DNA from: an uncultured Clostridia bacterium
GTDB lineage: Bacteria; Bacillota; Clostridia; Christensenellales; UBA1242
Direction: 5' to 3'
Assembly (NCBI GenBank): GCA_947584415.1
Contig: CANPWN010000001.1
Location: forward strand, 13,216-77,215
DNA: 64,000 nucleotides
Made by a program: the position numbers and the translations under genes. Below are positions 1 through 64,000 of the stretch, piece after piece. Under the pieces are notes generated by a model that saw only the letters and a list, made by a program, of their open reading frames with translations, had not been told where the DNA came from and searched no databases. Numbering within the stretch: position 1 is the stretch's first letter; every line of letters starts with the position of its first letter.

Positions 1-2342
1 ACAATTGCAATTTCCTTTTTCCATGGCTCAGAAACATTGCCACTGTCATCAGTTGCAGAAACAGTGATAACAACTTTTGTCGGCAAACCATTTTCTTTGG
101 TCAAATATTCATCAATTTCAGACAAATCAATCTTGTATTCGCCGTCCTTGAATTCACGCGTTTCATAGTTTTCCTCAGAACCGCTGCTGCTTTTGCCAAC
201 ATAGTAATATTGTGTGATAACATCCATCCTTGTGTCGCTGTCGTCAGTTGCATAAGGAGCATTGAACACAATGACTGAGCCTTTTCTGTAAGAAGTTTTG
301 AGTTGCGTTTCAAAATTAATAACAGGGCCCGCTGTGTCACCTAAGTCACCTGTGACAACAACAACATCATATTTGATTAGTGGTGTGTTTTCATTTTTTG
401 CAGCATCAACAGCTGTGTAATAAACTGAATATGTTATGCCACCAACTGAGCCTGGAAGCATGGTTGTTGATGAAAATTTAACATCAATTTCAGCGTAACC
501 TTCTTCTATAGTTTTGTGAGCAGCACCCTCTTCTGGTGGACGAACAACAATCAAATAGTTGTGTGCTTTGAGCCAACTTTTAAGTTCTGTTTCGTTAGTT
601 CTTTTGTTCTCATCGTCTTTGCCCCAATTTTCAGCATCCATCATCTTTTCAACTGTCTTGTTCTTTGCAACAAAACTGTTTGCATCAAAGTCAAAGATAA
701 GGTTGTAAGCAGCATAATTCTTTGTTGCGTCTTCTTTGTCATCAAGAACAATTTCAACGCCTGAGTTTCTTATGCTTCTTGAAAGCACAACACCCTCTGG
801 AACATTATCCTGTGCATTGATTGCATAGATGATGATGTTCTTTTCTTCTGCTTTTGATTTAAGAAGTGATGAAGCATCTTTGAGTTCTTCTGGTTTTTTA
901 AGCCCTTTGGTTAAGTCGCTTTCTTGATAGTTTTCTTTGTTTGCTGCATCATAAACCACTGGAACTGGTGGCTGAGCATCACGAACATTTTGGATTTCTC
1001 TTTGCAAAGTTTCTTTTTTTCCATAGAAATCAGTTGCGGTGTAAATAATTCTGTAATATCCGTCTGCCCATGGAGTAAATTCTCTGCCAGTGAGTTTTTT
1101 AATGTCATCATATTCACCACTTGCAGTTTGTCTTCTTGCCTCAATTTCATATCTGATTGCAACGCTTTCTTTTGGGTGATTTGCGTCAGCAGAGGAAGCA
1201 GAAATTGAAGGAAGTGTTTGCTTAACATTTGTGTTTGCTGATGATTGCCAAGTTGAATCCAAAGCAAGAGTGTATTTATAATCTTTGTAATAACCGTCAT
1301 CTTGCGCGTTTAAAACAAATGTTTTTGTTGTTGATGTAACGAAAACATCATCACCAACATAATAGGAATATTTAATTGTGTAAGTGCCCTGTCCTGCGAA
1401 TAATTCATCATCTGGGTCAAGATACTTTGATTCAATCATATATCTTGTTTCTGCTTTATCATCAATGGTCACAGTTGTTGAAGCAACAGGAATTGTCTCC
1501 CCGTTTGCACCTGTTGCTGTGATTTTAACATAGAAATCTTTTTCTTTAACAGATGTTTTGTCTTCGTTAAGTGCTATGTTTTCTTTTTTATAATCAATGT
1601 CAATGTCCTTGCCATGCAAAGTTGGAAGAGGAAGATAAACATTTTTGTCAGTTGTAAGAAGTTCTTTGGCCAATTTTGTGTCATAAACTGTTGGCAAAAC
1701 CACAGGGTCATTGCTTTCAAATTCAAAATAAGCACTGTCAATTTTGCTTGTTACAACATATTCAGTTGAAAATGTCTCTTTTTGTTCATCGCCATAAGAA
1801 ATGGTGATTGAATAATTGATGCCGTATTCACCAGCATAGTCCATCTGAAATGTTCCCCACTCAACGGACTTTCCATCTTTAATGTCTTTTGCAACAGTTG
1901 CATCTGCTGTTGTCTTTTTAAGTTTTGCTTCCGCGGCTCCTGCTTCTTCTTCAGGAGCTGAAGTTGCGACTTCAAAAACCTCGCCCGTTGGCTTGTAAGT
2001 TACGGACACTTTTGATGTGATTTCAGTGATTTGCTGACCATTATATTTAACCCCGCTGATTGTGGAAAGATATGTTCCGCTGTAATATGTATCATCCAAG
2101 CCCACAGGAATTTTTGCATCAGAGCCAAAGTATGCCGCTTTGATTGAATACTTTTCACCTTTGTTTGCAGTTGATTTTGCGCCCAAAACTTCTATTGTTT
2201 CAAAGCCTAAGCCGTCACCAACATATTGTGCTGAAGATGTGAAAACATCAGTTGGAAACATGGTCAATGCCAACATCCCAGCAAAAGCAAGCGTTGTAAC
2301 TTTGAAAACTTGAGATTTTTTGATTAGTCTGTTTTTTGTCAT
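1..2342 (-). CDS. Secreted cell-surface protein, 3' end cut by window edge (>780 aa), Ig-like repeat modules
   Basis: The frame is open from the ATG at 2342 to position 1; it is absent from the ORF track because there is no stop in the window. The N-terminus MTKNRLIKKSQVFKVTTLAFAGMLALTMF looks like a signal peptide. Recurrent Y-x-A-x-D-x-x-G/K-N motifs (YTATDFYGK, YTAVDAAKN, SATDDSGN) are typical of bacterial Ig-like/DUF5011-type repeats. Confidence 0.75.
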   Translation of the reverse strand, partial: MTKNRLIKKSQVFKVTTLAFAGMLALTMFPTDVFTSSAQYVGDGLGFETIEVLGAKSTANKGEKYSIKAAYFGSDAKIPVGLDDTYYSGTYLSTISGVKYNGQQITEITSKVSVTYKPTGEVFEVATSAPEEEAGAAEAKLKKTTADATVAKDIKDGKSVEWGTFQMDYAGEYGINYSITISYGDEQKETFSTEYVVTSKIDSAYFEFESNDPVVLPTVYDTKLAKELLTTDKNVYLPLPTLHGKDIDIDYKKENIALNEDKTSVKEKDFYVKITATGANGETIPVASTTVTIDDKAETRYMIESKYLDPDDELFAGQGTYTIKYSYYVGDDVFVTSTTKTFVLNAQDDGYYKDYKYTLALDSTWQSSANTNVKQTLPSISASSADANHPKESVAIRYEIEARRQTASGEYDDIKKLTGREFTPWADGYYRIIYTATDFYGKKETLQREIQNVRDAQPPVPVVYDAANKENYQESDLTKGLKKPEELKDASSLLKSKAEEKNIIIYAINAQDNVPEGVVLSRSIRNSGVEIVLDDKEDATKNYAAYNLIFDFDANSFVAKNKTVEKMMDAENWGKDDENKRTNETELKSWLKAHNYLIVVRPPEEGAAHKTIEEGYAEIDVKFSSTTMLPGSVGGITYSVYYTAVDAAKNENTPLIKYDVVVVTGDLGDTAGPVINFETQLKTSYRKGSVIVFNAPYATDDSDTRMDVITQYYYVGKSSSGSEENYETREFKDGEYKIDLSEIDEYLTKENGLPTKVVITVSATDDSGNVSEPWKKEIAI

Positions 2343-2580
2343 AATGTCCCCTTTAAACTATGCTATATATAATAACAACCTATTTTAATATAATTGCACT
2401 TATTTTGTCAATCATTTTGCTCTCTTTTGTGCTTAAAATATTTTGTGAGATAAAACAAATTATATGTGAGAAGAAGTTTGCGAAAAACCACGAATTTTGT
2501 AACAATTTTGTAGGAAAGATAATAGTATGATAATGTGTAAGCACACAAGCACAAAAGGATAAAATCTATAGGAGGTACAT

Positions 2581-2778
2581 ATGAACTTTTTTGGAGGCTT
2601 TGGTGGCGGCAACGGAGGTTGTGACTGCTGCTCAATCTTAATCCTTCTCATCCTTCTGCAATGCTTAGGCTGTGGCAACAATGGTGGTTGTGGAATTGAC
2701 ATCTGCACATTGCTTTTGATACTTTTGCTCACAGGAAATTGCGGCGGATTTGGTTCAGGTTGCATGAATAAGTGCTAA
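2581..2778 (+). CDS. 65-aa Gly/Cys-rich small hydrophobic protein (YjcZ-like tiny sporulation/membrane protein type)
   Basis: Strong RBS (ataGGAGGtacatATG) and a rho-independent terminator directly downstream. It has 17 Gly, 10 Cys and two Leu/Ile-rich segments (SILILLILL, TLLLILLL). Confidence 0.6.
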   Translation: MNFFGGFGGGNGGCDCCSILILLILLQCLGCGNNGGCGIDICTLLLILLLTGNCGGFGSGCMNKC

Positions 2779-2787
2779 TATAACAGA

Positions 2788-2824
2788 AAAAAACCCAAAA
2801 TTTTAATTATTTTGGGTTTTTTTC
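2788..2824 (+). terminator. Rho-independent terminator after the Gly/Cys peptide gene
   Basis: Stem cccaaaat/attttggg (2794-2816) followed by a T-run. Confidence 0.7.
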
Positions 2825-2873
2825 TTTACATTTTTTGCCATATCGTTTAAAATAAGTTTGTTAAGGAGACCAC

Positions 2874-3272
2874 ATGAGCGAAACAAGCAAAGTTAAAAGA
2901 AAATATGGCATGGATGCAGAACTTGTTTGGAAAGACAGAAAAAGGTATTTTGGTTTACCTTGGTCTTTCACGCGCTATTCCCTTGTAAGAAATGGAGATA
3001 AATGGCTTAAGGTTTTTTCAGACATTGGTCTTCTCTATTCCCTTGTTGAAGAAATCAATGTTTACAGAATAAGGGACATTTCTTTAAGGCAGACATTGTT
3101 TGATAAAATTTTCGGAACTGGAACAATCACCCTTTATTCAAATGATGAGAGGACTCCGGAATTTAGGCTTAGGCATGTTGCTCAGCCATACAAAGTGAGA
3201 GAAATGTTTTCTAACCTTATTGAACAGGAAAGAGAAAACCGTGGCATCAGGGTTTCCGAATTTCAATATTAA
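2874..3272 (+). CDS. PH-domain (bPH_2 / YdbS-YdbT-like) protein
   Basis: RBS aaGGAGaccacATG. The pattern ...IRDISLRQTLFDKIFGTGTITLYSND...L..V..P.KV resembles bacterial PH (membrane-flanked) domains. Confidence 0.55.
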   Translation: MSETSKVKRKYGMDAELVWKDRKRYFGLPWSFTRYSLVRNGDKWLKVFSDIGLLYSLVEEINVYRIRDISLRQTLFDKIFGTGTITLYSNDERTPEFRLRHVAQPYKVREMFSNLIEQERENRGIRVSEFQY

Positions 3273-3301
3273 AACAAAAACTGCCAAATGGCAGTTTTTT
3301 T
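3273..3301. terminator. Bidirectional terminator between the convergent PH-domain gene and rluD
   Basis: Sequence aaaaactgccaaatggcagttttttt: GC stem ctgcc/ggcag flanked by A- and T-runs. Confidence 0.7.
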
Positions 3302-4208
3302 ATTCCTCAAATGGTTTCAAATTTTTGATATAAGTTAAAAAATATGGAGGAAGTTCACTTTCAAACTTCATCTTTTCCCCCGTCCTAGGATGCTCAAACT
3401 CCAAAAAGTATGAGTGCAAAAGTTGACCCTGCAGATTTCTGTCCGCCTTGCCATAAACCTCGTCACCAACAACGCTGTGGCCAATGTATGCGCTATGCAC
3501 TCTTATTTGATGTGTTCTGCCCGTCACAAGCGTGAATTCAACCAAAGTGTGTTTTTCATAACGCTGAACAACTCTGAAAAGTGAAATTGCCTTCTTGCCT
3601 TCACTTGAGACAGCATATTTTTTTCTATCCTTTTTATCTCGTGATAAAAATGTTTCAATTTTGCCTTCATTCTCCCACACAACACCATTTAAAAGTGCCA
3701 AATACTTGCGGCGAACTGACTTTTCCTTTATCATTTCGGCAAGTTTGTTGTGCGCAAAGTCATTTTTTGCAACAAGCATAAGGCCAGATGTGTTTTTGTC
3801 AAGCCGGTGGACAATCCCTGGGCGCAATACCCCGTTGATACCGCTTAAATCACCAATTTTTGATAGCAGCCCATTGACCAATGTGCCATCTTTTGTTGTT
3901 GAACACGGATGAACAACCAGCCCTTGAGGCTTGTCAACGACAATCAAATCTTCATCTTGATATACAATTTTAAATTCAACTTCTTGCGGCTTAACCTCAA
4001 GAGGTTTTGGCGGCTCAAGATTAAGTTCAATCATGTCGCTCTCTTTGACCTTTTCACCACACTTAACTTTTTTGCCATTTAATAATATTTGCCCGTTTTC
4101 TATTGAATTTTGGATAAAAGAACGCGAAAATTCGGCAAATTTACTGCAAACAAACTTGTCAAGCCGCTCATTTTTAAATTCACTGTCAACTTCAATCTTT
4201 CTTTTCAA
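3300..4208 (-). CDS. rluD: 23S rRNA pseudouridine synthase, RluA/RluD family
   Basis: S4-like N-terminus plus the catalytic motif HRLDKNTSGLMLVAKN; 302 aa. Confidence 0.9.
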   Translation of the reverse strand: MKRKIEVDSEFKNERLDKFVCSKFAEFSRSFIQNSIENGQILLNGKKVKCGEKVKESDMIELNLEPPKPLEVKPQEVEFKIVYQDEDLIVVDKPQGLVVHPCSTTKDGTLVNGLLSKIGDLSGINGVLRPGIVHRLDKNTSGLMLVAKNDFAHNKLAEMIKEKSVRRKYLALLNGVVWENEGKIETFLSRDKKDRKKYAVSSEGKKAISLFRVVQRYEKHTLVEFTLVTGRTHQIRVHSAYIGHSVVGDEVYGKADRNLQGQLLHSYFLEFEHPRTGEKMKFESELPPYFLTYIKNLKPFEE

Positions 4209-4728
4209 CTTTTTCCTCTTTCTTCTTTTTGTGATTTTTGACCAGCAAAATTATAACATATATCACAAAAAGCACCGCCCCAATTGTAAGGCAAATGTCC
4301 GCAACATTAAACACTGGAAACGCGTCCCAAAATTCAAAATGAATAAAATCTCTCACAAATCCCTGACCTGAAAGTCTGTCCACCAAATTTCCAACGCAAC
4401 CCGTTAAAACAAGTGCTGATGCTATGTGAAAAAGCGGATTAAAGGACCTTTCAGCAATCAAAAGCCAAATTATTCCCAAAATGAAAACAAAGGCCAATAT
4501 TATCAAAAAAATTCTTTGCCCTGATAAAATTCCACCTGCTGCACCAGGGTTTTCAACAAAAACGAAATCAATAAACCCAGGAAGAAAGGGTTTTCTCTCT
4601 CCAACAGAAAAATTTGTCGCCACAAGATGTTTTGTGACGAGGTCAACAGTCAGCAGAATTGCAAAAACCGGAAGAGTTATGCACAAAACATACAAAAAAT
4701 GTTTTGACAACTTGATTTTTTTATTCAA
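4192..4728 (-). CDS. lspA: Lipoprotein signal peptidase II
   Basis: Motifs NPGAAGG, VGNLVDR and FPVFNVADICLTIG. The likely TTG start at 4728 overlaps the sepF stop (ATTGAATAA) behind GGGGTGG. The ORF track extends the frame to 4782. Confidence 0.85.
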   Translation of the reverse strand: MNKKIKLSKHFLYVLCITLPVFAILLTVDLVTKHLVATNFSVGERKPFLPGFIDFVFVENPGAAGGILSGQRIFLIILAFVFILGIIWLLIAERSFNPLFHIASALVLTGCVGNLVDRLSGQGFVRDFIHFEFWDAFPVFNVADICLTIGAVLFVIYVIILLVKNHKKKKEEKVEKKD

Positions 4729-5089
4729 TTTCCACCCCTTCTGGCAATAAAATGTAAAGTTTGTTTTCTTCAATTGTTGCAATTGAGCCGCTTGTCATTT
4801 TTATTACACCTTCAAAATAGCCTTTTGCGTAGGACTTGTCAGCCGCATATTCGTAGTTTATAAGCACAGGTTCACCACTCTTAAAAATTGAAAGGGCTTT
4901 TTCAAAGTCAACCTTATTTTCAAGATAAACAACCCTCACACCATCAATTTTGTCTGGCTTTTCAATTTTGTCTTTTTTTAAATTAAAAGAAGCCTTTGTT
5001 TCAATTTTTCTATTTTTTTTCTTAACACTATTTTCACTTTGTTCAGATTCAAACCCAAGTGCATTTAAAATTCCACCAAAAAAACTCAT
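4721..5089 (-). CDS. sepF: Cell division protein SepF
   Basis: MSFFGGILNALGF N-terminus and a DUF552-like C-terminal domain. RBS AAGGAG lies 7 nt before the ATG at 5089. Confidence 0.8.
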   Translation of the reverse strand: MSFFGGILNALGFESEQSENSVKKKNRKIETKASFNLKKDKIEKPDKIDGVRVVYLENKVDFEKALSIFKSGEPVLINYEYAADKSYAKGYFEGVIKMTSGSIATIEENKLYILLPEGVEIE

Positions 5090-5223
5090 CCTCTGCTCCT
5101 TATATGGCATATTGTAACATATTCGTCCGCTTTTTCAAAACAAAGACAAATAAAAAAACGACTTGAAAGTCGTTTTAATTGATTAACATCCGCCATATTC
5201 GCAAAAAAATTACATTAACCACG

Positions 5224-5889
5224 CTATTTTGATAAATACCAGTCGCGCTCTTCTTGATTTTCTTTGATATATTTGCGCCTAAATTCTTCTGTAGATTTTT
5301 CAACCGACATTTCAGGGTTAAAATAGTCTTGCAATATTTCAAGATTAAAATTTGTCCCGATCTCTTCTCTTTCCTTCATAAAAAATTGCACTATCAAACG
5401 AAATTGATACGCATCAACATTTTTATTGTCTGAAAACAACAGCGAATCAAACAAACAATTAATTTTATTATAGTTCCATTTTTCAAGCAAAACATCATCA
5501 TTGTTTTCTTGGTTTAAAGGGTCAATTTGAAGTTTTATCCCGCTTATGTCCTTAACAATATAGTTTCCAGGGTCAATAATATACACTTGCCCGTTATAGA
5601 TGACATTTGAAGGATTTATATCACGCAAGCCTATTTTAAATTGATTTAATAATTTTAAATCATCTTGCAAAACTTTCATTTCGTCTAAAACATGCCCCAT
5701 TTTTGTTGGTATGTTTTTTAAATATAAAATGTCTTCAGTATTAAGATGAGGAAGCATATAATCCTCTCGAAACAACTTAACCACTTTGCTATTATATTTA
5801 TATACAATACACTCTGAGCCTTTTTCCGATAACAAGCACAATTTGCTTAAGTCTAAAGGTCTGCCATCAATGTTAAAAAGTTCCTTCAT
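5224..5889 (-). CDS. Minimal protein-kinase-like fold protein (about 221 aa), function unknown
   Basis: LRDINPSNVIY resembles the HRDxKxxN catalytic loop, IIDPGNY resembles DFG, VVKLF resembles VAIK and KGSECIVYKY resembles a G-loop. Start chosen at MKELF (5889); the alternative is 5931. Confidence 0.5.
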   Translation of the reverse strand: MKELFNIDGRPLDLSKLCLLSEKGSECIVYKYNSKVVKLFREDYMLPHLNTEDILYLKNIPTKMGHVLDEMKVLQDDLKLLNQFKIGLRDINPSNVIYNGQVYIIDPGNYIVKDISGIKLQIDPLNQENNDDVLLEKWNYNKINCLFDSLLFSDNKNVDAYQFRLIVQFFMKEREEIGTNFNLEILQDYFNPEMSVEKSTEEFRRKYIKENQEERDWYLSK

Positions 5890-6120
5890 GCTTTTCCTTT
5901 TTTCGCGTTTTAATAATAGCACATCTGTCAATTAAAAGTCAATATCAAAAAAAGAGGCATAATGCCCCCGCTAAAGTTAATTTTAACAACCTGTAATATT
6001 CTTATAAAAAGGCGTATAATACTCGCGAGAACAAATTTAAGCATTACACTCTTGTTTTTTTAATTGAAATTTAATTTAAAAAAATATAAAAAAAGAGCGT
6101 AATGCCCCCCTTGGCAACAA

Positions 6121-6148
6121 AAAAAAGACCCGAAGGTCTTTTTTTTAA
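6121..6148 (-). terminator. Terminator after tuf
   Basis: On the minus strand: aaaaaaaagaccttcgggtctttttt. Stem gacc/ggtc with a T-run. Confidence 0.8.
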
Positions 6149-6153
6149 TTGCA

Positions 6154-7356
6154 TTATTCAACAATCTTTGAAACAACGCCTGAGCCAACAGTTCTGCCAC
6201 CTTCACGGATAGCGAAACGAAGTCCTTCTTCGATAGCAATATCAGTGATAAGTGTGATTGTCATGTTAACATGGTCACCAGGCATAACCATTTCAACGCC
6301 CTTTTCAAGTTCGATTGTTCCAGTAACGTCAGTTGTTCTGAAGTAGAACTGAGGTCTATATCCATTGAAGAATGGAGTATGACGTCCGCCTTCTTCCTTC
6401 TTCAAAACGTAAACCTGAGCAGTAAACTTTGTGTGTGGGTGAATTGAACCTGGCTTGCAAAGAACTTGTCCTCTTTCAATTTCGTTTCTCTGAATTCCAC
6501 GAAGAAGAAGACCAACATTATCTCCGGCTCTTGCTTCATCAAGAAGTTTTCTGAACATTTCAACGCCAGTGATAACTGTTTGTTTCTTAGCGCCCATACC
6601 AACGATTTCAACAGTGTCGTTCATCTTAACAGTTCCACGCTCTACTCTACCAGTTGCAACTGTTCCACGACCAGTGATTGTGAAAACATCTTCAACAGGC
6701 ATCAAGAAAGGCTTGTCAGTGTCACGCTTTGGTTCAGGGATATAAGCATCAACAGCAGCAAGAAGTTCTTTGATGCATGTAACTGATGGGTCATCAATCT
6801 TTCCAGCAGTAACAGCTTCCAAAGCTTTGAGAGCTGAACCTTTGATGATAGGTGTTTTGTCTCCAGGGAAACCATACTCTGTCAAAAGGTCACGAATTTC
6901 CATTTCAACGAGTTCAAGAAGTTCTGGGTCATCAACTTGGTCAGTTTTGTTCATGAACACAACAATGTATGGAACACCAACTTGACGAGCGAGAAGAATA
7001 TGCTCTCTTGTTTGAGGCATAGGTCCGTCTGTTGATGCAACAACAAGGATAGCGCCGTCCATTTGAGCAGCACCAGTAATCATGTTTTTAACATAGTCCG
7101 CGTGTCCCGGGCAGTCAACGTGAGCATAGTGACGAGTGTCAGTTTCATACTCAACGTGAGCAGTGTTAATTGTGATTCCTCTTGCTTTTTCTTCTGGGGC
7201 TTTGTCGATTTCATCATATCTCATAGCCTGTGCTTTGCCGATTGCAGCACTATATGTGCAGATTGCGGCGGTAAGGGTGGTTTTACCATGGTCAACGTGT
7301 CCGATGGTACCGATGTTTACGTGAGGTTTGTTTCTCACAAATGATTCCTTAGCCAT
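6154..7356 (-). CDS. tuf: Elongation factor Tu
   Basis: [18 protein letters not shown] and NKTD motifs; 400 aa. Confidence 0.98.
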
Positions 7357-7436
7357 AATTTAAATTCTCCTTTTTTGTTTTACTTTGCTAGTTTATCATA
7401 CTTTAATAATTTTTCAAAACGATTTAAGCAACTTTT

Positions 7437-9515
7437 TTAATTCTTTTTTGCTCTTTCGCCAACAATCTTTTCGGCGATTGATTTTGGAACTTCCTGATAT
7501 TTGAGAGGTTCCATAACATAGTTGCCTCTTCCCTGTGTTTGAGAACGAAGGTCAGTTGCATATCCGAACATCTCTGCAAGTGGAACTTCTGCATTGACAA
7601 TCTGGATGCCAGCGTTGGTTTCTGTGCCTGTCAGCATTCCACGTCTTGAAGTAAGGTTTCCCATAACTGTGCCAAGATATTCATCTGGAACTTCAACTGA
7701 AACTTTCATGATAGGTTCAAGTAGAACTGGGTCTGCTTTCTTTGCGCCATCTTGGAAAGCCATTGAACCGGCAATCTTGAAGGCCATTTCTGAAGAGTCG
7801 ACTTCGTGATAAGAGCCATCAACAACTGTTGCTCTAAAATCAACCGTTTCATATCCAGCAATAACACCGTTCATCCTTGCCTCAGCAATTCCGTTGTTAA
7901 CAGGTTGGATATATTCCTTTGGAATTGAACCACCAACAGTCTTGTCAACGAATTCGTATCCTGAGCCTGCAGGAAGTGGTTCCATTTCAATTATGCAGTG
8001 GCCGTATTGACCTTTACCACCGCTCTGACGGATGAACTTGCCTTCTGCCCTAACAGGTTTGCGGATTGTTTCTCTGTAAGAAACCTGAGGATTACCAATG
8101 TTAGCCTCAACCTTAAACTCACGAAGAAGTCTATCCACAATGATGTCAAGGTGAAGTTCACCCATGCCAGCAATAAGCGTTTGACCTGTTTCAAGGTTTG
8201 TTGAAACACGGAAAGTTGGGTCTTCACGCATAAGTTTTGCAAGCGCGAGAGCCATTTTTTCTTGCATATCCTTTGTTTTTGGCTCAATAGCAAGTTGAAT
8301 AACAGGCTCTGGGAAGTCCATGCTTTCAAGTTGGATAGGATGTTTTTCATCACAGAGTGTATGCCCTGTGATTGTGTCTTTAAGTCCAACAATAGCAGCA
8401 ATATCACCTGCACCAACTTCGGTAATTTCCTGGCGTTGATTTGCGTGCATCCTGATAAGACGCCCAACACGCTCAGTCTTGCCGGTGATTGAGTTGTAAA
8501 CATAAGAGCCGGCTTTCAAAAGTCCACTGTAAACTCTGAAGAAAGTCAGTCCGCCAACAAATGGGTCAGTCATAATTTTGAAAGCAAGACCTGCAAAAGG
8601 TGCATCCTCACTTGCCTCGCGGCTTTCCTCTTCGCCTGTGTCAGGGTTTGTGCCTTTGATTGGTGGGATGTCAAGTGGAGATGGAAGATAATCAACCATA
8701 GCATCCAAAAGCATCTGAACACCTTTATTTTTATATGATGAGCCACAAAGAACAGGCGTGAAGTGTCTTTCAATAGTTCCCTTTCTTATCCCTGCTTTGA
8801 GTTCATCAATAGTGATTTCATCACCCTCGAAGTATCTTTCAAGCAGTGCGTCATCAATTTCAACAATTTTTTCCACCATTTCTTCACGAAGTTTTTGTGC
8901 TTTTGCTTTATATTCTTCAGGAATTTCGGTGATTTCAATCTCTTTTCCGAGGTCGTCTTTGTAAACTTCAGCCTTCATTGTAAGAAGGTCAATAATTCCG
9001 CTGAAAGTATCAGCCTCGCCAATATTAAGTTGAATTGGGAGCGCTTTTGTTTTCAAGCGTTTTTCAATAGAGTCAACGCAGCCCATAAAGTCGGCAGCAT
9101 CTCTGTCCATTTTGTTGACATAAATGATTGTTGGAACTCTGTATTTTGTTGCTTGACGCCAAACGGTTTCCGTTTGAGGTTGAACTTTATCACGAGCGCT
9201 AAGCACAAGCACTGAGCCGTCCAAAACCTTCAAAGACCTTTCAACTTCAACAGTAAAATCCACGTGTCCCGGGGTGTCAATGATGTTGATTTTGCGGCCT
9301 TTCCAAAAGCAGGTTGTGCAAGCAGAAGTAATGGTGATGCCACGCTCCTGTTCCTGAGCCATCCAGTCCATGGTGGCTTGTCCATCATGAACTTCACCAA
9401 TCTTGTGGTTTTTGCCAGTGTAGAACAAAATTCTTTCAGTTGTTGTGGTTTTGCCTGCGTCAATATGAGCCATGATTCCAACATTTCTGGTCATATGCAA
9501 ATCGGTTGTAGCCAT
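7437..9515 (-). CDS. fusA: Elongation factor G
   Basis: [20 protein letters not shown] and NKMD motifs; 692 aa; str operon context. Confidence 0.98.
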
Positions 9516-9725
9516 TTTTATTTTCTCCTTATTTTATTGTTTGCCTCAAGCAAACTTTTGCAAAGTTTCTTTCGGTTGCCGTCGGGCGAAGCCCTTCTTC
9601 GGCAAAGTTAACTTACGCGATTTTATATTGTCTTTGAGAAATTTTTAAAACCCCCTTCGACAACATTGTTTTTTAATTTTTAAACTTCAATCAGTTGTTT
9701 AATGAAGTTTGAATTAAACATTTTA

Positions 9726-9916
9726 ATCCGGAGTCTCACTTTCACGGAGAAGGGCTTTGCCCGGCGGGAAAGTGAGGCGAACCCTTCTCTCGCAGAAAAA
9801 TGCCCAGCGGGGTTTTTCAAGAGGCGAAAGGGGGCTCGTGGGGTCGGAACGAATTTCAGCGGTTAGGAAAACTTGTTTTCCGTGCCCGCGTTAAGAAATT
9901 CTAGTTCCCCCCACAC
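9726..9916. repeat. GC-rich interspersed structured element, copy A (about 191 nt) in the rpsG-fusA spacer
   Basis: Shares its conserved 5' 56 nt (atccggagtctcactttcacggagaagggct...) and 3' hairpin core (gcggttaggaaa..tttccgtgcccgcg) with 34324-34517. It is locally much more GC-rich than the surrounding AT-rich DNA. On the minus strand it begins 3 nt after the rpsG stop codon. Confidence 0.8.
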
Positions 9917-9919
9917 TTT

Positions 9920-10393
9920 TTACCATCTATAATGTGCAAAGGCTTTGTTTGCTTCTGCCATTCTGTGAAGTTCATCCCTGCGCTTGATTGACGCGCCTGT
10001 TCCATTGTAAGCGTCAATAAGTTCGCCTGCAAGACGAGCGTCCATTGTTCTCTCACCAGTTCTCTTTCTTGCGAAAGTAACAATCCAGCGAATTGCAAGT
10101 GTTTGACGGCGTTCTGGTCTGATTTCCATAGGAACTTGATAGTTTGCACCACCAACACGCCTTGCTTTTGTTTCAAGCATAGGTTTCACATTTTCAAGTG
10201 CCTGATTGAACACATCAATAGGCTCTAATCCTGTTTTTTCCTTAACAATGTCAAATGCACCATAAACTATTCTTTGAGCAAGACCTTTCTTTCCATCAAG
10301 CATAACTTGATTGATAAGTTTGGTTACAGTTTTGCTTTTATAAATAGGGTCAGGAAGGACAGGTTTTTTAACGGCACTATTTCTTCTTGCCAT
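9920..10393 (-). CDS. rpsG: 30S ribosomal protein S7
   Basis: Canonical S7 sequence, 157 aa, str operon. Confidence 0.97.
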
Positions 10394-10448
10394 AATTTCC
10401 TCCTTAAATTCTTTAAATTAACAAAAAAAAGCATAAATCAAAGTAAAA

Positions 10449-10829
10449 TTACTTTGTTTTCTTTGGTCGCTTTGCGCCATATTTGGAACGAGATTGATTT
10501 CTCTTTGCCACGCCGGCTGCATCAAGAGTGCCGCGGATGATGTGATATCTCACACCAGGCAAGTCCTTAACTCTGCCACCCCTAACAAGAACAACGCTGT
10601 GCTCTTGAAGGTTATGCCCAATTCCTGGGATGTAGCAAGTTCCTTCCTGTCCATTTGAAAACTTAACTCTGGCAATTTTACGGAGCGCTGAGTTAGGCTT
10701 TTTAGGTGTTGCAGTTCTCACAGAAAGGCAAACACCTCTTTTTTGTGGACATTCATCAAGAAGAGGGGCTTTTGATTTTTTGTCAAAAGTCTTTCTGCCC
10801 TGACGAACAAGTTGGTTGATTGTAGGCAT
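10449..10829 (-). CDS. rpsL: 30S ribosomal protein S12
   Basis: [12 protein letters not shown]...[10 protein letters not shown], 126 aa. Confidence 0.97.
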
Positions 10830-11098
10830 TTTTTACCTCCTTATTAAGATTTGTCTGAAGGCAAACAAAAATGCCTTTTAATTCTTTTTTAATTAAACAC
10901 GAACAACACAATCACATCAAATATTGTGACTTTGGCAAAAATTTTGCCAAATCAGTGAAAGGGCTTGTCTGCCCCCACTTGTCGTTTGTTTATGCTTCAA
11001 AAAAAGCAGTCTTCGACAACAAGACCTAAATAAAATAACATATAAAAACTCTTTTGTCAAGGAAATTGACAAACTAAAATTTTTGAATCAAAACAAAA

Positions 11099-14000
11099 TT
11101 ACCACGGAGTTTTCGCCTCTGTAAAACCATAAGCTTGCAATCTTGCCAAAATTTCTGCAGGTGTATGCATATTTGGAGTAACCCAACTTTCTATCTTATC
11201 TAATTTTACGATATCTCCAACTATCGCAACTAACGGATGATATGGAAGACCAAGCATAAAATTATCATTATATGCCCATGGCATTGAGTTGCTGTTATTA
11301 AAATCCCAATAGACTTTGCGTGAATTAATAAGGATGGAAATAAAAGTATCTCTATCAGTTGCTCCCACAAGAAATTCACCACCAACATCACCCGGGTCAA
11401 TGCCAAAAAGATAAGTTTCAACAATATCTCCTGTTATACCAGTGTCGCTCGTTGTCGTTGGAAGCAAAGTGTAATAAAATCCGTATGCAAATGAAATCCC
11501 AATGTTTATAGTCGTATTAGCAGTAACCGCTCCAATAAACGCAGAACAACCTTTAATATTTGGAATTGAACTCATCTCATAAATGTCTTGATTCTTTTCA
11601 ATCATAGTGCAACGACCAATGTTAACTTGCCAATTTGTAGCATCAACAATAAAGCCACTTATAAAACCTTCAGTCAAAGCAGAACGTTCACAATAGACAT
11701 TTACTAATGTGATTTGACCATAATACGGAGTTTTTGTAAACACATATCCGCCTATCAATGCACTTGGGGCTTCCCATGTGCTTGTTCCTATACATAAATT
11801 CAAAAAATTAATATTAGAAAGAGTCATTCTGGATGTGGCCCAAATGAAACACGCCATAGGTGCAGCCGTATCAAATTCAGCCACAGTGCCTTGATATGCA
11901 GGAGCATTGTCAATGCAGTTTAAATTGATGATGGAGTGTCCTTGTCCGTCCAATGTGCCACTAAAATATCTGATGGCTCTAAAATCAAATTCTAAAGCAG
12001 TGCAGTCAATGTCATTGTCAAGATAAAATGTCATATCAGAGAAACATTCTGGGCCGTTATAAGAGTAAGAATAATCCGACATTGCTACCAGGCCAGTGTA
12101 ATCAGTGATGTGATACGAGCCGTTAGAGGCTTTTGTTATGCCTGGATAAGAAAGAATTAAATTATCAAACGTTAATGCTTTAACCACCTTACTACTATTA
12201 TCTAGCCTCAAACATGGACGAATACCACAATCCAATGTTTTATTTTTATCACGTAATGCACCATATTCAGTTATTATGCAGGCACGATCATTTACGGAAC
12301 CAAATGAAAGTCCTTCCGAACGAAGCCAATATTCCCCGCCAGCCATCCTAGATGAATTTCGTTCGATTGTGCTAGTTTCTGCTTCACTTGACTGGTCAAC
12401 TTCTCCACCTGTGGCACTATGAGATGCAAGATAATATTTCCCTTCAGGATCGCTCGCTGGACAATATGTGCTGGTCATTTCAGTGTATGACAAAAGCCAA
12501 ACATAATCCTGTGTTTGATAAGTCGTATCATCAAGAAAGTCTCCAGTTGTATTAGTTTTGGAAACAACAAATCCACTATTTAATCCAGCATTCTTATAAA
12601 AAGTATTATTAAGCCAACCTGATATTGAATATTTATCATCTTGCCATGTTACAGAACCCTCACCATCAGAAAAAGGGAATTCTTCTAAAATAGTGTCAGA
12701 TATAACGTCAACTCGCGTTGCTGTTGCAGGGTTCTGTCCATCAATAATCCACCATTTGATTGGTTTTGAATTATATGTGCCAAGTTCTGTGTAATAATAT
12801 ATATGTCCATTTAAGACTTCTGGAGTCCATGTCAATGATGCCTGTTTGACTTCATATTTAAGCGTCAAACATGGACGAATGCCGAGATAAGTTAAATTTC
12901 TTTGATTTAAGGCAGAAAGTCCATATGCAACCCCATTAGACCCCGCAGTATAAATATCGTTTCCTGCCGCTGAACGTAACAGCCAGTTCGTTGTCCCTGT
13001 CCTATAATCAGACTTATATGATGATTCCATAACTGCATAATTGGCAATTGCAAAATCACTCGGAGAGGCCGTTCTGGAGCCAAATTGTGCTAAAGCTGTG
13101 GCTTCATGGTCGTTGTAATATCCTCCAGAACTTCTATGCGAAGATAGATAATATGTTGTATTGCCTTTAGGACTATATTTGTTTAACTCATCATACGACA
13201 TAAGATAAACATAGTCTGATGTGTTTGCTCCACTGCCATCAGAAGTGCTACTTGATGTGTTGTTTTTGACTGTTTCATTCTTTATCACAGATGTCTTGTA
13301 TGACGAAAGCCCAGAGTCTGTAAGAAATGTGCCATTTAACCAAGTGCGAACATTGGAACTACTCCATAAATTATTTGTTCCCGTTGAAAATGGAATATTC
13401 GCCGCAAGTGCAACATCTGAGATTACCCTTATCTCCTTTGTTCCAGAAACTGTGTTTGGATTTGTTCCATCAATTATCCACCATTTGATTGGCTCAACTT
13501 TAAACCATTTCGTTGCACCAGTTGAACCAACAGATGTCCCATTTTTAAAAGTGTAAGATGTGTTATATACCGTTTGACTTCCTGAAACATATTTTTGCCC
13601 AGAAAGGCTATATTCCGTCCATGTTTTGCTACCCACAGTGTATGTTTTTCCCGTTTTGGATGTAGGCGTTGAACCAGAATAATACATTTGAGGATAAGTG
13701 CCAAGTTCGGTGTAATAATATGTATTGCCGTTTAATGTTTCACTTTTCCATGTTATGTTTGATGTTGTTGCCGCCTCACCAACATCTGAGATTGTGGATG
13801 GCTCAGAAATATTGTTTAAAGGAATTGAAATTTGCGGGAAACAAAATAATGACAAAACAAATGCCATGAACAAATATGAAAATGAATGTCTCGTTTTTGA
13901 ATAGATGTTCTTCACATCCATTAGTATAGGTTTTTTTGATATTTTTAGCAAATATTTTTCGACATTTTGTCGAAATTTGCTTTTCTTTTTCTCCTTATTT

Positions 14001-14122
14001 TGTGGACAACTTTTAGTTAAGCAGTAAGGTTGCCCCCCCCCCGGTGACATTTTGTTACAAAAAGTTTTTTCATTTTCATTTTTTCCTTTTTGTGGATAAA
14101 CTTCTGTTATTAGTATAGCCAA
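11099..14122 (-). CDS. Large secreted protein: two DUF6273-like domains plus a C-terminal FxGxLDGQGHxI-type beta-helix domain (start codon ambiguous, see poly-G leader)
   Basis: Maximal ORF is 1007 aa. The signal-peptide-like segment YLFMAFVLSLFCFPQISIP follows the ATG at 13921. Two units of PIKWWIIDG...WLN.TF...WLLRS...GIRPCLTL are present. The C-terminal FSGTLDGQGHSIINL motif is shared with the 32879-34078 protein. Confidence 0.8.
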   Translation of the reverse strand: MAILITEVYPQKGKNENEKTFCNKMSPGGGQPYCLTKSCPQNKEKKKSKFRQNVEKYLLKISKKPILMDVKNIYSKTRHSFSYLFMAFVLSLFCFPQISIPLNNISEPSTISDVGEAATTSNITWKSETLNGNTYYYTELGTYPQMYYSGSTPTSKTGKTYTVGSKTWTEYSLSGQKYVSGSQTVYNTSYTFKNGTSVGSTGATKWFKVEPIKWWIIDGTNPNTVSGTKEIRVISDVALAANIPFSTGTNNLWSSSNVRTWLNGTFLTDSGLSSYKTSVIKNETVKNNTSSSTSDGSGANTSDYVYLMSYDELNKYSPKGNTTYYLSSHRSSGGYYNDHEATALAQFGSRTASPSDFAIANYAVMESSYKSDYRTGTTNWLLRSAAGNDIYTAGSNGVAYGLSALNQRNLTYLGIRPCLTLKYEVKQASLTWTPEVLNGHIYYYTELGTYNSKPIKWWIIDGQNPATATRVDVISDTILEEFPFSDGEGSVTWQDDKYSISGWLNNTFYKNAGLNSGFVVSKTNTTGDFLDDTTYQTQDYVWLLSYTEMTSTYCPASDPEGKYYLASHSATGGEVDQSSEAETSTIERNSSRMAGGEYWLRSEGLSFGSVNDRACIITEYGALRDKNKTLDCGIRPCLRLDNSSKVVKALTFDNLILSYPGITKASNGSYHITDYTGLVAMSDYSYSYNGPECFSDMTFYLDNDIDCTALEFDFRAIRYFSGTLDGQGHSIINLNCIDNAPAYQGTVAEFDTAAPMACFIWATSRMTLSNINFLNLCIGTSTWEAPSALIGGYVFTKTPYYGQITLVNVYCERSALTEGFISGFIVDATNWQVNIGRCTMIEKNQDIYEMSSIPNIKGCSAFIGAVTANTTINIGISFAYGFYYTLLPTTTSDTGITGDIVETYLFGIDPGDVGGEFLVGATDRDTFISILINSRKVYWDFNNSNSMPWAYNDNFMLGLPYHPLVAIVGDIVKLDKIESWVTPNMHTPAEILARLQAYGFTEAKTPW
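14033..14042 (-). repeat. Homopolymeric G10 tract (C10 on plus strand) in the 5' leader/N-terminal region of the 1007-aa gene
   Basis: Counted directly: 14033-14042 are all C. The tract lies 37 nt downstream of the RBS+ATG (14079). Confidence 0.9.
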
Positions 14123-14146
14123 AGTTAGACAAAAAACAAAGCAATT

Positions 14147-16105
14147 TTAATCTTTTTTCAGCATATTTTTGAGTTCTTCCTCGGAAATCATATTTATTCC
14201 AAGCTTCTTGGCCTTGTCAAATTTTGAGCCAGGGTTTTCGCCCAAGAGGATGAAGTCAGTCTTCTGCGACACAGAGCCGGACACTTCGCCGCCGTTTTCA
14301 AGAATAAGGTCGGTCGCTTCATTTCGCGACATTGTTGGCAGCGTTCCAGTTAGGACAAACTTTTTGCCGGCAATAGGCGAAGAGAAATCTCTTTCCTTTG
14401 GGTTGATGATATTAACTCCACGCTCAAGCAGGCGTTTGACTTCCGCTTTATTGTCCTCATCACGAACAAACTCAATGATGTTTTTGGCAATTGTTGGGCC
14501 TATGTCAGGGATAAGTTCAAGTTCTTGAAATTTGCAGTTCATGAAGTTGTCTAAATTTCCATAGCGGTTTGCCAAATCCCTCGCCGTTTTAATTCCCACT
14601 TCGCTTATGCCAAGTGCATAAATAAATCTGAAAAGTTCCCTATTTTTGCTTTTTTCAATGGAAGAATGCAAATTTCCGGACTTTTTTTCCTTAAATTTTT
14701 CAAGTTTAAGAAAATCTTGTGGTGATAGGTTGTAAAGGTCTGAAGGATGATGCACATTTAAATTATTTATGAGCGTGGTAATTGTCTTTTCGCTAAGGCC
14801 GTCAATATTCATGGCATCACGGGTGGCAAAATGCGTCAGTCTGCCCTCAATTTGGTCAAAGCAGTTGTCATGATTTATGCAATAAAGAAGTGGGCCTTTT
14901 TTGACAAGTGGGCATTTGCAACATGGGCAGAATTTTGGCTCTTCAATCTTTTTGGCGTTCTTGCCCTCCTCGGCAAGACCAAGCACCTCAGGGATGACCT
15001 CGTTTGACCTGCGGACAAAGACGCGGCTGCCAATTGAAACGCGTTTGCGCAAGATGTCATCATAGTTGTTAAGTGTTGCCTTTTGCACGGTCGCACCGGC
15101 AAGTTCAACAGGCTCTAAAACTGCGATAGGTGTCACCTTTCCCGTCCTGCCGACCTGCCAAATAACATCCTTCAAAAGAGTTGAAACTTCCTGTGCCTCA
15201 AACTTGAATGCAATTGCCCATTTTGGAAATTTTGTTGTCCAGCCAATATCTTCGCGGTATGCCATTTCATTTATACTTACAACCGCCCCATCAATCAAGA
15301 TGTCCAAATTGTTTTTTCTTGCGTCTATGGAATGAATTTCATTTAAAACCTCATCTTTCGTTGCCACAATTTTGAAATAATCACCAACTTCAAAGCCGTT
15401 TGCAATCAAAAATTCATGCAACTCTTGTTGGCTAGCAAAAGTTTTGCCCTCCGCCTGCAGAACTGCATAGCAGAAGAAGTCAAGCCTGCGTTTTGCCGTT
15501 TCCTTTGGGTCAAGATTTCGAATTGCACCCGCAACGCCATTTCTGGCATTTTTGAGTTTTTCTTCGGCAGTGCGGTTGTAAATTTTGAGCGCGTGATTTG
15601 TCATCATGCCCTCGCCTTCAACAAACAAATGTTTTTTAAATGGAATTTCAAGCGGAACAGAGCGAATTGTTTTGACTTGCTCACTGACATCCTCGCCGAC
15701 ATATCCATTTCCACGCGTTGTGGCTGAAACAAAGTGGCCTTTGTCATACTCAATCACAAGATGAAGTCCGTCAAATTTATATTCCACCGAAAAGGTCATT
15801 TTTGGGTTATAGGATGCCATGTCGCTCATCCATGACTTTAAGTCCTCTTCGTCACGCACTTTATTGAGCGAATAAAGTTTTTTCGGATGTTCCTTTTTCT
15901 GAAATCCTTCCAAAACTTCGCCGCCGACCCTCAATGTTGGCGAAGAAGGAAGAACAACTCCCGTTTCCTTTTCCAAGTCAACAAGTTGATAATAGAGTTT
16001 GTCATATTCGCTGTCCGAAATTGTTGGGCTGTCCAGGTCATAGTAATTATGATTATGCACAAGAATTTCATCAATCAGTTTTTGCATCTGTTCCGTTTTG
16101 TTCAT
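14147..16105 (-). CDS. ligA: NAD-dependent DNA ligase
   Basis: KLYSLNKV adenylation region, Zn-finger CPCCKCPL, HhH and BRCT (KKFVLTGTL); 652 aa. Confidence 0.95.
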   Translation of the reverse strand: MNKTEQMQKLIDEILVHNHNYYDLDSPTISDSEYDKLYYQLVDLEKETGVVLPSSPTLRVGGEVLEGFQKKEHPKKLYSLNKVRDEEDLKSWMSDMASYNPKMTFSVEYKFDGLHLVIEYDKGHFVSATTRGNGYVGEDVSEQVKTIRSVPLEIPFKKHLFVEGEGMMTNHALKIYNRTAEEKLKNARNGVAGAIRNLDPKETAKRRLDFFCYAVLQAEGKTFASQQELHEFLIANGFEVGDYFKIVATKDEVLNEIHSIDARKNNLDILIDGAVVSINEMAYREDIGWTTKFPKWAIAFKFEAQEVSTLLKDVIWQVGRTGKVTPIAVLEPVELAGATVQKATLNNYDDILRKRVSIGSRVFVRRSNEVIPEVLGLAEEGKNAKKIEEPKFCPCCKCPLVKKGPLLYCINHDNCFDQIEGRLTHFATRDAMNIDGLSEKTITTLINNLNVHHPSDLYNLSPQDFLKLEKFKEKKSGNLHSSIEKSKNRELFRFIYALGISEVGIKTARDLANRYGNLDNFMNCKFQELELIPDIGPTIAKNIIEFVRDEDNKAEVKRLLERGVNIINPKERDFSSPIAGKKFVLTGTLPTMSRNEATDLILENGGEVSGSVSQKTDFILLGENPGSKFDKAKKLGINMISEEELKNMLKKD

Positions 16106-18261
16106 TATCCCTCCTCTATTTCAAGCGGCGCTATTTCAAGCATAAGACTTTTTACACCGAAGCCTTCAAAATTTATGTCTGCAACAAGTCCGTCATCTGA
16201 AATTGACTTTATCTGTCCACTTCCAAACTTTGGATGGCTGACTTTCTGCCCAACAGCATAGATTGAAATATCTTTTTTGCCACTTTCCGTCTTCTCTCCC
16301 AGCACGGCGCTTTTATTGAAGGAAAAGCCTGAATAACTCTTGCCCGTGAAGACATTTGTTTCTTCAATCTTTTTCTTTTCAAACTTGTAAAAACCAAGTT
16401 CTTTGCAAAATCTGCTTGGAATTTGATAGGATGTTTTGCCATATAAAAATCTGCGTGAACAGTGAGTTATGAACACCTTTTCCTCCGCCCTGGTCACCGC
16501 AACATACATGAGCCGCCTTTCCTCTTCAAGTTCATCCAAAGTGGTTGCACGGCTGATTGGGAAAATACCCTCTTCTAATCCAACAATAAACACATTTTTA
16601 AATTCAAGACCTTTGACCGCATGCACAGATGCAATTGTCACGCTGCCTTCGTCACCTATTGCGTCAGTGTCAGAAGAAAGGGTTATGCTTCCAAGATAGT
16701 CATTTAGTCCTGCCTCAGGGTTAAGTCTTTCAAATTCCTTAACACCAGCCTCAAACGATGATATGTTCATCAGTTTGTCAAAGCCTTCCTCCGTCTTTTT
16801 GTCATAAGCGTCCCTTATGCCAAATTTGGAGATGACCTCACTGACAAAGTCGCCAAGTGGAAGTTCAAGGGCTTTAAGCCCTTTATAAATTTCAACAAAG
16901 GTTTCAAGTTTATGCTTTAAACTTGGCTCTAAAAAAGCAATGTCCTCTTCAAGCGCTGGCAAAATGGACCTGTCGCCAGCAAAGTCCTTTAATTTTAATA
17001 TTGAACTGTCGCCTATCCCCCTGCGCGGAAAATTGATGACCTTTAAAAACGCAACATCATCACTTGGATTGACAAAGAGCCTAAGATATGCCACAACATT
17101 TTTAATTTCACTACGCTCATAGAACTTAAATCCGCCATATATCTTGTGGGGAATATTATAAGCAAGCAGTGCTTCTTCCAAACTTCGAGAGAGAGCGTTA
17201 AGGCGCATAAGCACAGCAAAGTCACTTGCTTTGTCACCAAGGCGCATAAGACGCTCAATATTGCTTGCTACATATAGGGCTTCATCACGCTCGTCAACAG
17301 CGTTATAGATGACCGGCTCATCACCGCCCTTTTTGTCTGTCCAAAGTTTTTTTGCAAGACGGGAATTGTTGTGGGCAATAAGCAAGTTTGCCTTATCCAA
17401 TATTTTGTCTGTTGAACGGTAGTTCCTCTCCAACTTAAACACAGCAACATTTGGAAAGTCCTTTTTGAAATTGAATATATTTTGAAAATTCGCCCCTCTC
17501 CATGAATAGATGCACTGGTCCTCATCTCCAACGACAAAGATGTTGCCATGCACAGACGCAAGTTGTTTTAAAAGTTCATATTGCACAACATTAGTGTCCT
17601 GAAATTCGTCAACGAGGATATATTCAAAGCGAGTGGCATAGTAGTTTTTGACATCTTCGCATTCGCGGAAGAGTTTGAATGTTTTGATGAGAAGGTCGTC
17701 AAAGTCCAAAGCATTATTTTTCTTAAGCCTGTTTTCATATTCCGCCATCACAAGGACAATTTTTTTTATATCAACCACATCTTTGCACACAAGTTCATAT
17801 TCGCTGAGCGGCATAACAGTGTTCTTCCAATTTGAAAGATGAAATTGAACATTTTTCTTCCACCTATCCTCACTAAGTCCCATTTCGTTTAAAATGTCCT
17901 TGATGACTTTTTCACTGTCGCTTTCATCATATATGGTAAAAGAACGGCTGTATCCAAGCCGGTCAATGTCACTTCGCAAAATTTTTGCACACATTGAATG
18001 AAAAGTTGATATCCAAATTTTGTCGCCATTTTCGCACATGGTTTCAATTCGCTCCGCCATTTCACGAGTCGCTTTGTTTGTGAAAGTTATGGCAAGAATT
18101 GAATAAGGGCTGACGCCCTGCGAAATTAAATAAGCGACCCTGTGAGTGAGAAGTCGTGTTTTGCCGCTCCCCGCCCCAGCGGTCACCAAAATTGCACCAT
18201 TAAGTTGCTTTAATGCCAGTTGCTGTTCAGAATTAAGGCTGTCCAAATTGAAATCTGTCAT
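16105..18261 (-). CDS. pcrA: ATP-dependent DNA helicase PcrA (UvrD/Rep family)
   Basis: AGAGSGKTRLLTHR Walker A, VDEFQDTN, and pcrA-ligA synteny; 718 aa. Confidence 0.93.
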   Translation of the reverse strand: MTDFNLDSLNSEQQLALKQLNGAILVTAGAGSGKTRLLTHRVAYLISQGVSPYSILAITFTNKATREMAERIETMCENGDKIWISTFHSMCAKILRSDIDRLGYSRSFTIYDESDSEKVIKDILNEMGLSEDRWKKNVQFHLSNWKNTVMPLSEYELVCKDVVDIKKIVLVMAEYENRLKKNNALDFDDLLIKTFKLFRECEDVKNYYATRFEYILVDEFQDTNVVQYELLKQLASVHGNIFVVGDEDQCIYSWRGANFQNIFNFKKDFPNVAVFKLERNYRSTDKILDKANLLIAHNNSRLAKKLWTDKKGGDEPVIYNAVDERDEALYVASNIERLMRLGDKASDFAVLMRLNALSRSLEEALLAYNIPHKIYGGFKFYERSEIKNVVAYLRLFVNPSDDVAFLKVINFPRRGIGDSSILKLKDFAGDRSILPALEEDIAFLEPSLKHKLETFVEIYKGLKALELPLGDFVSEVISKFGIRDAYDKKTEEGFDKLMNISSFEAGVKEFERLNPEAGLNDYLGSITLSSDTDAIGDEGSVTIASVHAVKGLEFKNVFIVGLEEGIFPISRATTLDELEEERRLMYVAVTRAEEKVFITHCSRRFLYGKTSYQIPSRFCKELGFYKFEKKKIEETNVFTGKSYSGFSFNKSAVLGEKTESGKKDISIYAVGQKVSHPKFGSGQIKSISDDGLVADINFEGFGVKSLMLEIAPLEIEEG

Positions 18262-18288
18262 ACTGATATATTAGCATATCAGAAAAAA

Positions 18289-18618
18289 TTAGTAAACCAA
18301 CTTTTGCTCAATTTTTCTTTCAAATTTTTCTTTGTAACGATTAAACTTTTCAACTGTGTCCAAAAGATATTTCTCTTTGCTTAAATCATCAAGCGAAGAA
18401 TAATAGTTTAAGTCCATAAGGTCACTCATTGGGCTAAGCGACCCGCTTTCCAAAACTTGCTGCGCTTTCACATTGAAATTTTCATCAAGTTCCGGTGAAA
18501 TGACCTTAAATTTGATGTTAGGACTGGAAACCACCGCTTTGGAAGAAGAAGGATTTTCTCCCTTGTGAATAAGCCTGTTGCGTGCGTTTTGTGCAAGGCG
18601 TTTGAGTTCTTTGTTCAT
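18289..18618 (-). CDS. Hypothetical protein (109 aa)
   Basis: RBS AAGGAG lies 6 nt before the ATG at 18618. No recognisable motif. Confidence 0.5.
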   Translation of the reverse strand: MNKELKRLAQNARNRLIHKGENPSSSKAVVSSPNIKFKVISPELDENFNVKAQQVLESGSLSPMSDLMDLNYYSSLDDLSKEKYLLDTVEKFNRYKEKFERKIEQKLVY

Positions 18619-18741
18619 TATATCTCCTTTTCTCAAAATATGAGGATAGTTCAAGTTTAACGAGATTTTTCTTTATTTCAAAACATCCTGACATCAATCT
18701 TTTGTCGAAGAATTACGAATAAGATTTTTTGTTTGCGAAAT

Positions 18742-18767
18742 AAAAAAGCGTGACTCAAAATCACGCT
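18742..18767 (-). terminator. Terminator after rpsU
   Basis: Stem gcgtga/tcacgc followed by a T-run on the minus strand. Confidence 0.75.
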
Positions 18768-18772
18768 TTGTT

Positions 18773-18955
18773 TTAGCCTCTTTTTCTTGCACGCTTTCTT
18801 GCAGCCTCGCGTTTACGCTTTTTTGCAACGCTTGGCTTATAGTAGGCTTCTTTTCTTTTTATGTCACCTATTATGCCGTCTTTTTGGCACTTTCTCTTAA
18901 ATCTTTTAAGAGCGCTTTCAAGGTTTTCATTTTCGCCAACTTTGACCGTTGTCAA
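18773..18955 (-). CDS. rpsU: 30S ribosomal protein S21
   Basis: ALKRFKRKCQKDGI...KPSVAKKRKREAA; 60 aa. Confidence 0.95.
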   Translation of the reverse strand: MTTVKVGENENLESALKRFKRKCQKDGIIGDIKRKEAYYKPSVAKKRKREAARKRARKRG

Positions 18956-19030
18956 CTTATCTCACCACCTTCTAGGTCTAAATTATGCTTCAATTTTATG
19001 CATTTTGACACAATTTGTCAAGTATTTTTG

Positions 19031-20257
19031 TCAAATTTTCTCGGCAAGCGCCTCATTGCCTGCCATCCCAACAATTTGCGCGTCCACAATTTCGCCCACT
19101 TTTAAAGGCTCATCAAAGTGGCACATGATGTAATTTTCACTGAATCCTTGTGCTTTGCCATCAACATTTTCTTCAATAAGCACCTTGACAAACTTGTTTT
19201 GCGAGATGAAATTTTTGCGCAAGGTTCTATCCAAAATTTGAAGTTCTTTTGAGCGCGCCGCCTTGACAGATGACGGCAAATCCTTCATCCTTGCAGCAAC
19301 TGTGCCGGGACGGGACGAATATGCAAATATGTGCAAGAATGAAAATTCGACCTTGCGAATAAAGTTTTTTGTCTCTTCAAACTCTTCATCACTCTCTCCC
19401 GGAAAGCCGACAATGACGTCCGTGGAAATGGACGGGTTTTTGAAATACTTTCGAATAAGAGTGCAAGTTTCAAAAAACTGCTCGGCAGTGTAGCGCCTGT
19501 TCATGCGTTTAAGCACGCTGTTTGAGCCGCTTTGAAGTGACAGATGAAAATGAGGGCAAAAATTTTTAAGTGACGCAAGTTTTTTTATAAACTCCTCGTC
19601 CGCAATCACCTCTTCCATGGAAGAAAGACGGATGCGCTTATTGAATTTGTCAAGTCTTTCCAAAAGTTCGCTCAGCCCAAGTTTGCCATTTATTTTATAG
19701 TCCGAAAGATTGATGCCTGTCAGCACAATTTCTTTGACATCATCGCCCAAAAGTTCAACCTCGCTGACAATGTCCTCAATATCCCTCGACCTGCTGCGTC
19801 CACGAAGATATGGGATGATACAATATGAGCAGAAGTTGTTGCACCCGTCCTGCACCTTTATGTATGCACGCGTGCGCGACTGAATGGAATAAGCCTGTTT
19901 TTCATATGCTTCTGATATGTCGTCGACTTCAATGCCGCTGCCAAAAAGCGCAATCTTGTTTTTGCCTGCCACACCCTTGACAAGTTCGGCTTTTTCTGAA
20001 AATTGTTTTGGGTCATGCTGCGAAGCGCAGCCGCAAACATATATTTTGGCGTTTGGATTGAGTTTTTTTGCGCGCGCAATCATCTGCCTTGATTTTCGCT
20101 CTGCCTCGTTTGTGACGGCGCAGGTGTTGATGACATAGATGTCCGCCTTCTCCAAGCCGTCCGTGATTTCATATCCCTTTTGTTTAAAAATATTCAAAAG
20201 GCTGTCGCTTTCATATTTGTTGACTTTACAACCCAAAGTAAGCACACTAACTTTCAT
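19031..20257 (-). CDS. mtaB: Radical-SAM methylthiotransferase, MtaB (YqeV)-like
   Basis: CxxxCxxC cluster (CNNFCSYC), an N-terminal UPF0004 domain with Cys residues, and the rsmE-mtaB-rpsU synteny seen in Bacillus. Confidence 0.8.
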   Translation of the reverse strand: MKVSVLTLGCKVNKYESDSLLNIFKQKGYEITDGLEKADIYVINTCAVTNEAERKSRQMIARAKKLNPNAKIYVCGCASQHDPKQFSEKAELVKGVAGKNKIALFGSGIEVDDISEAYEKQAYSIQSRTRAYIKVQDGCNNFCSYCIIPYLRGRSRSRDIEDIVSEVELLGDDVKEIVLTGINLSDYKINGKLGLSELLERLDKFNKRIRLSSMEEVIADEEFIKKLASLKNFCPHFHLSLQSGSNSVLKRMNRRYTAEQFFETCTLIRKYFKNPSISTDVIVGFPGESDEEFEETKNFIRKVEFSFLHIFAYSSRPGTVAARMKDLPSSVKAARSKELQILDRTLRKNFISQNKFVKVLIEENVDGKAQGFSENYIMCHFDEPLKVGEIVDAQIVGMAGNEALAEKI

Positions 20258-20265
20258 TTTTTCTC

Positions 20266-20970
20266 CTAGTTACCTGAAAAAAGCATGGCAATGCCGCAGA
20301 GCAAAATTGCCGCCGTTTCCGCTCTTAAAATTCTATTTCCAAGTGAAATATTTTCAGGCCTACAAGTTGACAAAATCTTTGACTTTTCTTCATCTGAAAA
20401 TCCGCCCTCACAGCCAATCAAAATTCCGATGTCCTTTTTGCCCTTTATGGATGCAAAATCAAATTCTTCGCCCTCGCGCTCATTGGCAAAAAGACGCGTT
20501 TTGCAACTTGAAAAGAGCGTGAGCATTTTTTCAAATGTCACTATTTCAATTTTCATCTTGTCCGCGCGCTCGCACTGTTTGAGTGACGAAAGCATAATTT
20601 TTTCATAACGCGAAATCTTTTCATCTTTGAGTTTCATATTTGAAAATTGGCTTTCAAAAATATATAAATTTTTAATTCCAAGTTCTGTTGCTTTCTGCAC
20701 AACAAGTTCCAAATTTTCTCTTTTTATTGCACTTAAAAATAAAGAAATTGAGTTTTTTGCATTGTTTTTGCATTTTTTTTGCGTTTTTATCATCAAAATT
20801 GCCTTATTTTTTTCTAATTTTAATATTTGAGAATGATATTCATATCCGTCGCCATTTATCAAAATGCACTCGTCACCTTCTTTCAAGCGCAAAACATTTT
20901 TGAGGTGATTTAATTCTTCTCCCTCAATTATTCCTTCTTTATCTTTGGTAACTCCTAAAAATCTTTTCAT
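20266..20970 (-). CDS. rsmE: 16S rRNA (uracil1498-N3)-methyltransferase RsmE
   Basis: C-terminal GCEGGFSDEE...LGNRILRAETAA motif; 234 aa. Confidence 0.88.
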   Translation of the reverse strand: MKRFLGVTKDKEGIIEGEELNHLKNVLRLKEGDECILINGDGYEYHSQILKLEKNKAILMIKTQKKCKNNAKNSISLFLSAIKRENLELVVQKATELGIKNLYIFESQFSNMKLKDEKISRYEKIMLSSLKQCERADKMKIEIVTFEKMLTLFSSCKTRLFANEREGEEFDFASIKGKKDIGILIGCEGGFSDEEKSKILSTCRPENISLGNRILRAETAAILLCGIAMLFSGN

Positions 20971-21012
20971 AGTTTATATTTTACATTAAAAAAAGTGAAA
21001 TGGCAAGCCAAA

Positions 21013-22128
21013 TCACTTTTTTGATAAAAAGTTTTGATATTTTGTGTAAACGCGCGGGTCAATCTTTGCGTCCAATTCTTCAAGCGACTTTTTGAGATTT
21101 TTGTCCAAACTCTTTGGCGGTTCCGCTTTGATTGACACAAGCATGTCACCATAACTTTCTTTGTTTAGAAATTTGACACCCTTGTTTTTAAGCCGCATCA
21201 CAGTTCCGCTTGCGGTAAGTTCTGGAATAGTCAAAATGTAAGGGCCTTTAAGTGTTGGAATTTCAATCTTTGTGCCAAGCAGGGCTTGAGTGAATGGAAT
21301 GTAAAGGTCAAGATAAATGTCATTTCCCTTTCTTGTCAAAATCTTATGTGGGGTCACAGAGATGCGGATGTTCAAATCTCCGCTGACGCCATCACGGATT
21401 GGAGCATTGCCCTCGCCACGAAGCCTGATCGTCTGCCCGTCATCAATGCCTGCAGGAACTTTGACTTTGACCATCTTTGTGATTTTTTTATAGCCCTTTC
21501 CGGAGCAGTCCTCACACTTTTGTTTGATGATTTTTCCGGTCGCATTACATCTTGTGCATCCTGCCTCTCTGATTGTTGTGCCAAACATAGTGTTCTGTTG
21601 AAAACGCACTCTGCCTGTTCCACGGCAGTCAGGACAGGTGGTAAATTCTTTGCCGTTTTTCGCTCCCGTGCCTTTGCAACTCGGACATTTTTCAATCTTT
21701 GAAAAAGAGACATTTTTTTCAACTCCAAAGCACGCCTCTTCAAAAGATAGCGTCATGTTAAGAAGGATGTCCTCACCCTTTTCCATAACCCTTTCTCTTC
21801 CTCCACCACCGAAGGCAGAAAAGATGTCAGAAAAGATGTCGCCAAAGCCACCCGCTCCGCCGCTAAAGAAGTCGCCAAAGCCACCGCTAGCATTGCCACT
21901 GAATTGCGGGCCGTCAGCCGAGCCAAACTGGTCATAGTTTGCCCTCTTTTTGTCATCTCCAAGCACCTCATATGCCTCATTGATGTCTTTAAATTTGTTG
22001 GCCGCCTCTTCGCTCGGGTTGATGTCTGGATGGTATTTTTTTGCAAGACGACGATATGCGGACTTAATTTCGTCCGCACTCGCGCCCTTTTCCACACCCA
22101 AAATTTTGTAATAATCTTTGTTTGCCAT
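21013..22128 (-). CDS. dnaJ: Chaperone DnaJ
   Basis: J-domain with HPD, G/F-rich linker, and four CxxCxGxG zinc motifs. Confidence 0.96.
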
Positions 22129-22143
22129 TATCCCTTAGCCTTT

Positions 22144-22623
22144 TTAAATAATAGAATTTTTTCCGAAATTTTTTATTATCAACTTTTTTAATTCTTCCTT
22201 TTCAATAGGACTATTAGAGTGCGAACCAACACAGTCCCAAATCACATAAGGGCGAATGTTGTGGTCAAAAAGTTGAAACATAATTGCAAGCACACAAGAG
22301 TCATAATCCGTGCCACAAAGATAGCACTCCTTACCTTTTATACCCCCCCCCGCAAAAATTTCATCTGGAAGAGCATAAGAGGTCTTTTCAATCACTTGTG
22401 TATTTTTTGGAAGTGCCACAACAATTTGTTGTTCATCCGCCTCCGTGAACCTGTGCCAATCTAAAAATTTAGCATAAGGACTTTGAGGTGAATTGACAAA
22501 CTTAGTGGCAATAATTTTATCAAATTTACTGTTTTTGAGCAATTTTTCAATATTTTTTTGCAAAAATTCATTATTTTTTGTGATAAATCCTTTTTGCATA
22601 TCAACAACAATAAGTGTTTTCAT
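22144..22623 (-). CDS. Isochorismatase-family cysteine hydrolase
   Basis: IVVDMQKGF (Asp), ATKF (Lys) and GTDYDSCVLA (Cys) match the isochorismatase/nicotinamidase triad pattern. It is inserted between dnaK and dnaJ. Confidence 0.7.
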   Translation of the reverse strand: MKTLIVVDMQKGFITKNNEFLQKNIEKLLKNSKFDKIIATKFVNSPQSPYAKFLDWHRFTEADEQQIVVALPKNTQVIEKTSYALPDEIFAGGGIKGKECYLCGTDYDSCVLAIMFQLFDHNIRPYVIWDCVGSHSNSPIEKEELKKLIIKNFGKNSII

Positions 22624-22626
22624 GAC

Positions 22627-24462
22627 TTACTCGTTGTCTTTCTTGTCATCATCCACAACAACTTCTGGGTCAACACCCTCGCTGGAAGTGTTTGATTGTC
22701 CTGCGTTTGCTTGTGCCTGAGCAGATGCGTTTTGATAAATCTTTGTTGTGATGTCATTTGAAACTTTAACAAGGCTGTCAAGGGCTGCTTTGATTTCATC
22801 AAGGCTCTCGCCTTCAAACACCTTCTTATCTTTTTCAATTTCATCTTCAAGAGTTTTCTTGTCCTCAGCGGAGATTTTGTCGCCGTTTTCCTTCAAGAAC
22901 TTTTCAAGAGTGTAAACCATGTTGTCCGCCTGGTTCTTTGTCTCAACAAGTTCTTTGCGTTTTTTGTCCTCTTCAGCATGAGCCTCCGCCTCTTTGATGG
23001 CATTTTCAATGTCCTCATCTTTGAGGTTTGAAGAAGCGGTGATTGTGATATTTTGCTCTTTGTTTGTGCCAAGGTCCTTTGCAGAAACTTTGACAATGCC
23101 GTTTGCGTCTATATCAAATGTAACTTCAATTTGTGGCACTCCTCTTGGTGCTGGTGGGATGTCTGTGAGTTGGAATCTGCCAAGAGTTTTGTTTTGTGCG
23201 GCAAATTCTCTTTCGCCCTGCAAAACATGAATATCAACACCCGGTTGATTGTCCGCAGCAGTTGAGAAAACTTGTGATTTTCTTGTTGGGATTGTGGTGT
23301 TTCTTTCAATAAGTTTTGTGAACACTCCGCCCAAAGTTTCAATGCCAAGTGAAAGCGGTGTAACATCCAAAAGAAGGACATCTTTAACTTCGCCGCCTAA
23401 AACACCTGCTTGAATTGCTGCACCGACTGCAACACACTCGTCTGGGTTAACACCTTTGTAAGGCTCTTTGCCTGTGTATGCTTTGACAGCGTCATAAACT
23501 GCAGGAATTCTTGTTGAACCACCGACAAGAATAACTTTATTGATGTCGGAAGTTGAAAGTTTTGCATCACTTAATGCACGCTTTGAGCATTCAATTGTCT
23601 CTTTGACAAGGTCCTCAGTGAGAGAGTCAAATTTTGCACGAGTAAGTTCATATTCAAGGTGTTTTGGTCCATTTGCATCTGCTGAAATAAATGGAAGAGA
23701 AATGGTCGTTTTTGGAGTTGCAGAAAGGTCAATCTTTGCCTTTTCAGCCGCCTCTTTAAGCCTTTGCATAGCAAGTTTATCTTTGCTTAAATCTGTGCCA
23801 TTTTCCTTTTTGAATTGTTCAACCAAAAGGTCAATAATTCTGTTGTCGAAGTCATCTCCACCAAGACGAGTGTTTCCGTTTGTTGAAAGCACTTCAAACA
23901 CGCCATCACCTATTTCAAGAATTGAAACATCAAATGTTCCTCCGCCAAGGTCATATACCAAAATCTTTTGATTTTTGTTTTCGCCCTTATCAAGACCATA
24001 CGCAAGAGCAGCGGCAGTTGGTTCGTTGATGATTCTAAGAACTTCAAGACCTGCAATTCTGCCTGCGTCCTTTGTTGCCTGACGCTGAGAGTCATTGAAA
24101 TATGCAGGAACTGTGATAACCGCCTGTGTCACAGGTGAACCAATATAACTTTCCGCATCACTCTTAAGTTTTGAAAGTATCATAGCGGATATTTCTTGTG
24201 GAGAATATTCCTTTCCGCCAAGATGTGCTTTGTAATTTGTGCCCATTTCACGTTTGATGGACATAACTGTGTTGTCTGAGTTGACAACGGCTTGACGCTT
24301 TGCCACTTTTCCGACAAGACGCTCTCCTTCCTTTGTGACAGCCACAACACTTGGGGTTGTTCTGTCTCCTTCTGCGTTTGCAATAACAGTTGGCTTGCCG
24401 CCTTCCATAACCGCCACGCAAGAGTTTGTTGTTCCAAGGTCAATTCCAATAATTTTTGCCAT
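22627..24462 (-). CDS. dnaK: Chaperone DnaK (Hsp70)
   Basis: [14 protein letters not shown] start (24462) with GGAGG upstream; DLGGGTFD motif. Confidence 0.97.
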
Positions 24463-24466
24463 TTTT

Positions 24467-25024
24467 TTAATCCTCCTTTTTATTGACAATGACTTTTGAA
24501 TATCTTATAACTTTGTCTTTATATTTATATCCTGCTTGGTATTCGTCCAAGATGATACCGTCCTCTTTGTCATCAACTTTTGTCAAAGCAATGACATTGT
24601 GAAGGTTGTGGTCATACGGCTGACCGACAGCCTCAATTTTTTCAACTCCAAGTTTTTGAAGTGTTTGAAAAATGTTTGTTTCAATCATCTCCACACCTTC
24701 CAAAACTGTTGGGTCAGTGATTGATTTTTTTGCAATTTTAAAAGTGTCTAAGCAAGGCAAAAACGCCTCAATCACACTGATTTCACCTTCCTGCCGCGCT
24801 CTGGTAAGTTCCAAGTCTGTGCGTTTTCGGAAGTTTTCAAACTCCGCTTGGATACGCTTTGCCATCTCCAAATATTCTGCCTCTTTTGACTGGCAAGCAC
24901 ATTTTTCCGAGCAGTCGCACTCTTCTCCACATTTGCACCCTTCTTCCTGGTTTTCTTCTTGCCCTGGAGAATATTCTTCACACTTTATTTCATCTTCATA
25001 GCCACTATTTTTTTCCTTTTTCAA
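24467..25024 (-). CDS. grpE: Nucleotide exchange factor GrpE with a Cys-rich N-terminal extension
   Basis: [12 protein letters not shown] and a C-terminal GrpE beta domain. The N-terminus carries [15 protein letters not shown]. Confidence 0.92.
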
Positions 25025-25025
25025 G

Positions 25026-26015
25026 TCAATTTCCTCCTTTCATATCCTCAAGCTCATCTGCAAGCAGTTTGAGCGCTGCCGAGACGCCGCTGTAATCCAT
25101 GCGCTGTGGCCCAAGCACCCCAACTGAGAGTTCCACTGAGCCAACTTTGATTGGAAGTTTGACCAGCGACACATCATCCTCATTTTCAGCAACCGAAACA
25201 ACAAGTTCGTCGCTGTTGCCCGTTTCCATAACTTCAATAAGTTCGTCTTCATTGTCAAGCACTGCCATGATGTGTTTTGCTTTTTCAATCTCCCCGCTTT
25301 CCAAAAGTTTGACCGTTCCGCTGCGCTGCACATCCAAAAATTTGCGCTTATTAAATTTCTTTAAGCCTTTGACAAGATAGTCCACTATCTTCTGAAAAGA
25401 CGCAATTTCATCCGTAAGCTTTCCTTCTTCAAATTGCTCGGTCATCTCTTTAAGAGTTTTGCCCACAAAATGTTTTTTAAAAAATCTTGCTGCATCATCA
25501 CACTCACGCTTTGTCGCTGATAGGTTAAGCCTTTCATTTATATATCCTGCTCCAGTGCCAATAAGCACCAAAACTTCTTGGCTTAAAAGCGGAATAATTT
25601 GAAAGTCCTGCAAAACCAAGTTTTCAACTCCGCTTGCCATGACAACTGTCGGATAATTTGTTGCCTGGCCTATTGCTTTGGCAATTTGCGAAATAAGGTC
25701 GGAAAGGCTGTTCGTTTTCTGCTGAATGAGTTTGCGCACTTTTTCGAGGTCCTTGTTTGTCGCCTTCATGCCGGAGAGCATTGTTTCAACATAATATCTG
25801 TAACCCTCCGCCGTTGGAACTCTGCCACCCGAGGTGTGAAGTTGTCTAAGATACCCCATTGCCTCCAAAGTGTTAAGTTCACTCCTTAGCGTTGCCGTTG
25901 AGCAGTCAAGTGACGCCAAGTTTTTAAGCCCTCCACTTGTTATGGGAGAGCATGAAGAGATATAATCTTCAATTGCCACCTGCAAAATCTGTTGTTTTCT
26001 CTCAGACAGACGCAC
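25026..26015 (-). CDS. hrcA: Heat-inducible transcription repressor HrcA
   Basis: GTG start with AAGGAGG RBS; the N-terminal wHTH is typical of HrcA; CIRCE lies upstream. Confidence 0.93.
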   Translation of the reverse strand: MRLSERKQQILQVAIEDYISSCSPITSGGLKNLASLDCSTATLRSELNTLEAMGYLRQLHTSGGRVPTAEGYRYYVETMLSGMKATNKDLEKVRKLIQQKTNSLSDLISQIAKAIGQATNYPTVVMASGVENLVLQDFQIIPLLSQEVLVLIGTGAGYINERLNLSATKRECDDAARFFKKHFVGKTLKEMTEQFEEGKLTDEIASFQKIVDYLVKGLKKFNKRKFLDVQRSGTVKLLESGEIEKAKHIMAVLDNEDELIEVMETGNSDELVVSVAENEDDVSLVKLPIKVGSVELSVGVLGPQRMDYSGVSAALKLLADELEDMKGGN

Positions 26016-26030
26016 TTTGCCTCCTTATTG

Positions 26031-26057
26031 CTAGCACTCTCATTAAAAGACTGCTAG
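26031..26057 (-). promoter_or_regulatory. CIRCE operator (HrcA binding site)
   Basis: Minus strand CTAGCAGTC-N9-GAGTGCTAG versus consensus TTAGCACTC-N9-GAGTGCTAA (3 mismatches). It lies between the -10 and the RBS of hrcA. Confidence 0.85.
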
Positions 26058-26061
26058 CAGT

Positions 26062-26090
26062 ATTATATGCACTTTAAAAAAATAAGTCAA
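26062..26090 (-). promoter_or_regulatory. Sigma-A promoter of the hrcA-grpE-dnaK operon
   Basis: TTGACT-17 nt-TATAAT on the minus strand, immediately upstream of CIRCE. Confidence 0.8.
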
Positions 26091-26190
26091 CAAAAATTGT
26101 CACTTTTTTTGGAATTTTTTGAAATTTTTTGTCCTTGACATATTTGATGACTTATTAATTATTTAATATATTATAAATTATAAACAAAAT

Positions 26191-26216
26191 AAAAGCAGGT
26201 TTTGAGCCTGCTTTTA
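26191..26216 (-). terminator. Terminator downstream of the 70-aa gene
   Basis: Stem agcagg/cctgct followed by a T-run on the minus strand. Confidence 0.6.
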
Positions 26217-26274
26217 AAATATTAAAAACCCTTCGAAAACATATTCGAGTGGTCTTTTTTGCTAAATTTTCCCT

Positions 26275-26487
26275 CTATCTTGGCAAAAGGTCTGGGTTGC
26301 CATCCTGTGGATGAGGAAACTTTGGCTCAACAATCGGAGCATAATTTTCAAGGTCGCATTCAGGATGCGCGCCATCGTTACAGCCTTCATATTTAGGATT
26401 TTTGACCGGCCTTTTCACGTCCTTGCAATCTGCCGCATAGACATCCTTAAAATCAGGGTCAAGTTTTGAGCCTTGTTTGTAATACAT
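26275..26487 (-). CDS. Hypothetical small protein (70 aa)
   Basis: RBS GAGGTG lies 6 nt before the ATG at 26487. Upstream promoter TTGACA-17-TATATA. No recognised motif. Confidence 0.55.
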   Translation of the reverse strand: MYYKQGSKLDPDFKDVYAADCKDVKRPVKNPKYEGCNDGAHPECDLENYAPIVEPKFPHPQDGNPDLLPR

Positions 26488-26542
26488 AATTTCACCTCTC
26501 AAAAATTATATATCACGCAAAAAAGGCTTTGTCAAGAACTTT

Positions 26543-27733
26543 TTAAATTTTTTTTCTTAAAATGTCGCCTTTTTTTAATTTATATGGGCAAGGCACAAAA
26601 AAAGTCATTTCTGCAACATTTGCTTTGTCAATTTTGTTGCCATCCACATCTGTCATATCGGACAAAACAAAAGTCTTGTTATGCACTTCTTTGTTCGGCG
26701 AAAGCACTTCCACTTCATCTCCGTTTTTAAGATAGTTGCGCTGGCTGACCTTAATCACTCCATCTCCGCCCCCTTCAACAACTCCGACAAACTCATGCGT
26801 CTGCACCGGCGAAGAGGACTCGCGAAACTGCCTGTCATTTTCATCAAAATAAAATCCTGTGGTAAAGCGGCGGTGAGAGGTTTTTTCAAGTTCTCTCACA
26901 AACTCACTTCCTGCTTTTTTTGGCAACATGTCAAGTGCCGTGCGATAAGCGTTGACAGTGCAAGCGACATAATAGGCGCTTTTCATCCTGCCCTCAATTT
27001 TAAGTGATTGGACTCCGGCATCTTCGAGCTCTTTAAGATGCTCAATCATGCACAAATCTTTGGAGTTTAAGATGTAAGAGCCATGTTCGTCCTCTTCAAT
27101 CTCCATTTCATCATCACGGCTGACCTCTCGAATTTGATATTTCCACCTGCAAGCCTGCACGCACTCACCACGGTTTGCGCCGCGCCCCGTCAGATAGTCG
27201 CTGATAAGACATCTGCCGGAATAGGACATGCACATTGCCCCATGAACGAAACACTCAATCTCAACTCTGTCCTTTAGTGCGTGAGCAATTTTTGAAATCT
27301 CTTGCAAATTAAGTTCTCTTGCAAGCACAATTCTTTTGACGCCCATATCTGCAAGAAACATAGCTGTTTGAAGATTTGTGACATTTGCTTGTGTGGACAC
27401 ATGAACATTTAAAGAAGGAAAATTTTTGCGCACATAACTTATAATGCCAAGGTCAGAGATGATAAGTCCATCCACATTTGCATCTTGAAGAGCGGAAAGA
27501 TAATCATCAAGTCCGTCAAAATCTTTGTCTTTTGCCAAAATATTGACTGTGACATACACCTTTTTGCCCTTTTTATGTGCAAAAAGGCAGGCTTTTTTAA
27601 TTTCCGGCAAAGTGAAATTGCCAGCAAAAGCCCTCAGGCCAAAATTTTGTCCTGACAAATAAACAGCATCAGCACCAAACAAAAGTGCCGTTTCAAATTT
27701 TTCATAATTCCCTGCGGGTGCAAGAAGTTCCAT
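26543..27733 (-). CDS. Peptidase U32 family protein
   Basis: MELLAPAGN N-terminus and the E.FVHGAMC.SYSGRC.S motif typical of U32 (collagenase-like / RNA hydroxylation) proteins. Confidence 0.85.
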   Translation of the reverse strand: MELLAPAGNYEKFETALLFGADAVYLSGQNFGLRAFAGNFTLPEIKKACLFAHKKGKKVYVTVNILAKDKDFDGLDDYLSALQDANVDGLIISDLGIISYVRKNFPSLNVHVSTQANVTNLQTAMFLADMGVKRIVLARELNLQEISKIAHALKDRVEIECFVHGAMCMSYSGRCLISDYLTGRGANRGECVQACRWKYQIREVSRDDEMEIEEDEHGSYILNSKDLCMIEHLKELEDAGVQSLKIEGRMKSAYYVACTVNAYRTALDMLPKKAGSEFVRELEKTSHRRFTTGFYFDENDRQFRESSSPVQTHEFVGVVEGGGDGVIKVSQRNYLKNGDEVEVLSPNKEVHNKTFVLSDMTDVDGNKIDKANVAEMTFFVPCPYKLKKGDILRKKI

Positions 27734-27741
27734 TTTTCTCC

Positions 27742-28794
27742 TTATAAATCAATGTTAGGTTTTGCAGTGAGGTCAAGCTCAGCAAGTCCCATGCCTTTTC
27801 TTATATAATAATAAGCCGCCGAACCAATCATGGCAGCATTGTCGGTGCAATATTTAAGTTTTGGATAATATGCCTCAAAGCCATTTTCTTTGCACGCTTT
27901 GTCAATCTTATTTTGCAGCATGCTGTTTGCACCAACTCCACCAGCAATAACAATCTTTTTCTGTTTTGTTTCTTTCATTGCCCTTATGGACTTTTCAACA
28001 AGTTCGTCGGTCACACTTTCTTCAAAACTTCTGGCGACATTTTCTTTTGAGAACGCCTCGCCTTTCTGTTCAAATTTGTGCACATAATTGATAACAGCAG
28101 TTTTAATTCCGCTGAAAGAAAAGTTGAGAGTGTTGTGCAACGAGTTTGAAACAGTGAACTTAACAACATTTCTGCCACTTAAAGCAAGTTTGTCAATTTC
28201 AGGCCCGCCCGGATAAGGAAGCCCCAGCACGCGTGCAACTTTGTCAAAAGCCTCTCCCGCTGCGTCATCAACAGTTGAACCAAGCATTTTAAATTTGTTG
28301 TAATCAGTGATTTTTAAAATTGCCGTGTGTCCGCCACTGACCATAAGGCAAATGAAAGGTGGTTCTAAATTTGGATGAGAGATATAGTTTGACGCAATAT
28401 GCCCATGCACATGATTGACCGCAATTAATGGTTTTTTAAGCGCGTAACTAAGTCCTTTTGCAAAGTTAACCCCGACAAGCAGCGCGCCCATGAGTCCAGC
28501 GCCATAAGTAACCGCAATGGCATCAAGTTCCTCAGGCTTAATTTTAGCCTCCTCTATTGCCTCTTCATAGAGGTTTGAAATTGCAAGCAAATGATTTCTG
28601 GAAGCAATCTCTGGCACAACCCCGCCAAAGCGTCTGTGAATTTCAATTTGCGAAGAAACAACATTTGACAAAACTTCCCTGCCATTTTTAACAACGCTTA
28701 TTGCTGTTTCGTCACACGAACTTTCAATGGCAAGAATAGTCAAATCTTTTTTGTTTTTTAATGCTGCAAATTCGCTAGCCATATACTTTTTCAT
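27742..28794 (-). CDS. tsaD: tRNA N6-adenosine threonylcarbamoyltransferase TsaD
   Basis: ILAIESSCDETA, HxxGH (NHVHGHI) and SGGHT motifs. Confidence 0.93.
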   Translation of the reverse strand: MKKYMASEFAALKNKKDLTILAIESSCDETAISVVKNGREVLSNVVSSQIEIHRRFGGVVPEIASRNHLLAISNLYEEAIEEAKIKPEELDAIAVTYGAGLMGALLVGVNFAKGLSYALKKPLIAVNHVHGHIASNYISHPNLEPPFICLMVSGGHTAILKITDYNKFKMLGSTVDDAAGEAFDKVARVLGLPYPGGPEIDKLALSGRNVVKFTVSNSLHNTLNFSFSGIKTAVINYVHKFEQKGEAFSKENVARSFEESVTDELVEKSIRAMKETKQKKIVIAGGVGANSMLQNKIDKACKENGFEAYYPKLKYCTDNAAMIGSAAYYYIRKGMGLAELDLTAKPNIDL

Positions 28795-28802
28795 ATATCC
28801 CC

Positions 28803-29898
28803 CTATATTTTTTGAAGATAATTGTTGATAAATTCTTGAATATCACCGTTCATGACCGCCTGAATATCACTTGTTTCATAACCTGTTCGGTGGTCTTTTA
28901 CAAGAGTGTAAGGGCAAAAAACATAACTTCGAATTTGGCTGCCCCACTCAATTTTTTTGACTTCACCCTTTATTTCTGCCAAGTGTTCCATCTCTTCGCG
29001 TTCCTTCTTTTCCGCCAAACGCGAGATAAGCATTTTCATGGCAACTTCTTTGTTTTGAATTTGTGAGCGCTGCGTCTGACAAGACACAACAATGCCTGTT
29101 GGCAAGTGTGTTATGCGAATTGCCGACTCCGTTTTGTTGATGTGCTGGCCACCAGCACCACTTGAACGGAAGGTGTCAATTTTGAGTTCGTCAGGCTTGA
29201 TTTCAATTTCATCATCCTCTTCAAGTTCCGGCATAACTTCGACTGATGCAAAGGATGTGTGTCTGCGCGAGTTCGCATCAAAAGGCGAAATTCTCACAAG
29301 CCTGTGAATACCCTTTTCCGCCTTTAAATACCCATACGCGTTCTCGCCAGAAACGATGAAGTTGACATTTTTTATCCCCGCCTCATCACCATCCAAAACA
29401 TCCAAAATACTGAGTTTGAAGCCCGCTTTTTCGCTATACATCTGATACATTCTCAAAAGCATCTGCGCCCAGTCCTGCGCCTCAGTTCCGCCTGCGCCGG
29501 CATGAATGTTCATGATCGCGTTGCAGGAGTCATATTTGCCATTCAAAAGCGTGACAATCTTCATCTCTTCCTGCCGCTTTTCAAAACTTAAAAGCTCGGA
29601 TTGAAGCTCCTTGAAAAGCTCGCTGTCCTCGTCCGCCTCGCACAGTTCAATGAGCGCCGCGATGTCGTCCGCCTGCTTTTGCAAGGACTGCACTTCTTCC
29701 AATTTTCTTTCCTTGCTTCTCAGCTTTTTGCCCACTTCGCTCGCCTTTTTTGTGTCAAGATAAAAGTCAGGGCTCAGCTGCGCCTCTTTCAAAGCTTTAA
29801 CTTCGCTTTCAATGTTGGCGACGTCAAAGACACTCCTTTAAAAAACTAAAGTTCTCTTGCAAGGTCTTAAACCTGTTTTTTTCGTTATCAACAACCAT
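28803..29898 (-). CDS. prfB: Peptide chain release factor 2, with programmed +1 frameshift
   Basis: ORF0 runs from the ATG at 29898 for 24 codons to CTT TGA C (29829-29823), preceded by the SD-like AGGAG. The +1 frame continues DVANIESEVKALKEAQLSPDFY into the 329-aa ORF carrying SPF and GGQ (SGAGGQHINK). Confidence 0.93.
29823..29840 (-). promoter_or_regulatory. RF2 autoregulatory +1 frameshift site
   Basis: aaAGGAGtgtCTTTGAC: an internal SD, a 3-nt spacer, and the CUU UGA C slippery/stop context. Confidence 0.9.
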
Positions 29899-29919
29899 AT
29901 TTTCCTCTTTAACGCAAAG

Positions 29920-29948
29920 AGTATAACAAAAACGGAAACATTTGTCAA
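29920..29948 (-). promoter_or_regulatory. Sigma-A promoter of prfB
   Basis: TTGACA-17 nt-TATACT on the minus strand. Confidence 0.65.
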
Positions 29949-29963
29949 AAGAATAAAGTTTAA

Positions 29964-29991
29964 TAAAAAAACAAGGCTTTAAGAACCTTGC
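29964..29991 (-). terminator. Terminator of the hexapeptide-protein/sORF transcript
   Basis: Stem caagg/ccttg overlaps the sORF stop codon and is followed by T7 on the minus strand. Confidence 0.7.
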
Positions 29992-30095
29992 TTTTTGTTA
30001 GTTTTCTTTTTCTTAGTGTCAAACAATTCGTTGAACAAATCTTTATTTTCAGCATATTCTTTATCAAGTAAGTCCATAAGTTTTTGGATATCCAT
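29979..30095 (-). CDS. 38-aa sORF downstream of the hexapeptide-repeat protein
   Basis: GGAGGcgaaatATG begins 12 nt after the upstream stop. Peptide: MDIQKLMDLLDKEYAENKDLFNELFDTKKKKTNKKQGS. The terminator overlaps its stop. It falls below the ORF-track size cutoff. Confidence 0.55.
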   Translation of the reverse strand: MDIQKLMDLLDKEYAENKDLFNELFDTKKKKTNKKQGS

Positions 30096-30107
30096 ATTTC
30101 GCCTCCA

Positions 30108-32738
30108 TTACTTACCCAAATTTTCCAATGCAGCATCAACCTCGTCAATAATCTCTTCATTATTCATAAGGCTTGAGATATAGCCCAGTGCATCAGCGGG
30201 AATGTCATCAGTAAGTTTTTGTTGCATCTCTTCTGTGATAGCTTGTTTCACAGTTGCACTTGAGCATTTAGCAACCAGCCTAAAAGTTTTGAACAACTCT
30301 TCTACACTCTCAATATCAACATTATCACCGTCAGCATATTTATCAATATCTTGTGCCAATTTCACAACTCTTGCTGCGTAAGATTTCATATTTCTAACGG
30401 TTGGGCGCTTGTCTTCAGGCAACCTGCCAAACAACTTTTGTGACGCTTTGTCAAATGTTTTGCGATACATAATCACATCCATGTAATCTTCGAATATTAC
30501 TTTATCATCTTCACCTAACAAAGATGTCCCGAGCATTGTAAGTCCAGCAAGTGTGAGCATGTCCTGTGCGCCAAGTTGTTGCATATCATCTTCCAAGGTC
30601 TTTTCGCTTTCAAGGGCTTTAAGACCTCTTTCTCTATCAGTCTTATACCAAACGCTTTCTTGCTCATTAGAAATCTCTTCCGCTTCTTCTTCTGGCTGTT
30701 CTGCCTCTACTTCAGCATTTTCTTCCTCAGCCTTTTCTTCCTCAGCCTTTTCTTCCTCTTTTGCAACATAACCTGTTACAGTGCCTGTGTCAACTTTCCC
30801 GTCAACTATTGCTTGTCCACAAACATTGGCATCACCACAAACTTCTGCGCCTTTGTTTATTTTGGCATTTCCATAAACTTCTGCATTGCCATAAACAACA
30901 CAGCCATTCAATTCTGCTTTGCCATACACTTCTGCACCATCAGACACAACCGAATTGATAACTTTTGCGGCTCCATAAATTTCAGCATCATTAAGAATCA
31001 AACTTTTTTCAACTCTTGCTGCTCCATAAACTTCAGCATCACCTTCTACTATTGAATTCTTAATGCTTGCAACACCATAAATCTCGCCACCATAAATTAA
31101 AGATGAATTTACATTTGCAACGCCATATACTTCAGAGCTTATTAAAAATGATTTTTTTATAAGTGCCTTTTCGTAAATATCAGACACTATAATTAAAGAA
31201 TCTTCAATTTTAGTGTCATCGGAAATGTTTGTTTGACCTATCAAATATGAACTTTTGATGTTTGGCGTTCCAAAAATACATGCTTCTTCATCCATCCATG
31301 ACTCTCCGTCATCTTGCCAATCACCTAGTGCATTTAATTCAACAAAACCGCCAAGTGTTCCTTCTTTAATTTCACAATCGAATTCGCCTTTGTCCATATC
31401 TTCAACAAATTCTTCCATGTCTTTCTTAAAATCTTCATCGTCAATTTCAGACATACCCGAATTCAAAGCCTTTTTCGCAAGTTTCTTTGCAACATCAGTC
31501 GATTTAGCCAAAGAGATGTCTTTCAAAGCGACAATTTGGTTCAGAGTGTATGTGTTACCATTTGCATCTTCAAAATCTTTTGTTATATTTGTTACGCCCC
31601 AACCATTAAGAGTTTTGAGAATTTCATATTCTTCTCCATCTTCTTCTACTTCTTCCTCTACTTCTTCGTCAGGTTGCGCTTCTTTTTGTTTATTGGCAAA
31701 TTCAACTTCAAGTTGTTCTCTAAGTTCCGCCTCAATCTTTTCCCTAAGTTCAGCTTCAACTTTTGCCCTTGTTTTGGCTTCAACCTCGGCAGTTGTCTCC
31801 GCTTTAACTTTGGCAGTGATTTCTTTTTCTACTTTTGCGGTGATTTGAGGTTTAAGTTTGGCTATAAGTTCAGCTTGAACATCATTAAGCAGCGCTGCTT
31901 TACGCTCTTGATATTCTTTTTCATATCTATTTGCTTTGATAACTGATGGCTCGCCTTGTTTTGGTTCAACAACTTGTCCCATCCCAACATTGAAGTCCAC
32001 TTTGGCATATCCACCAATTTCGGCATCACCGTCAATTCTTGCATTGCCAAAGACTTCTGCATTGCCAGAAACACGCGCACCTTTGTTTAAAATAACTCTG
32101 CCACCAGGGAAAACTTCTTCCCCACCGCAAACAGCAGCATCTTCATAAATTTTGACATTTCCTCCGACTTTGGCTGCGCCATACACTCTTGCATTGTCAG
32201 TAACTTCAGCAGAGCCATCAACGCTGGCGCCGCCAAAAACTTCACTATCTCCATGAACATACGCGTTCCCACTTACTTTTGCATTGCCGTATACCTTCGC
32301 GTTGTCAGTTATCAAACCACTATAAATTTGGGCTTTGCCATACACTTTTGCATCGCCATTGATAACGCTTCCTGAATAAGCATATGCTTCACCATACATT
32401 TCTGCGTTACCGCTGATAACGCTTCCTGAGCAAGCATGCGCTTCGCCATATAGTTCTGCGTTACCGCAAATCATTGCATCACTATTAACAACTGCTTTAT
32501 CATACACTTTTGCAGTGTCTCCAATCCACCCTTCTAATGGATAGAACCTTCTTTCTTGATAATTGTAATATCCACCCAAAGTCCCTTCTGTTGCAATAAT
32601 TTTGCCATCTTTATCTGTGATATCTTTGATAGCAACAACACGGTTTAGCACAATATCCTTTCCATTGCGCGTAATGGTTAGGGTTATGTCTGTTACGCCA
32701 AAACAAGTTTTTTCATCTATAATTTTGTATTCGTCCAT
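30108..32738 (-). CDS. 876-aa cytosolic protein with two tandem [small beta domain + left-handed beta-helix hexapeptide repeat] modules, a charged coiled coil, acidic linkers and a helical C-terminal domain
   Basis: Start set at MDEYKII (AGGAGGggaaaATG at 32738); the 908-aa track ORF runs through its own promoter. Strict 6-residue periodicity is visible (YGNAKV SGNAYV HGDSEV FGGASV DGSAEV TDNARV YGAAKV ...). There is no signal peptide. The module heads LNRVVAIKDI..EGTLGGY and LNQIVALKDI..EGTLGGF are duplicated. Confidence 0.8.
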   Translation of the reverse strand: MDEYKIIDEKTCFGVTDITLTITRNGKDIVLNRVVAIKDITDKDGKIIATEGTLGGYYNYQERRFYPLEGWIGDTAKVYDKAVVNSDAMICGNAELYGEAHACSGSVISGNAEMYGEAYAYSGSVINGDAKVYGKAQIYSGLITDNAKVYGNAKVSGNAYVHGDSEVFGGASVDGSAEVTDNARVYGAAKVGGNVKIYEDAAVCGGEEVFPGGRVILNKGARVSGNAEVFGNARIDGDAEIGGYAKVDFNVGMGQVVEPKQGEPSVIKANRYEKEYQERKAALLNDVQAELIAKLKPQITAKVEKEITAKVKAETTAEVEAKTRAKVEAELREKIEAELREQLEVEFANKQKEAQPDEEVEEEVEEDGEEYEILKTLNGWGVTNITKDFEDANGNTYTLNQIVALKDISLAKSTDVAKKLAKKALNSGMSEIDDEDFKKDMEEFVEDMDKGEFDCEIKEGTLGGFVELNALGDWQDDGESWMDEEACIFGTPNIKSSYLIGQTNISDDTKIEDSLIIVSDIYEKALIKKSFLISSEVYGVANVNSSLIYGGEIYGVASIKNSIVEGDAEVYGAARVEKSLILNDAEIYGAAKVINSVVSDGAEVYGKAELNGCVVYGNAEVYGNAKINKGAEVCGDANVCGQAIVDGKVDTGTVTGYVAKEEEKAEEEKAEEENAEVEAEQPEEEAEEISNEQESVWYKTDRERGLKALESEKTLEDDMQQLGAQDMLTLAGLTMLGTSLLGEDDKVIFEDYMDVIMYRKTFDKASQKLFGRLPEDKRPTVRNMKSYAARVVKLAQDIDKYADGDNVDIESVEELFKTFRLVAKCSSATVKQAITEEMQQKLTDDIPADALGYISSLMNNEEIIDEVDAALENLGK
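30718..30758 (-). repeat. 15-nt tandem repeat (2.7 copies) encoding EEKAEEEKAEEE
   Basis: The unit ttttcttcctcagcc is repeated exactly at 30718-30732 and 30733-47, then partially. Confidence 0.8.
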
Positions 32739-32771
32739 TTTCCCCTCCTGTATGAACTTTTTTACGAGATT

Positions 32772-32800
32772 ATTATAAACCCTGTCGTCGTCAATGTCAA
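32772..32800 (-). promoter_or_regulatory. Perfect consensus sigma-A promoter of the hexapeptide-repeat protein gene
   Basis: TTGACA-17 nt-TATAAT on the minus strand. Confidence 0.75.
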
Positions 32801-32848
32801 TACCCAATTTTTCAGGAAAAACGGATAAAAACACGCTTTCCCAGACAA

Positions 32849-32874
32849 CAAAAAAACGGTATAACCGTTTTTTA
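32849..32874 (-). terminator. Terminator after the 399-aa beta-helix protein gene
   Basis: Stem acggt/accgt followed by a T-run on the minus strand, directly after the stop at 32879. Confidence 0.7.
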
Positions 32875-32878
32875 TATC

Positions 32879-34078
32879 TTAATTAACTTGTCCTGCCCAA
32901 TAAAAGTGCCTAAGATGTGGCTGTCCGTCTGCCCCTGTAAACCATTTGGATGGAGTGAAACTGGATTCGATGGCCTCGCCATTGACATAGACACCTTGAT
33001 AATTACACCAATAATAGCTTGGAAAATATTCACCACCTTCAAAAAAAAGCCCTCCATAAGCCAGACAGTTGAATGCACAATCATAAAAAGTAATGTTATA
33101 ATCATGTGTATAACTGAAAAGACAATAGCTACTCCCATTACCCTTATTTATGTAAAATTCACATCCTGTACACGTAAAACTGGAGAATGCGGCAACCTCT
33201 AACAACTGACATAACCACAAATAATTTACATCAATTAAAACATTATTCAAAATGACATCTGCAAACCCCTCGCCGTCATATGTATCAATAATTAAACACA
33301 TACCATCCGCTATAATTACTGAGTCTGTCATGTAGATCTCAGAACGACCATAATTATCTGTATAAGTGGTTCCTACCAAGGTATCACAAATCGCTTCACG
33401 ATTAATAAAATTTAAATCACTTATAATCAATTTGCCATGCAAATTTGCACAAAGATTGCCGCATTCTTTAATTTTTATATGTGAAATGCGGCACATATCA
33501 AATGCGGAACATATGAGAGGAGCACTTATTCCTTCAATAGTAATATTTTGTAAAGTAAAATCACGCACAGAGTCGAACAAGTAATAGCCATCATATGTAA
33601 TAGTATGCCCTTGCCCATCAAAAATACCTTTTATATATTCTGAACTGATAAGTGTTGGTTCGTAGCCAGTCAAATCAAGGTTATCGTCAAGAAGATATTT
33701 ATAATCACTATAAAAAGTCACTTCAGGATTAGCAAGAGCCTCTTGCAAAAAAAGATAGCCATCAATTGAGTTTATGTGAATACTTACACATGATGAAATA
33801 TAAGTCTCATCATATCCTTTCCAAATTCCACTTCCATCATCCTCATAATAAGGCACCATATCTTCAAATTCTGTATATTCATCCGTTACAGCAGTGGCTT
33901 CAGTCGGCAAAGCGGTGACATCAGTGGTTGGAAGAGCATTCAACGGAAGGCAAAGAAGAGCAAAAATAAAAGCCAAGGCGGTTGAAAAAATTATTTTCAA
34001 AAGCCCCGGCTGTTTTGAAAAATGTGGATAATTTTTAGTTAGGCAGTAAGGCTGCCCCCCCCCCCCGGTGGGTAACAA
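32879..34078 (-). CDS. Secreted beta-helix protein (FDGQGHTI motif family); start ambiguous, see poly-G leader
   Basis: The track ORF starts at a TTG. The hydrophobic signal-like segment is KIIFSTALAFIFALLCLPLNA. GIFDGQGHTITYDG plus Cys/aromatic-rich beta-helix-like repeats, ending ..GQPHLRHFYWAGQVN. Confidence 0.75.
   Translation of the reverse strand: MLPTGGGGQPYCLTKNYPHFSKQPGLLKIIFSTALAFIFALLCLPLNALPTTDVTALPTEATAVTDEYTEFEDMVPYYEDDGSGIWKGYDETYISSCVSIHINSIDGYLFLQEALANPEVTFYSDYKYLLDDNLDLTGYEPTLISSEYIKGIFDGQGHTITYDGYYLFDSVRDFTLQNITIEGISAPLICSAFDMCRISHIKIKECGNLCANLHGKLIISDLNFINREAICDTLVGTTYTDNYGRSEIYMTDSVIIADGMCLIIDTYDGEGFADVILNNVLIDVNYLWLCQLLEVAAFSSFTCTGCEFYINKGNGSSYCLFSYTHDYNITFYDCAFNCLAYGGLFFEGGEYFPSYYWCNYQGVYVNGEAIESSFTPSKWFTGADGQPHLRHFYWAGQVN
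34055..34066 (-). repeat. Homopolymeric G12 tract (C12 on plus strand) in the 5' leader of the 399-aa gene
   Basis: Counted directly: 34055-34066 are all C. The tract lies 22 nt downstream of GAGGAaaaaATG (ATG at 34088). Confidence 0.9.
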
Positions 34079-34170
34079 AATGTTTCATTTTTTCCTCGCT
34101 TGTATTTTGTCTATGTGGATAACTTACAAAGGTATTATAACCGAAAATTAGCGAATAACCAAACAAAATA

Positions 34171-34203
34171 ACAAAAAATCCCAAAAATGTTGACATTTTT
34201 GGG
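34171..34203 (-). terminator. Terminator ending the 222-aa gene / GC-element transcript
   Basis: Minus strand cccaaaaatg-tcaa-catttttggg followed by attttttgttatttt. Confidence 0.6.
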
Positions 34204-34318
34204 AAAACGAGCAGTGTTGCCCGTTTTTTTGTTGCACCCGACAAGTTTTTTACTTGGAGACCAATTTTATGGGGGAAGGGCTTTGCCCGACCAAAAATTC
34301 TAGTTGCACCAGCGATTT
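34204..34318. repeat. Two internally deleted copies (C2 34204-34255, C1 34262-34318) of the GC-rich element
   Basis: On the minus strand C2 reads aaaacttgtcgggtgcaacaaaaaaacgggca..ttttccc, matching the copy B 5' hairpin. C1 reads ggtgcaactagaattt..gggcaaagcccttc, joining 5' and 3' motifs of copy A. Confidence 0.65.
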
Positions 34319-34323
34319 TAAGC

Positions 34324-34517
34324 ATCCGGAGTCTCACTTTCACGGAGAAGGGCTCTGTCCGGCGGAAAAGTGAGACGAACACCTCTACCACGTCGCAAGG
34401 CGCAGGTATCAAGTCTTGCAGTGGTGCGAAGGGGGGCCTGTGGGGGGAAACAAAAAAAAGCGGTTAGGAAACAATGTTTCCGTGCCCGCGTTTTCTTTTT
34501 TTGTTGCACCCCACAAG
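34324..34517. repeat. GC-rich interspersed structured element, copy B (about 194 nt)
   Basis: Its 5' 56 nt are about 90 percent identical to 9726-9781, and its 3' hairpin core is shared with copy A. On the minus strand it starts 3 nt after the stop of the 222-aa gene. Confidence 0.8.
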
Positions 34518-34519
34518 TT

Positions 34520-35188
34520 TTAGAACCTCGGTTGATTTATTGGCCCTGTTGCCGTTGGATAGAGCGGCATTTCAAAGAGTCCTGGGCAAGCACTTGATGA
34601 CGGTGCTGCCTGGCATGGTGGGATAACAGGATAACCATAAGATGGCACAAGCACATCAACGAGTGCTGTCACCCTCAAAATTACTTGTAAGCAGCCGGTT
34701 ACAGTGAAGGTGTTTTCAGCCGTGTAAGAGCCAATTTCACTTGAGAACACAGCGCTTGCAGAAATGTTGATTGGAGTGACAGAAGGTTGAGGAACAAAAA
34801 GAATTACGCTTTTTGAAACGGTGATTGTGCTTGTTCCTGTGCCAAGAACGCCGTTTGCATCACGATAAGTCACCACAATTGGGATGGTCACATTTGCACT
34901 CACATTAGCATAGTTTGGGCTGGAGTCAATTCTGTCCACAACAAGGTCAGATATGGTCACTGGACCATTTGTTGCGTTTGCAGCAGAAACATATGTGAGT
35001 GGCAAGGCTGGAGAAGCCGGAGTTAAATCAGTGACTGCAAGCACAATGCCAGTTTCGGTGCTTTGTGACACGCAGGCGTCAAAAACCTTGGTTGTTTCAA
35101 TCAAGATTTTTTCACAAATCCCATTGAGCGGGTTGCCCATAATAGGCCCTGGACGATTAGGATTTGTATTATTGATGTAAAAAGACAT
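34520..35188 (-). CDS. 222-aa beta-rich Thr/Ser/Val/Pro-rich protein, candidate spore-surface/coat component
   Basis: Strong RBS (ataGGAGGtaggaaaATG), no signal peptide, and a Pro-rich Cys-containing tail (PPCQAAPSSSACPGLF). A sigma-K-like promoter lies upstream. Confidence 0.6.
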   Translation of the reverse strand: MSFYINNTNPNRPGPIMGNPLNGICEKILIETTKVFDACVSQSTETGIVLAVTDLTPASPALPLTYVSAANATNGPVTISDLVVDRIDSSPNYANVSANVTIPIVVTYRDANGVLGTGTSTITVSKSVILFVPQPSVTPINISASAVFSSEIGSYTAENTFTVTGCLQVILRVTALVDVLVPSYGYPVIPPCQAAPSSSACPGLFEMPLYPTATGPINQPRF

Positions 35189-35218
35189 TTTCCTACCTCC
35201 TATTTTGTCTATACACTT

Positions 35219-35246
35219 TATAATATGATTGCCTTTTAAAAGGTGT
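35219..35246 (-). promoter_or_regulatory. Sigma-K-like promoter (AC-N17-CATAnnnTA) upstream of the 222-aa gene
   Basis: On the minus strand: aACa-ccttttaaaaggcaat-CATATTATA. It overlaps the alr 3' end and sits about 30 nt upstream of the ATG. Confidence 0.4.
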
Positions 35247-36241
35247 TAATAAAGTTTGGTCTGTCCCCTAAACGAGTTGAAAGCGGTCAAAACCTCATAG
35301 TCAATTCTGCCATAAGCCTTTGCAAAGTCGTCTGCACTTTCAAACATGGTCACCCTGTCGCCGACATTGACTGTTCCTCCCGTTACATCCACAAAGCAGG
35401 TGTCCATGCACAAGTTTCCAACAACCGAATATTTCCTTCCGCAAATTGTCACCTTTGCGTTTTTTGTAAGTTCTCTTGAAAAGCCGTCCGCATAGCCGAC
35501 CCCGACAACCGCCAAAGTTGTGCGGCGTTTGGCCTTAAAAGAGTGATTATAACCTGCGCACTCTCCCTTTTCCAAAGTGCGAACTTGCAGCACTTGGCTT
35601 TCCAAACTCATGACTTTTTTGAGTGACTTGCAACCATAACCATAAAGTCCAAGACCCACTCGCAAAATGTCGCACGGCAACTTTTTTGCATCACTTCCAC
35701 CGAAAGAAATTGGAAAGGCTTTTTCAAGATAAGAACGCGCATCCAAAAATGTTTGATATTCTTCCTGAGTGACTTTTTTATCAGAAAGTGAGGAAAAATG
35801 AGCAGAAAAACCCGCAAAAACATGATTTTTTATTAAATTTTTAAGTTTTTCCATGCTCAGTGAATTTTTGCAGTCAATTCCAAACCTGTTCATACCCGTG
35901 CATAATTTGATAAAACATCTGTTCGTTCGCCCCACTGCTATGGCTTTTTTAACATCATTGAGCGAGGTGGCGGTTAGATAAAATCTTTCTAAAAGATTAA
36001 AGTTATCACACTTACCTAAAATGATGATTTTTTCGTTTGGAAACAAAGAATAAAGCCTTTCTGCCTCACTGACCGAACTTACGCCAAAAAAGTCAACACA
36101 CCCCAAGAGCGTTTTGACAACTTCTTGTGCACCATGGCCATAGGCGTTGGCTTTGACAACAGCGCAAACTTTTGGAGCGTAGCGCTTAAAAAAATTTGCA
36201 TTGTATAAGAGTGCGTCCTGAGAAATCAGTTTCCTATTCAT
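35246..36241 (-). CDS. alr: Alanine racemase
   Basis: PLP-lysine motif AVVKANAYGHG and a C-terminal beta domain; 331 aa (short). Confidence 0.85.
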   Translation of the reverse strand: MNRKLISQDALLYNANFFKRYAPKVCAVVKANAYGHGAQEVVKTLLGCVDFFGVSSVSEAERLYSLFPNEKIIILGKCDNFNLLERFYLTATSLNDVKKAIAVGRTNRCFIKLCTGMNRFGIDCKNSLSMEKLKNLIKNHVFAGFSAHFSSLSDKKVTQEEYQTFLDARSYLEKAFPISFGGSDAKKLPCDILRVGLGLYGYGCKSLKKVMSLESQVLQVRTLEKGECAGYNHSFKAKRRTTLAVVGVGYADGFSRELTKNAKVTICGRKYSVVGNLCMDTCFVDVTGGTVNVGDRVTMFESADDFAKAYGRIDYEVLTAFNSFRGQTKLY

Positions 36242-36273
36242 GCAAATTTTATATTAAAAATTTTTAAATTGTG

Positions 36274-37038
36274 TTACAAACTGTTAAAAGCCTTGTCGAC
36301 CACTTTTTTGACATTGATGTTTCCCTTTTTGCCATTGATATGAAAAAGATATTCAATATTCCCGTTTTTGCCGGTGATTGGAGAGTAATCCAGATGCGAA
36401 ATTGTGATTTTAAAAAATTGAAGATATTCTATGAAGTCATTTAAAAGTTTTTCATGAAGTTTTTTGTCCCTGACAACACCATAATGCTTTTTTGCCTCGG
36501 CAGGCCCACACTCAAATTGTGGTTTAAACAAAATTACGCCTTCAACTCCCGCATATTCCAAAACAATTTTTGGGATGATATGCCTAAGCGAGATAAATGA
36601 TAAATCACTGACAATCATGTCAACATCTTCAAATTTTGGAGCAAGGCGAAAGTCGGTCTTAGAAAGTTCCACCACCCTTGGGTCCTCTTTCAATCTTTGG
36701 GCAAGTTGCCCTTCGCCGACATCAAGCGCATACACTTTTTTTGCGCCGCCTTCGAGTGCAACTTGTGTGAAACCTCCAGTTGACGCGCCAATATCCAGCA
36801 CCACACGCCCTTCAAAATTGAGAGCGAACTTGTCCTTTGCACCAAGCAGTTTATGCGCCCCTCGTGAAACATACTTTGCTTCATCAGAAACGGAAATTTT
36901 GTCCGTGTCACTGACTTTAAACGCACAATCAATTTTTTGCCCGTTGACAAAAACTTGCCCAGCCTTTATTGCAGACTGCGCCTTTTCTCTTGACGGAAAA
37001 TAACCCATAATAACCAAAAATTTGTCAATTCTTTGCAT
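36274..37038 (-). CDS. tlyA: TlyA-family rRNA 2'-O-methyltransferase
   Basis: S4 domain (RIDKFLV..G...SREKAQ..I..G.V.VNG) plus an FtsJ-type SAM fold (LDIGASTGGFT). Confidence 0.88.
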   Translation of the reverse strand: MQRIDKFLVIMGYFPSREKAQSAIKAGQVFVNGQKIDCAFKVSDTDKISVSDEAKYVSRGAHKLLGAKDKFALNFEGRVVLDIGASTGGFTQVALEGGAKKVYALDVGEGQLAQRLKEDPRVVELSKTDFRLAPKFEDVDMIVSDLSFISLRHIIPKIVLEYAGVEGVILFKPQFECGPAEAKKHYGVVRDKKLHEKLLNDFIEYLQFFKITISHLDYSPITGKNGNIEYLFHINGKKGNINVKKVVDKAFNSL

Positions 37039-37072
37039 ATTTTAATCAAAAAAACCGCTTTTAAACGGTTTT

Positions 37073-38707
37073 TTACTCCAAGGATATTAAATAATAGTAA
37101 ATTGGCTGACCGCCATAAGCGACTGTAACTTCGCACTCTGGGAAGGCGGAAGCAAGGGTCTCTTGCAACGCGTTTGCCTCTTCCTCCTTGATATCTTCGC
37201 CATAGAAAAGAGTGATTGTCATGATGTTGTCGTTCATCATTTTTCTCACAAGTTCCTCTGTGGTTTTGGAAACCAACTTGCCCTTTGAAAGTATAGCTTT
37301 GTCGTCAAGGCCGATGATTTCGCCCGTTGTTAAGTCAAAACCATCAACATGAGTGTCACGAACTGCATAAGTCACTGAGCCAGATTTGACATTTTTGATG
37401 GCGTCGTTCATTGCTTCAACATTTTCTTCAACTGTTCCATCTGGGTTAAAAGCAATGGCGGCGGAAATACCTTCTGGCACACTGCGAGTTGAAATCACAA
37501 CAAGATTTTTGTTTGTAAGTTCGCTGGCTTGCTCAGCAGCCAAAATGATGTTTTTATTGTTTGGGAAAACAAAGACTGTTCTTGCTGGCACCTTGTCCGC
37601 AGCCGCAGCAATATCTGCAGCACTTGGGTTCATGGTCTGTCCGCCCATAATGAGTTCGTCAACAGAAAGGTCTTTGAAAATTGCAGAAAGACCATCACCT
37701 GGAGCAACAGCAATCATGCCAAGATTTTTGGTTTCCTCTGCCGCAATAGCCTTTTTCTTAAGTTCACGGTTTTGCTCACGCATGTTGTCAATTTTGACAT
37801 TGATGATTTCGCCGAGTTCCAAAGCATAGCCGAGCGCCCTGTTTGGCTCGTTTGAGTGAACATGAACTTTGACAAGGTTAAGGTCGCCAATGCAGATAAC
37901 GCTGTCGCCAAACTCCATGAGTTTTTCGCGCAACTTGTCAATGTCGGCCTCGGTTGTCTTTTTATGCATATGCACAATCATAAATTCAGTGCAGTAGCCA
38001 AATTGTATGTCCTCAAGATTTGATATGTCCGCAATAACATCATCAACCGTTTGAGGTTGCTTTTCATCATCAAAAACGACATCTAAATTCTCATCACCCA
38101 TCAAAAGTTTGTAAAAACCTGTGAAAATGATGAGGATTCCTCTTCCGCCGGCATCCACAACGCCCGCTTTTTTAAGAACAGGCAGCATTTCTGGGGTCTG
38201 TTTCAAAATTTCTTCGCCTGTGTCAAGCACACGCTTTAAGAAAACTTCAAAATCATCACATTTTTTTGCAACATTGACAGCATTTTCAGCCATAACCCTG
38301 ATGACAGTGAGAATTGTGCCTTCTTTTGGCTTTGTGACTGCTTTGTAAGCAACATTTGCACCCTCTTGCATTGCTTTGGCAAAGGTTTTTGTGTTAATCT
38401 CATTGTATTTTGCGGTCACCGAGCAAAAGCCTTTAAAAATTTGAGAAGTGATAACACCGCTGTTTCCTCTTGCGCCTTTCAAAGCACCCTTTGCAAACGC
38501 AGCACTAAGCTCGTCCACATTTGCACTCAGGCACTTGCCAACTTCGGTCACTGCGGACTTCATTGTCAAAAACATGTTTGTTCCCGTGTCGCCGTCTGGG
38601 ACAGGGAAAACATTGAGAGAGTCAACATATTTTTTATTTTGTTCTAAAAGGCTGGCACCAGCCACAATCATCTTGCGAAAGGTGACGCCGTTGATGGACT
38701 TAATCAT
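37073..38707 (-). CDS. DAK2-domain fusion protein YloV/FakA-like
   Basis: N-terminal DAK2 motif NVFPVPDGDTGTNM; 544 aa; asp23-yloV synteny. Confidence 0.88.
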   Translation of the reverse strand: MIKSINGVTFRKMIVAGASLLEQNKKYVDSLNVFPVPDGDTGTNMFLTMKSAVTEVGKCLSANVDELSAAFAKGALKGARGNSGVITSQIFKGFCSVTAKYNEINTKTFAKAMQEGANVAYKAVTKPKEGTILTVIRVMAENAVNVAKKCDDFEVFLKRVLDTGEEILKQTPEMLPVLKKAGVVDAGGRGILIIFTGFYKLLMGDENLDVVFDDEKQPQTVDDVIADISNLEDIQFGYCTEFMIVHMHKKTTEADIDKLREKLMEFGDSVICIGDLNLVKVHVHSNEPNRALGYALELGEIINVKIDNMREQNRELKKKAIAAEETKNLGMIAVAPGDGLSAIFKDLSVDELIMGGQTMNPSAADIAAAADKVPARTVFVFPNNKNIILAAEQASELTNKNLVVISTRSVPEGISAAIAFNPDGTVEENVEAMNDAIKNVKSGSVTYAVRDTHVDGFDLTTGEIIGLDDKAILSKGKLVSKTTEELVRKMMNDNIMTITLFYGEDIKEEEANALQETLASAFPECEVTVAYGGQPIYYYLISLE

Positions 38708-38715
38708 TTTTTCTC

Positions 38716-39066
38716 CTAAACTCTAACACCAACAACATGAACATTGACCGAGTCAACAATCATGCCTGTGAAATTTTCAACACTATACTTAACAGATTTT
38801 TTGAGTGATTCAGAAACTGCACTGATTGAAACACCATATTTCATAATGCAGTAAACATCAATAAAAATTCGGTTGTCAAGGTGACGAACTTTTATGCCCC
38901 TCGAATAGGACTCTTTGTTGAAAAGTTCCCTTGCACTGTCCTTAAAGGTTTTTGAAACGAGGTCGACAACACCATAGCAGTCAAGCACTGCATAACCTGC
39001 GACCACACGAATAGCGTCGTCGCTGATTGAAATGTTGCCATAATAGTTGTTTGTGTCAACTGTCAA
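38716..39066 (-). CDS. Asp23/Gls24 family envelope stress protein (YloU-like)
   Basis: GNISISDDAIRVVAGYAVLDCYGVV is typical of Asp23 family proteins; 116 aa. Confidence 0.88.
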   Translation of the reverse strand: MTVDTNNYYGNISISDDAIRVVAGYAVLDCYGVVDLVSKTFKDSARELFNKESYSRGIKVRHLDNRIFIDVYCIMKYGVSISAVSESLKKSVKYSVENFTGMIVDSVNVHVVGVRV

Positions 39067-39169
39067 AATAGTTCTCCTTTAAGTAATCATATTTTACAAT
39101 AAAGTGAAAATTTTTTCAAGTAAAATGAATATGCTTATTAAATCTTTGTCAAAAATTTTGTCAAATTGG

Positions 39170-39198
39170 TTGATTTTCGTTTAAGTGTATGATATAAT
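39170..39198 (+). promoter_or_regulatory. Sigma-A promoter of rpmB
   Basis: TTGATT-17 nt-TATAAT with a TG extended -10. Confidence 0.7.
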
Positions 39199-39241
39199 TG
39201 CTTTGCAAAATAATTAAGACTAATGCGTCAGGAGGTGAAAT

Positions 39242-39427
39242 ATGTCAAGAGTTTGTGAAGTTTGCGGAAGAGGAAAGATGTCTGGCAACAAAGTCAGCCA
39301 CGCTGAAAACAAATCAAACAGAACTTTTGAACTTAACTTGCAACAAACAACAATTGAAGTTGATGGAAAACAAAAAAAAGTTAAGGCTTGCACAAAATGT
39401 ATTAAAACCGCAAGAAAAACAAAATAA
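39242..39427 (+). CDS. rpmB: 50S ribosomal protein L28
   Basis: MSRVCEVCGRGKMSGNKVSHA.NK..R.F..NLQ; 61 aa. Confidence 0.95.
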   Translation: MSRVCEVCGRGKMSGNKVSHAENKSNRTFELNLQQTTIEVDGKQKKVKACTKCIKTARKTK

Positions 39428-39440
39428 CAAAGGATAATAA

Positions 39441-39469
39441 AAAAGGCTTCTTTTCGAAGCCTTTTTTTT
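39441..39469. terminator. Bidirectional terminator between rpmB and the SpoVM-like sORF
   Basis: aaaaggcttc-tttt-cgaagcctttttttt. Confidence 0.8.
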
Positions 39470-39472
39470 GCA

Positions 39473-39571
39473 TCAGTCATCCTTTTTGATAAAAGGTTTT
39501 AAAAATGGTCGCAGCCATTTTGGGGCTTTGATGCAAATGATTTTAATTTTGCTTTCTTCTTCCTGTTTCAT
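39473..39571 (-). CDS. spoVM: SpoVM-like small sporulation peptide (32 aa; start uncertain)
   Basis: In MKQEEESKIKIICIKAPKWLRPFLKPFIKKDD, the core IKAPKWL..F...F.KKD matches B. subtilis SpoVM (TIKLPKFLGGIVRAMLGSFRKD, recalled from memory). It is convergent with rpmB as in Bacillus. No clear SD sequence. Confidence 0.55.
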   Translation of the reverse strand: MKQEEESKIKIICIKAPKWLRPFLKPFIKKDD

Positions 39572-39612
39572 GCTCATTTTATATGTGAGAAAATTAAGAA
39601 ATGTGACACATA

Positions 39613-39641
39613 TTGACAATAAGTCAATTTAGTGTTAAAAT
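39613..39641 (+). promoter_or_regulatory. Sigma-A promoter giving a probable leaderless mRNA
   Basis: TTGACA-17 nt-TAAAAT. The ATG at 39649 starts 7 nt after the -10 with no SD. The TTG start in the ORF track is the -35 hexamer itself. Confidence 0.6.
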
Positions 39642-39648
39642 TAGTGTT

Positions 39649-40602
39649 ATGGAACAAATAAAGGACTTGATTGAACACAAATTTAACAATAATAAGGCAC
39701 GAATCATTGGTTTTATTATGGCTCCGCCAACCAATGAAACTTGCATAACCGTCAACGGAACAACTTATTATTACTTTTTTGTTGACAGTTTTTATAATCA
39801 GCGGAAGTATAACCCCATGCTTGTTTGGACAGATGCAAGAGGTAAAGCAAAATTTTTTGACAGTGGAATTTACAAGAAAGACAGCCTTGTCATCATCCAT
39901 GGGGCATTGCGTTCACACCTGGAAGTATCTCCGAAAAACGAAGAACTTCTTGACAGCACTCTGTTTATCAATCTTGAACAAATGCACTTTTACACATTTA
40001 GCCGACAAGTTTTTAAAAACAACAACATTGGCATGGTCATTGGCCAGTTGCAAGGATACAAATTCCGAGAACTCAATGGCAAATATTATTTGGACACAAT
40101 TTTGAAAGTTGAGCATGAAACATTTTCTTCTTACCTCAAAATTTCAACAACCGACAAAGCAATGCTTCAACTTATGGAAACGAATGTTGGCGACATAGTG
40201 GCAATCAGATATTATCTGACCTCCCACATCAACAAACAGCAAATGCCCATCATGTTTGCAAACGCAACTTACATAAATGACCATCCGGAAACCTTTATGG
40301 ATGAATCAACACAGAATTTGGACTACTTCCCTCCCAAAAAACCAAAACCAAATTTTGATGACGAACAATTGCTCAGAAAATGGGTGGAAAAACAAGAAAA
40401 AATGGACAACTTTTTAAAAAAATACTTCCCAGACAGATATGACGAATTGTGCCATCTGGCTATCCTGCCAATTCCACCATTTGCAACAAACAACCTTGTG
40501 CCAAACACCACCACTGACAACACACCACTTCAACATGACATCACATCAACTCTACCTGAGAATACATCAATTTCAACTGAGGATAAAATAATTTCAACTT
40601 AG
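39649..40602 (+). CDS. Hypothetical protein (317 aa) with a C-terminal heptad tandem repeat interrupted by TAG
   Basis: Long ORF with its own promoter and terminator. No recognisable catalytic motif. Confidence 0.65.
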   Translation: MEQIKDLIEHKFNNNKARIIGFIMAPPTNETCITVNGTTYYYFFVDSFYNQRKYNPMLVWTDARGKAKFFDSGIYKKDSLVIIHGALRSHLEVSPKNEELLDSTLFINLEQMHFYTFSRQVFKNNNIGMVIGQLQGYKFRELNGKYYLDTILKVEHETFSSYLKISTTDKAMLQLMETNVGDIVAIRYYLTSHINKQQMPIMFANATYINDHPETFMDESTQNLDYFPPKKPKPNFDDEQLLRKWVEKQEKMDNFLKKYFPDRYDELCHLAILPIPPFATNNLVPNTTTDNTPLQHDITSTLPENTSISTEDKIIST

Positions 40603-40632
40603 GATACAATAATTTCACCTGAGAATTTTAAC
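40549..40632 (+). repeat. Four imperfect 21-nt tandem repeats spanning the stop codon
   Basis: Units a(c/t)t(c/t)(t/c)a(a/c)ct(g/t)ag(a/g)a.... The TAG at 40600-40602 occupies the position of GAG in the other three units. Confidence 0.8.
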
Positions 40633-40654
40633 CCTCAAACCACAACAACGAAAT

Positions 40655-40684
40655 AAAAAAAGAAGGCTTTCGCCTTCTTTTTTA
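40655..40684. terminator. Bidirectional terminator
   Basis: aaaaaaagaaggctttcgccttctttttt between convergent genes. Confidence 0.8.
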
Positions 40685-42610
40685 TTTAACGACTGGTGGA
40701 TTATTATTAGCAGAATCTTCTGACTCTGATTTTTCAAATTCATCCAAACCAAAGATTCTTCTTAAGCTTTCCTCTCTTGCTGCTTCTTCTTTTTCCATGT
40801 TTTGTAAAAGAGTATTTCTCTTTGCATCTTGTTTTTCTTGCCATTTTTTTCTAAGGGAACCAAATGGGCCATGAAATTTCTTTTCATTTTTTGGTTCATT
40901 ATGATTCTCTGAATCGATTGGCGAAACAAACTCATCTTCACCTTCAGTCTCTGGAAGTTTTTCGATACTTGGTGTTTTTGTATGTTCTGAATATTCTTTT
41001 TGTATGTCTAAAAATTTCTGCTCTTTCTCATCTCGCTCTTGGTCGTATCTTTCTTTATCCTTCTTTAATTGTTTAGGAGCAAGTGCCTTATCAATCTGTT
41101 TTTCCGGTTTAGTCAAGAGTTTGAATTGTTCTAGTTGCTCCTGCCCAGCTGAATATGCCACCTCACGCGAACCTTCCACTCTTTCACCTTTATCATTATA
41201 GCCACCATCATACTTAAGTTTAGCGATTTTGCATCTTTCATCAGCATCTTTGTAAGCATTTGATGCCTTGTTTATTTTTTCTTCTTCTTGTTTCTTTTCT
41301 TTCGTTAATTTTTCTACGTCTTGTTTCTTGCCATTTTTTGCCTTAATGATCTCGCTATACCTACCAAACACTAAATCAATGTACTTTTCGCCGTCAGGTT
41401 TTTCTTTAGTTTTAGTTCCTGAAATTACCTCATCACCTTTTCCTTCCAATACTCTTTCGCAAGCAGTTTTTAAAGCTGCTTTTCTTTCTTTTGACAAGCT
41501 TGAAGATTCATCTTGAAGGGTTTTTAATGATTTTTCTGCTTCTGAAAAAAAATTTTTGACAATGTCATTAGGTATTTTTTCAAGCCCCCCTGTATCCTCT
41601 TTTGATTCCTTTGGTGGGAAATTTTTGTAATATTTTAATAAATTTTCCATAAAGGAAGTAATCTCTCCAACATTTACATCAATCGCGTTATTCTCTTTTT
41701 CTGCCGCTTCAATTGCTTGTTCTAACCTAGTAACTCTTTCTTTTGCTGCACTATAGTTATTTTGTGCCGTTTCTCTTTCCTTTGATACATCAGCTAGTGC
41801 TTTCTTATCCTGTTCTGCCACATTTTTAGCGTCTGCACCTCTCTTTAAGATTCCAATCACTCTTTCGCCAAAAGTTTTCTGTTCTTCTTTTCTATCTTCT
41901 TGTTCCTTAAATCCCTGAATCTTAAACTCAATTATTGGTGTCTCTTTCCCTGTAGTAGGGTCTTTGCGTGTGCCAACTTTTCCTTTTTGTAACGTAACTT
42001 TGCAAAGAGCCTTTGCTTCAACTTCTGTCAAGCTTTTGCCATCTTTACCAAACACAAAATCAACATAGTCTTTGTAAGTTGGTTCTTTATCTTTCGTTGC
42101 AATTGAGTCAACACTAACAAGTTCCATACATAATTGAACGGATTCTTCACCTTCATACGCTGTTTTACATTGTGCTTGGTTCACCCAAACATATTCTTTT
42201 CCGCCAAACTTAATAATTGTAGCAGGTTTACCCTTTCCTGCCCCTGCATTCCTTTTTTCTGCTGCTCTTACATAATCTGCATAAGGGCTATAAATAGGAT
42301 AAATTGTAACTCTTCCACCAAACTGATAGCCTAGTTTGTCAGATTTGTTTTCGAAAGCGAGAGCTTGTCCATCCTCATCAATGTAAAAACAGTCAAATCC
42401 TTTTCCAAATTCGCTTCCACCTTGCGAGCCAATAACAACTTCAAGAGTTTTTGACCCACTTGACTTTGCATAAGTTGGAGCTATTTTTTTCACTTTGCGC
42501 ATAGCTAAATAAGTTGTTGGCAAAACATAGCCCTCAAGGCTCCATTTACCTTCAATACCTTCTCCATCATTAATGCTAGTGTAATAATTTTCTTTTTTTA
42601 TTTCTGCCAT
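40682..42610 (-). CDS. 642-aa cytosolic protein: permuted DUF6273-like N-domain plus a long Lys/Glu-rich coiled-coil tail (paralog of 49358-50311)
   Basis: RBS AAGGAGG. No signal peptide. GGRVTIYPIYSP and KFGGKEYVWVNQAQC align with GLRVALHPIYNP and TVGGIQYLWLNKNEC in the paralog. Confidence 0.75.
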   Translation of the reverse strand: MAEIKKENYYTSINDGEGIEGKWSLEGYVLPTTYLAMRKVKKIAPTYAKSSGSKTLEVVIGSQGGSEFGKGFDCFYIDEDGQALAFENKSDKLGYQFGGRVTIYPIYSPYADYVRAAEKRNAGAGKGKPATIIKFGGKEYVWVNQAQCKTAYEGEESVQLCMELVSVDSIATKDKEPTYKDYVDFVFGKDGKSLTEVEAKALCKVTLQKGKVGTRKDPTTGKETPIIEFKIQGFKEQEDRKEEQKTFGERVIGILKRGADAKNVAEQDKKALADVSKERETAQNNYSAAKERVTRLEQAIEAAEKENNAIDVNVGEITSFMENLLKYYKNFPPKESKEDTGGLEKIPNDIVKNFFSEAEKSLKTLQDESSSLSKERKAALKTACERVLEGKGDEVISGTKTKEKPDGEKYIDLVFGRYSEIIKAKNGKKQDVEKLTKEKKQEEEKINKASNAYKDADERCKIAKLKYDGGYNDKGERVEGSREVAYSAGQEQLEQFKLLTKPEKQIDKALAPKQLKKDKERYDQERDEKEQKFLDIQKEYSEHTKTPSIEKLPETEGEDEFVSPIDSENHNEPKNEKKFHGPFGSLRKKWQEKQDAKRNTLLQNMEKEEAAREESLRRIFGLDEFEKSESEDSANNNPPVVK

Positions 42611-42650
42611 AACACACCTCCTTAAATGGCATTTCTTTTTTTACATGGCT

Positions 42651-42679
42651 ATTATACAACACTTTTGCCGACTTGTCAA
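42651..42679 (-). promoter_or_regulatory. Perfect consensus sigma-A promoter of the 642-aa gene
   Basis: TTGACA-17 nt-TATAAT on the minus strand. Confidence 0.75.
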
Positions 42680-42706
42680 TACCTTTTTTTAAAATAGTTT
42701 GATATG

Positions 42707-42731
42707 AAAAAACCCAGCGTTTGCTGGGTTA
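42707..42731 (-). terminator. Terminator after spoIVA
   Basis: Stem cccagc/gctggg followed by a T-run on the minus strand. Confidence 0.8.
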
Positions 42732-42749
42732 TATTATTATTAGTAATCT

Positions 42750-44228
42750 TTATAACAATATACATATTATTCCGCCTTTGCCTTCGTTGACAATGCGGCC
42801 TAAGGTTTTGCGCATCTTCTTTTGGACATCCTGTGGCATCATGATGATTTTTGAACTGAAATTGTCACCAATAATTGAAGACAGGCTTCTGCCAAACACA
42901 TTGGTTTGCCACAAGGCATCAGGGTTTTGCTCTGCCAAGGTTGAAAGTTGTTCGGCAAGTTCGCGGCTTTGCTGCTCTGAGCCAACTAATGGGGTTACAT
43001 CAGTTGTCACATCCACCCTCAAAATGTGCAAACTTGGAGCGGTGGCATGCAACTTAACGCCGTAACGCGAGCCTTGTTTGAACACTTCAGGCCCGTCAAG
43101 TTCAAACTCTTCTTGTCGTGGGGTGACAATGCCATAGCCAGTTTCTTTAACCTCATCAAGTGCTGTTTTAAGTTTGTCATATTCCTGCTTTGCCTCAGCG
43201 AGTTGCTTGATGAATTTCATAAGTTGATAGTCATCTTCAATTTGATAGCCGCACTGCTTTGACAAAACTTTATAGAACAAGCCTTCCTTTGGCACAACAT
43301 CCAACCTGACTGTTCCGTCACCCATTGAGATATTTGAGAAGGTGATTGGCTCAAAAAATTGACTTTCTGTGAAAACAAGCCTGTTTTTGTCAACATCGCT
43401 GAGTTTTGACATGTTTTGGCCAAATTCGTTGACAGATGTTGCCACTTCCTGAATAATTTCATCATCAAAATCGAGCGCCTGAAGATAGCGAGGAAGGTCA
43501 ATTTTGATTGATGAGATTGGAAATTCGAACAAAAGTTTTTCAAAAATCTTGTCAATATCTCCTTCCTTAAGTTCCATCGCACTTATTGGGATGACTGGAG
43601 AGGAATATTTTGTTTCAAGTGAGGAAGCCAATTTTTTTGTTTCAGCCGAGTTTGGAGTTTTGCTGTTCAAAACAATAACAAATGGTTTGCCACTTGCTTT
43701 CATCTCCGAAACAACCCTTTCCTCCGCCTGAACATAGTTGACACGCGGGATGTCAGTGATTGAGCCATCTGTGGTGACAACAACACCAACTGTGGAGTGC
43801 TCCTGCATAACCTTTTTTGTGCCAAGTTCGGCGGCTTCACTGAACGGCATATCTTCGTCTGACCACGGCGTTTTTACCTTTCGTGGCATATCGTTTTCAA
43901 TGTGTCCCATTGCCCCTTCAACAAGATAGCCCACACAATCAATAAGTCTGACTTTAAGTTCAACATTGTCGGCAACCGAAATTTTGACCGCCTCGTTTGG
44001 AACAAACTTTGGCTGGGTTGTCATGATTGTTTTGCCATCCGCTGATTGAGGAAGTTCGTCAATCGCTCTTTCTTTTGGATATTTGCCCGAAATGTTTGGA
44101 AGCACAAGTTTTTTCATAAACTCAGTGATAAAGGTTGATTTTCCAACTCTAACGGGGCCAACAACGCCAACATAAATTTCACCGTTAGTGCGGGTTTTTA
44201 TGTCGTCGTAAATTTCGTATTTTTCCAT
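42750..44228 (-). CDS. spoIVA: Stage IV sporulation protein A (spore coat basement-layer ATPase)
   Basis: MEKYEIYDDIKTRTNGEIYVGVVGPVRVGKSTFI Walker A N-terminus, typical of SpoIVA. GGAGG RBS before the ATG at 44228. Confidence 0.93.
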   Translation of the reverse strand: MEKYEIYDDIKTRTNGEIYVGVVGPVRVGKSTFITEFMKKLVLPNISGKYPKERAIDELPQSADGKTIMTTQPKFVPNEAVKISVADNVELKVRLIDCVGYLVEGAMGHIENDMPRKVKTPWSDEDMPFSEAAELGTKKVMQEHSTVGVVVTTDGSITDIPRVNYVQAEERVVSEMKASGKPFVIVLNSKTPNSAETKKLASSLETKYSSPVIPISAMELKEGDIDKIFEKLLFEFPISSIKIDLPRYLQALDFDDEIIQEVATSVNEFGQNMSKLSDVDKNRLVFTESQFFEPITFSNISMGDGTVRLDVVPKEGLFYKVLSKQCGYQIEDDYQLMKFIKQLAEAKQEYDKLKTALDEVKETGYGIVTPRQEEFELDGPEVFKQGSRYGVKLHATAPSLHILRVDVTTDVTPLVGSEQQSRELAEQLSTLAEQNPDALWQTNVFGRSLSSIIGDNFSSKIIMMPQDVQKKMRKTLGRIVNEGKGGIICILL

Positions 44229-44297
44229 AATGACCTCCATAGTTAAAATAAACTTATGCTATGAATCAGTCATTTATTCTATAAAAGAAAGAACAGA

Positions 44298-45044
44298 TTA
44301 CTCTGTTCTCTCTTCTTTGTTTTGTTCGGTGTTATCATCAACAACAATCTCTTTTTCGGGACTTTCCGCAACCTTTTCAACTTTTTGTTTCTTTTTGAAG
44401 AGGTTGTTAAGTTTATCCCTGAAACCTGTGTGATTTTCTGTCCCTTTCATAAGTCGAACAATGTTTGTTCTGTTCATGATAAAACAAAGTGCCAGCATGA
44501 TTAAAACAATGATAATAACAACCCACCACAATCTCGGCGTCAGCACGCACAACCTTACCAGCCACGCGACTGAGCAAACGCTGATGAACACAAAAGAGCC
44601 AATCACTCCATAGTCAACGCAATAGACAACCGCCACATAAACCAAGCACATTACAAGCGCCACATACCAAAGCGGGCTGAATAAGAAAACAGCAATTTCA
44701 CACGCAATTCCTTTGCCACCTTTAAATTTGTAAAACACTGGAAAATCATTTCCAAGCACAATTGCAAGCCCAGCGGTGAAATATGCCACTTCAAACAACC
44801 CCTGCGGAGCAAACAAGTAGCCACAAATGAGCGTTGGGATGGCAACTTTGACCGCTTCAAGCAAAAAGGTCAGCATGGCTATCCAAATGCCATAGTTGCG
44901 AAGCATGTTTGTAAAACCTGGGTTGCCACTGCCCTTTGTTGTGATATCCTCATGCTTAATAAATCTTGCAACAATGCGCGAAAAATTTATGTTGCCAATA
45001 AAGTAACAAACAACAATTATAAGGCTAAACCAAAGCCAGTTCAT
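44298..45044 (-). CDS. plsY: Glycerol-3-phosphate acyltransferase PlsY (with about 50-aa charged C-terminal extension)
   Basis: GSGNPGFTN motif, multiple TM segments, der-plsY synteny. Confidence 0.88.
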   Translation of the reverse strand: MNWLWFSLIIVVCYFIGNINFSRIVARFIKHEDITTKGSGNPGFTNMLRNYGIWIAMLTFLLEAVKVAIPTLICGYLFAPQGLFEVAYFTAGLAIVLGNDFPVFYKFKGGKGIACEIAVFLFSPLWYVALVMCLVYVAVVYCVDYGVIGSFVFISVCSVAWLVRLCVLTPRLWWVVIIIVLIMLALCFIMNRTNIVRLMKGTENHTGFRDKLNNLFKKKQKVEKVAESPEKEIVVDDNTEQNKEERTE

Positions 45045-46351
45045 TTATCCTCCTTTGATTTAACAACAAACTTTAAAGGTGTGCCAGAAAAATCGACTTT
45101 TTCTCTGAACCTATTTTCAAGATATCGCAAATAGGAAAAATTTATGAGTTTGTCATCATTTGTGAAAAGCACAAAGGTTGGTGGAAGAGTTGAAGCCTGG
45201 GTTATATATTTAATTTTTGCCTTCCTGCCGCCCTTTGAAGGTGGTTCAAAATTAACAAGCGCGTCAGAGAGCATTTCATTTAATAGCCCCGTTTTTATCC
45301 TTTTTGAGCCATTTTCATACGCCCTTAAAACATTTGGCATAAGGTCGCCAAGTCTTGTGCCTTTGAGTGCCGAAACAAAAACGGGAAGATAGTAATCCAT
45401 AAACGCCAAATCTTTGTTTAACTTTGCAACAAGTTCCTCTCTGTCCCCTTCAAACATGTCCATTTTGTTTAGGGCAACCACACTCGGCTTGCCTGCTTCA
45501 TGCACATATCCGGCAATTCTAACATCTTGCTCTGTAAGGCGCGTTGTTGCATCAACAACAATAACAACAACATCCGCTTTCTCAATTGCTCGCATTGTCC
45601 TTAAAACCGAGTAGCCTTCAACCGACTGCTGCTCAACACCTCGGCTTCTTCTAAGCCCCGCGGTGTCAACAAGATAATATTTTTTCTTATTGTATCTAAA
45701 AGGCACCATAACGCTGTCACGCGTTGTGCCTTCTTTGTCGCTTACAACAACTCTTTTTTCGCCCAATAATCTGTTTATTATGCTGCTTTTGCCAACATTT
45801 GGCCTTCCGACAATTGCTATCTTTAATGTTTCATCCTCATTTTCGTTTTCATCTTGAGGTGGAAAATGTGCTTTTATTTCATCCAGCACATCACCTATTC
45901 CTTTTGATTGCTCACACGAAAGCGGCAATGGTGTGCCAAGCCCAAGTGCATAAAATTCAAAGGTGTCATTGATGTCAAATCTGTCCAGTTTGTTGACAAC
46001 AAGCACAACTGGGGTTTCCTTTTTTCTCAATTTTTTGGCAAGCATTTCATCTGCAAGTGTAACGCCGCTTTTCCCATCAACAAGCATGACAATAACATCC
46101 GCCATCTCCATGGCTATGTCCGCTTGAAGAGCAATTTCCTTTTGAAAAACATCCTCGCTTTTTGGGTCAAGTCCTCCTGTGTCAATCAGCGTGAACTCCC
46201 TGCCTGCCCACTCAGCGTCAGCATAAATTCTGTCTCTGGTCACGCCAGGGACATCATCAACTATGCTTATTCTTTCACCGCATATTTTGTTGAAAAAAGT
46301 GCTTTTGCCAACATTTGGCCTTCCAACGACTGCGACAATAGGTTTTGCCAT
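45041..46351 (-). CDS. der: Ribosome-associated GTPase Der/EngA
   Basis: Two G domains (GRPNVGKST twice) plus a KH-like C-terminus. Confidence 0.95.
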   Translation of the reverse strand: MAKPIVAVVGRPNVGKSTFFNKICGERISIVDDVPGVTRDRIYADAEWAGREFTLIDTGGLDPKSEDVFQKEIALQADIAMEMADVIVMLVDGKSGVTLADEMLAKKLRKKETPVVLVVNKLDRFDINDTFEFYALGLGTPLPLSCEQSKGIGDVLDEIKAHFPPQDENENEDETLKIAIVGRPNVGKSSIINRLLGEKRVVVSDKEGTTRDSVMVPFRYNKKKYYLVDTAGLRRSRGVEQQSVEGYSVLRTMRAIEKADVVVIVVDATTRLTEQDVRIAGYVHEAGKPSVVALNKMDMFEGDREELVAKLNKDLAFMDYYLPVFVSALKGTRLGDLMPNVLRAYENGSKRIKTGLLNEMLSDALVNFEPPSKGGRKAKIKYITQASTLPPTFVLFTNDDKLINFSYLRYLENRFREKVDFSGTPLKFVVKSKEDK

Positions 46352-46392
46352 AGGAATATAATAACATATTCCCTTTTTAAAAGCAAATTATT

Positions 46393-48462
46393 TTACTTAC
46401 AACCATCACATCCTTTGCATGTGTGATGTTTTTTTATCACGCCTATCAATTTGAAAACTGACAACATGATTATAACAAAACAAATCAAAACTCCCAATGT
46501 TGCAAGCCACCCCCAGCGATTCACAGCACCAAAGAAATTAAACACAAACAGCGCCGTCAAATATGCAACAACAAACTGAATAATAATGCCAATAATGGTC
46601 CACTTTTTCCCCACCTCTTTGCTTAGCACCGCAATTGAGGATATGCACGGGCAATATAAAAGCGAAAAGACAAGAAAACTGAGTGCGGAGGCGGAGGAAG
46701 GAAAATAAACCATGCTGCTCGGGTTTTTTATTGACATACCAACCCCGCCATCACTTAAAAGATTGTTAAACATTGCAATGGATGAAATAATAACCTCCTT
46801 TGCAATAACGCCAGCAACAAGTGCTGCCGCCGCACCAAAACTTCCAAACCCAAGCGGCACAAAGATAGGCGAAAGAATTTTTCCAAAACTTTCAAGCATG
46901 CTCATCTTTCCACTTTCAACCACATACGAGAAATCAAATGAAAAATTTGACAATATCCACACAATAATGTTCATGGTCATTATCAGCGATCCCACCCTAA
47001 TCAAAAACTGCTTGATATTGTCCCAAAGAACTTTCCCCGTTCTTTTTAGCCCCCCAAACCTGTATGGCGGAAACTCCAAAATGAAAGATTGGTCTTTGCT
47101 TTTTAAAACCGTCTTTTCCATGATATAACTTTGAATAAGCGCTATGATAAGTCCAAGCAAATACAAAAACATGATGACAAAAATGTTATTCGCCCCAAAA
47201 AACGCACCGCCAATAACTGCATAAATTGGCAATTTCGCACTGCAACTCATATAAGGCGTGACAAGTGCAGTTTTGATTTTCGAATTTTTATCCTCCATGT
47301 TTCTGGCGGTTAAAATTGCTGTTGTTGAGCAGCCAAACCCCATCAAAAGAGTGTAAATGCTCTTGCCCGACAACCCCATTTTGCCAAATATGTCCTCGCT
47401 GGCAAACGCCACACGGCTCAAGTATCCGCTGTCTTCCAAAATTGAAAGAAAAAGAAATAAAAGTGCAACTTGCGGCAAAAATGACAAAACTGTGTTTGCG
47501 CCACCAATTATTGCCTCACAAAAAAGATGTGTCACCCACGAACTCTCACCAAACAGCGTCAAACAAATTGATTGGGTCCAGCGGCCAAGTGATATGTCCA
47601 AAAGATAAGAAAGTCCGTCTGAAAGCCATTTTCCAAACAGGAAAAATGTTAGATAAAATATAGCGCCAAGCATCAGCAAAAATATGGGAAGAGCAAGAAA
47701 GCGGTTTAAAATTATCTTGTCAAACTTGCTCTTGCCATACACACGCCCTGAAGTTGAAAAGCACTCTTTTTTCAAAAAATCAATGTAATCATATCTTGCA
47801 TTTGCAACTTTTTGAATTGTGTCAAAGGTGTTTTTGTCGGTTTTTAAGCCCTGTTTCGCAAGAATATGCTCGTCACCTTCCAAAATTTTAATAGCGGTGA
47901 ACACATCCTTATTTTCACTGAGCGAAGTGACATAACTTGCAGGGACAGAGGGCGAATAATCCGACAAAATAAGTTTTTTAAGTTTATCAAGTCCATATCC
48001 CTTTCCAGCGTTTATTTCAACAACTGGAATTTTGAGTAACTCTTGCAGTTTGTGATAATCAACTTTGTTTAATGGGCGTTTATCCATGCAATTGACCGCC
48101 AAAATGACATCAGCGCCCGCCTCCATAAGTCCAAGAGTGAGCGAAAGATTGCGGCCAAGATTATTAAGGTCGCAAATGTTGATTATTTTTGTTTTAGGAT
48201 GAGAGAGAATGTAGTCAATTGCGACCTGCTCTTCAAAACTTAGCGCCGACATGGAATAAATGCCCGGTAAATCAACAAGGCTCATTTTTTTGCCAAGACA
48301 ATCAAAAGTTTTTGCTTTTTCTTCAACCGTCACACCATGCCAATTTCCAACATGCTCATTTGCACCTGTGAGCATATTAAAAAGAGTTGTCTTGCCTGTG
48401 TTTGGATTGCCAACAAGCAAAACTTGAGGAAGAGAAAATAGACAAGCGGCTGCCTCTTTCAT
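46393..48462 (-). CDS. feoB: Ferrous iron transporter FeoB
   Basis: N-terminal G domain GNPNTGKTTLFN plus a polytopic membrane domain, and a Cys-rich C-terminus HHTCKGCDGCK. Confidence 0.93.
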   Translation of the reverse strand: MKEAAACLFSLPQVLLVGNPNTGKTTLFNMLTGANEHVGNWHGVTVEEKAKTFDCLGKKMSLVDLPGIYSMSALSFEEQVAIDYILSHPKTKIINICDLNNLGRNLSLTLGLMEAGADVILAVNCMDKRPLNKVDYHKLQELLKIPVVEINAGKGYGLDKLKKLILSDYSPSVPASYVTSLSENKDVFTAIKILEGDEHILAKQGLKTDKNTFDTIQKVANARYDYIDFLKKECFSTSGRVYGKSKFDKIILNRFLALPIFLLMLGAIFYLTFFLFGKWLSDGLSYLLDISLGRWTQSICLTLFGESSWVTHLFCEAIIGGANTVLSFLPQVALLFLFLSILEDSGYLSRVAFASEDIFGKMGLSGKSIYTLLMGFGCSTTAILTARNMEDKNSKIKTALVTPYMSCSAKLPIYAVIGGAFFGANNIFVIMFLYLLGLIIALIQSYIMEKTVLKSKDQSFILEFPPYRFGGLKRTGKVLWDNIKQFLIRVGSLIMTMNIIVWILSNFSFDFSYVVESGKMSMLESFGKILSPIFVPLGFGSFGAAAALVAGVIAKEVIISSIAMFNNLLSDGGVGMSIKNPSSMVYFPSSASALSFLVFSLLYCPCISSIAVLSKEVGKKWTIIGIIIQFVVAYLTALFVFNFFGAVNRWGWLATLGVLICFVIIMLSVFKLIGVIKKHHTCKGCDGCK

Positions 48463-48686
48463 GAGATTAAAACTCCCGCTGCCACAGAGGACTGCAAAGA
48501 TAAAAGATAACCTCTCACCTCAATCAAAAGCGCTTTTTTTAATAACGAGCAATTCAAAAGGCGCACTTGTTGTCCTTTTGTGAGTCCCAAGTCGTTTAAG
48601 CGTCTCAAAATTTTTAAAGGTAAAAAAGTTTCGTAGCCACAGATTTTGTAAGTTTTGCCTTTTTTTGCTTGCGACAAATTTTGCAT
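48459..48686 (-). CDS. feoA: FeoA family protein
   Basis: 75 aa with an SH3-like pattern (L..LGL..G..V), overlapping the feoB start. Confidence 0.85.
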   Translation of the reverse strand: MQNLSQAKKGKTYKICGYETFLPLKILRRLNDLGLTKGQQVRLLNCSLLKKALLIEVRGYLLSLQSSVAAGVLIS

Positions 48687-48778
48687 AGATTATTTTATTT
48701 AGTAAGTTCGCATTTTAAAACCTAAAAACATTTGTTTTTTTAATCAATATATGGTATAGTTGTTTTAAGGAGATTACT

Positions 48779-49222
48779 ATGAAATGTATTTATTGTGGAT
48801 GTGAAGAGTCAAAAGTTTTGGACTCAAGAAGCACAGATGAAACAAATTCAATTCGCCGCCGCCGTGAGTGTTTGGGTTGTGGCAAAAGATTCACCACCTA
48901 CGAGACAATTGAAATGACGCCAATTTTGGTCATAAAATCTGACGGCAGCCGCCAAGCGTTTGACATAAACAAAATCAAAAATGGCATGATAAAAGCCTGT
49001 GAAAAGCGTCCAGTAAGTCTTGAACAAATTGACTTAGTTGCAACGGATATTGAAAAGACGCTGCAAAACAATTTCCTCCAAGAAGTGCCATCTTCAAAAC
49101 TTGGTGAAATGGTCATGGAGGCACTCAAAAAACTCGACGAAGTCGCATATGTCCGCTTTGCATCTGTCTATCGTCAATTTAAGGACATCGACTCCTTCAA
49201 AAAACTTTTGCAAGAACTATGA
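48779..49222 (+). CDS. nrdR: Transcriptional repressor NrdR
   Basis: [15 protein letters not shown]...[16 protein letters not shown] zinc ribbon plus an ATP-cone. Confidence 0.95.
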
Positions 49223-49223
49223 A

Positions 49224-49250
49224 AAAAAACTGCCAAACGGCAGTTTTTTG
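49224..49250. terminator. Bidirectional terminator
   Basis: aaaaaaactgccaaacggcagtttttt. Nearly identical to the terminator at 3276-3300. Confidence 0.8.
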
Positions 49251-49361
49251 TTAAATATTTTTTAATTTACGCTTTCTTTCAATTTCTTTAAAATCATTGT
49301 AAGCAATTTCAATTTGGATGTTTGCAAGTTCTGTAAACTGTTCTTTATTTTTTGCTTTCAT
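49251..49361 (-). CDS. 36-aa sORF translationally coupled (ATGA) to the 317-aa gene
   Basis: Its ATG (49361-49359) overlaps the TGA stop (49360-49358) of the upstream gene. Peptide: MKAKNKEQFTELANIQIEIAYNDFKEIERKRKLKNI. It ends at the terminator. Confidence 0.5.
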   Translation of the reverse strand: MKAKNKEQFTELANIQIEIAYNDFKEIERKRKLKNI

Positions 49362-50311
49362 TTCTCGTCACCGCCAAAGTTTAAGGCATCAATGGTGGCA
49401 TTTGCTGCGTCATAGGCATCTTTTGTTCCTTCTGCATGTCTTTGCAAATAAGCTTTATGCTCTGCTTCCAAATCTTGAGTGAATTTTTGAATTTCTTCAG
49501 CACTTCCATCTGATTGTTTAATTTCATCCAAAATTGCTTTAAGTGCTTGTTTCCCCTCTTCCGGAGTTAACTTACCAGCCTCAATTTGCTGATAAACTTC
49601 TTTGGCTGAACTTGGTCTTTCTTTTTTAACTTCCAACGAAGTCCAATTTTCATAATTATCTTCTTTTGAAAGCAACCCTTCTTGAAGAAGAGCAAGTTCT
49701 TCTTCATCACAATGCTCAAGCGCAACAGCTTCGCATTGCTCTTGCAAATCTGTTGCTTCTGCATAATCATTAGGTTTGTCTTCTCTTCCGAATGGAACTG
49801 AGCAAGCCACTATTTCAGTACTTATCAAATCCATTGTTTTTTCATTGCCGTTTTCGCATTCATTTTTGTTAAGCCAAAGATATTGTATTCCGCCCACTGT
49901 GACAACTGTGCCTGTGGATGTCTTTCTTTCAGTTTTTGAATTTTTATCGTTCCCAATTTGTGCCGTTCTTGTTTGGGATTTTTCCGTCTTCACAATTTTG
50001 GATTGTGGATTATAGATTGGGTGCAAAGCGACACGCAATCCAGCATCATCGGCTTCACTAACGTCACAGTACAAACTTCCATCATCGAGAATAGAGCGCA
50101 CTGCGTTAGACGAGTCCGGCATCGCGGACGTTGTAAAGCAGTAACCGGTGCCATATGTTTTATTGTAAAATCCCGCTCCTTCTTGTAATGCTCTATCTGA
50201 CAATGGAGCAGACTTGAAAGCATCCAAGCCCTTTTCTTCCATCCTTTTATATTGACCAACTGTTATTGGATGTGCATAACATATCACTCCATCTTTTGTT
50301 ACTCTTGCCAT
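49358..50311 (-). CDS. 317-aa cytosolic protein with a permuted DUF6273-like N-domain and an acidic helical tail (paralog of 40682-42610)
   Basis: RBS GGGAGG. No signal peptide. Shares motifs with the 642-aa protein. Confidence 0.75.
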   Translation of the reverse strand: MARVTKDGVICYAHPITVGQYKRMEEKGLDAFKSAPLSDRALQEGAGFYNKTYGTGYCFTTSAMPDSSNAVRSILDDGSLYCDVSEADDAGLRVALHPIYNPQSKIVKTEKSQTRTAQIGNDKNSKTERKTSTGTVVTVGGIQYLWLNKNECENGNEKTMDLISTEIVACSVPFGREDKPNDYAEATDLQEQCEAVALEHCDEEELALLQEGLLSKEDNYENWTSLEVKKERPSSAKEVYQQIEAGKLTPEEGKQALKAILDEIKQSDGSAEEIQKFTQDLEAEHKAYLQRHAEGTKDAYDAANATIDALNFGGDEK

Positions 50312-50344
50312 AATCTTTCCTCCCTTGGCTTATTTTACATGAAT

Positions 50345-50373
50345 ATTATAACATATTTCCCGTTTTTTGTCAA
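50345..50373 (-). promoter_or_regulatory. Perfect consensus sigma-A promoter of the 317-aa gene
   Basis: TTGACA-17 nt-TATAAT on the minus strand. Confidence 0.75.
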
Positions 50374-50440
50374 TACTAACATTTAATATCTTGAAAATCA
50401 CAATTAAGCGTTTATGTTGAGGAAAAGAATGGCAATTTTT

Positions 50441-50731
50441 TTAATTTTTTACATTTGAGTTTGAGAGGATATATGGGTTGCCGGTTGGCTGGCCACCATA
50501 AATTTGCACAAGAATTGTGTCCTCGCCCACTTTGACAATTTGATTGAGCGGAATAAAAAATTCGGCACCGCTTTTAAAAACATTCCAAAAACTTTTTTCT
50601 CCTGGCACTATAATTCCAGTCACACAACCTGTGGCAAGATTAAAAGCCACATCAATGATGTGCCCCAATCTTTTCCCATCAACAATGTTGACAACCTCTT
50701 TGCACCTTAACTCTAAAAACGAAGTTTCCAT
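50441..50731 (-). CDS. YlmC/YmxH-family sporulation protein (PRC-barrel)
   Basis: ELRCKEVVNIVDGKRLGHIIDVAFNLATGCVTGIIVPG is typical of the YlmC/YmxH family. It lies downstream of sigG as in other Firmicutes. Confidence 0.85.
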   Translation of the reverse strand: METSFLELRCKEVVNIVDGKRLGHIIDVAFNLATGCVTGIIVPGEKSFWNVFKSGAEFFIPLNQIVKVGEDTILVQIYGGQPTGNPYILSNSNVKN

Positions 50732-50788
50732 TTGTTGTAAAGTTATGAAAGTGCACCTTTTCTTATGACAAAATTCGACTTTGTTTTT

Positions 50789-51562
50789 TTATTCCATCTT
50801 TTCTTTGATGAATTTTAAAGCGTTTTTTTCAAGGCGACTTACTTGTGCCTGTGAAATGCCAACCTCCTCGCTGACCTCCATTTGTGTTTTGCCGACATAA
50901 TATCTCAAAAGAAGAATCTGTCTTTCACGCGGCGAAAGTTTTTTTATTGCGTCCTTTATGGCAATCTTTTCATACAAACTTTCATCACTGTCCTTAAGGT
51001 CTGTGATTTGGTCTTTTAGTTCAATGGTGTCACTTCCGTCAGAATAAATTGGCTCTGAGAGTGAAACCGTCTCGCTAATGGCGTCAAGTGCAAAATTGAT
51101 TGTTTTGGCTGGCAAGTTCAAATATTTTGCAATATCTTCAACTGTTGGCTCACAGGGTTGAACTTTGCTTAGTTCTTCTTTTGCTTGCAAAGACTTGTAA
51201 GCAATGTCACGAAGCGACCTTGAAACACGCACTGAATTGTTGTCCCTCAAAAACCTTCTTATTTCGCCGACAATCATTGGAACTGCATAAGTTGAAAAGC
51301 GAACATTTAAACTTTCATCAAAATTGTCAATCGCTTTCATAAGCCCCACGCAACCAACTTGAAACATGTCATCCGCTTTGTCACTTCTCCCACCAAAGCG
51401 TTGAACAACACTTAAAACAAGCCTGAGATTTGCAACCACAAAAGCCTCTCTTGCCATCTCATCACCACTCTTAACTTTTTTCATGAGCGCCATGATATCA
51501 TCATTACTTAATTTTGGCAGGCTTGAAGTGTTAACTCCAGCAATCACAACCTTATTTGCCAT
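50789..51562 (-). CDS. sigG: Sporulation sigma factor SigG
   Basis: The NKVVIAGVNTSSLPKL N-terminus is typical of SigG. Regions 2-4 are conserved. sigE-sigG synteny. Confidence 0.9.
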   Translation of the reverse strand: MANKVVIAGVNTSSLPKLSNDDIMALMKKVKSGDEMAREAFVVANLRLVLSVVQRFGGRSDKADDMFQVGCVGLMKAIDNFDESLNVRFSTYAVPMIVGEIRRFLRDNNSVRVSRSLRDIAYKSLQAKEELSKVQPCEPTVEDIAKYLNLPAKTINFALDAISETVSLSEPIYSDGSDTIELKDQITDLKDSDESLYEKIAIKDAIKKLSPRERQILLLRYYVGKTQMEVSEEVGISQAQVSRLEKNALKFIKEKME

Positions 51563-51581
51563 ATCCCCTCCTATGACATAT

Positions 51582-51611
51582 TACTTTCCCCTTTCGGGCA
51601 AGTTTTTATGC
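51582..51611 (-). promoter_or_regulatory. Sigma-F-type forespore promoter upstream of sigG
   Basis: Minus strand GCATA-15 nt-GGGGAAAGTA versus my recollection of the SigF consensus GYATA-N15-GGnnAnAnTA. Confidence 0.5.
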
Positions 51612-51628
51612 TTTTGAGGTGTTTTTTG

Positions 51629-51656
51629 ACAAAAAAAGTGGTTTTTTGCCACTTTT
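51629..51656 (-). terminator. Terminator after sigE
   Basis: Stem agtgg/ccact with a T-run on the minus strand. Confidence 0.65.
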
Positions 51657-52382
51657 TTACAATATTTTTGCCAATTCTTTTTTCATCTTGCCTAAAATCT
51701 TTTTTTCAATTCGCGAGATGTAACTTTGGCTTATGCCCAATCTGTCGGCAACCTCCTTTTGCGTCAATTCCTCTTCACCTTCAAGACCGAAACGCAAAAT
51801 CATAATCTCTTGCTCTCGCTTTTCAAGTCTGTTTAAAATCTGCCAAATGGCATCACGCTCAGCAGAGTGTTCAAGCCCACTGCTAAGTTCATCTGCATCA
51901 GTTGCAATAATGTCTGCAAGCACAAGTTCGTTGCCCTCGCCATCATCACAGAGTGGCTTTTCCAAACTAACTTCACTTTTAAGGCGCGACATTTTTCTCA
52001 GTTGCATCAAAAGTTCATTTTCAATGCATCTTGTCGCATAAGTTGCAAGTTTGATGTTTTTGTCACCTTTAAAGGTTTTGACGGCTTTGATAAGCCCAAC
52101 TGAGCCAATGGAAATCAAATCTTCAAAATCAATGCCAGTGCTTTCAAACTTTTTTGCAATGTAAACGACAAGCCTAAGATTGTGCTCAATAAGTTTTTCA
52201 CGGGCAAACTCGCTGCCATTTGCGGCCTCACAGACAAGCATCCTTTCTTCTTCCGGGTCAAGAGGAAGAGGAAGTGCATCATTGCCACAGATATAACAGA
52301 CAATGCCATCTGCGCTGAAAAGTTCTTTCTTTGAAAATATCTTCCAAATAAGGCTTTTGATATAAAACAAAATTCTGCTCAT
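51657..52382 (-). CDS. sigE: Sporulation sigma factor SigE (pro-sigma-E)
   Basis: Pro-sequence MSRILFYIKSLIWKIF.. then YICGNDALPLPLDPEEE. GAGGTG RBS before the ATG at 52382. Confidence 0.9.
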   Translation of the reverse strand: MSRILFYIKSLIWKIFSKKELFSADGIVCYICGNDALPLPLDPEEERMLVCEAANGSEFAREKLIEHNLRLVVYIAKKFESTGIDFEDLISIGSVGLIKAVKTFKGDKNIKLATYATRCIENELLMQLRKMSRLKSEVSLEKPLCDDGEGNELVLADIIATDADELSSGLEHSAERDAIWQILNRLEKREQEIMILRFGLEGEEELTQKEVADRLGISQSYISRIEKKILGKMKKELAKIL

Positions 52383-52392
52383 GACAACACCT

Positions 52393-53199
52393 CTATGCAA
52401 GTTCGCCATGAATAAGAACGCCCGAATTTAACGCTTTGGAAAAATCAGCCATGCTCAGTCCCAACAACTGCTTGCTGTATGTCCTTGGTCTGCCCTTTTC
52501 TGTGATGGTCATCCTGTCCGCCTGAAAAACAATCATCCTGCCTTTTGAAACAGCCGAACCAACATTTATCAAATGTCCGCATGGAAGTTCTTTGATTTTT
52601 TCTTTTTTAAGCAAATAATAAAGGCAGTCTTCCCCCGTCACCTTTTCAAAAACTTCCTTTGAAATAAGCACAATAGGAGAAGAAGTTATTGGGTCATAAA
52701 GCATGTTGGCACTGTCAATATAGCCAATTTCTTCTGTCACTCTGCCTTTGCACTCAATTTGAACAGAACATGTGAAATTGTTAAGTGCCCGCTTTTTGTT
52801 CAAATGCTTTAAAAAAGCCTTTATCAGCATGAAAACAACAAAACTTATTATGCAGATAATAAATTCACTGAGCGGGCCAAACCATGACCTTATCATGTAA
52901 TTTGCACCGCCAAACACAAAAGTCAAAAACAAAAAGCCAAAAGCGTGAAAACAAAACTGCTTAAAACTGTTGATTGGAAAAGAAATGCAAACCATGATAA
53001 TTCCCGTCAAAATCGTGGCAAGAATATGAACATAGAGTGGGAAAAAGAACAAAGGAAACAAAAGCGACATGATAGCACCAAAGATGCTGCTGAAAAGACA
53101 AAACTTTGGCTTTATTTTAAACAGACTTCCTGTGCAAGAAAAAATGAGATAATTGATAATAAGGTTTTCAAAAAAGACATATTCAATAACAATTTCCAT
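52393..53199 (-). CDS. spoIIGA: Sigma-E processing peptidase SpoIIGA
   Basis: Polytopic N-terminal domain, a C-terminal aspartic protease region (DSANMLYDPITSSPV-like) and synteny with sigE. Confidence 0.88.
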   Translation of the reverse strand: MEIVIEYVFFENLIINYLIFSCTGSLFKIKPKFCLFSSIFGAIMSLLFPLFFFPLYVHILATILTGIIMVCISFPINSFKQFCFHAFGFLFLTFVFGGANYMIRSWFGPLSEFIICIISFVVFMLIKAFLKHLNKKRALNNFTCSVQIECKGRVTEEIGYIDSANMLYDPITSSPIVLISKEVFEKVTGEDCLYYLLKKEKIKELPCGHLINVGSAVSKGRMIVFQADRMTITEKGRPRTYSKQLLGLSMADFSKALNSGVLIHGELA

Positions 53200-53292
53200 A
53201 TTTACCTCTTGAGGCAATTTTAAAACTTTTTAAACTTGTTCTCAGAGTAAAATTTTGCCTAATGTTGTTATTAAATCACTTTTTTTGACAAT

Positions 53293-53320
53293 AAAAAACC
53301 TCACTTGGAAGTGAGGGTTT
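53293..53320 (-). terminator. Terminator after ftsZ
   Basis: Stem cctcac/gtgagg with a T-run on the minus strand. Confidence 0.7.
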
Positions 53321-53328
53321 TAGATTTT

Positions 53329-54498
53329 TTATTTTTTCTTGCTTCTAAGTTGTCTTAGCCATGCAGGAATTGATGTGTCAACCCCTAACCAAGAGGTGTC
53401 ATTTTCTTCCTTTCTTACATTTACATCAGGCTTTTGCTGTTCTTGTGGCTGTGCTTTGAGTGATGCAAGTCCACGAACCTGCTCTTTTTCAGCAAAGTCT
53501 GGGTTAAAATCACGCGCCTCATTTGCTTCTGGCTGTTTTTGTGCCGCTTTTTCAGCCTCTGTTGGGAAACCTGTTGCAATGAGTGTCACTTCAATTTCAT
53601 CATGCATATCCTCGTCAAAACTTGTTCCGAAAATAAGCAAGCAGTCTGGGTCAACAACTTCATGTATCAAAGTTGAAACTTCATTAAGGTCATCTTGTGT
53701 CAAATCAGAGCCGCCCTTCACATTGAGCAAGAGTGCTTTCGCGCCCTCAATTGTTGTTTCAATAAGTGGGCTGGCAACAGCCTGTTTAACAGACTCAAGA
53801 GCCTTGTTTTCACCTTTGCCATGACCAATGCCCATATGTGCAAGTCCTTTGTTTTGCATAACTGTTTTCACATCAGCAAAGTCAAGGTTGATAACGCCTG
53901 GTTTTGTAATCAAGTCTGAAATTCCTTGTATGCCTTGACGAAGAACATCATCAGCATATCTAAATGCTTCCAAAATTGGAGTTTTCTTTGGAACAATTTG
54001 GAAAAGCCTTTCATTTGGAATAATGACCATTGTGTCAACATATTTTTTAAGTTCGTTAATGCCTTTTTCAGCATTGTCTGCTCTAACCCTGCTTTCAAAA
54101 GCAAAAGGTTTTGTCACAACTGCAATTGTCAATATGCCCATCTCTTTTGCAATTTGAGCAACAACAGGTGCTGCACCTGTTCCTGTTCCTCCGCCCATGC
54201 CTGCTGTGATGAACACAAGATGTGAGCCTTGAAGCATCTCTGTGATGGATGCTTTGCTCTCTTCAGCGGATTTTTGTCCAACTTCAGGTATTCCGCCTGC
54301 ACCAAGTCCGCCAGTCAATCTTTCACCAATTTGAAGTCTGACAGGTGCTTTGCTTATGACAAGCGCTTGTTTGTCAGTGTTGACTGCCACAAATTCAGCA
54401 GAGTCAACGCCAGCCTCAATCATCCTGTTAACAGCGTTGTTTCCGCCGCCGCCAACTCCGACAACTTTGATTTTTGCAATTGAAGTGTTGTTTTCCAT
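53329..54498 (-). CDS. ftsZ: Cell division protein FtsZ
   Basis: [10 protein letters not shown] tubulin signature; 389 aa. Confidence 0.97.
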
Positions 54499-54570
54499 AG
54501 AAATCTCCTTAATTTATTTTGATTATATCTGTTTTTTGTCAATTATGCAAGCAATTTAGCGTTCTTTTGG

Positions 54571-55686
54571 CTAATTTTTAAGTGCATATTCGCTTATGGC
54601 ATATATAACTCCGTCCTCAGGCTTGTCCTTCCCTGGAAGAGATGATTTACCATAAACAATGTTTCTTGACAGGCATTTTGAAAGAAAATCTTTGCCTCCT
54701 TTTATTTTTGTTGCCCCCGCCCCAGTCAAGTAAACCGGAACATAATTTGAAAGCGTCAGGCCTTGCATAATCAAGCATTGATTTATTGCAGTGGCTATTG
54801 TTTCAAGCCTGTAAGACACAACTTTGTTGGCATCTTCTTCTGGGATGCGTTCAATTTTTCCTTCCTTTGTGAGAAGGTCATAATAATCAAGTGGTCCTGG
54901 TTCAACAGATATGACAACCTGCCTTTTTAATTTTTCAGCATCTTCAAAGTCAAGGTCAAAGGCTTCGCAAAGGTCATTTGTGATGTGCCCGCCGCCCAAC
55001 GAAAAGGACATCATTGCCAAAATCCCATCATTTTTCAAATATGTCACGCTTGTTGACAAATGCCCTATATCAATCAAAACCGCACCCTCTTTGCGCTCTT
55101 CCTCTGGAATTAAGACTTGTGCCTGACACAAGGTTTCACTGAAATATTCAACACAGCCAAATCCAAGGTCGGCACAAATTTTGTTTAACTTTTCAATCAA
55201 ACTCTTGTCACAAAGGATAACCGAAAATTCTCCAAACAGGTTTCTTCCCTTTTTTCCAACTGGGTCGCCCAAATCATTGTCATCAACCAAATATCTTATT
55301 GCCGTGGCACTGACAATTTCGCTTTCGTCAGCCTTGGCTTTAACAATTGCCGCATAACGCAAATCTTCAATGTTTTTCTCTGAAACCTTTGCAGCACCAT
55401 CAATGTCAACTGACACCGAAACATTGACAACCTTTGTCATTTCGGCAGGAAGGGCTATGTAAAGTTTTTTGTCATACTTTTTCTTCTTGTAATCAATCTG
55501 TTTTAATAGTTCATACATGCTTGAGCCAAGTCTTTTAGGCTCAACAAATTCACTTTGAAAATATCCATCATATTCCACTTGCGCAAGTTCTTTGACAAAC
55601 AAAGTGTTGTTAACCCCATTTTGAGCGACAATCACTCTCAGTTTTGAAGAACCAATCTCTAAACATACAACTTGTTTTTTGAACAT
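54571..55686 (-). CDS. ftsA: Cell division protein FtsA
   Basis: Actin-like ATPase fold motifs (LEIGSSKLRV, IDIGHLST). Lies upstream of ftsZ. GAAGGTGG RBS before the ATG at 55686. Confidence 0.9.
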   Translation of the reverse strand: MFKKQVVCLEIGSSKLRVIVAQNGVNNTLFVKELAQVEYDGYFQSEFVEPKRLGSSMYELLKQIDYKKKKYDKKLYIALPAEMTKVVNVSVSVDIDGAAKVSEKNIEDLRYAAIVKAKADESEIVSATAIRYLVDDNDLGDPVGKKGRNLFGEFSVILCDKSLIEKLNKICADLGFGCVEYFSETLCQAQVLIPEEERKEGAVLIDIGHLSTSVTYLKNDGILAMMSFSLGGGHITNDLCEAFDLDFEDAEKLKRQVVISVEPGPLDYYDLLTKEGKIERIPEEDANKVVSYRLETIATAINQCLIMQGLTLSNYVPVYLTGAGATKIKGGKDFLSKCLSRNIVYGKSSLPGKDKPEDGVIYAISEYALKN

Positions 55687-55773
55687 CTTCCACCTTCTCT
55701 TCAATTTTACAAAATTTAGATTTTTTTGTCAAATAAAATTTTATAATTATTAAAATTTTTGCATAAGAATTCA

Positions 55774-56622
55774 TCAACCCTCGGGCGGGTTTATCCTTTC
55801 TCCATTATATACCAAGTAATAAAAACTATCTTTTTGTGTGAACTCGGCGCCTAAATAATTTTCAATATGAATTTCGCTGCCCACAATTTGCTCGTCACTA
55901 AGCATATCTTTAAGTTCTGGCAAAATCTCTTCGACGGCGAAAAATTTTGCAAGTTTGTATTCAAGACCATATGAGAAATTGTGCAGATAAACCTCTCTGC
56001 CTGAATTTAAGGTCAGTTTTAAGCCTAATTCTTTATCATGATAAACAACATTTTCGCTTTGAAAATAACTTATCTGTTTAACAAGACTAAGTCCATCTGA
56101 AAGGTTTTTGCCATTTAATAACAGTGCGTTGTAAAACTCTGACAAGCCCGGCAAATTCAAAAACTCTCCTTCCTGTTTTTCCAATTCATTTTCAGGCAAG
56201 TCGACATCAACAAAAATTGGGCTTGTCCTTGACGGAGAAAAGTCCGCTCGTTTTTCAAGAATTTTTTGATTTGCGTCAATAAAAAGATATGCTTCGCCAC
56301 TTTTAATGGCGTAAAGTGCAACGCGCTCTTTTAGATGGATGGTCAATTTGGATGGAAAATGCGTTTCAATGTTGATTACTTCAAGATATGGAAACGCTTT
56401 TTCAATATTATTTGCAAAGTCGTTTTTCTTTAAAAAGAAAATGTTTTTGCCTTTTTTGATGTTGGACTTTTCAATTATCTGTTGTGCGTCATATTCTCGG
56501 CTGACTGAAGAGCGAAAATCAACTTCCACCGTTTGAACTGTGAACAGCGTGAAACACAAGGTCACAATTGTGACCACTACAATTACAAGTGCGCAAATGA
56601 GAATTATCCACTTTTTCTTCAA
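55774..56622 (-). CDS. divIB: Cell division protein DivIB/FtsQ (POTRA)
   Basis: Single N-terminal TM segment plus a POTRA-like region, with synteny upstream of ftsA. Confidence 0.8.
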   Translation of the reverse strand: MKKKWIILICALVIVVVTIVTLCFTLFTVQTVEVDFRSSVSREYDAQQIIEKSNIKKGKNIFFLKKNDFANNIEKAFPYLEVINIETHFPSKLTIHLKERVALYAIKSGEAYLFIDANQKILEKRADFSPSRTSPIFVDVDLPENELEKQEGEFLNLPGLSEFYNALLLNGKNLSDGLSLVKQISYFQSENVVYHDKELGLKLTLNSGREVYLHNFSYGLEYKLAKFFAVEEILPELKDMLSDEQIVGSEIHIENYLGAEFTQKDSFYYLVYNGERINPPEG

Positions 56623-57875
56623 TCTTCAATCCTTCTTATGTCTGCCCCTAAACCAGAAAGTTCTTCTTCAATTCTGTGATAACCTCGGTCAATGTGTTTG
56701 ACGCCGGAAACTATGGTGTAGCCTTCCGCGACCAAACCCGCCAAGACAAGTGAAGCCGTGCCCCTCAGTTCAAGACCAGTCACAGGTGCGCCATACAAAT
56801 GTTTAACCCCATGAACAACGCTCACACGGTCTTTCACATGAATATCTGCACCCATTTTGATAAGTTCTGGCACATGCTTAAATCTTGATTCAAACACATT
56901 TTCAACAATCATACTGCTGCCTTCACAAATTGTTGCAAGAGCCATAAGTTGTGCTTGCAAGTCGGTTGGCACGCCAGGGTAAACCGCTGTTTCAATTTTG
57001 CCAAACGCCTTTGGTTTGCCATCACTTATCACTCTAATTTTATCATTTTTGTGACTAATCAGGCAAGCAGTTTTATCCAATTTGTCAACTATTGCCTGAA
57101 GATAATGAAAATTGACGCCCTTAATCAGCACATCTCCGCCGCACATGGCAGTTGCAATAAGATAAGTTCCCGCAATAATTCTGTCTTTTATGGGTGAAAA
57201 TTCACAACCGTGCAGTTTTTTAACGCCATTTATAACAATTTCGCTCGTTCCTGCACCTCTGACATCTGCGCCCATCTTGTTTAAGAAGTTTTGCAAATCA
57301 ACAATTTCTGGCTCTTGAGCCGCATTAAGAATTTTTGTCTGGCCGGAAGTTAAAACGCTTGCCATCATAAGGCTTTCTGTTGCTCCAACACTTGGAAATT
57401 CCAAAAGTAAAGAGGCACTTGTCATGTTTTTTGCATCACACAAAATAAAGCCGTGCTTCTCTTCAACCTTCACACCAAGTCGCCTAAACCCCGAAAGATG
57501 AATATCTATGGGTCTTGCACCAATTTCACATCCGCCGGGATAGGCAACTTTTGCTTTTTTAAATCTTCCTAACAATGCCCCAAGCATAAAAATAGACGAG
57601 CGAACTTGCCCAGCAAGTGCACTTTCAATGGAATATTCAGACAAGGATGAAGCGTCAATAACAAGGTTATCATTATTTTTTTCAATCTTTGCGCCAAGTG
57701 ATTTTAATATCTCACACATATTTTCAGTGTCAGTGTAACAGGGATAGTTATGTAAAATTATTTTTTCTTCGCAGAGCACCGATGCGGCCAATATTGGCAA
57801 ATAGGAATTTTTGGCTGCAGAGATTTCAATCTCACCGTTTAAACGCTTTCCGCCATGTAATAAAAGTTTACTCAT
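56619..57875 (-). CDS. murA: UDP-N-acetylglucosamine 1-carboxyvinyltransferase
   Basis: Active-site region GGCEIGARPID and EPSP-synthase-like fold motifs; 418 aa. Confidence 0.93.
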   Translation of the reverse strand: MSKLLLHGGKRLNGEIEISAAKNSYLPILAASVLCEEKIILHNYPCYTDTENMCEILKSLGAKIEKNNDNLVIDASSLSEYSIESALAGQVRSSIFMLGALLGRFKKAKVAYPGGCEIGARPIDIHLSGFRRLGVKVEEKHGFILCDAKNMTSASLLLEFPSVGATESLMMASVLTSGQTKILNAAQEPEIVDLQNFLNKMGADVRGAGTSEIVINGVKKLHGCEFSPIKDRIIAGTYLIATAMCGGDVLIKGVNFHYLQAIVDKLDKTACLISHKNDKIRVISDGKPKAFGKIETAVYPGVPTDLQAQLMALATICEGSSMIVENVFESRFKHVPELIKMGADIHVKDRVSVVHGVKHLYGAPVTGLELRGTASLVLAGLVAEGYTIVSGVKHIDRGYHRIEEELSGLGADIRRIED

Positions 57876-57960
57876 TTATTTCCTCTTTAGCGAAATGAAT
57901 TATCTTCACACCTTCATTGTATGAAACTAATTTTGCCCGTGCCACTTTCATCTGCGGGTA

Positions 57961-57989
57961 TTGACATTGAGGCCAAGATATGCTAATAT
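57961..57989 (+). promoter_or_regulatory. Sigma-A promoter of the plus-strand membrane protein gene
   Basis: TTGACA-17 nt-TAATAT. Confidence 0.65.
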
Positions 57990-58012
57990 ATTGTGGATAC
58001 AAAGGAGTGAAT

Positions 58013-58519
58013 ATGAAGGACTTTTTTGAAAAATTTAAACACGATGTGCTTGAATTTAGAAAATCATTTAACAAAAAACATGGCATTATGTTTGGCATAG
58101 GCCTGACAACAACACTTTTTGCTATCACTGCGGGTGTTATGTTTGGTGTTTTCAGCCCAGATGCAATAATGTCTGAGATTTTGTGTTACACTCTTGGTGG
58201 AATAACCGGCACAACAGCCACTCTTGTTGCTGCAAATGGTATTTCGGGATCAAAAAAACTCAAAGAACTTTCAACTGCTGACAAAGACAACATGGTCAAA
58301 CTGATTAACAAATACAGTGAAGATGAAAACAAAAATGTCAGAGATTTTGCAAAAGTTCTCTTTGAAGAGCATCGTTCAAACGAAGTTGCTGAAATAGTAA
58401 ATCTCAACCCTTTTGAAGATTTGGTAAGCCAACCTAAAATTCCAACTGAGGCCTTCAAAAAACCTGTTGAAGAAGCGCTTGATGATGCAAAAAATTCACC
58501 TGTTGATTTTGATATTTAA
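58013..58519 (+). CDS. Hypothetical membrane protein (168 aa) inserted antisense in the dcw cluster
   Basis: RBS aAAGGAGtgaatATG. Two predicted TM segments (IMFGIGLTTTLFAITAGVMFGVF, ILCYTLGGITGTTATLVAA). Confidence 0.65.
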   Translation: MKDFFEKFKHDVLEFRKSFNKKHGIMFGIGLTTTLFAITAGVMFGVFSPDAIMSEILCYTLGGITGTTATLVAANGISGSKKLKELSTADKDNMVKLINKYSEDENKNVRDFAKVLFEEHRSNEVAEIVNLNPFEDLVSQPKIPTEAFKKPVEEALDDAKNSPVDFDI

Positions 58520-59628
58520 TCTGCTGCAAAAGCAGATTTTTTTTTGCTCAAACGCAAGATATTCAAGCAAATTCCTATCCCTGCCATGAACATCATCACA
58601 CTTGTTCCTCCGCTTGAAATGAACGGCAGTGGCAACCCTGTTGGCGGAATTGAACCAGTGACAACGGCAATGTTTAAAATTGTTTGAATTGCAATGATAA
58701 ACGCAATTCCGCTTGCAAGCAATGTTCCAAACCTGTCCGGAGCATTTAACGCAATTTTGACAAGCAGCATGATAAGTGCAAGAAAAACCGCCATGAGCAA
58801 TAGGCAACCCACAAGGCCAAATTCTTCGCCAATCACAGAAAAGATGAAATCGCTTTCTGCAAAAGGAAGAAAAAGATATTTTTGTCGCGAGTTGAAAAGC
58901 CCCACCCCAAACCATCCTCCTGAGCCAAGCGAATACAAAGACTGAATAAGTTGGAACCCTTCGCCCTGGGGTGATGCCCAAGGGTTGATGAAGGCAAAAA
59001 GGCGTTTGAGCCGGTAAGGTTCAGCAGCAATAAGCGCCGGCACAGACAGTGCCGCAGGCACAGAGAGCATGATGGCGTGCTTTTTGCTTATGCCACCAAC
59101 AATAAGCATGAAAAGAGTGATAAACCCAAGACACATTGTCACCGACATAGAAGGCTCTAAAATGACAAGCAAACATATCACACCCGCAACGCCAAGCGGA
59201 ATTAAGAGCGACCTAAAAGATTTGATTTTGTCATGATTGTCGCTTAAATATGCTGCCAAAAAAATGACAAGTGCAAATTTGGCTACCTCCGAAGGCTGAA
59301 GAGAAATTCCTAAAAGAGAAACCCACCTTTTTGCACCATAACTTTCTGTTCCTATCCCTGGAATAAAAACCAGCACAAGCAAAACAAGGGTTATTATGAC
59401 AAAAAGCCACTTGTATTTTTTCAACTTATGATAGTCAAAAAATGATAACCCTATCATCAGTGCAAGTCCAATCACTATGCCAAAAATTTGCTTGTATAGA
59501 AAAAAATACTCATTTCCGTAATGATAAGCCGCGGAATAACAACTTGCAGAATAAACCATCATGCAACCAAAGGCGGTCAGGCATGTGACAATGATAACAA
59601 TAAAGATGTAGTTGGTTTTAACCCTCAC
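58516..59628 (-). CDS. ftsW: SEDS-family peptidoglycan glycosyltransferase FtsW/SpoVE
   Basis: Polytopic, with GLPLPFISSGGTS near the C-terminus. Synteny after murD. Confidence 0.9.
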   Translation of the reverse strand: MRVKTNYIFIVIIVTCLTAFGCMMVYSASCYSAAYHYGNEYFFLYKQIFGIVIGLALMIGLSFFDYHKLKKYKWLFVIITLVLLVLVFIPGIGTESYGAKRWVSLLGISLQPSEVAKFALVIFLAAYLSDNHDKIKSFRSLLIPLGVAGVICLLVILEPSMSVTMCLGFITLFMLIVGGISKKHAIMLSVPAALSVPALIAAEPYRLKRLFAFINPWASPQGEGFQLIQSLYSLGSGGWFGVGLFNSRQKYLFLPFAESDFIFSVIGEEFGLVGCLLLMAVFLALIMLLVKIALNAPDRFGTLLASGIAFIIAIQTILNIAVVTGSIPPTGLPLPFISSGGTSVMMFMAGIGICLNILRLSKKKSAFAAD

Positions 59629-60913
59629 CTTTGACTAACTCCTTAAAAATTTGCCCGCGCACTGCATAGGAAGAAAACTCATCAAAACTTGTGCATGCTG
59701 GAGAAAGAAGAACTATATCTCCACTTCGTGAAGTCTTTTTTGCAAACAATGTCGCCTCTTTTAATGTTGCAAAAGCAGAGGACTTATAACCATTATCTCG
59801 CGCTGCGTTGTGAATAATTTGATTTGCCTGCCCAAAGCACACACATCTTTTAATGTTCGGCCTGTTTGCAAAAAATGAAGCAAAGTCCAAATCCTTGTTT
59901 TGACCGCCAAGCAAAAGAATTATGCTGTCAGAGTTTAAACTTTCAAGTGCCATTTGTGTGCAGGCTATGTTTGTTGACTTGGAGTCATCAATATATTTGA
60001 CGCCATTTATTTGGGCAAAAAATTCAAGCCTGTGTGGAGGAGGCGTAAAATTTAAAACAGCGTTTCTTATAGTTTTTGGCTTAATCTTGCACTTGCACGC
60101 AATAAGAACAGCCGCCATAACATTGGACATGTTTTTTTCGCCAATAAGAGGAACTTCGCTTGCCGGCATAATTCTTGTTTTGCCATAGTAAATACAGCCA
60201 TTTTTTAAAAAAACGCCTTTTTTTAATGGTTTTTGTGAAAAAAACTCCACTTTTTTTGGTAATTTTAAACTTTTTGCTTCTTCGTCATCAAAATTGACGA
60301 CTGCAATATCCTTGTGATGAAAATTTTGAAAAATCTTTTCTTTGACCCTTTTATATTGTTCAAAACTGCCGTGCCTATCAATATGGTCGGGCTTTATGTT
60401 TAACAGACACGCTATGCTTGGAGAAAACAATTTGCTTGTTTCCAACTGAAAATTTGAAGTTTCACAGACAACAAAACTTTCCTTATCCGTTTTAAGTGCA
60501 ATTGATGAAATTGGAAGTCCAATGTTCCCGCAAACAAAGTTTTTCTTTCCCGCCGCATCAAAAATCTTCCCAAGCAAACTGCAAACTGTTGTTTTGCCAT
60601 TTGTTCCCGTCACAGCAATAAGTTTTCCCAAACAAAAAATGCTGCCAAGGTCAATCTCGCTGATTATTGGTGTTCGTCTTGCCATAAATTCACTGAGGAT
60701 AATATTGCCCATGACCTTTACGCCTGGACTGACAACAACCATATCAAATTTATGCATGAGCGGTTCTTCCACAAAACAAAACATGCTATGGAACTTTTTG
60801 TCATCATCATAAACACTGACACATGCACCAAAGGTGTGAAGTAATCTGCACGCACTTACACCACTTCCACCAAGGCCATAAACAAGAACATGTTTGCCTT
60901 TAAGTTTTTTCAT
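59618..60913 (-). CDS. murD: UDP-N-acetylmuramoylalanine--D-glutamate ligase
   Basis: GTNGKTT P-loop, Rossmann-like N-terminus (GLGGSGVS) and dcw synteny. Confidence 0.92.
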   Translation of the reverse strand: MKKLKGKHVLVYGLGGSGVSACRLLHTFGACVSVYDDDKKFHSMFCFVEEPLMHKFDMVVVSPGVKVMGNIILSEFMARRTPIISEIDLGSIFCLGKLIAVTGTNGKTTVCSLLGKIFDAAGKKNFVCGNIGLPISSIALKTDKESFVVCETSNFQLETSKLFSPSIACLLNIKPDHIDRHGSFEQYKRVKEKIFQNFHHKDIAVVNFDDEEAKSLKLPKKVEFFSQKPLKKGVFLKNGCIYYGKTRIMPASEVPLIGEKNMSNVMAAVLIACKCKIKPKTIRNAVLNFTPPPHRLEFFAQINGVKYIDDSKSTNIACTQMALESLNSDSIILLLGGQNKDLDFASFFANRPNIKRCVCFGQANQIIHNAARDNGYKSSAFATLKEATLFAKKTSRSGDIVLLSPACTSFDEFSSYAVRGQIFKELVKGEG

Positions 60914-60922
60914 TTCTCACCT

Positions 60923-61888
60923 TTAAAACGCTATTTCCAAGCAAAGACAAACCGCACTTAACAGGCCTGTCACAATTAAATATACTGTGACAATACGATT
61001 TTCATGCACCCCCTTTTTTTCAAAATGATGATGAAGAGGGGCCATCAAAAACACCCTTTTCTTAGTCCTTTTGTAGTGAGCCACCTGGATGATGTCACTA
61101 AGCGAGGATAAAACAAACATTAACCCCATGATAGGGATAAGAAGTGCCCGCTGTGAAAACAGAGCCAGCGATGCAATATATCCCCCCAGTGCCAACGAGC
61201 CTGTGTCACCCATGAAAATTTTTGCAGGAAAAGTGTTGACCGACAAAAATGCAATAAGCCCGCCGCACACAGCGAAAGCAGAAAGCGCAAGCATTTGCAT
61301 CTCACCGCCATCAATAAGGGCAACAATGCTGCCAAAAAACAAAAGATAAACAAGGCTTGTCCCACCTGCAAGTCCATCCAAACCATCCGTTAAGTTGACA
61401 GAGTTTGTCACCGCCAAATAAACAAGCACGCTGAACGGCACAATTCCAAACCCCAGCGGAATTGACAGACCAAAAAGATACAAATTTGCACCCACTTTGT
61501 AATAAATCAAGAAGCCAATTATGATTGCAATAGCAGCCTGTCCAAGCAACTTTTGATAAGGCTTTAAGCCCTCATTTTGCCTGAAATGGACTTTGATAAA
61601 GTCGTCCAAAAAACCCAATAGGCCAAAAGCCACCATAACAAGAATTGCCATCCATGCCAAAAAAGAATTCTCCCACAAAAAGAGCGAACAACCAAGAATT
61701 GCGGCAAGAATAAATATAACTCCACCCATTGTTGGCGTGCCGGCTTTTGATGAGTGGCTTTCAACATAATGTAAAATTGTTTGCTCTGCTTTAAGTTTGC
61801 GACAAAGACGGATAATTGGCATAAGCAAAGCCAGTCCAATCACACAGGACACAGATGCAATCACAACGCATTTTAAAGCAAAACTCAC
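60923..61888 (-). CDS. mraY: Phospho-N-acetylmuramoyl-pentapeptide transferase
   Basis: LDDFIK, NLTDGLDGLA and HHHFE motifs. Confidence 0.95.
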   Translation of the reverse strand: MSFALKCVVIASVSCVIGLALLMPIIRLCRKLKAEQTILHYVESHSSKAGTPTMGGVIFILAAILGCSLFLWENSFLAWMAILVMVAFGLLGFLDDFIKVHFRQNEGLKPYQKLLGQAAIAIIIGFLIYYKVGANLYLFGLSIPLGFGIVPFSVLVYLAVTNSVNLTDGLDGLAGGTSLVYLLFFGSIVALIDGGEMQMLALSAFAVCGGLIAFLSVNTFPAKIFMGDTGSLALGGYIASLALFSQRALLIPIMGLMFVLSSLSDIIQVAHYKRTKKRVFLMAPLHHHFEKKGVHENRIVTVYLIVTGLLSAVCLCLEIAF

Positions 61889-63354
61889 TTTTTGCCTCCA
61901 ATCACTTTTATTTTTCCCCTAAAATAATTGTATATTTCATCAAAATCATTATATTCCACTTTTTTGTCCCCAAAATCTTGATATTTCTCTCCTCCTTTGC
62001 CGGCAATAATGATTATGTCCCCTTCCTTTGATATGTCCAAAATAAGTTTGACTGCTTTTGCGCGGTCAGGCTCTATCAAATAGTTTTGCTTTTTTGCCCC
62101 CGAACTTATTTCTTCGATTATTTGAAGAGGGTCTTCAAAGCGCGGGTTGTCGCTTGTCAAAACAACAACATCTGAAAGATTTGATGCTATTTTGCCCATT
62201 ATTGGTCTTTTTTTTCTATCCCTGTCACCACCGCAACCAAAGAGCGTCAAAATTCTGTTTTCTCCAAGTTGTTTTGCCGCCAAAATGACCTTTTCAAGCC
62301 CATCTGGTGTGTGTGCAAAATCAACAACAATTGTCTTTCCTCCAAGTTTGATTATGTTAAAACGCCCTTCAATTTGTGGCGCGTTTTTAAGTCCTTCACA
62401 AATCTCTTTTTCATCTATTTTTATAAGGTGGCAAACGCATATTGCGGCAAGCGTGTTAAGAACATTATATTGCCCAATAAGTGGCGTTTGAACTTCAAAA
62501 AGTTCATCAAAGCAATTGCAAAAAAACTGAGTTCCTTCAAACGAGGAAAAAACATTGACCGCAAACACATCACTTGGGCAGTCAAGTGCATAGGTTACCA
62601 CATCAACATTTGTTCTTTGACAAAAAGTTTGCATGTCTATTGTGTCTGAGCAAACTACCGCGCGTTTTGTGTTTTCAAATAGCATGTATTTTGCGTTTGC
62701 ATATTCCTCCATAGAGCCAAAAAAGTCAAGATGGTCCTCAGTTATATTTGACAGCACGCCAATTTCAAACTTTATGCCATCCAATTTATGCAAAAATAGT
62801 GCATGCGCCGACACCTCCATAACAACATATTCAACACCCTTTTTGACCATTTTATCAAAAATAGCGTGCAATTCGTCTGGGTCAGGAGTTGTGAAAAATG
62901 TTTCGACGAAATCATCATCAATCTTGTATCCCAGCGTTCCAATAAGCCCAACCTTTTTCCCTGCTGATTTAATAATGTCATAAACAAGATTTGAAATTGT
63001 GGTTTTCCCGTTTGTGCCTGTAACACCAATGATTTTAAGTTTGTCGCAACAACCATGATGCAAATTTTTGTTCATAATTGCAAACGCACTACGCAAATTT
63101 TTGACAACAAAACAATTTTGAAAGGGATATTCCCTGTTGCATAAAACAAACTTTGCACCTTTCTCAAATGCTTGTTCAATTTTCATGTGTGCTTTGTCAT
63201 CATCTTTCAAAAGCAAAAACACATCACCGCTTTTGACTTTGCGGCTGTCAGCGACAACATTTTTGATGTTAATATCCAAAATATCATCGCTTAAATCAAT
63301 ATCTAAATTTTTGATTATATTTTTAAATTTCAATTTCTTCTCCCAAGCAAACAT
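61885..63354 (-). CDS. murE: UDP-N-acetylmuramoyl-L-alanyl-D-glutamate--2,6-diaminopimelate ligase
   Basis: GVTGTNGKTT, TTPD, EVSAHAL and a DNPR motif (meso-DAP type). Confidence 0.88.
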   Translation of the reverse strand: MFAWEKKLKFKNIIKNLDIDLSDDILDINIKNVVADSRKVKSGDVFLLLKDDDKAHMKIEQAFEKGAKFVLCNREYPFQNCFVVKNLRSAFAIMNKNLHHGCCDKLKIIGVTGTNGKTTISNLVYDIIKSAGKKVGLIGTLGYKIDDDFVETFFTTPDPDELHAIFDKMVKKGVEYVVMEVSAHALFLHKLDGIKFEIGVLSNITEDHLDFFGSMEEYANAKYMLFENTKRAVVCSDTIDMQTFCQRTNVDVVTYALDCPSDVFAVNVFSSFEGTQFFCNCFDELFEVQTPLIGQYNVLNTLAAICVCHLIKIDEKEICEGLKNAPQIEGRFNIIKLGGKTIVVDFAHTPDGLEKVILAAKQLGENRILTLFGCGGDRDRKKRPIMGKIASNLSDVVVLTSDNPRFEDPLQIIEEISSGAKKQNYLIEPDRAKAVKLILDISKEGDIIIIAGKGGEKYQDFGDKKVEYNDFDEIYNYFRGKIKVIGGKK

Positions 63355-63435
63355 TGTATATCATTATTAAAACAAAAAGTTTGCATTTGACAAAAAACCA
63401 CCCATTTTGACAAAGTTTGTATGATGCATAATAAA

Positions 63436-64000
63436 TTATTTTTTTGCATATTTATTCATATTTGAATTTGCAAAAAGATTTAATGCTTTGGAAGGGTGAA
63501 AGAAGGTTTGGTCATTTTGGCGGGCAAATCTCTCCTTTGCCTCCTCAATCATTTCAATGACAATTTCCTTCATGCTTGAAAAGAGATAAAACGCCAAAGA
63601 GCCGGGAATTGTGTTGACCTCGTTGACCATAAGATTTGCATTTTCATCCATCAGAAAATCAACCCTCACAACTCCGTCACAGCCAAGAGCCAGACAAGTC
63701 TTTTCAGTGAGAAGTTTAACTTTGTTTGCCACGCGCTTTTCAACATCAAAACTCGAGATAGGTTTGTCATTTAGATATTTTTCATCAAAATCAAAAAGGC
63801 CTTTACTTTTCACTTCGCACACTTTGCTAACAGTGCAGTTGCCATTTGAAATCATGCACGCGCAATTAAATTCACGCCTTTTTGTTAAAAAATGCTCCAA
63901 AATCACTTTTTTATCATAAAATTTTGCAATTTCAACCGCATATTTAAGTTCTTCCATGTTTTCACATTTTTTAATTCCAATGCTGCTGCCACAACGAGAT
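63436..64000 (-). CDS. ddl: D-alanine--D-alanine ligase, 5' end outside the window
   Basis: The frame stays open upstream of the M at 63957 through to 64000 (..GSSIGIKKCEN..). NEVNTIPGSL motif is present. Confidence 0.85.
   Translation of the reverse strand, partial: SRCGSSIGIKKCENMEELKYAVEIAKFYDKKVILEHFLTKRREFNCACMISNGNCTVSKVCEVKSKGLFDFDEKYLNDKPISSFDVEKRVANKVKLLTEKTCLALGCDGVVRVDFLMDENANLMVNEVNTIPGSLAFYLFSSMKEIVIEMIEEAKERFARQNDQTFFHPSKALNLFANSNMNKYAKK

Follow-up and report, generated by a model that had tools for sequence, protein, structure and literature searches.

The 3' untranslated region (UTR) of a 222-aa gene in an uncultured Clostridia genome carries a tandem array of a hairpin-rich non-coding repeat, with one intact and two decayed units, and the repeat belongs to a previously undescribed family that is present in several uncultured gut Clostridia. 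The family has multiple copies and a fold backed by covariation, the array is a gain, alleles of the element turn over in the rpsG-fusA spacer and no coding partner neighbours the copies. We read the family as non-coding, modular, non-autonomous interspersed structured repeats of the BOX/ERIC/REP kind that decay by hairpin deletion, and the region as an insertion hot spot that holds three generations of the repeat; we give this reading about even odds (roughly 50%).

The array downstream of the 222-aa gene

The window, i.e. the whole stretch of 64 000 nucleotides that was analysed, is a chromosomal piece of low GC content (∼40%). Its minus strand holds nearly all of the genes and the cumulative GC skew is monotonic; the relatives of the window, which encode SpoIVA, are named as Ca. 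Caccovivens or Clostridiales metagenome-assembled genomes. The array lies between the stop codon of the 222-aa gene and the start region of a 399-aa gene and makes up the 3' UTR of the former, with the intact copy B, the decayed units C1 and C2 and a terminator in that order. The features are as follows.

34520-35188, minus strand: 222-aa gene, conserved in the clade (567 homologues), without a Pfam family
34520-34522, minus strand: stop codon of the 222-aa gene
34324-34519, minus strand: copy B, a full-length element (covariance-model match of 191.9 bits, E = 8e-50)
34437-34517, minus strand: H1 of B, a long irregular hairpin with the conserved internal loop AACGCGGGCACG ... CTAACCGCT
34380-34436, minus strand: H2 of B, with the base stem CCCCUU paired with a purine-rich segment
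34331-34376, minus strand: H3 of B, which includes a GGAC-AGA-GCCC hairpin
34315-34330, minus strand: tail of B
34263-34319, minus strand: C1, a decayed unit (assigned by the shuffle test and the match to L031)
34201-34251, minus strand: C2, a decayed unit (26 nt at 96% identity to B, E = 6e-6)
34170-34204, minus strand: AT-rich intrinsic-terminator-like hairpin UCCCAAAAAUGU-CAAC-AUUUUUGGGA with a U-run, which closes the 3' UTR

The initial annotation had described one full and two internally deleted copies here, and this description is upheld: B is a full paralogue of a second copy in the window (copy A, below), and C1 and C2 each score above 1000 of 1000 shuffled sequences. That annotation bounded B at 34324-34517 and started it 3 nt after the TAA of the 222-aa gene; the distance is in fact 2 nt, and the covariance-model match spans 34312-34522 on the minus strand. 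The purine-rich segment of H2 reads GAGGUG in B versus AAGGGG in the other members.

In C1 an A/B-like 5' end (AAAATCGCTGGTGCAACTAGAATTT) is fused straight to an intact H3-type hairpin, GAATTTTTGG-TCGGGCAAAGCCCTTCCC-CCATAAAATT; the interior of H1 and the whole of H2 are missing, in agreement with the direct junction of a 5' and a 3' motif claimed for this unit. C1 bears an exact GAAGGGCTTTGCCCG, a motif with four matches in the window against 0.10 expected, and its 11-nt segment AACTAGAATTT is identical to A. Local alignment of C1 to A/B scores 31 (dinucleotide shuffles, 16.0 ± 2.4; none of 1000 reaches 31), with a score of only 15 on the opposite strand. The hairpin stem retained in C1 is unlike that of B, and this part of C1 matches the element of L031, a relative described below (51 nt, 80%). 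C1 is thus no deletion product of B, and it is a member of a different subfamily.

C2 begins with 22-26 nt that are 95-96% identical to the stop-proximal end of B (the 5' strand of H1 of B), including the 21-mer TTGTTGCACCCSACAAGTTTT, which occurs twice in the window against 0.01 expected. This B-like start is followed by a core remnant, CGGGCAAC, and then by TTTTCCC; the 3' part (34204-34224) forms a small hairpin that precedes UUUU. The local alignment score of C2 to A/B is 39 (dinucleotide shuffles, 19.3 ± 3.5; none of 1000 reaches 39), against only 25 on the opposite strand. For both units the similarity thus exceeds that of shuffled sequence on the same strand only. The 20-nt motif that had been assigned to the start of every unit is shared by B and C2, but not by C1, which has just GTTGCACC.

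The closing AT-rich hairpin is the sole terminator-like site on the minus strand within 33800-34800, in line with its original assignment; the terminator search places the hairpin and its T-run at 34204-34179. The three ORFs predicted in the array (34035-34412, 34318-34509 and 34370-34597) had been treated as artefacts, rightly in our analysis: a protein-coding reading was rejected since they overlap the covarying non-coding structure and have no significant Pfam match, the one weak match (E = 0.04) lying below the curated cut-off.

A promoter-like module lies close to the array at 33990-34135 on the minus strand (homopolymer at ∼34053-34066) and again, on the same strand, at 13990-14100. It consists of TTATCCACA boxes around a G12 or G10 homopolymer tract and is found upstream of the genes for two large surface proteins of 399 and 1007 residues (the latter DUF6273). 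All three exact matches of TTATCCACA in the window fall within these two regions (0.55 expected). In relatives the same spot is taken by (GGCT)4 or (GAGC)5, flanked by good -35 and -10 hexamers, and from its sequence the tract looks like a site of phase variation. The long ORF calls begin with N-termini (MLPTGGGGQPYCLTK / MSPGGGQPYCLTK) that result from reading through this non-coding module.

Copy A and the common fold

The second full-length copy in the window, copy A, occupies the intercistronic spacer between rpsG and fusA, which also contains a solitary hairpin.

9726-9919, minus strand: copy A, a full-length paralogue of B (covariance-model match of 183.8 bits)
9838-9916, minus strand: H1 of A
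9782-9834, minus strand: H2 of A
9733-9778, minus strand: H3 of A
9576-9605, plus strand: solitary H3-type hairpin, GCCG-AAGAAGGGCTTCGCCCGA-CGGC in minus-strand reading (33 nt at 82%; covariance match of 21.6 bits at model positions 151-180)

The solitary hairpin is ∼130 nt from A in the same spacer and is inverted relative to it, and together with H3 of A it forms a long-range inverted repeat within the spacer. Between the two, upstream of fusA, is a promoter-like site, TTTAAA-18-TAAAAT (9649-9620, minus strand).

The proposed alignment of the array to 9726-9916 gives 83% mean column identity between B and A, with long identical blocks; a 29-mer (0 expected) and a 16-mer (0.03 expected) each occur twice in the window, once in A and once in B. 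The rpsG-fusA spacers of relatives were retrieved through their S7 homologues, and full, diverged homologues of the element fill this spacer in L031/L033, L036, L176/L179 and L182. A, B and these homologues (type-1 members) were aligned into three hairpin domains. H1 has an inner stem, GCGG/CCGC, that covaries to GCUG/CAGC and flanks an asymmetric internal loop (NYAC / UAA), while its tip hairpin is free in sequence and length. H2 is closed by CCCCUU paired with AAGGGG, and H3 has a GGGC-AAA-GCCC hairpin. The full type-1 unit is ∼190 nt long. Nearly all members of the family have the first hairpin with its conserved internal loop (AACGCGGGCACG / CUAACCGCU); the downstream modules vary, and other members, of 190-300 nt, keep H1 and the loop with different or additional modules after them.

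RNAalifold predicts 61 pairs for the type-1 alignment, 38 of them with changes on both sides. Paired cells amount to 85.7%, against 68.4% in shuffles and 41-58% in slid controls, and none of 500 shuffles reaches any of the observed measures. Every full copy is recovered by a covariance model, with E values between 1e-38 and 1e-50; those of the more distant copies lie between 1e-5 and 1e-9. Every helix covaries, a pattern commoner among functional RNAs than among classical miniature inverted-repeat transposable elements (MITEs), and one that counts against our preferred reading of the family as repeats. This covariation, and the conservation of unpaired nucleotides across species, favours the possibility that the element is a functional structured RNA module of 3' UTRs and intercistronic spacers, copied to several highly expressed loci, with C1 and C2 as dead duplicates; such a module could act as a 3'-exonuclease barrier or processing signal, or give rise to a stable small RNA connected with the translation apparatus. 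We consider this explanation possible, at something under one chance in three.

The strand on which the structure would act bears on the same question. The gene-sense strand is the one that is certain to be transcribed, and GNRA (GUAA, GCAA) and UAAC loops are commoner on it than on the opposite strand, a weak lean that would suit a functional RNA. Against this, folding z-scores are equal on both strands and G-U versus A-C counts show no clear strand asymmetry (41 versus 30 on the model alignment), single-sequence folds giving 44 versus 51 G-U pairs. Neither a promoter nor a terminator belonging to the element is conserved, which also argues against the functional-RNA explanation. A small RNA read from the plus strand, with its own terminator formed by a hairpin and U-run on the stop-codon side, was rejected because the U-run is the A-rich sequence that follows the stop codon and is missing in L040, L043 and the type-2 copies.

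Gain of the array and alleles of the rpsG-fusA spacer

In four related lineages the 222-aa gene is followed by a plain terminator only: L006 (91% protein identity), L007-L012 (84%), L190 (81%) and L191 (82%). The array is therefore an insertion, a gain specific to the lineage of the window, and the absence of the element from these lineages argues against the functional-RNA explanation. Together with arrays at two other loci (L041 and L045, below), it supports the original suggestion of repeated insertion or duplication at one site. For B, no pair of empty and filled sites with alignable flanks was obtained, and this weighs against the insertion of a repeat as the explanation.

The rpsG-fusA spacer is itself polymorphic (L031/L033/L034/L036, 10475-10750; L174/L176/L179; L182/L185). 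Over 20 kb, L031, L034 and L036 are collinear at 98-99% identity, and this spacer is their sole structural polymorphism. The break runs from 2 nt after the rpsG stop codon to just before the ribosome-binding site of fusA, and as far as the edges of the spacer the flanks have 0-3 mismatches in every 100 nt. One allele is a 224-nt element and another is a 263-nt variant, in which the differences from the first are fully compensated in the stems; the allele of L176 is a chimera with H1 of one full variant and H2 and H3 of the other. The short allele is a spacer of 87 nt, 72 nt differing from L031, in which the central segment alone is kept; its sequence suggests separate excisions of H1, of part of H2 and of H3. 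Two species that differ by ∼8-10% in fusA have both the long and the short alleles, a trans-specific polymorphism.

The occurrence of full, chimeric and largely deleted alleles in near-identical strains indicates that the locus tolerates loss of the element, which speaks against a functional RNA. It does not speak wholly for insertion of a repeat either: the site is filled in several species and alleles are shared by two of them, and retention or selection fits these observations as well as a hot spot does.

The position of A raises a second explanation, namely that the str operon is autoregulated by S7, or attenuated, through this RNA, of which B would be a stray copy. In at least four species the rpsG-fusA spacer contains A or a homologue, and there is a precedent in the rpsL/fusA leader structures of this operon (PMC2965389); structured rpsG-fusA elements have also been proposed in streptococci and Pelagibacter (PMC2965389), a point that serves the broader functional-RNA explanation too. 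The str-operon leader reading fails because the element also follows unrelated genes (copies stand after the 222-aa gene, rplQ, ychF, PBP1A, GDPD and tRNAs, and in a prophage spacer) and because strains whose S7 protein is identical do without it. No terminator/antiterminator alternative was seen in it. We regard this explanation as very improbable and as already largely refuted by the distribution.

Loci and placement of the family

Metagenome contigs were scanned with the conserved core AACGCGGGCACG-N(6-24)-CTAACCGCT, which gave 12 loci, of which 11 are real; the element is thus not unique to A and B, which would have refuted the initial annotation, but a family found in multiple genomes. 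Loci with distinct settings are listed here.

L041: in another rpsG spacer
L043: after rplQ
L048: after ychF
L044: after the gene for the penicillin-binding protein PBP1A
L046: after GDPD
L047 and L050: each directly after a tRNA-Glu gene
L040 (1-1475): ∼90-290 nt upstream of the mature 5' end of 16S rRNA, on the same strand as the 16S gene
L042: in the 5' UTR of an LRR_5 gene
L049: in a prophage spacer, antisense to both neighbouring genes

One metagenome sample has six copies on four contigs. L045 and L050, at different loci, share 96% identity across 226 nt, their flanks being unrelated and their boundaries sharp; with the absence of the element from an orthologous site, the family has dispersed non-coding copies and presence/absence polymorphism. 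Tandem arrays recur: in L041 a single unit precedes ∼2.5 tandem units of a second type, the beginning of a further copy comes after L045, and L046 contains an internal duplication of a module. Modules are also mixed between copies, as seen in A/B, in the chimera of L176, in L043/L185 with another 3' module and in type-2 members with an extra hairpin, as well as in L046. So far the family is restricted to uncultured gut Clostridia related to Ca. Caccovivens.

Two of these loci have further features. The copy of L042 (∼5735-5760) is directly downstream of a promoter-like site, TTGACA-(G8 tract)-TAAAAT, and upstream of an LRR_5 (BspA-type) gene, and is therefore in a 5' UTR and not a 3' UTR. In L049 (1690-2540) the prophage-adjacent spacer with the element copy also has three occurrences of CGTCGAACATTTGGTTCG and the motifs GCTTAGCCAC/GTGGCTGAGCCAC.

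The copies are placed in a consistent manner. Co-orientation with the adjacent gene or tRNA is seen at ∼12 of 13 loci, copies after protein genes start ∼2-7 nt past the stop codon, and the neighbours are housekeeping genes. Six of the 12 metagenome-contig loci adjoin genes related to translation (16S, rpsG, rplQ, ychF and two tRNA-Glu). Sense placement so close to stop codons or tRNA ends, and this share of translation genes, would both be expected of a functional RNA; as half of the loci from an unbiased scan are translation-related, the neighbourhood could mean function rather than the insertion bias that our repeat reading invokes. We therefore keep the functional-RNA module as the main rival on the strength of the translation-gene enrichment and the complexity of the fold; the L049 copy, antisense to both of its neighbours, stands against it.

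TAAA after a stop codon had been raised as a possible target, and the tendency is there: in a comparison of filled sites, TAAAA is found on both sides of A, B and C1. As a rule it does not hold, since TAAAA is missing at L182 and is not present 5' of the copies after tRNA genes, and the 5' flanks of copies vary (TAAAA, ATA, TTA and CAG). A target-site duplication is suggested by A, B and C1, and its absence elsewhere is a weakness of the repeat reading.

Searches for a known identity or a mobilizing partner

Rfam 15 gave no match at gathering score in the whole window. Over both element regions, at E values of up to 10, only chance-level microRNA or sRNA matches were returned, and six homologue loci searched at E values of up to 0.5 gave rRNA, tRNA and a weak Plastid-ycf2 match over tRNA only. 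BLAST searches of phage and plasmid collections found no match. Five viral scans were completed and nothing real was found; three of the five had no match at all, GCGAARGGGGGCNNGTGGGG matched 12 phage contigs of which none carries the element, and TGGGGTRACACCAAA matched 120 stretches, with the core in none. A scan of genome contigs with ACGGAGAAGGGCTNNGNCCGGCGG matched five Actinobacteria sequences only, which were read as coding sequence and hence as chance; judged by eye, they are probably mannitol dehydrogenase genes. The core sequence retrieved only irrelevant primers from the full-text literature.

No transposase, RAYT, TnpB, IS110 or reverse-transcriptase gene adjoins any copy among the flanking genes listed and the window genes scanned, and we know of no autonomous relative of the family; both facts count against a mobile repeat. 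So does the lack of terminal inverted repeats (TIRs): the 5' end (AGTGTGGGGGGAAC / TGGGGTAACACC) has no similarity to the reverse complement of the 3' end (ATCCGGAGTCTCAC / TCACCCCTTGTGGG).

A reverse-transcriptase gene is present elsewhere in the relatives. In L007-L012 (e.g. L007, 19324-20349) a 341-aa RVT_1 gene lies downstream of a U32 peptidase gene and in some of them is followed by a 634-aa protein with a faint bpMoxR match. The counterpart position in the window (26015-26543) is a 527-nt gap followed by hrcA, and the RVT_1 island is absent. No copy of the element is near the RVT_1 genes of L007-L012, which are unlinked to it.

Two other classes of element were tried and rejected. Integron attC sites have R''/R' cores of the form RYYYAAC ... 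GTTRRRY in a gene-cassette and IntI context; the stem strands of the element, GGNGNCAACCAA / TTGGTTTYCCC, do not fit these cores and its neighbours are core housekeeping genes. Group II (class C) introns have a 5' GUGYG and a domain V with an AGC triad, and insert after a terminator hairpin. In the element GUGUG is found in A alone, there is no domain V-like hairpin and no Rfam intron match, and the element precedes the terminator rather than following it.

A further explanation is a miniature of an RNA-guided transposon that bears a guide RNA, either an IS200/IS605 PATE with a TnpB omega-RNA or an IS110 bridge-RNA remnant, the structured RNA of which would be the scaffold for an enzyme encoded elsewhere in the genome. 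The size of 190-300 nt would fit, as would the lack of TIRs, the orientation-specific insertion, the A/T-rich motif adjoining units, the tandem arrays and the covariation of an RNA-like scaffold. Single-stranded DNA transposons favour the leading-strand gene direction, and the orientation of the copies is that of leading-strand genes in a window with monotonic GC skew. However, there is no TnpA, TnpB, IscB or IS110 gene among the genes examined in the fetched related DNA, Rfam has no match to the element regions even at E values of up to 10, the two ends do not have similar subterminal hairpins and there is no fixed target motif of 4-5 nt. We consider this explanation unlikely, at less than one chance in ten.

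A model for the array and its implications

On our preferred reading of the family as interspersed repeats, units would insert a short distance (a few nucleotides) past a stop codon or the 3' end of a tRNA, in the sense orientation and upstream of the host terminator, a placement that implies their transcription within the RNA of the upstream gene. New units would insert at the stop-proximal A-rich site (TAAAA here), and older units would be shoved downstream and lose whole hairpins by deletion, giving the order B, C1, C2 and terminator. The position of the intact B next to the stop codon, with the decayed units further away, fits repeated insertion at the stop-proximal TAAAA. Copies may also recombine with one another. 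Selection on the whole fold, combined with dispensability at single loci, suggests that the fold serves the propagation of the element itself, through a single-stranded intermediate recognized at the loop. In this model the internal loop of H1 would most likely be the recognition point for a putative trans-acting protein. We infer that mobilization occurs in trans through a single-stranded intermediate (RNA or ssDNA), with the fold kept by selection, and that the host may be affected, for example through protection of 3' ends or a change in read-through.

A bolder proposal, to which we give about one chance in five, is that the element represents a new class: either a selfish structured RNA (promoter-less and retro- or RNA-guided) or a new stable non-coding RNA tied to translation, with the fold and the NYAC/UAA loop as a putative protein-binding site. 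In the selfish version, propagation only in sense within highly transcribed units would explain the position after stop codons, tRNAs and rRNA or ribosomal protein genes.

If the repeat reading is true, uncultured gut Clostridia have a repeat family that behaves like BOX, ERIC and REP, yet has a complex fold maintained by selection, and that is directed to the few nucleotides which, in highly expressed genes, separate the stop codon or tRNA end from the terminator. The rpsG-fusA spacer, in one of the most conserved operons known, would be the sole structurally variable spot among strains of 98-99% identity over the 20 kb compared, and hence a ready strain marker. In metagenome-assembled genomes the family could lead to false ORF predictions and to wrong annotation of 3' UTRs, and it would offer a tractable case in which to study how promoter-less structured elements spread and whether mRNA 3' ends or operon polarity are changed by them.

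Comparison with known systems

With TIR-type MITEs (Correia/NEMIS, RUP and bcr1) the element shares its size range, dispersed copies and presence/absence polymorphism. MITEs of this type (Correia, RUP, bcr1) are defined by terminal inverted repeats and a target-site duplication, which for bcr1 is TTTAT, a sequence that the A/T-rich TAAAA flanking A, B and C1 resembles. The element differs in that it has no TIRs and in that its hairpins covary rather than being conserved on both arms.

REP/BIME sequences and IS200/IS605 PATEs are likewise based on hairpins, have no TIRs, are orientation-specific and form mosaic or tandem arrangements in 3' UTRs. They are mobilized by RAYT or TnpA, some PATEs carry a TnpB omega-RNA, and they can protect mRNA 3' ends. 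REPs are single imperfect palindromes of 20-40 nt with a conserved GTAG-type head, and in PATEs the subterminal hairpins of the two ends match each other and the target is a fixed one of 4-5 nt. In contrast, the element has no GTAG-type head, its end hairpins H1 and H3 are unrelated, it has no fixed 5' target, and no Y1 transposase or TnpB gene was found in any of the fetched DNA.

The element also resembles the leader structures of the str operon in being a structured RNA candidate between rpsG and fusA. The rpsL/fusA leader structures are candidate attenuators or leaders that belong to this one operon (Naville and Gautheret, 2010, PMC2965389); str-operon leader structures are attributed there to Meyer et al. 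(2009, as cited in PMC2965389). Unlike these, the element also has copies behind unrelated genes and behind tRNAs, and some near-identical strains do without it.

BOX elements of S. pneumoniae, and more loosely ERIC/IRU, are small modular intergenic repeats that are structured, co-transcribed and limited to a narrow clade, insert slowly and encode no transposase (Croucher et al., 2011, PMC3049150). The element is like BOX and ERIC in each of these respects: it is non-coding and interspersed, has variable modules, is structured, co-transcribed and clade-narrow, inserts slowly and has no encoded transposase. There is no Rfam or BLAST match to the element, and it probably has no sequence similarity to BOX. 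BOX has complementary terminal modules (boxA/boxC), whereas the element has no terminal inverted repeats; unlike BOX, it folds into three domains in which every helix shows compensatory changes, it contains a conserved internal loop, and it is nearly always placed in sense ∼2-7 nt from a stop codon or tRNA end. On the best-supported reading, the known systems to which the family comes closest in behaviour are pneumococcal BOX and enterobacterial ERIC/REP (PMC3049150).
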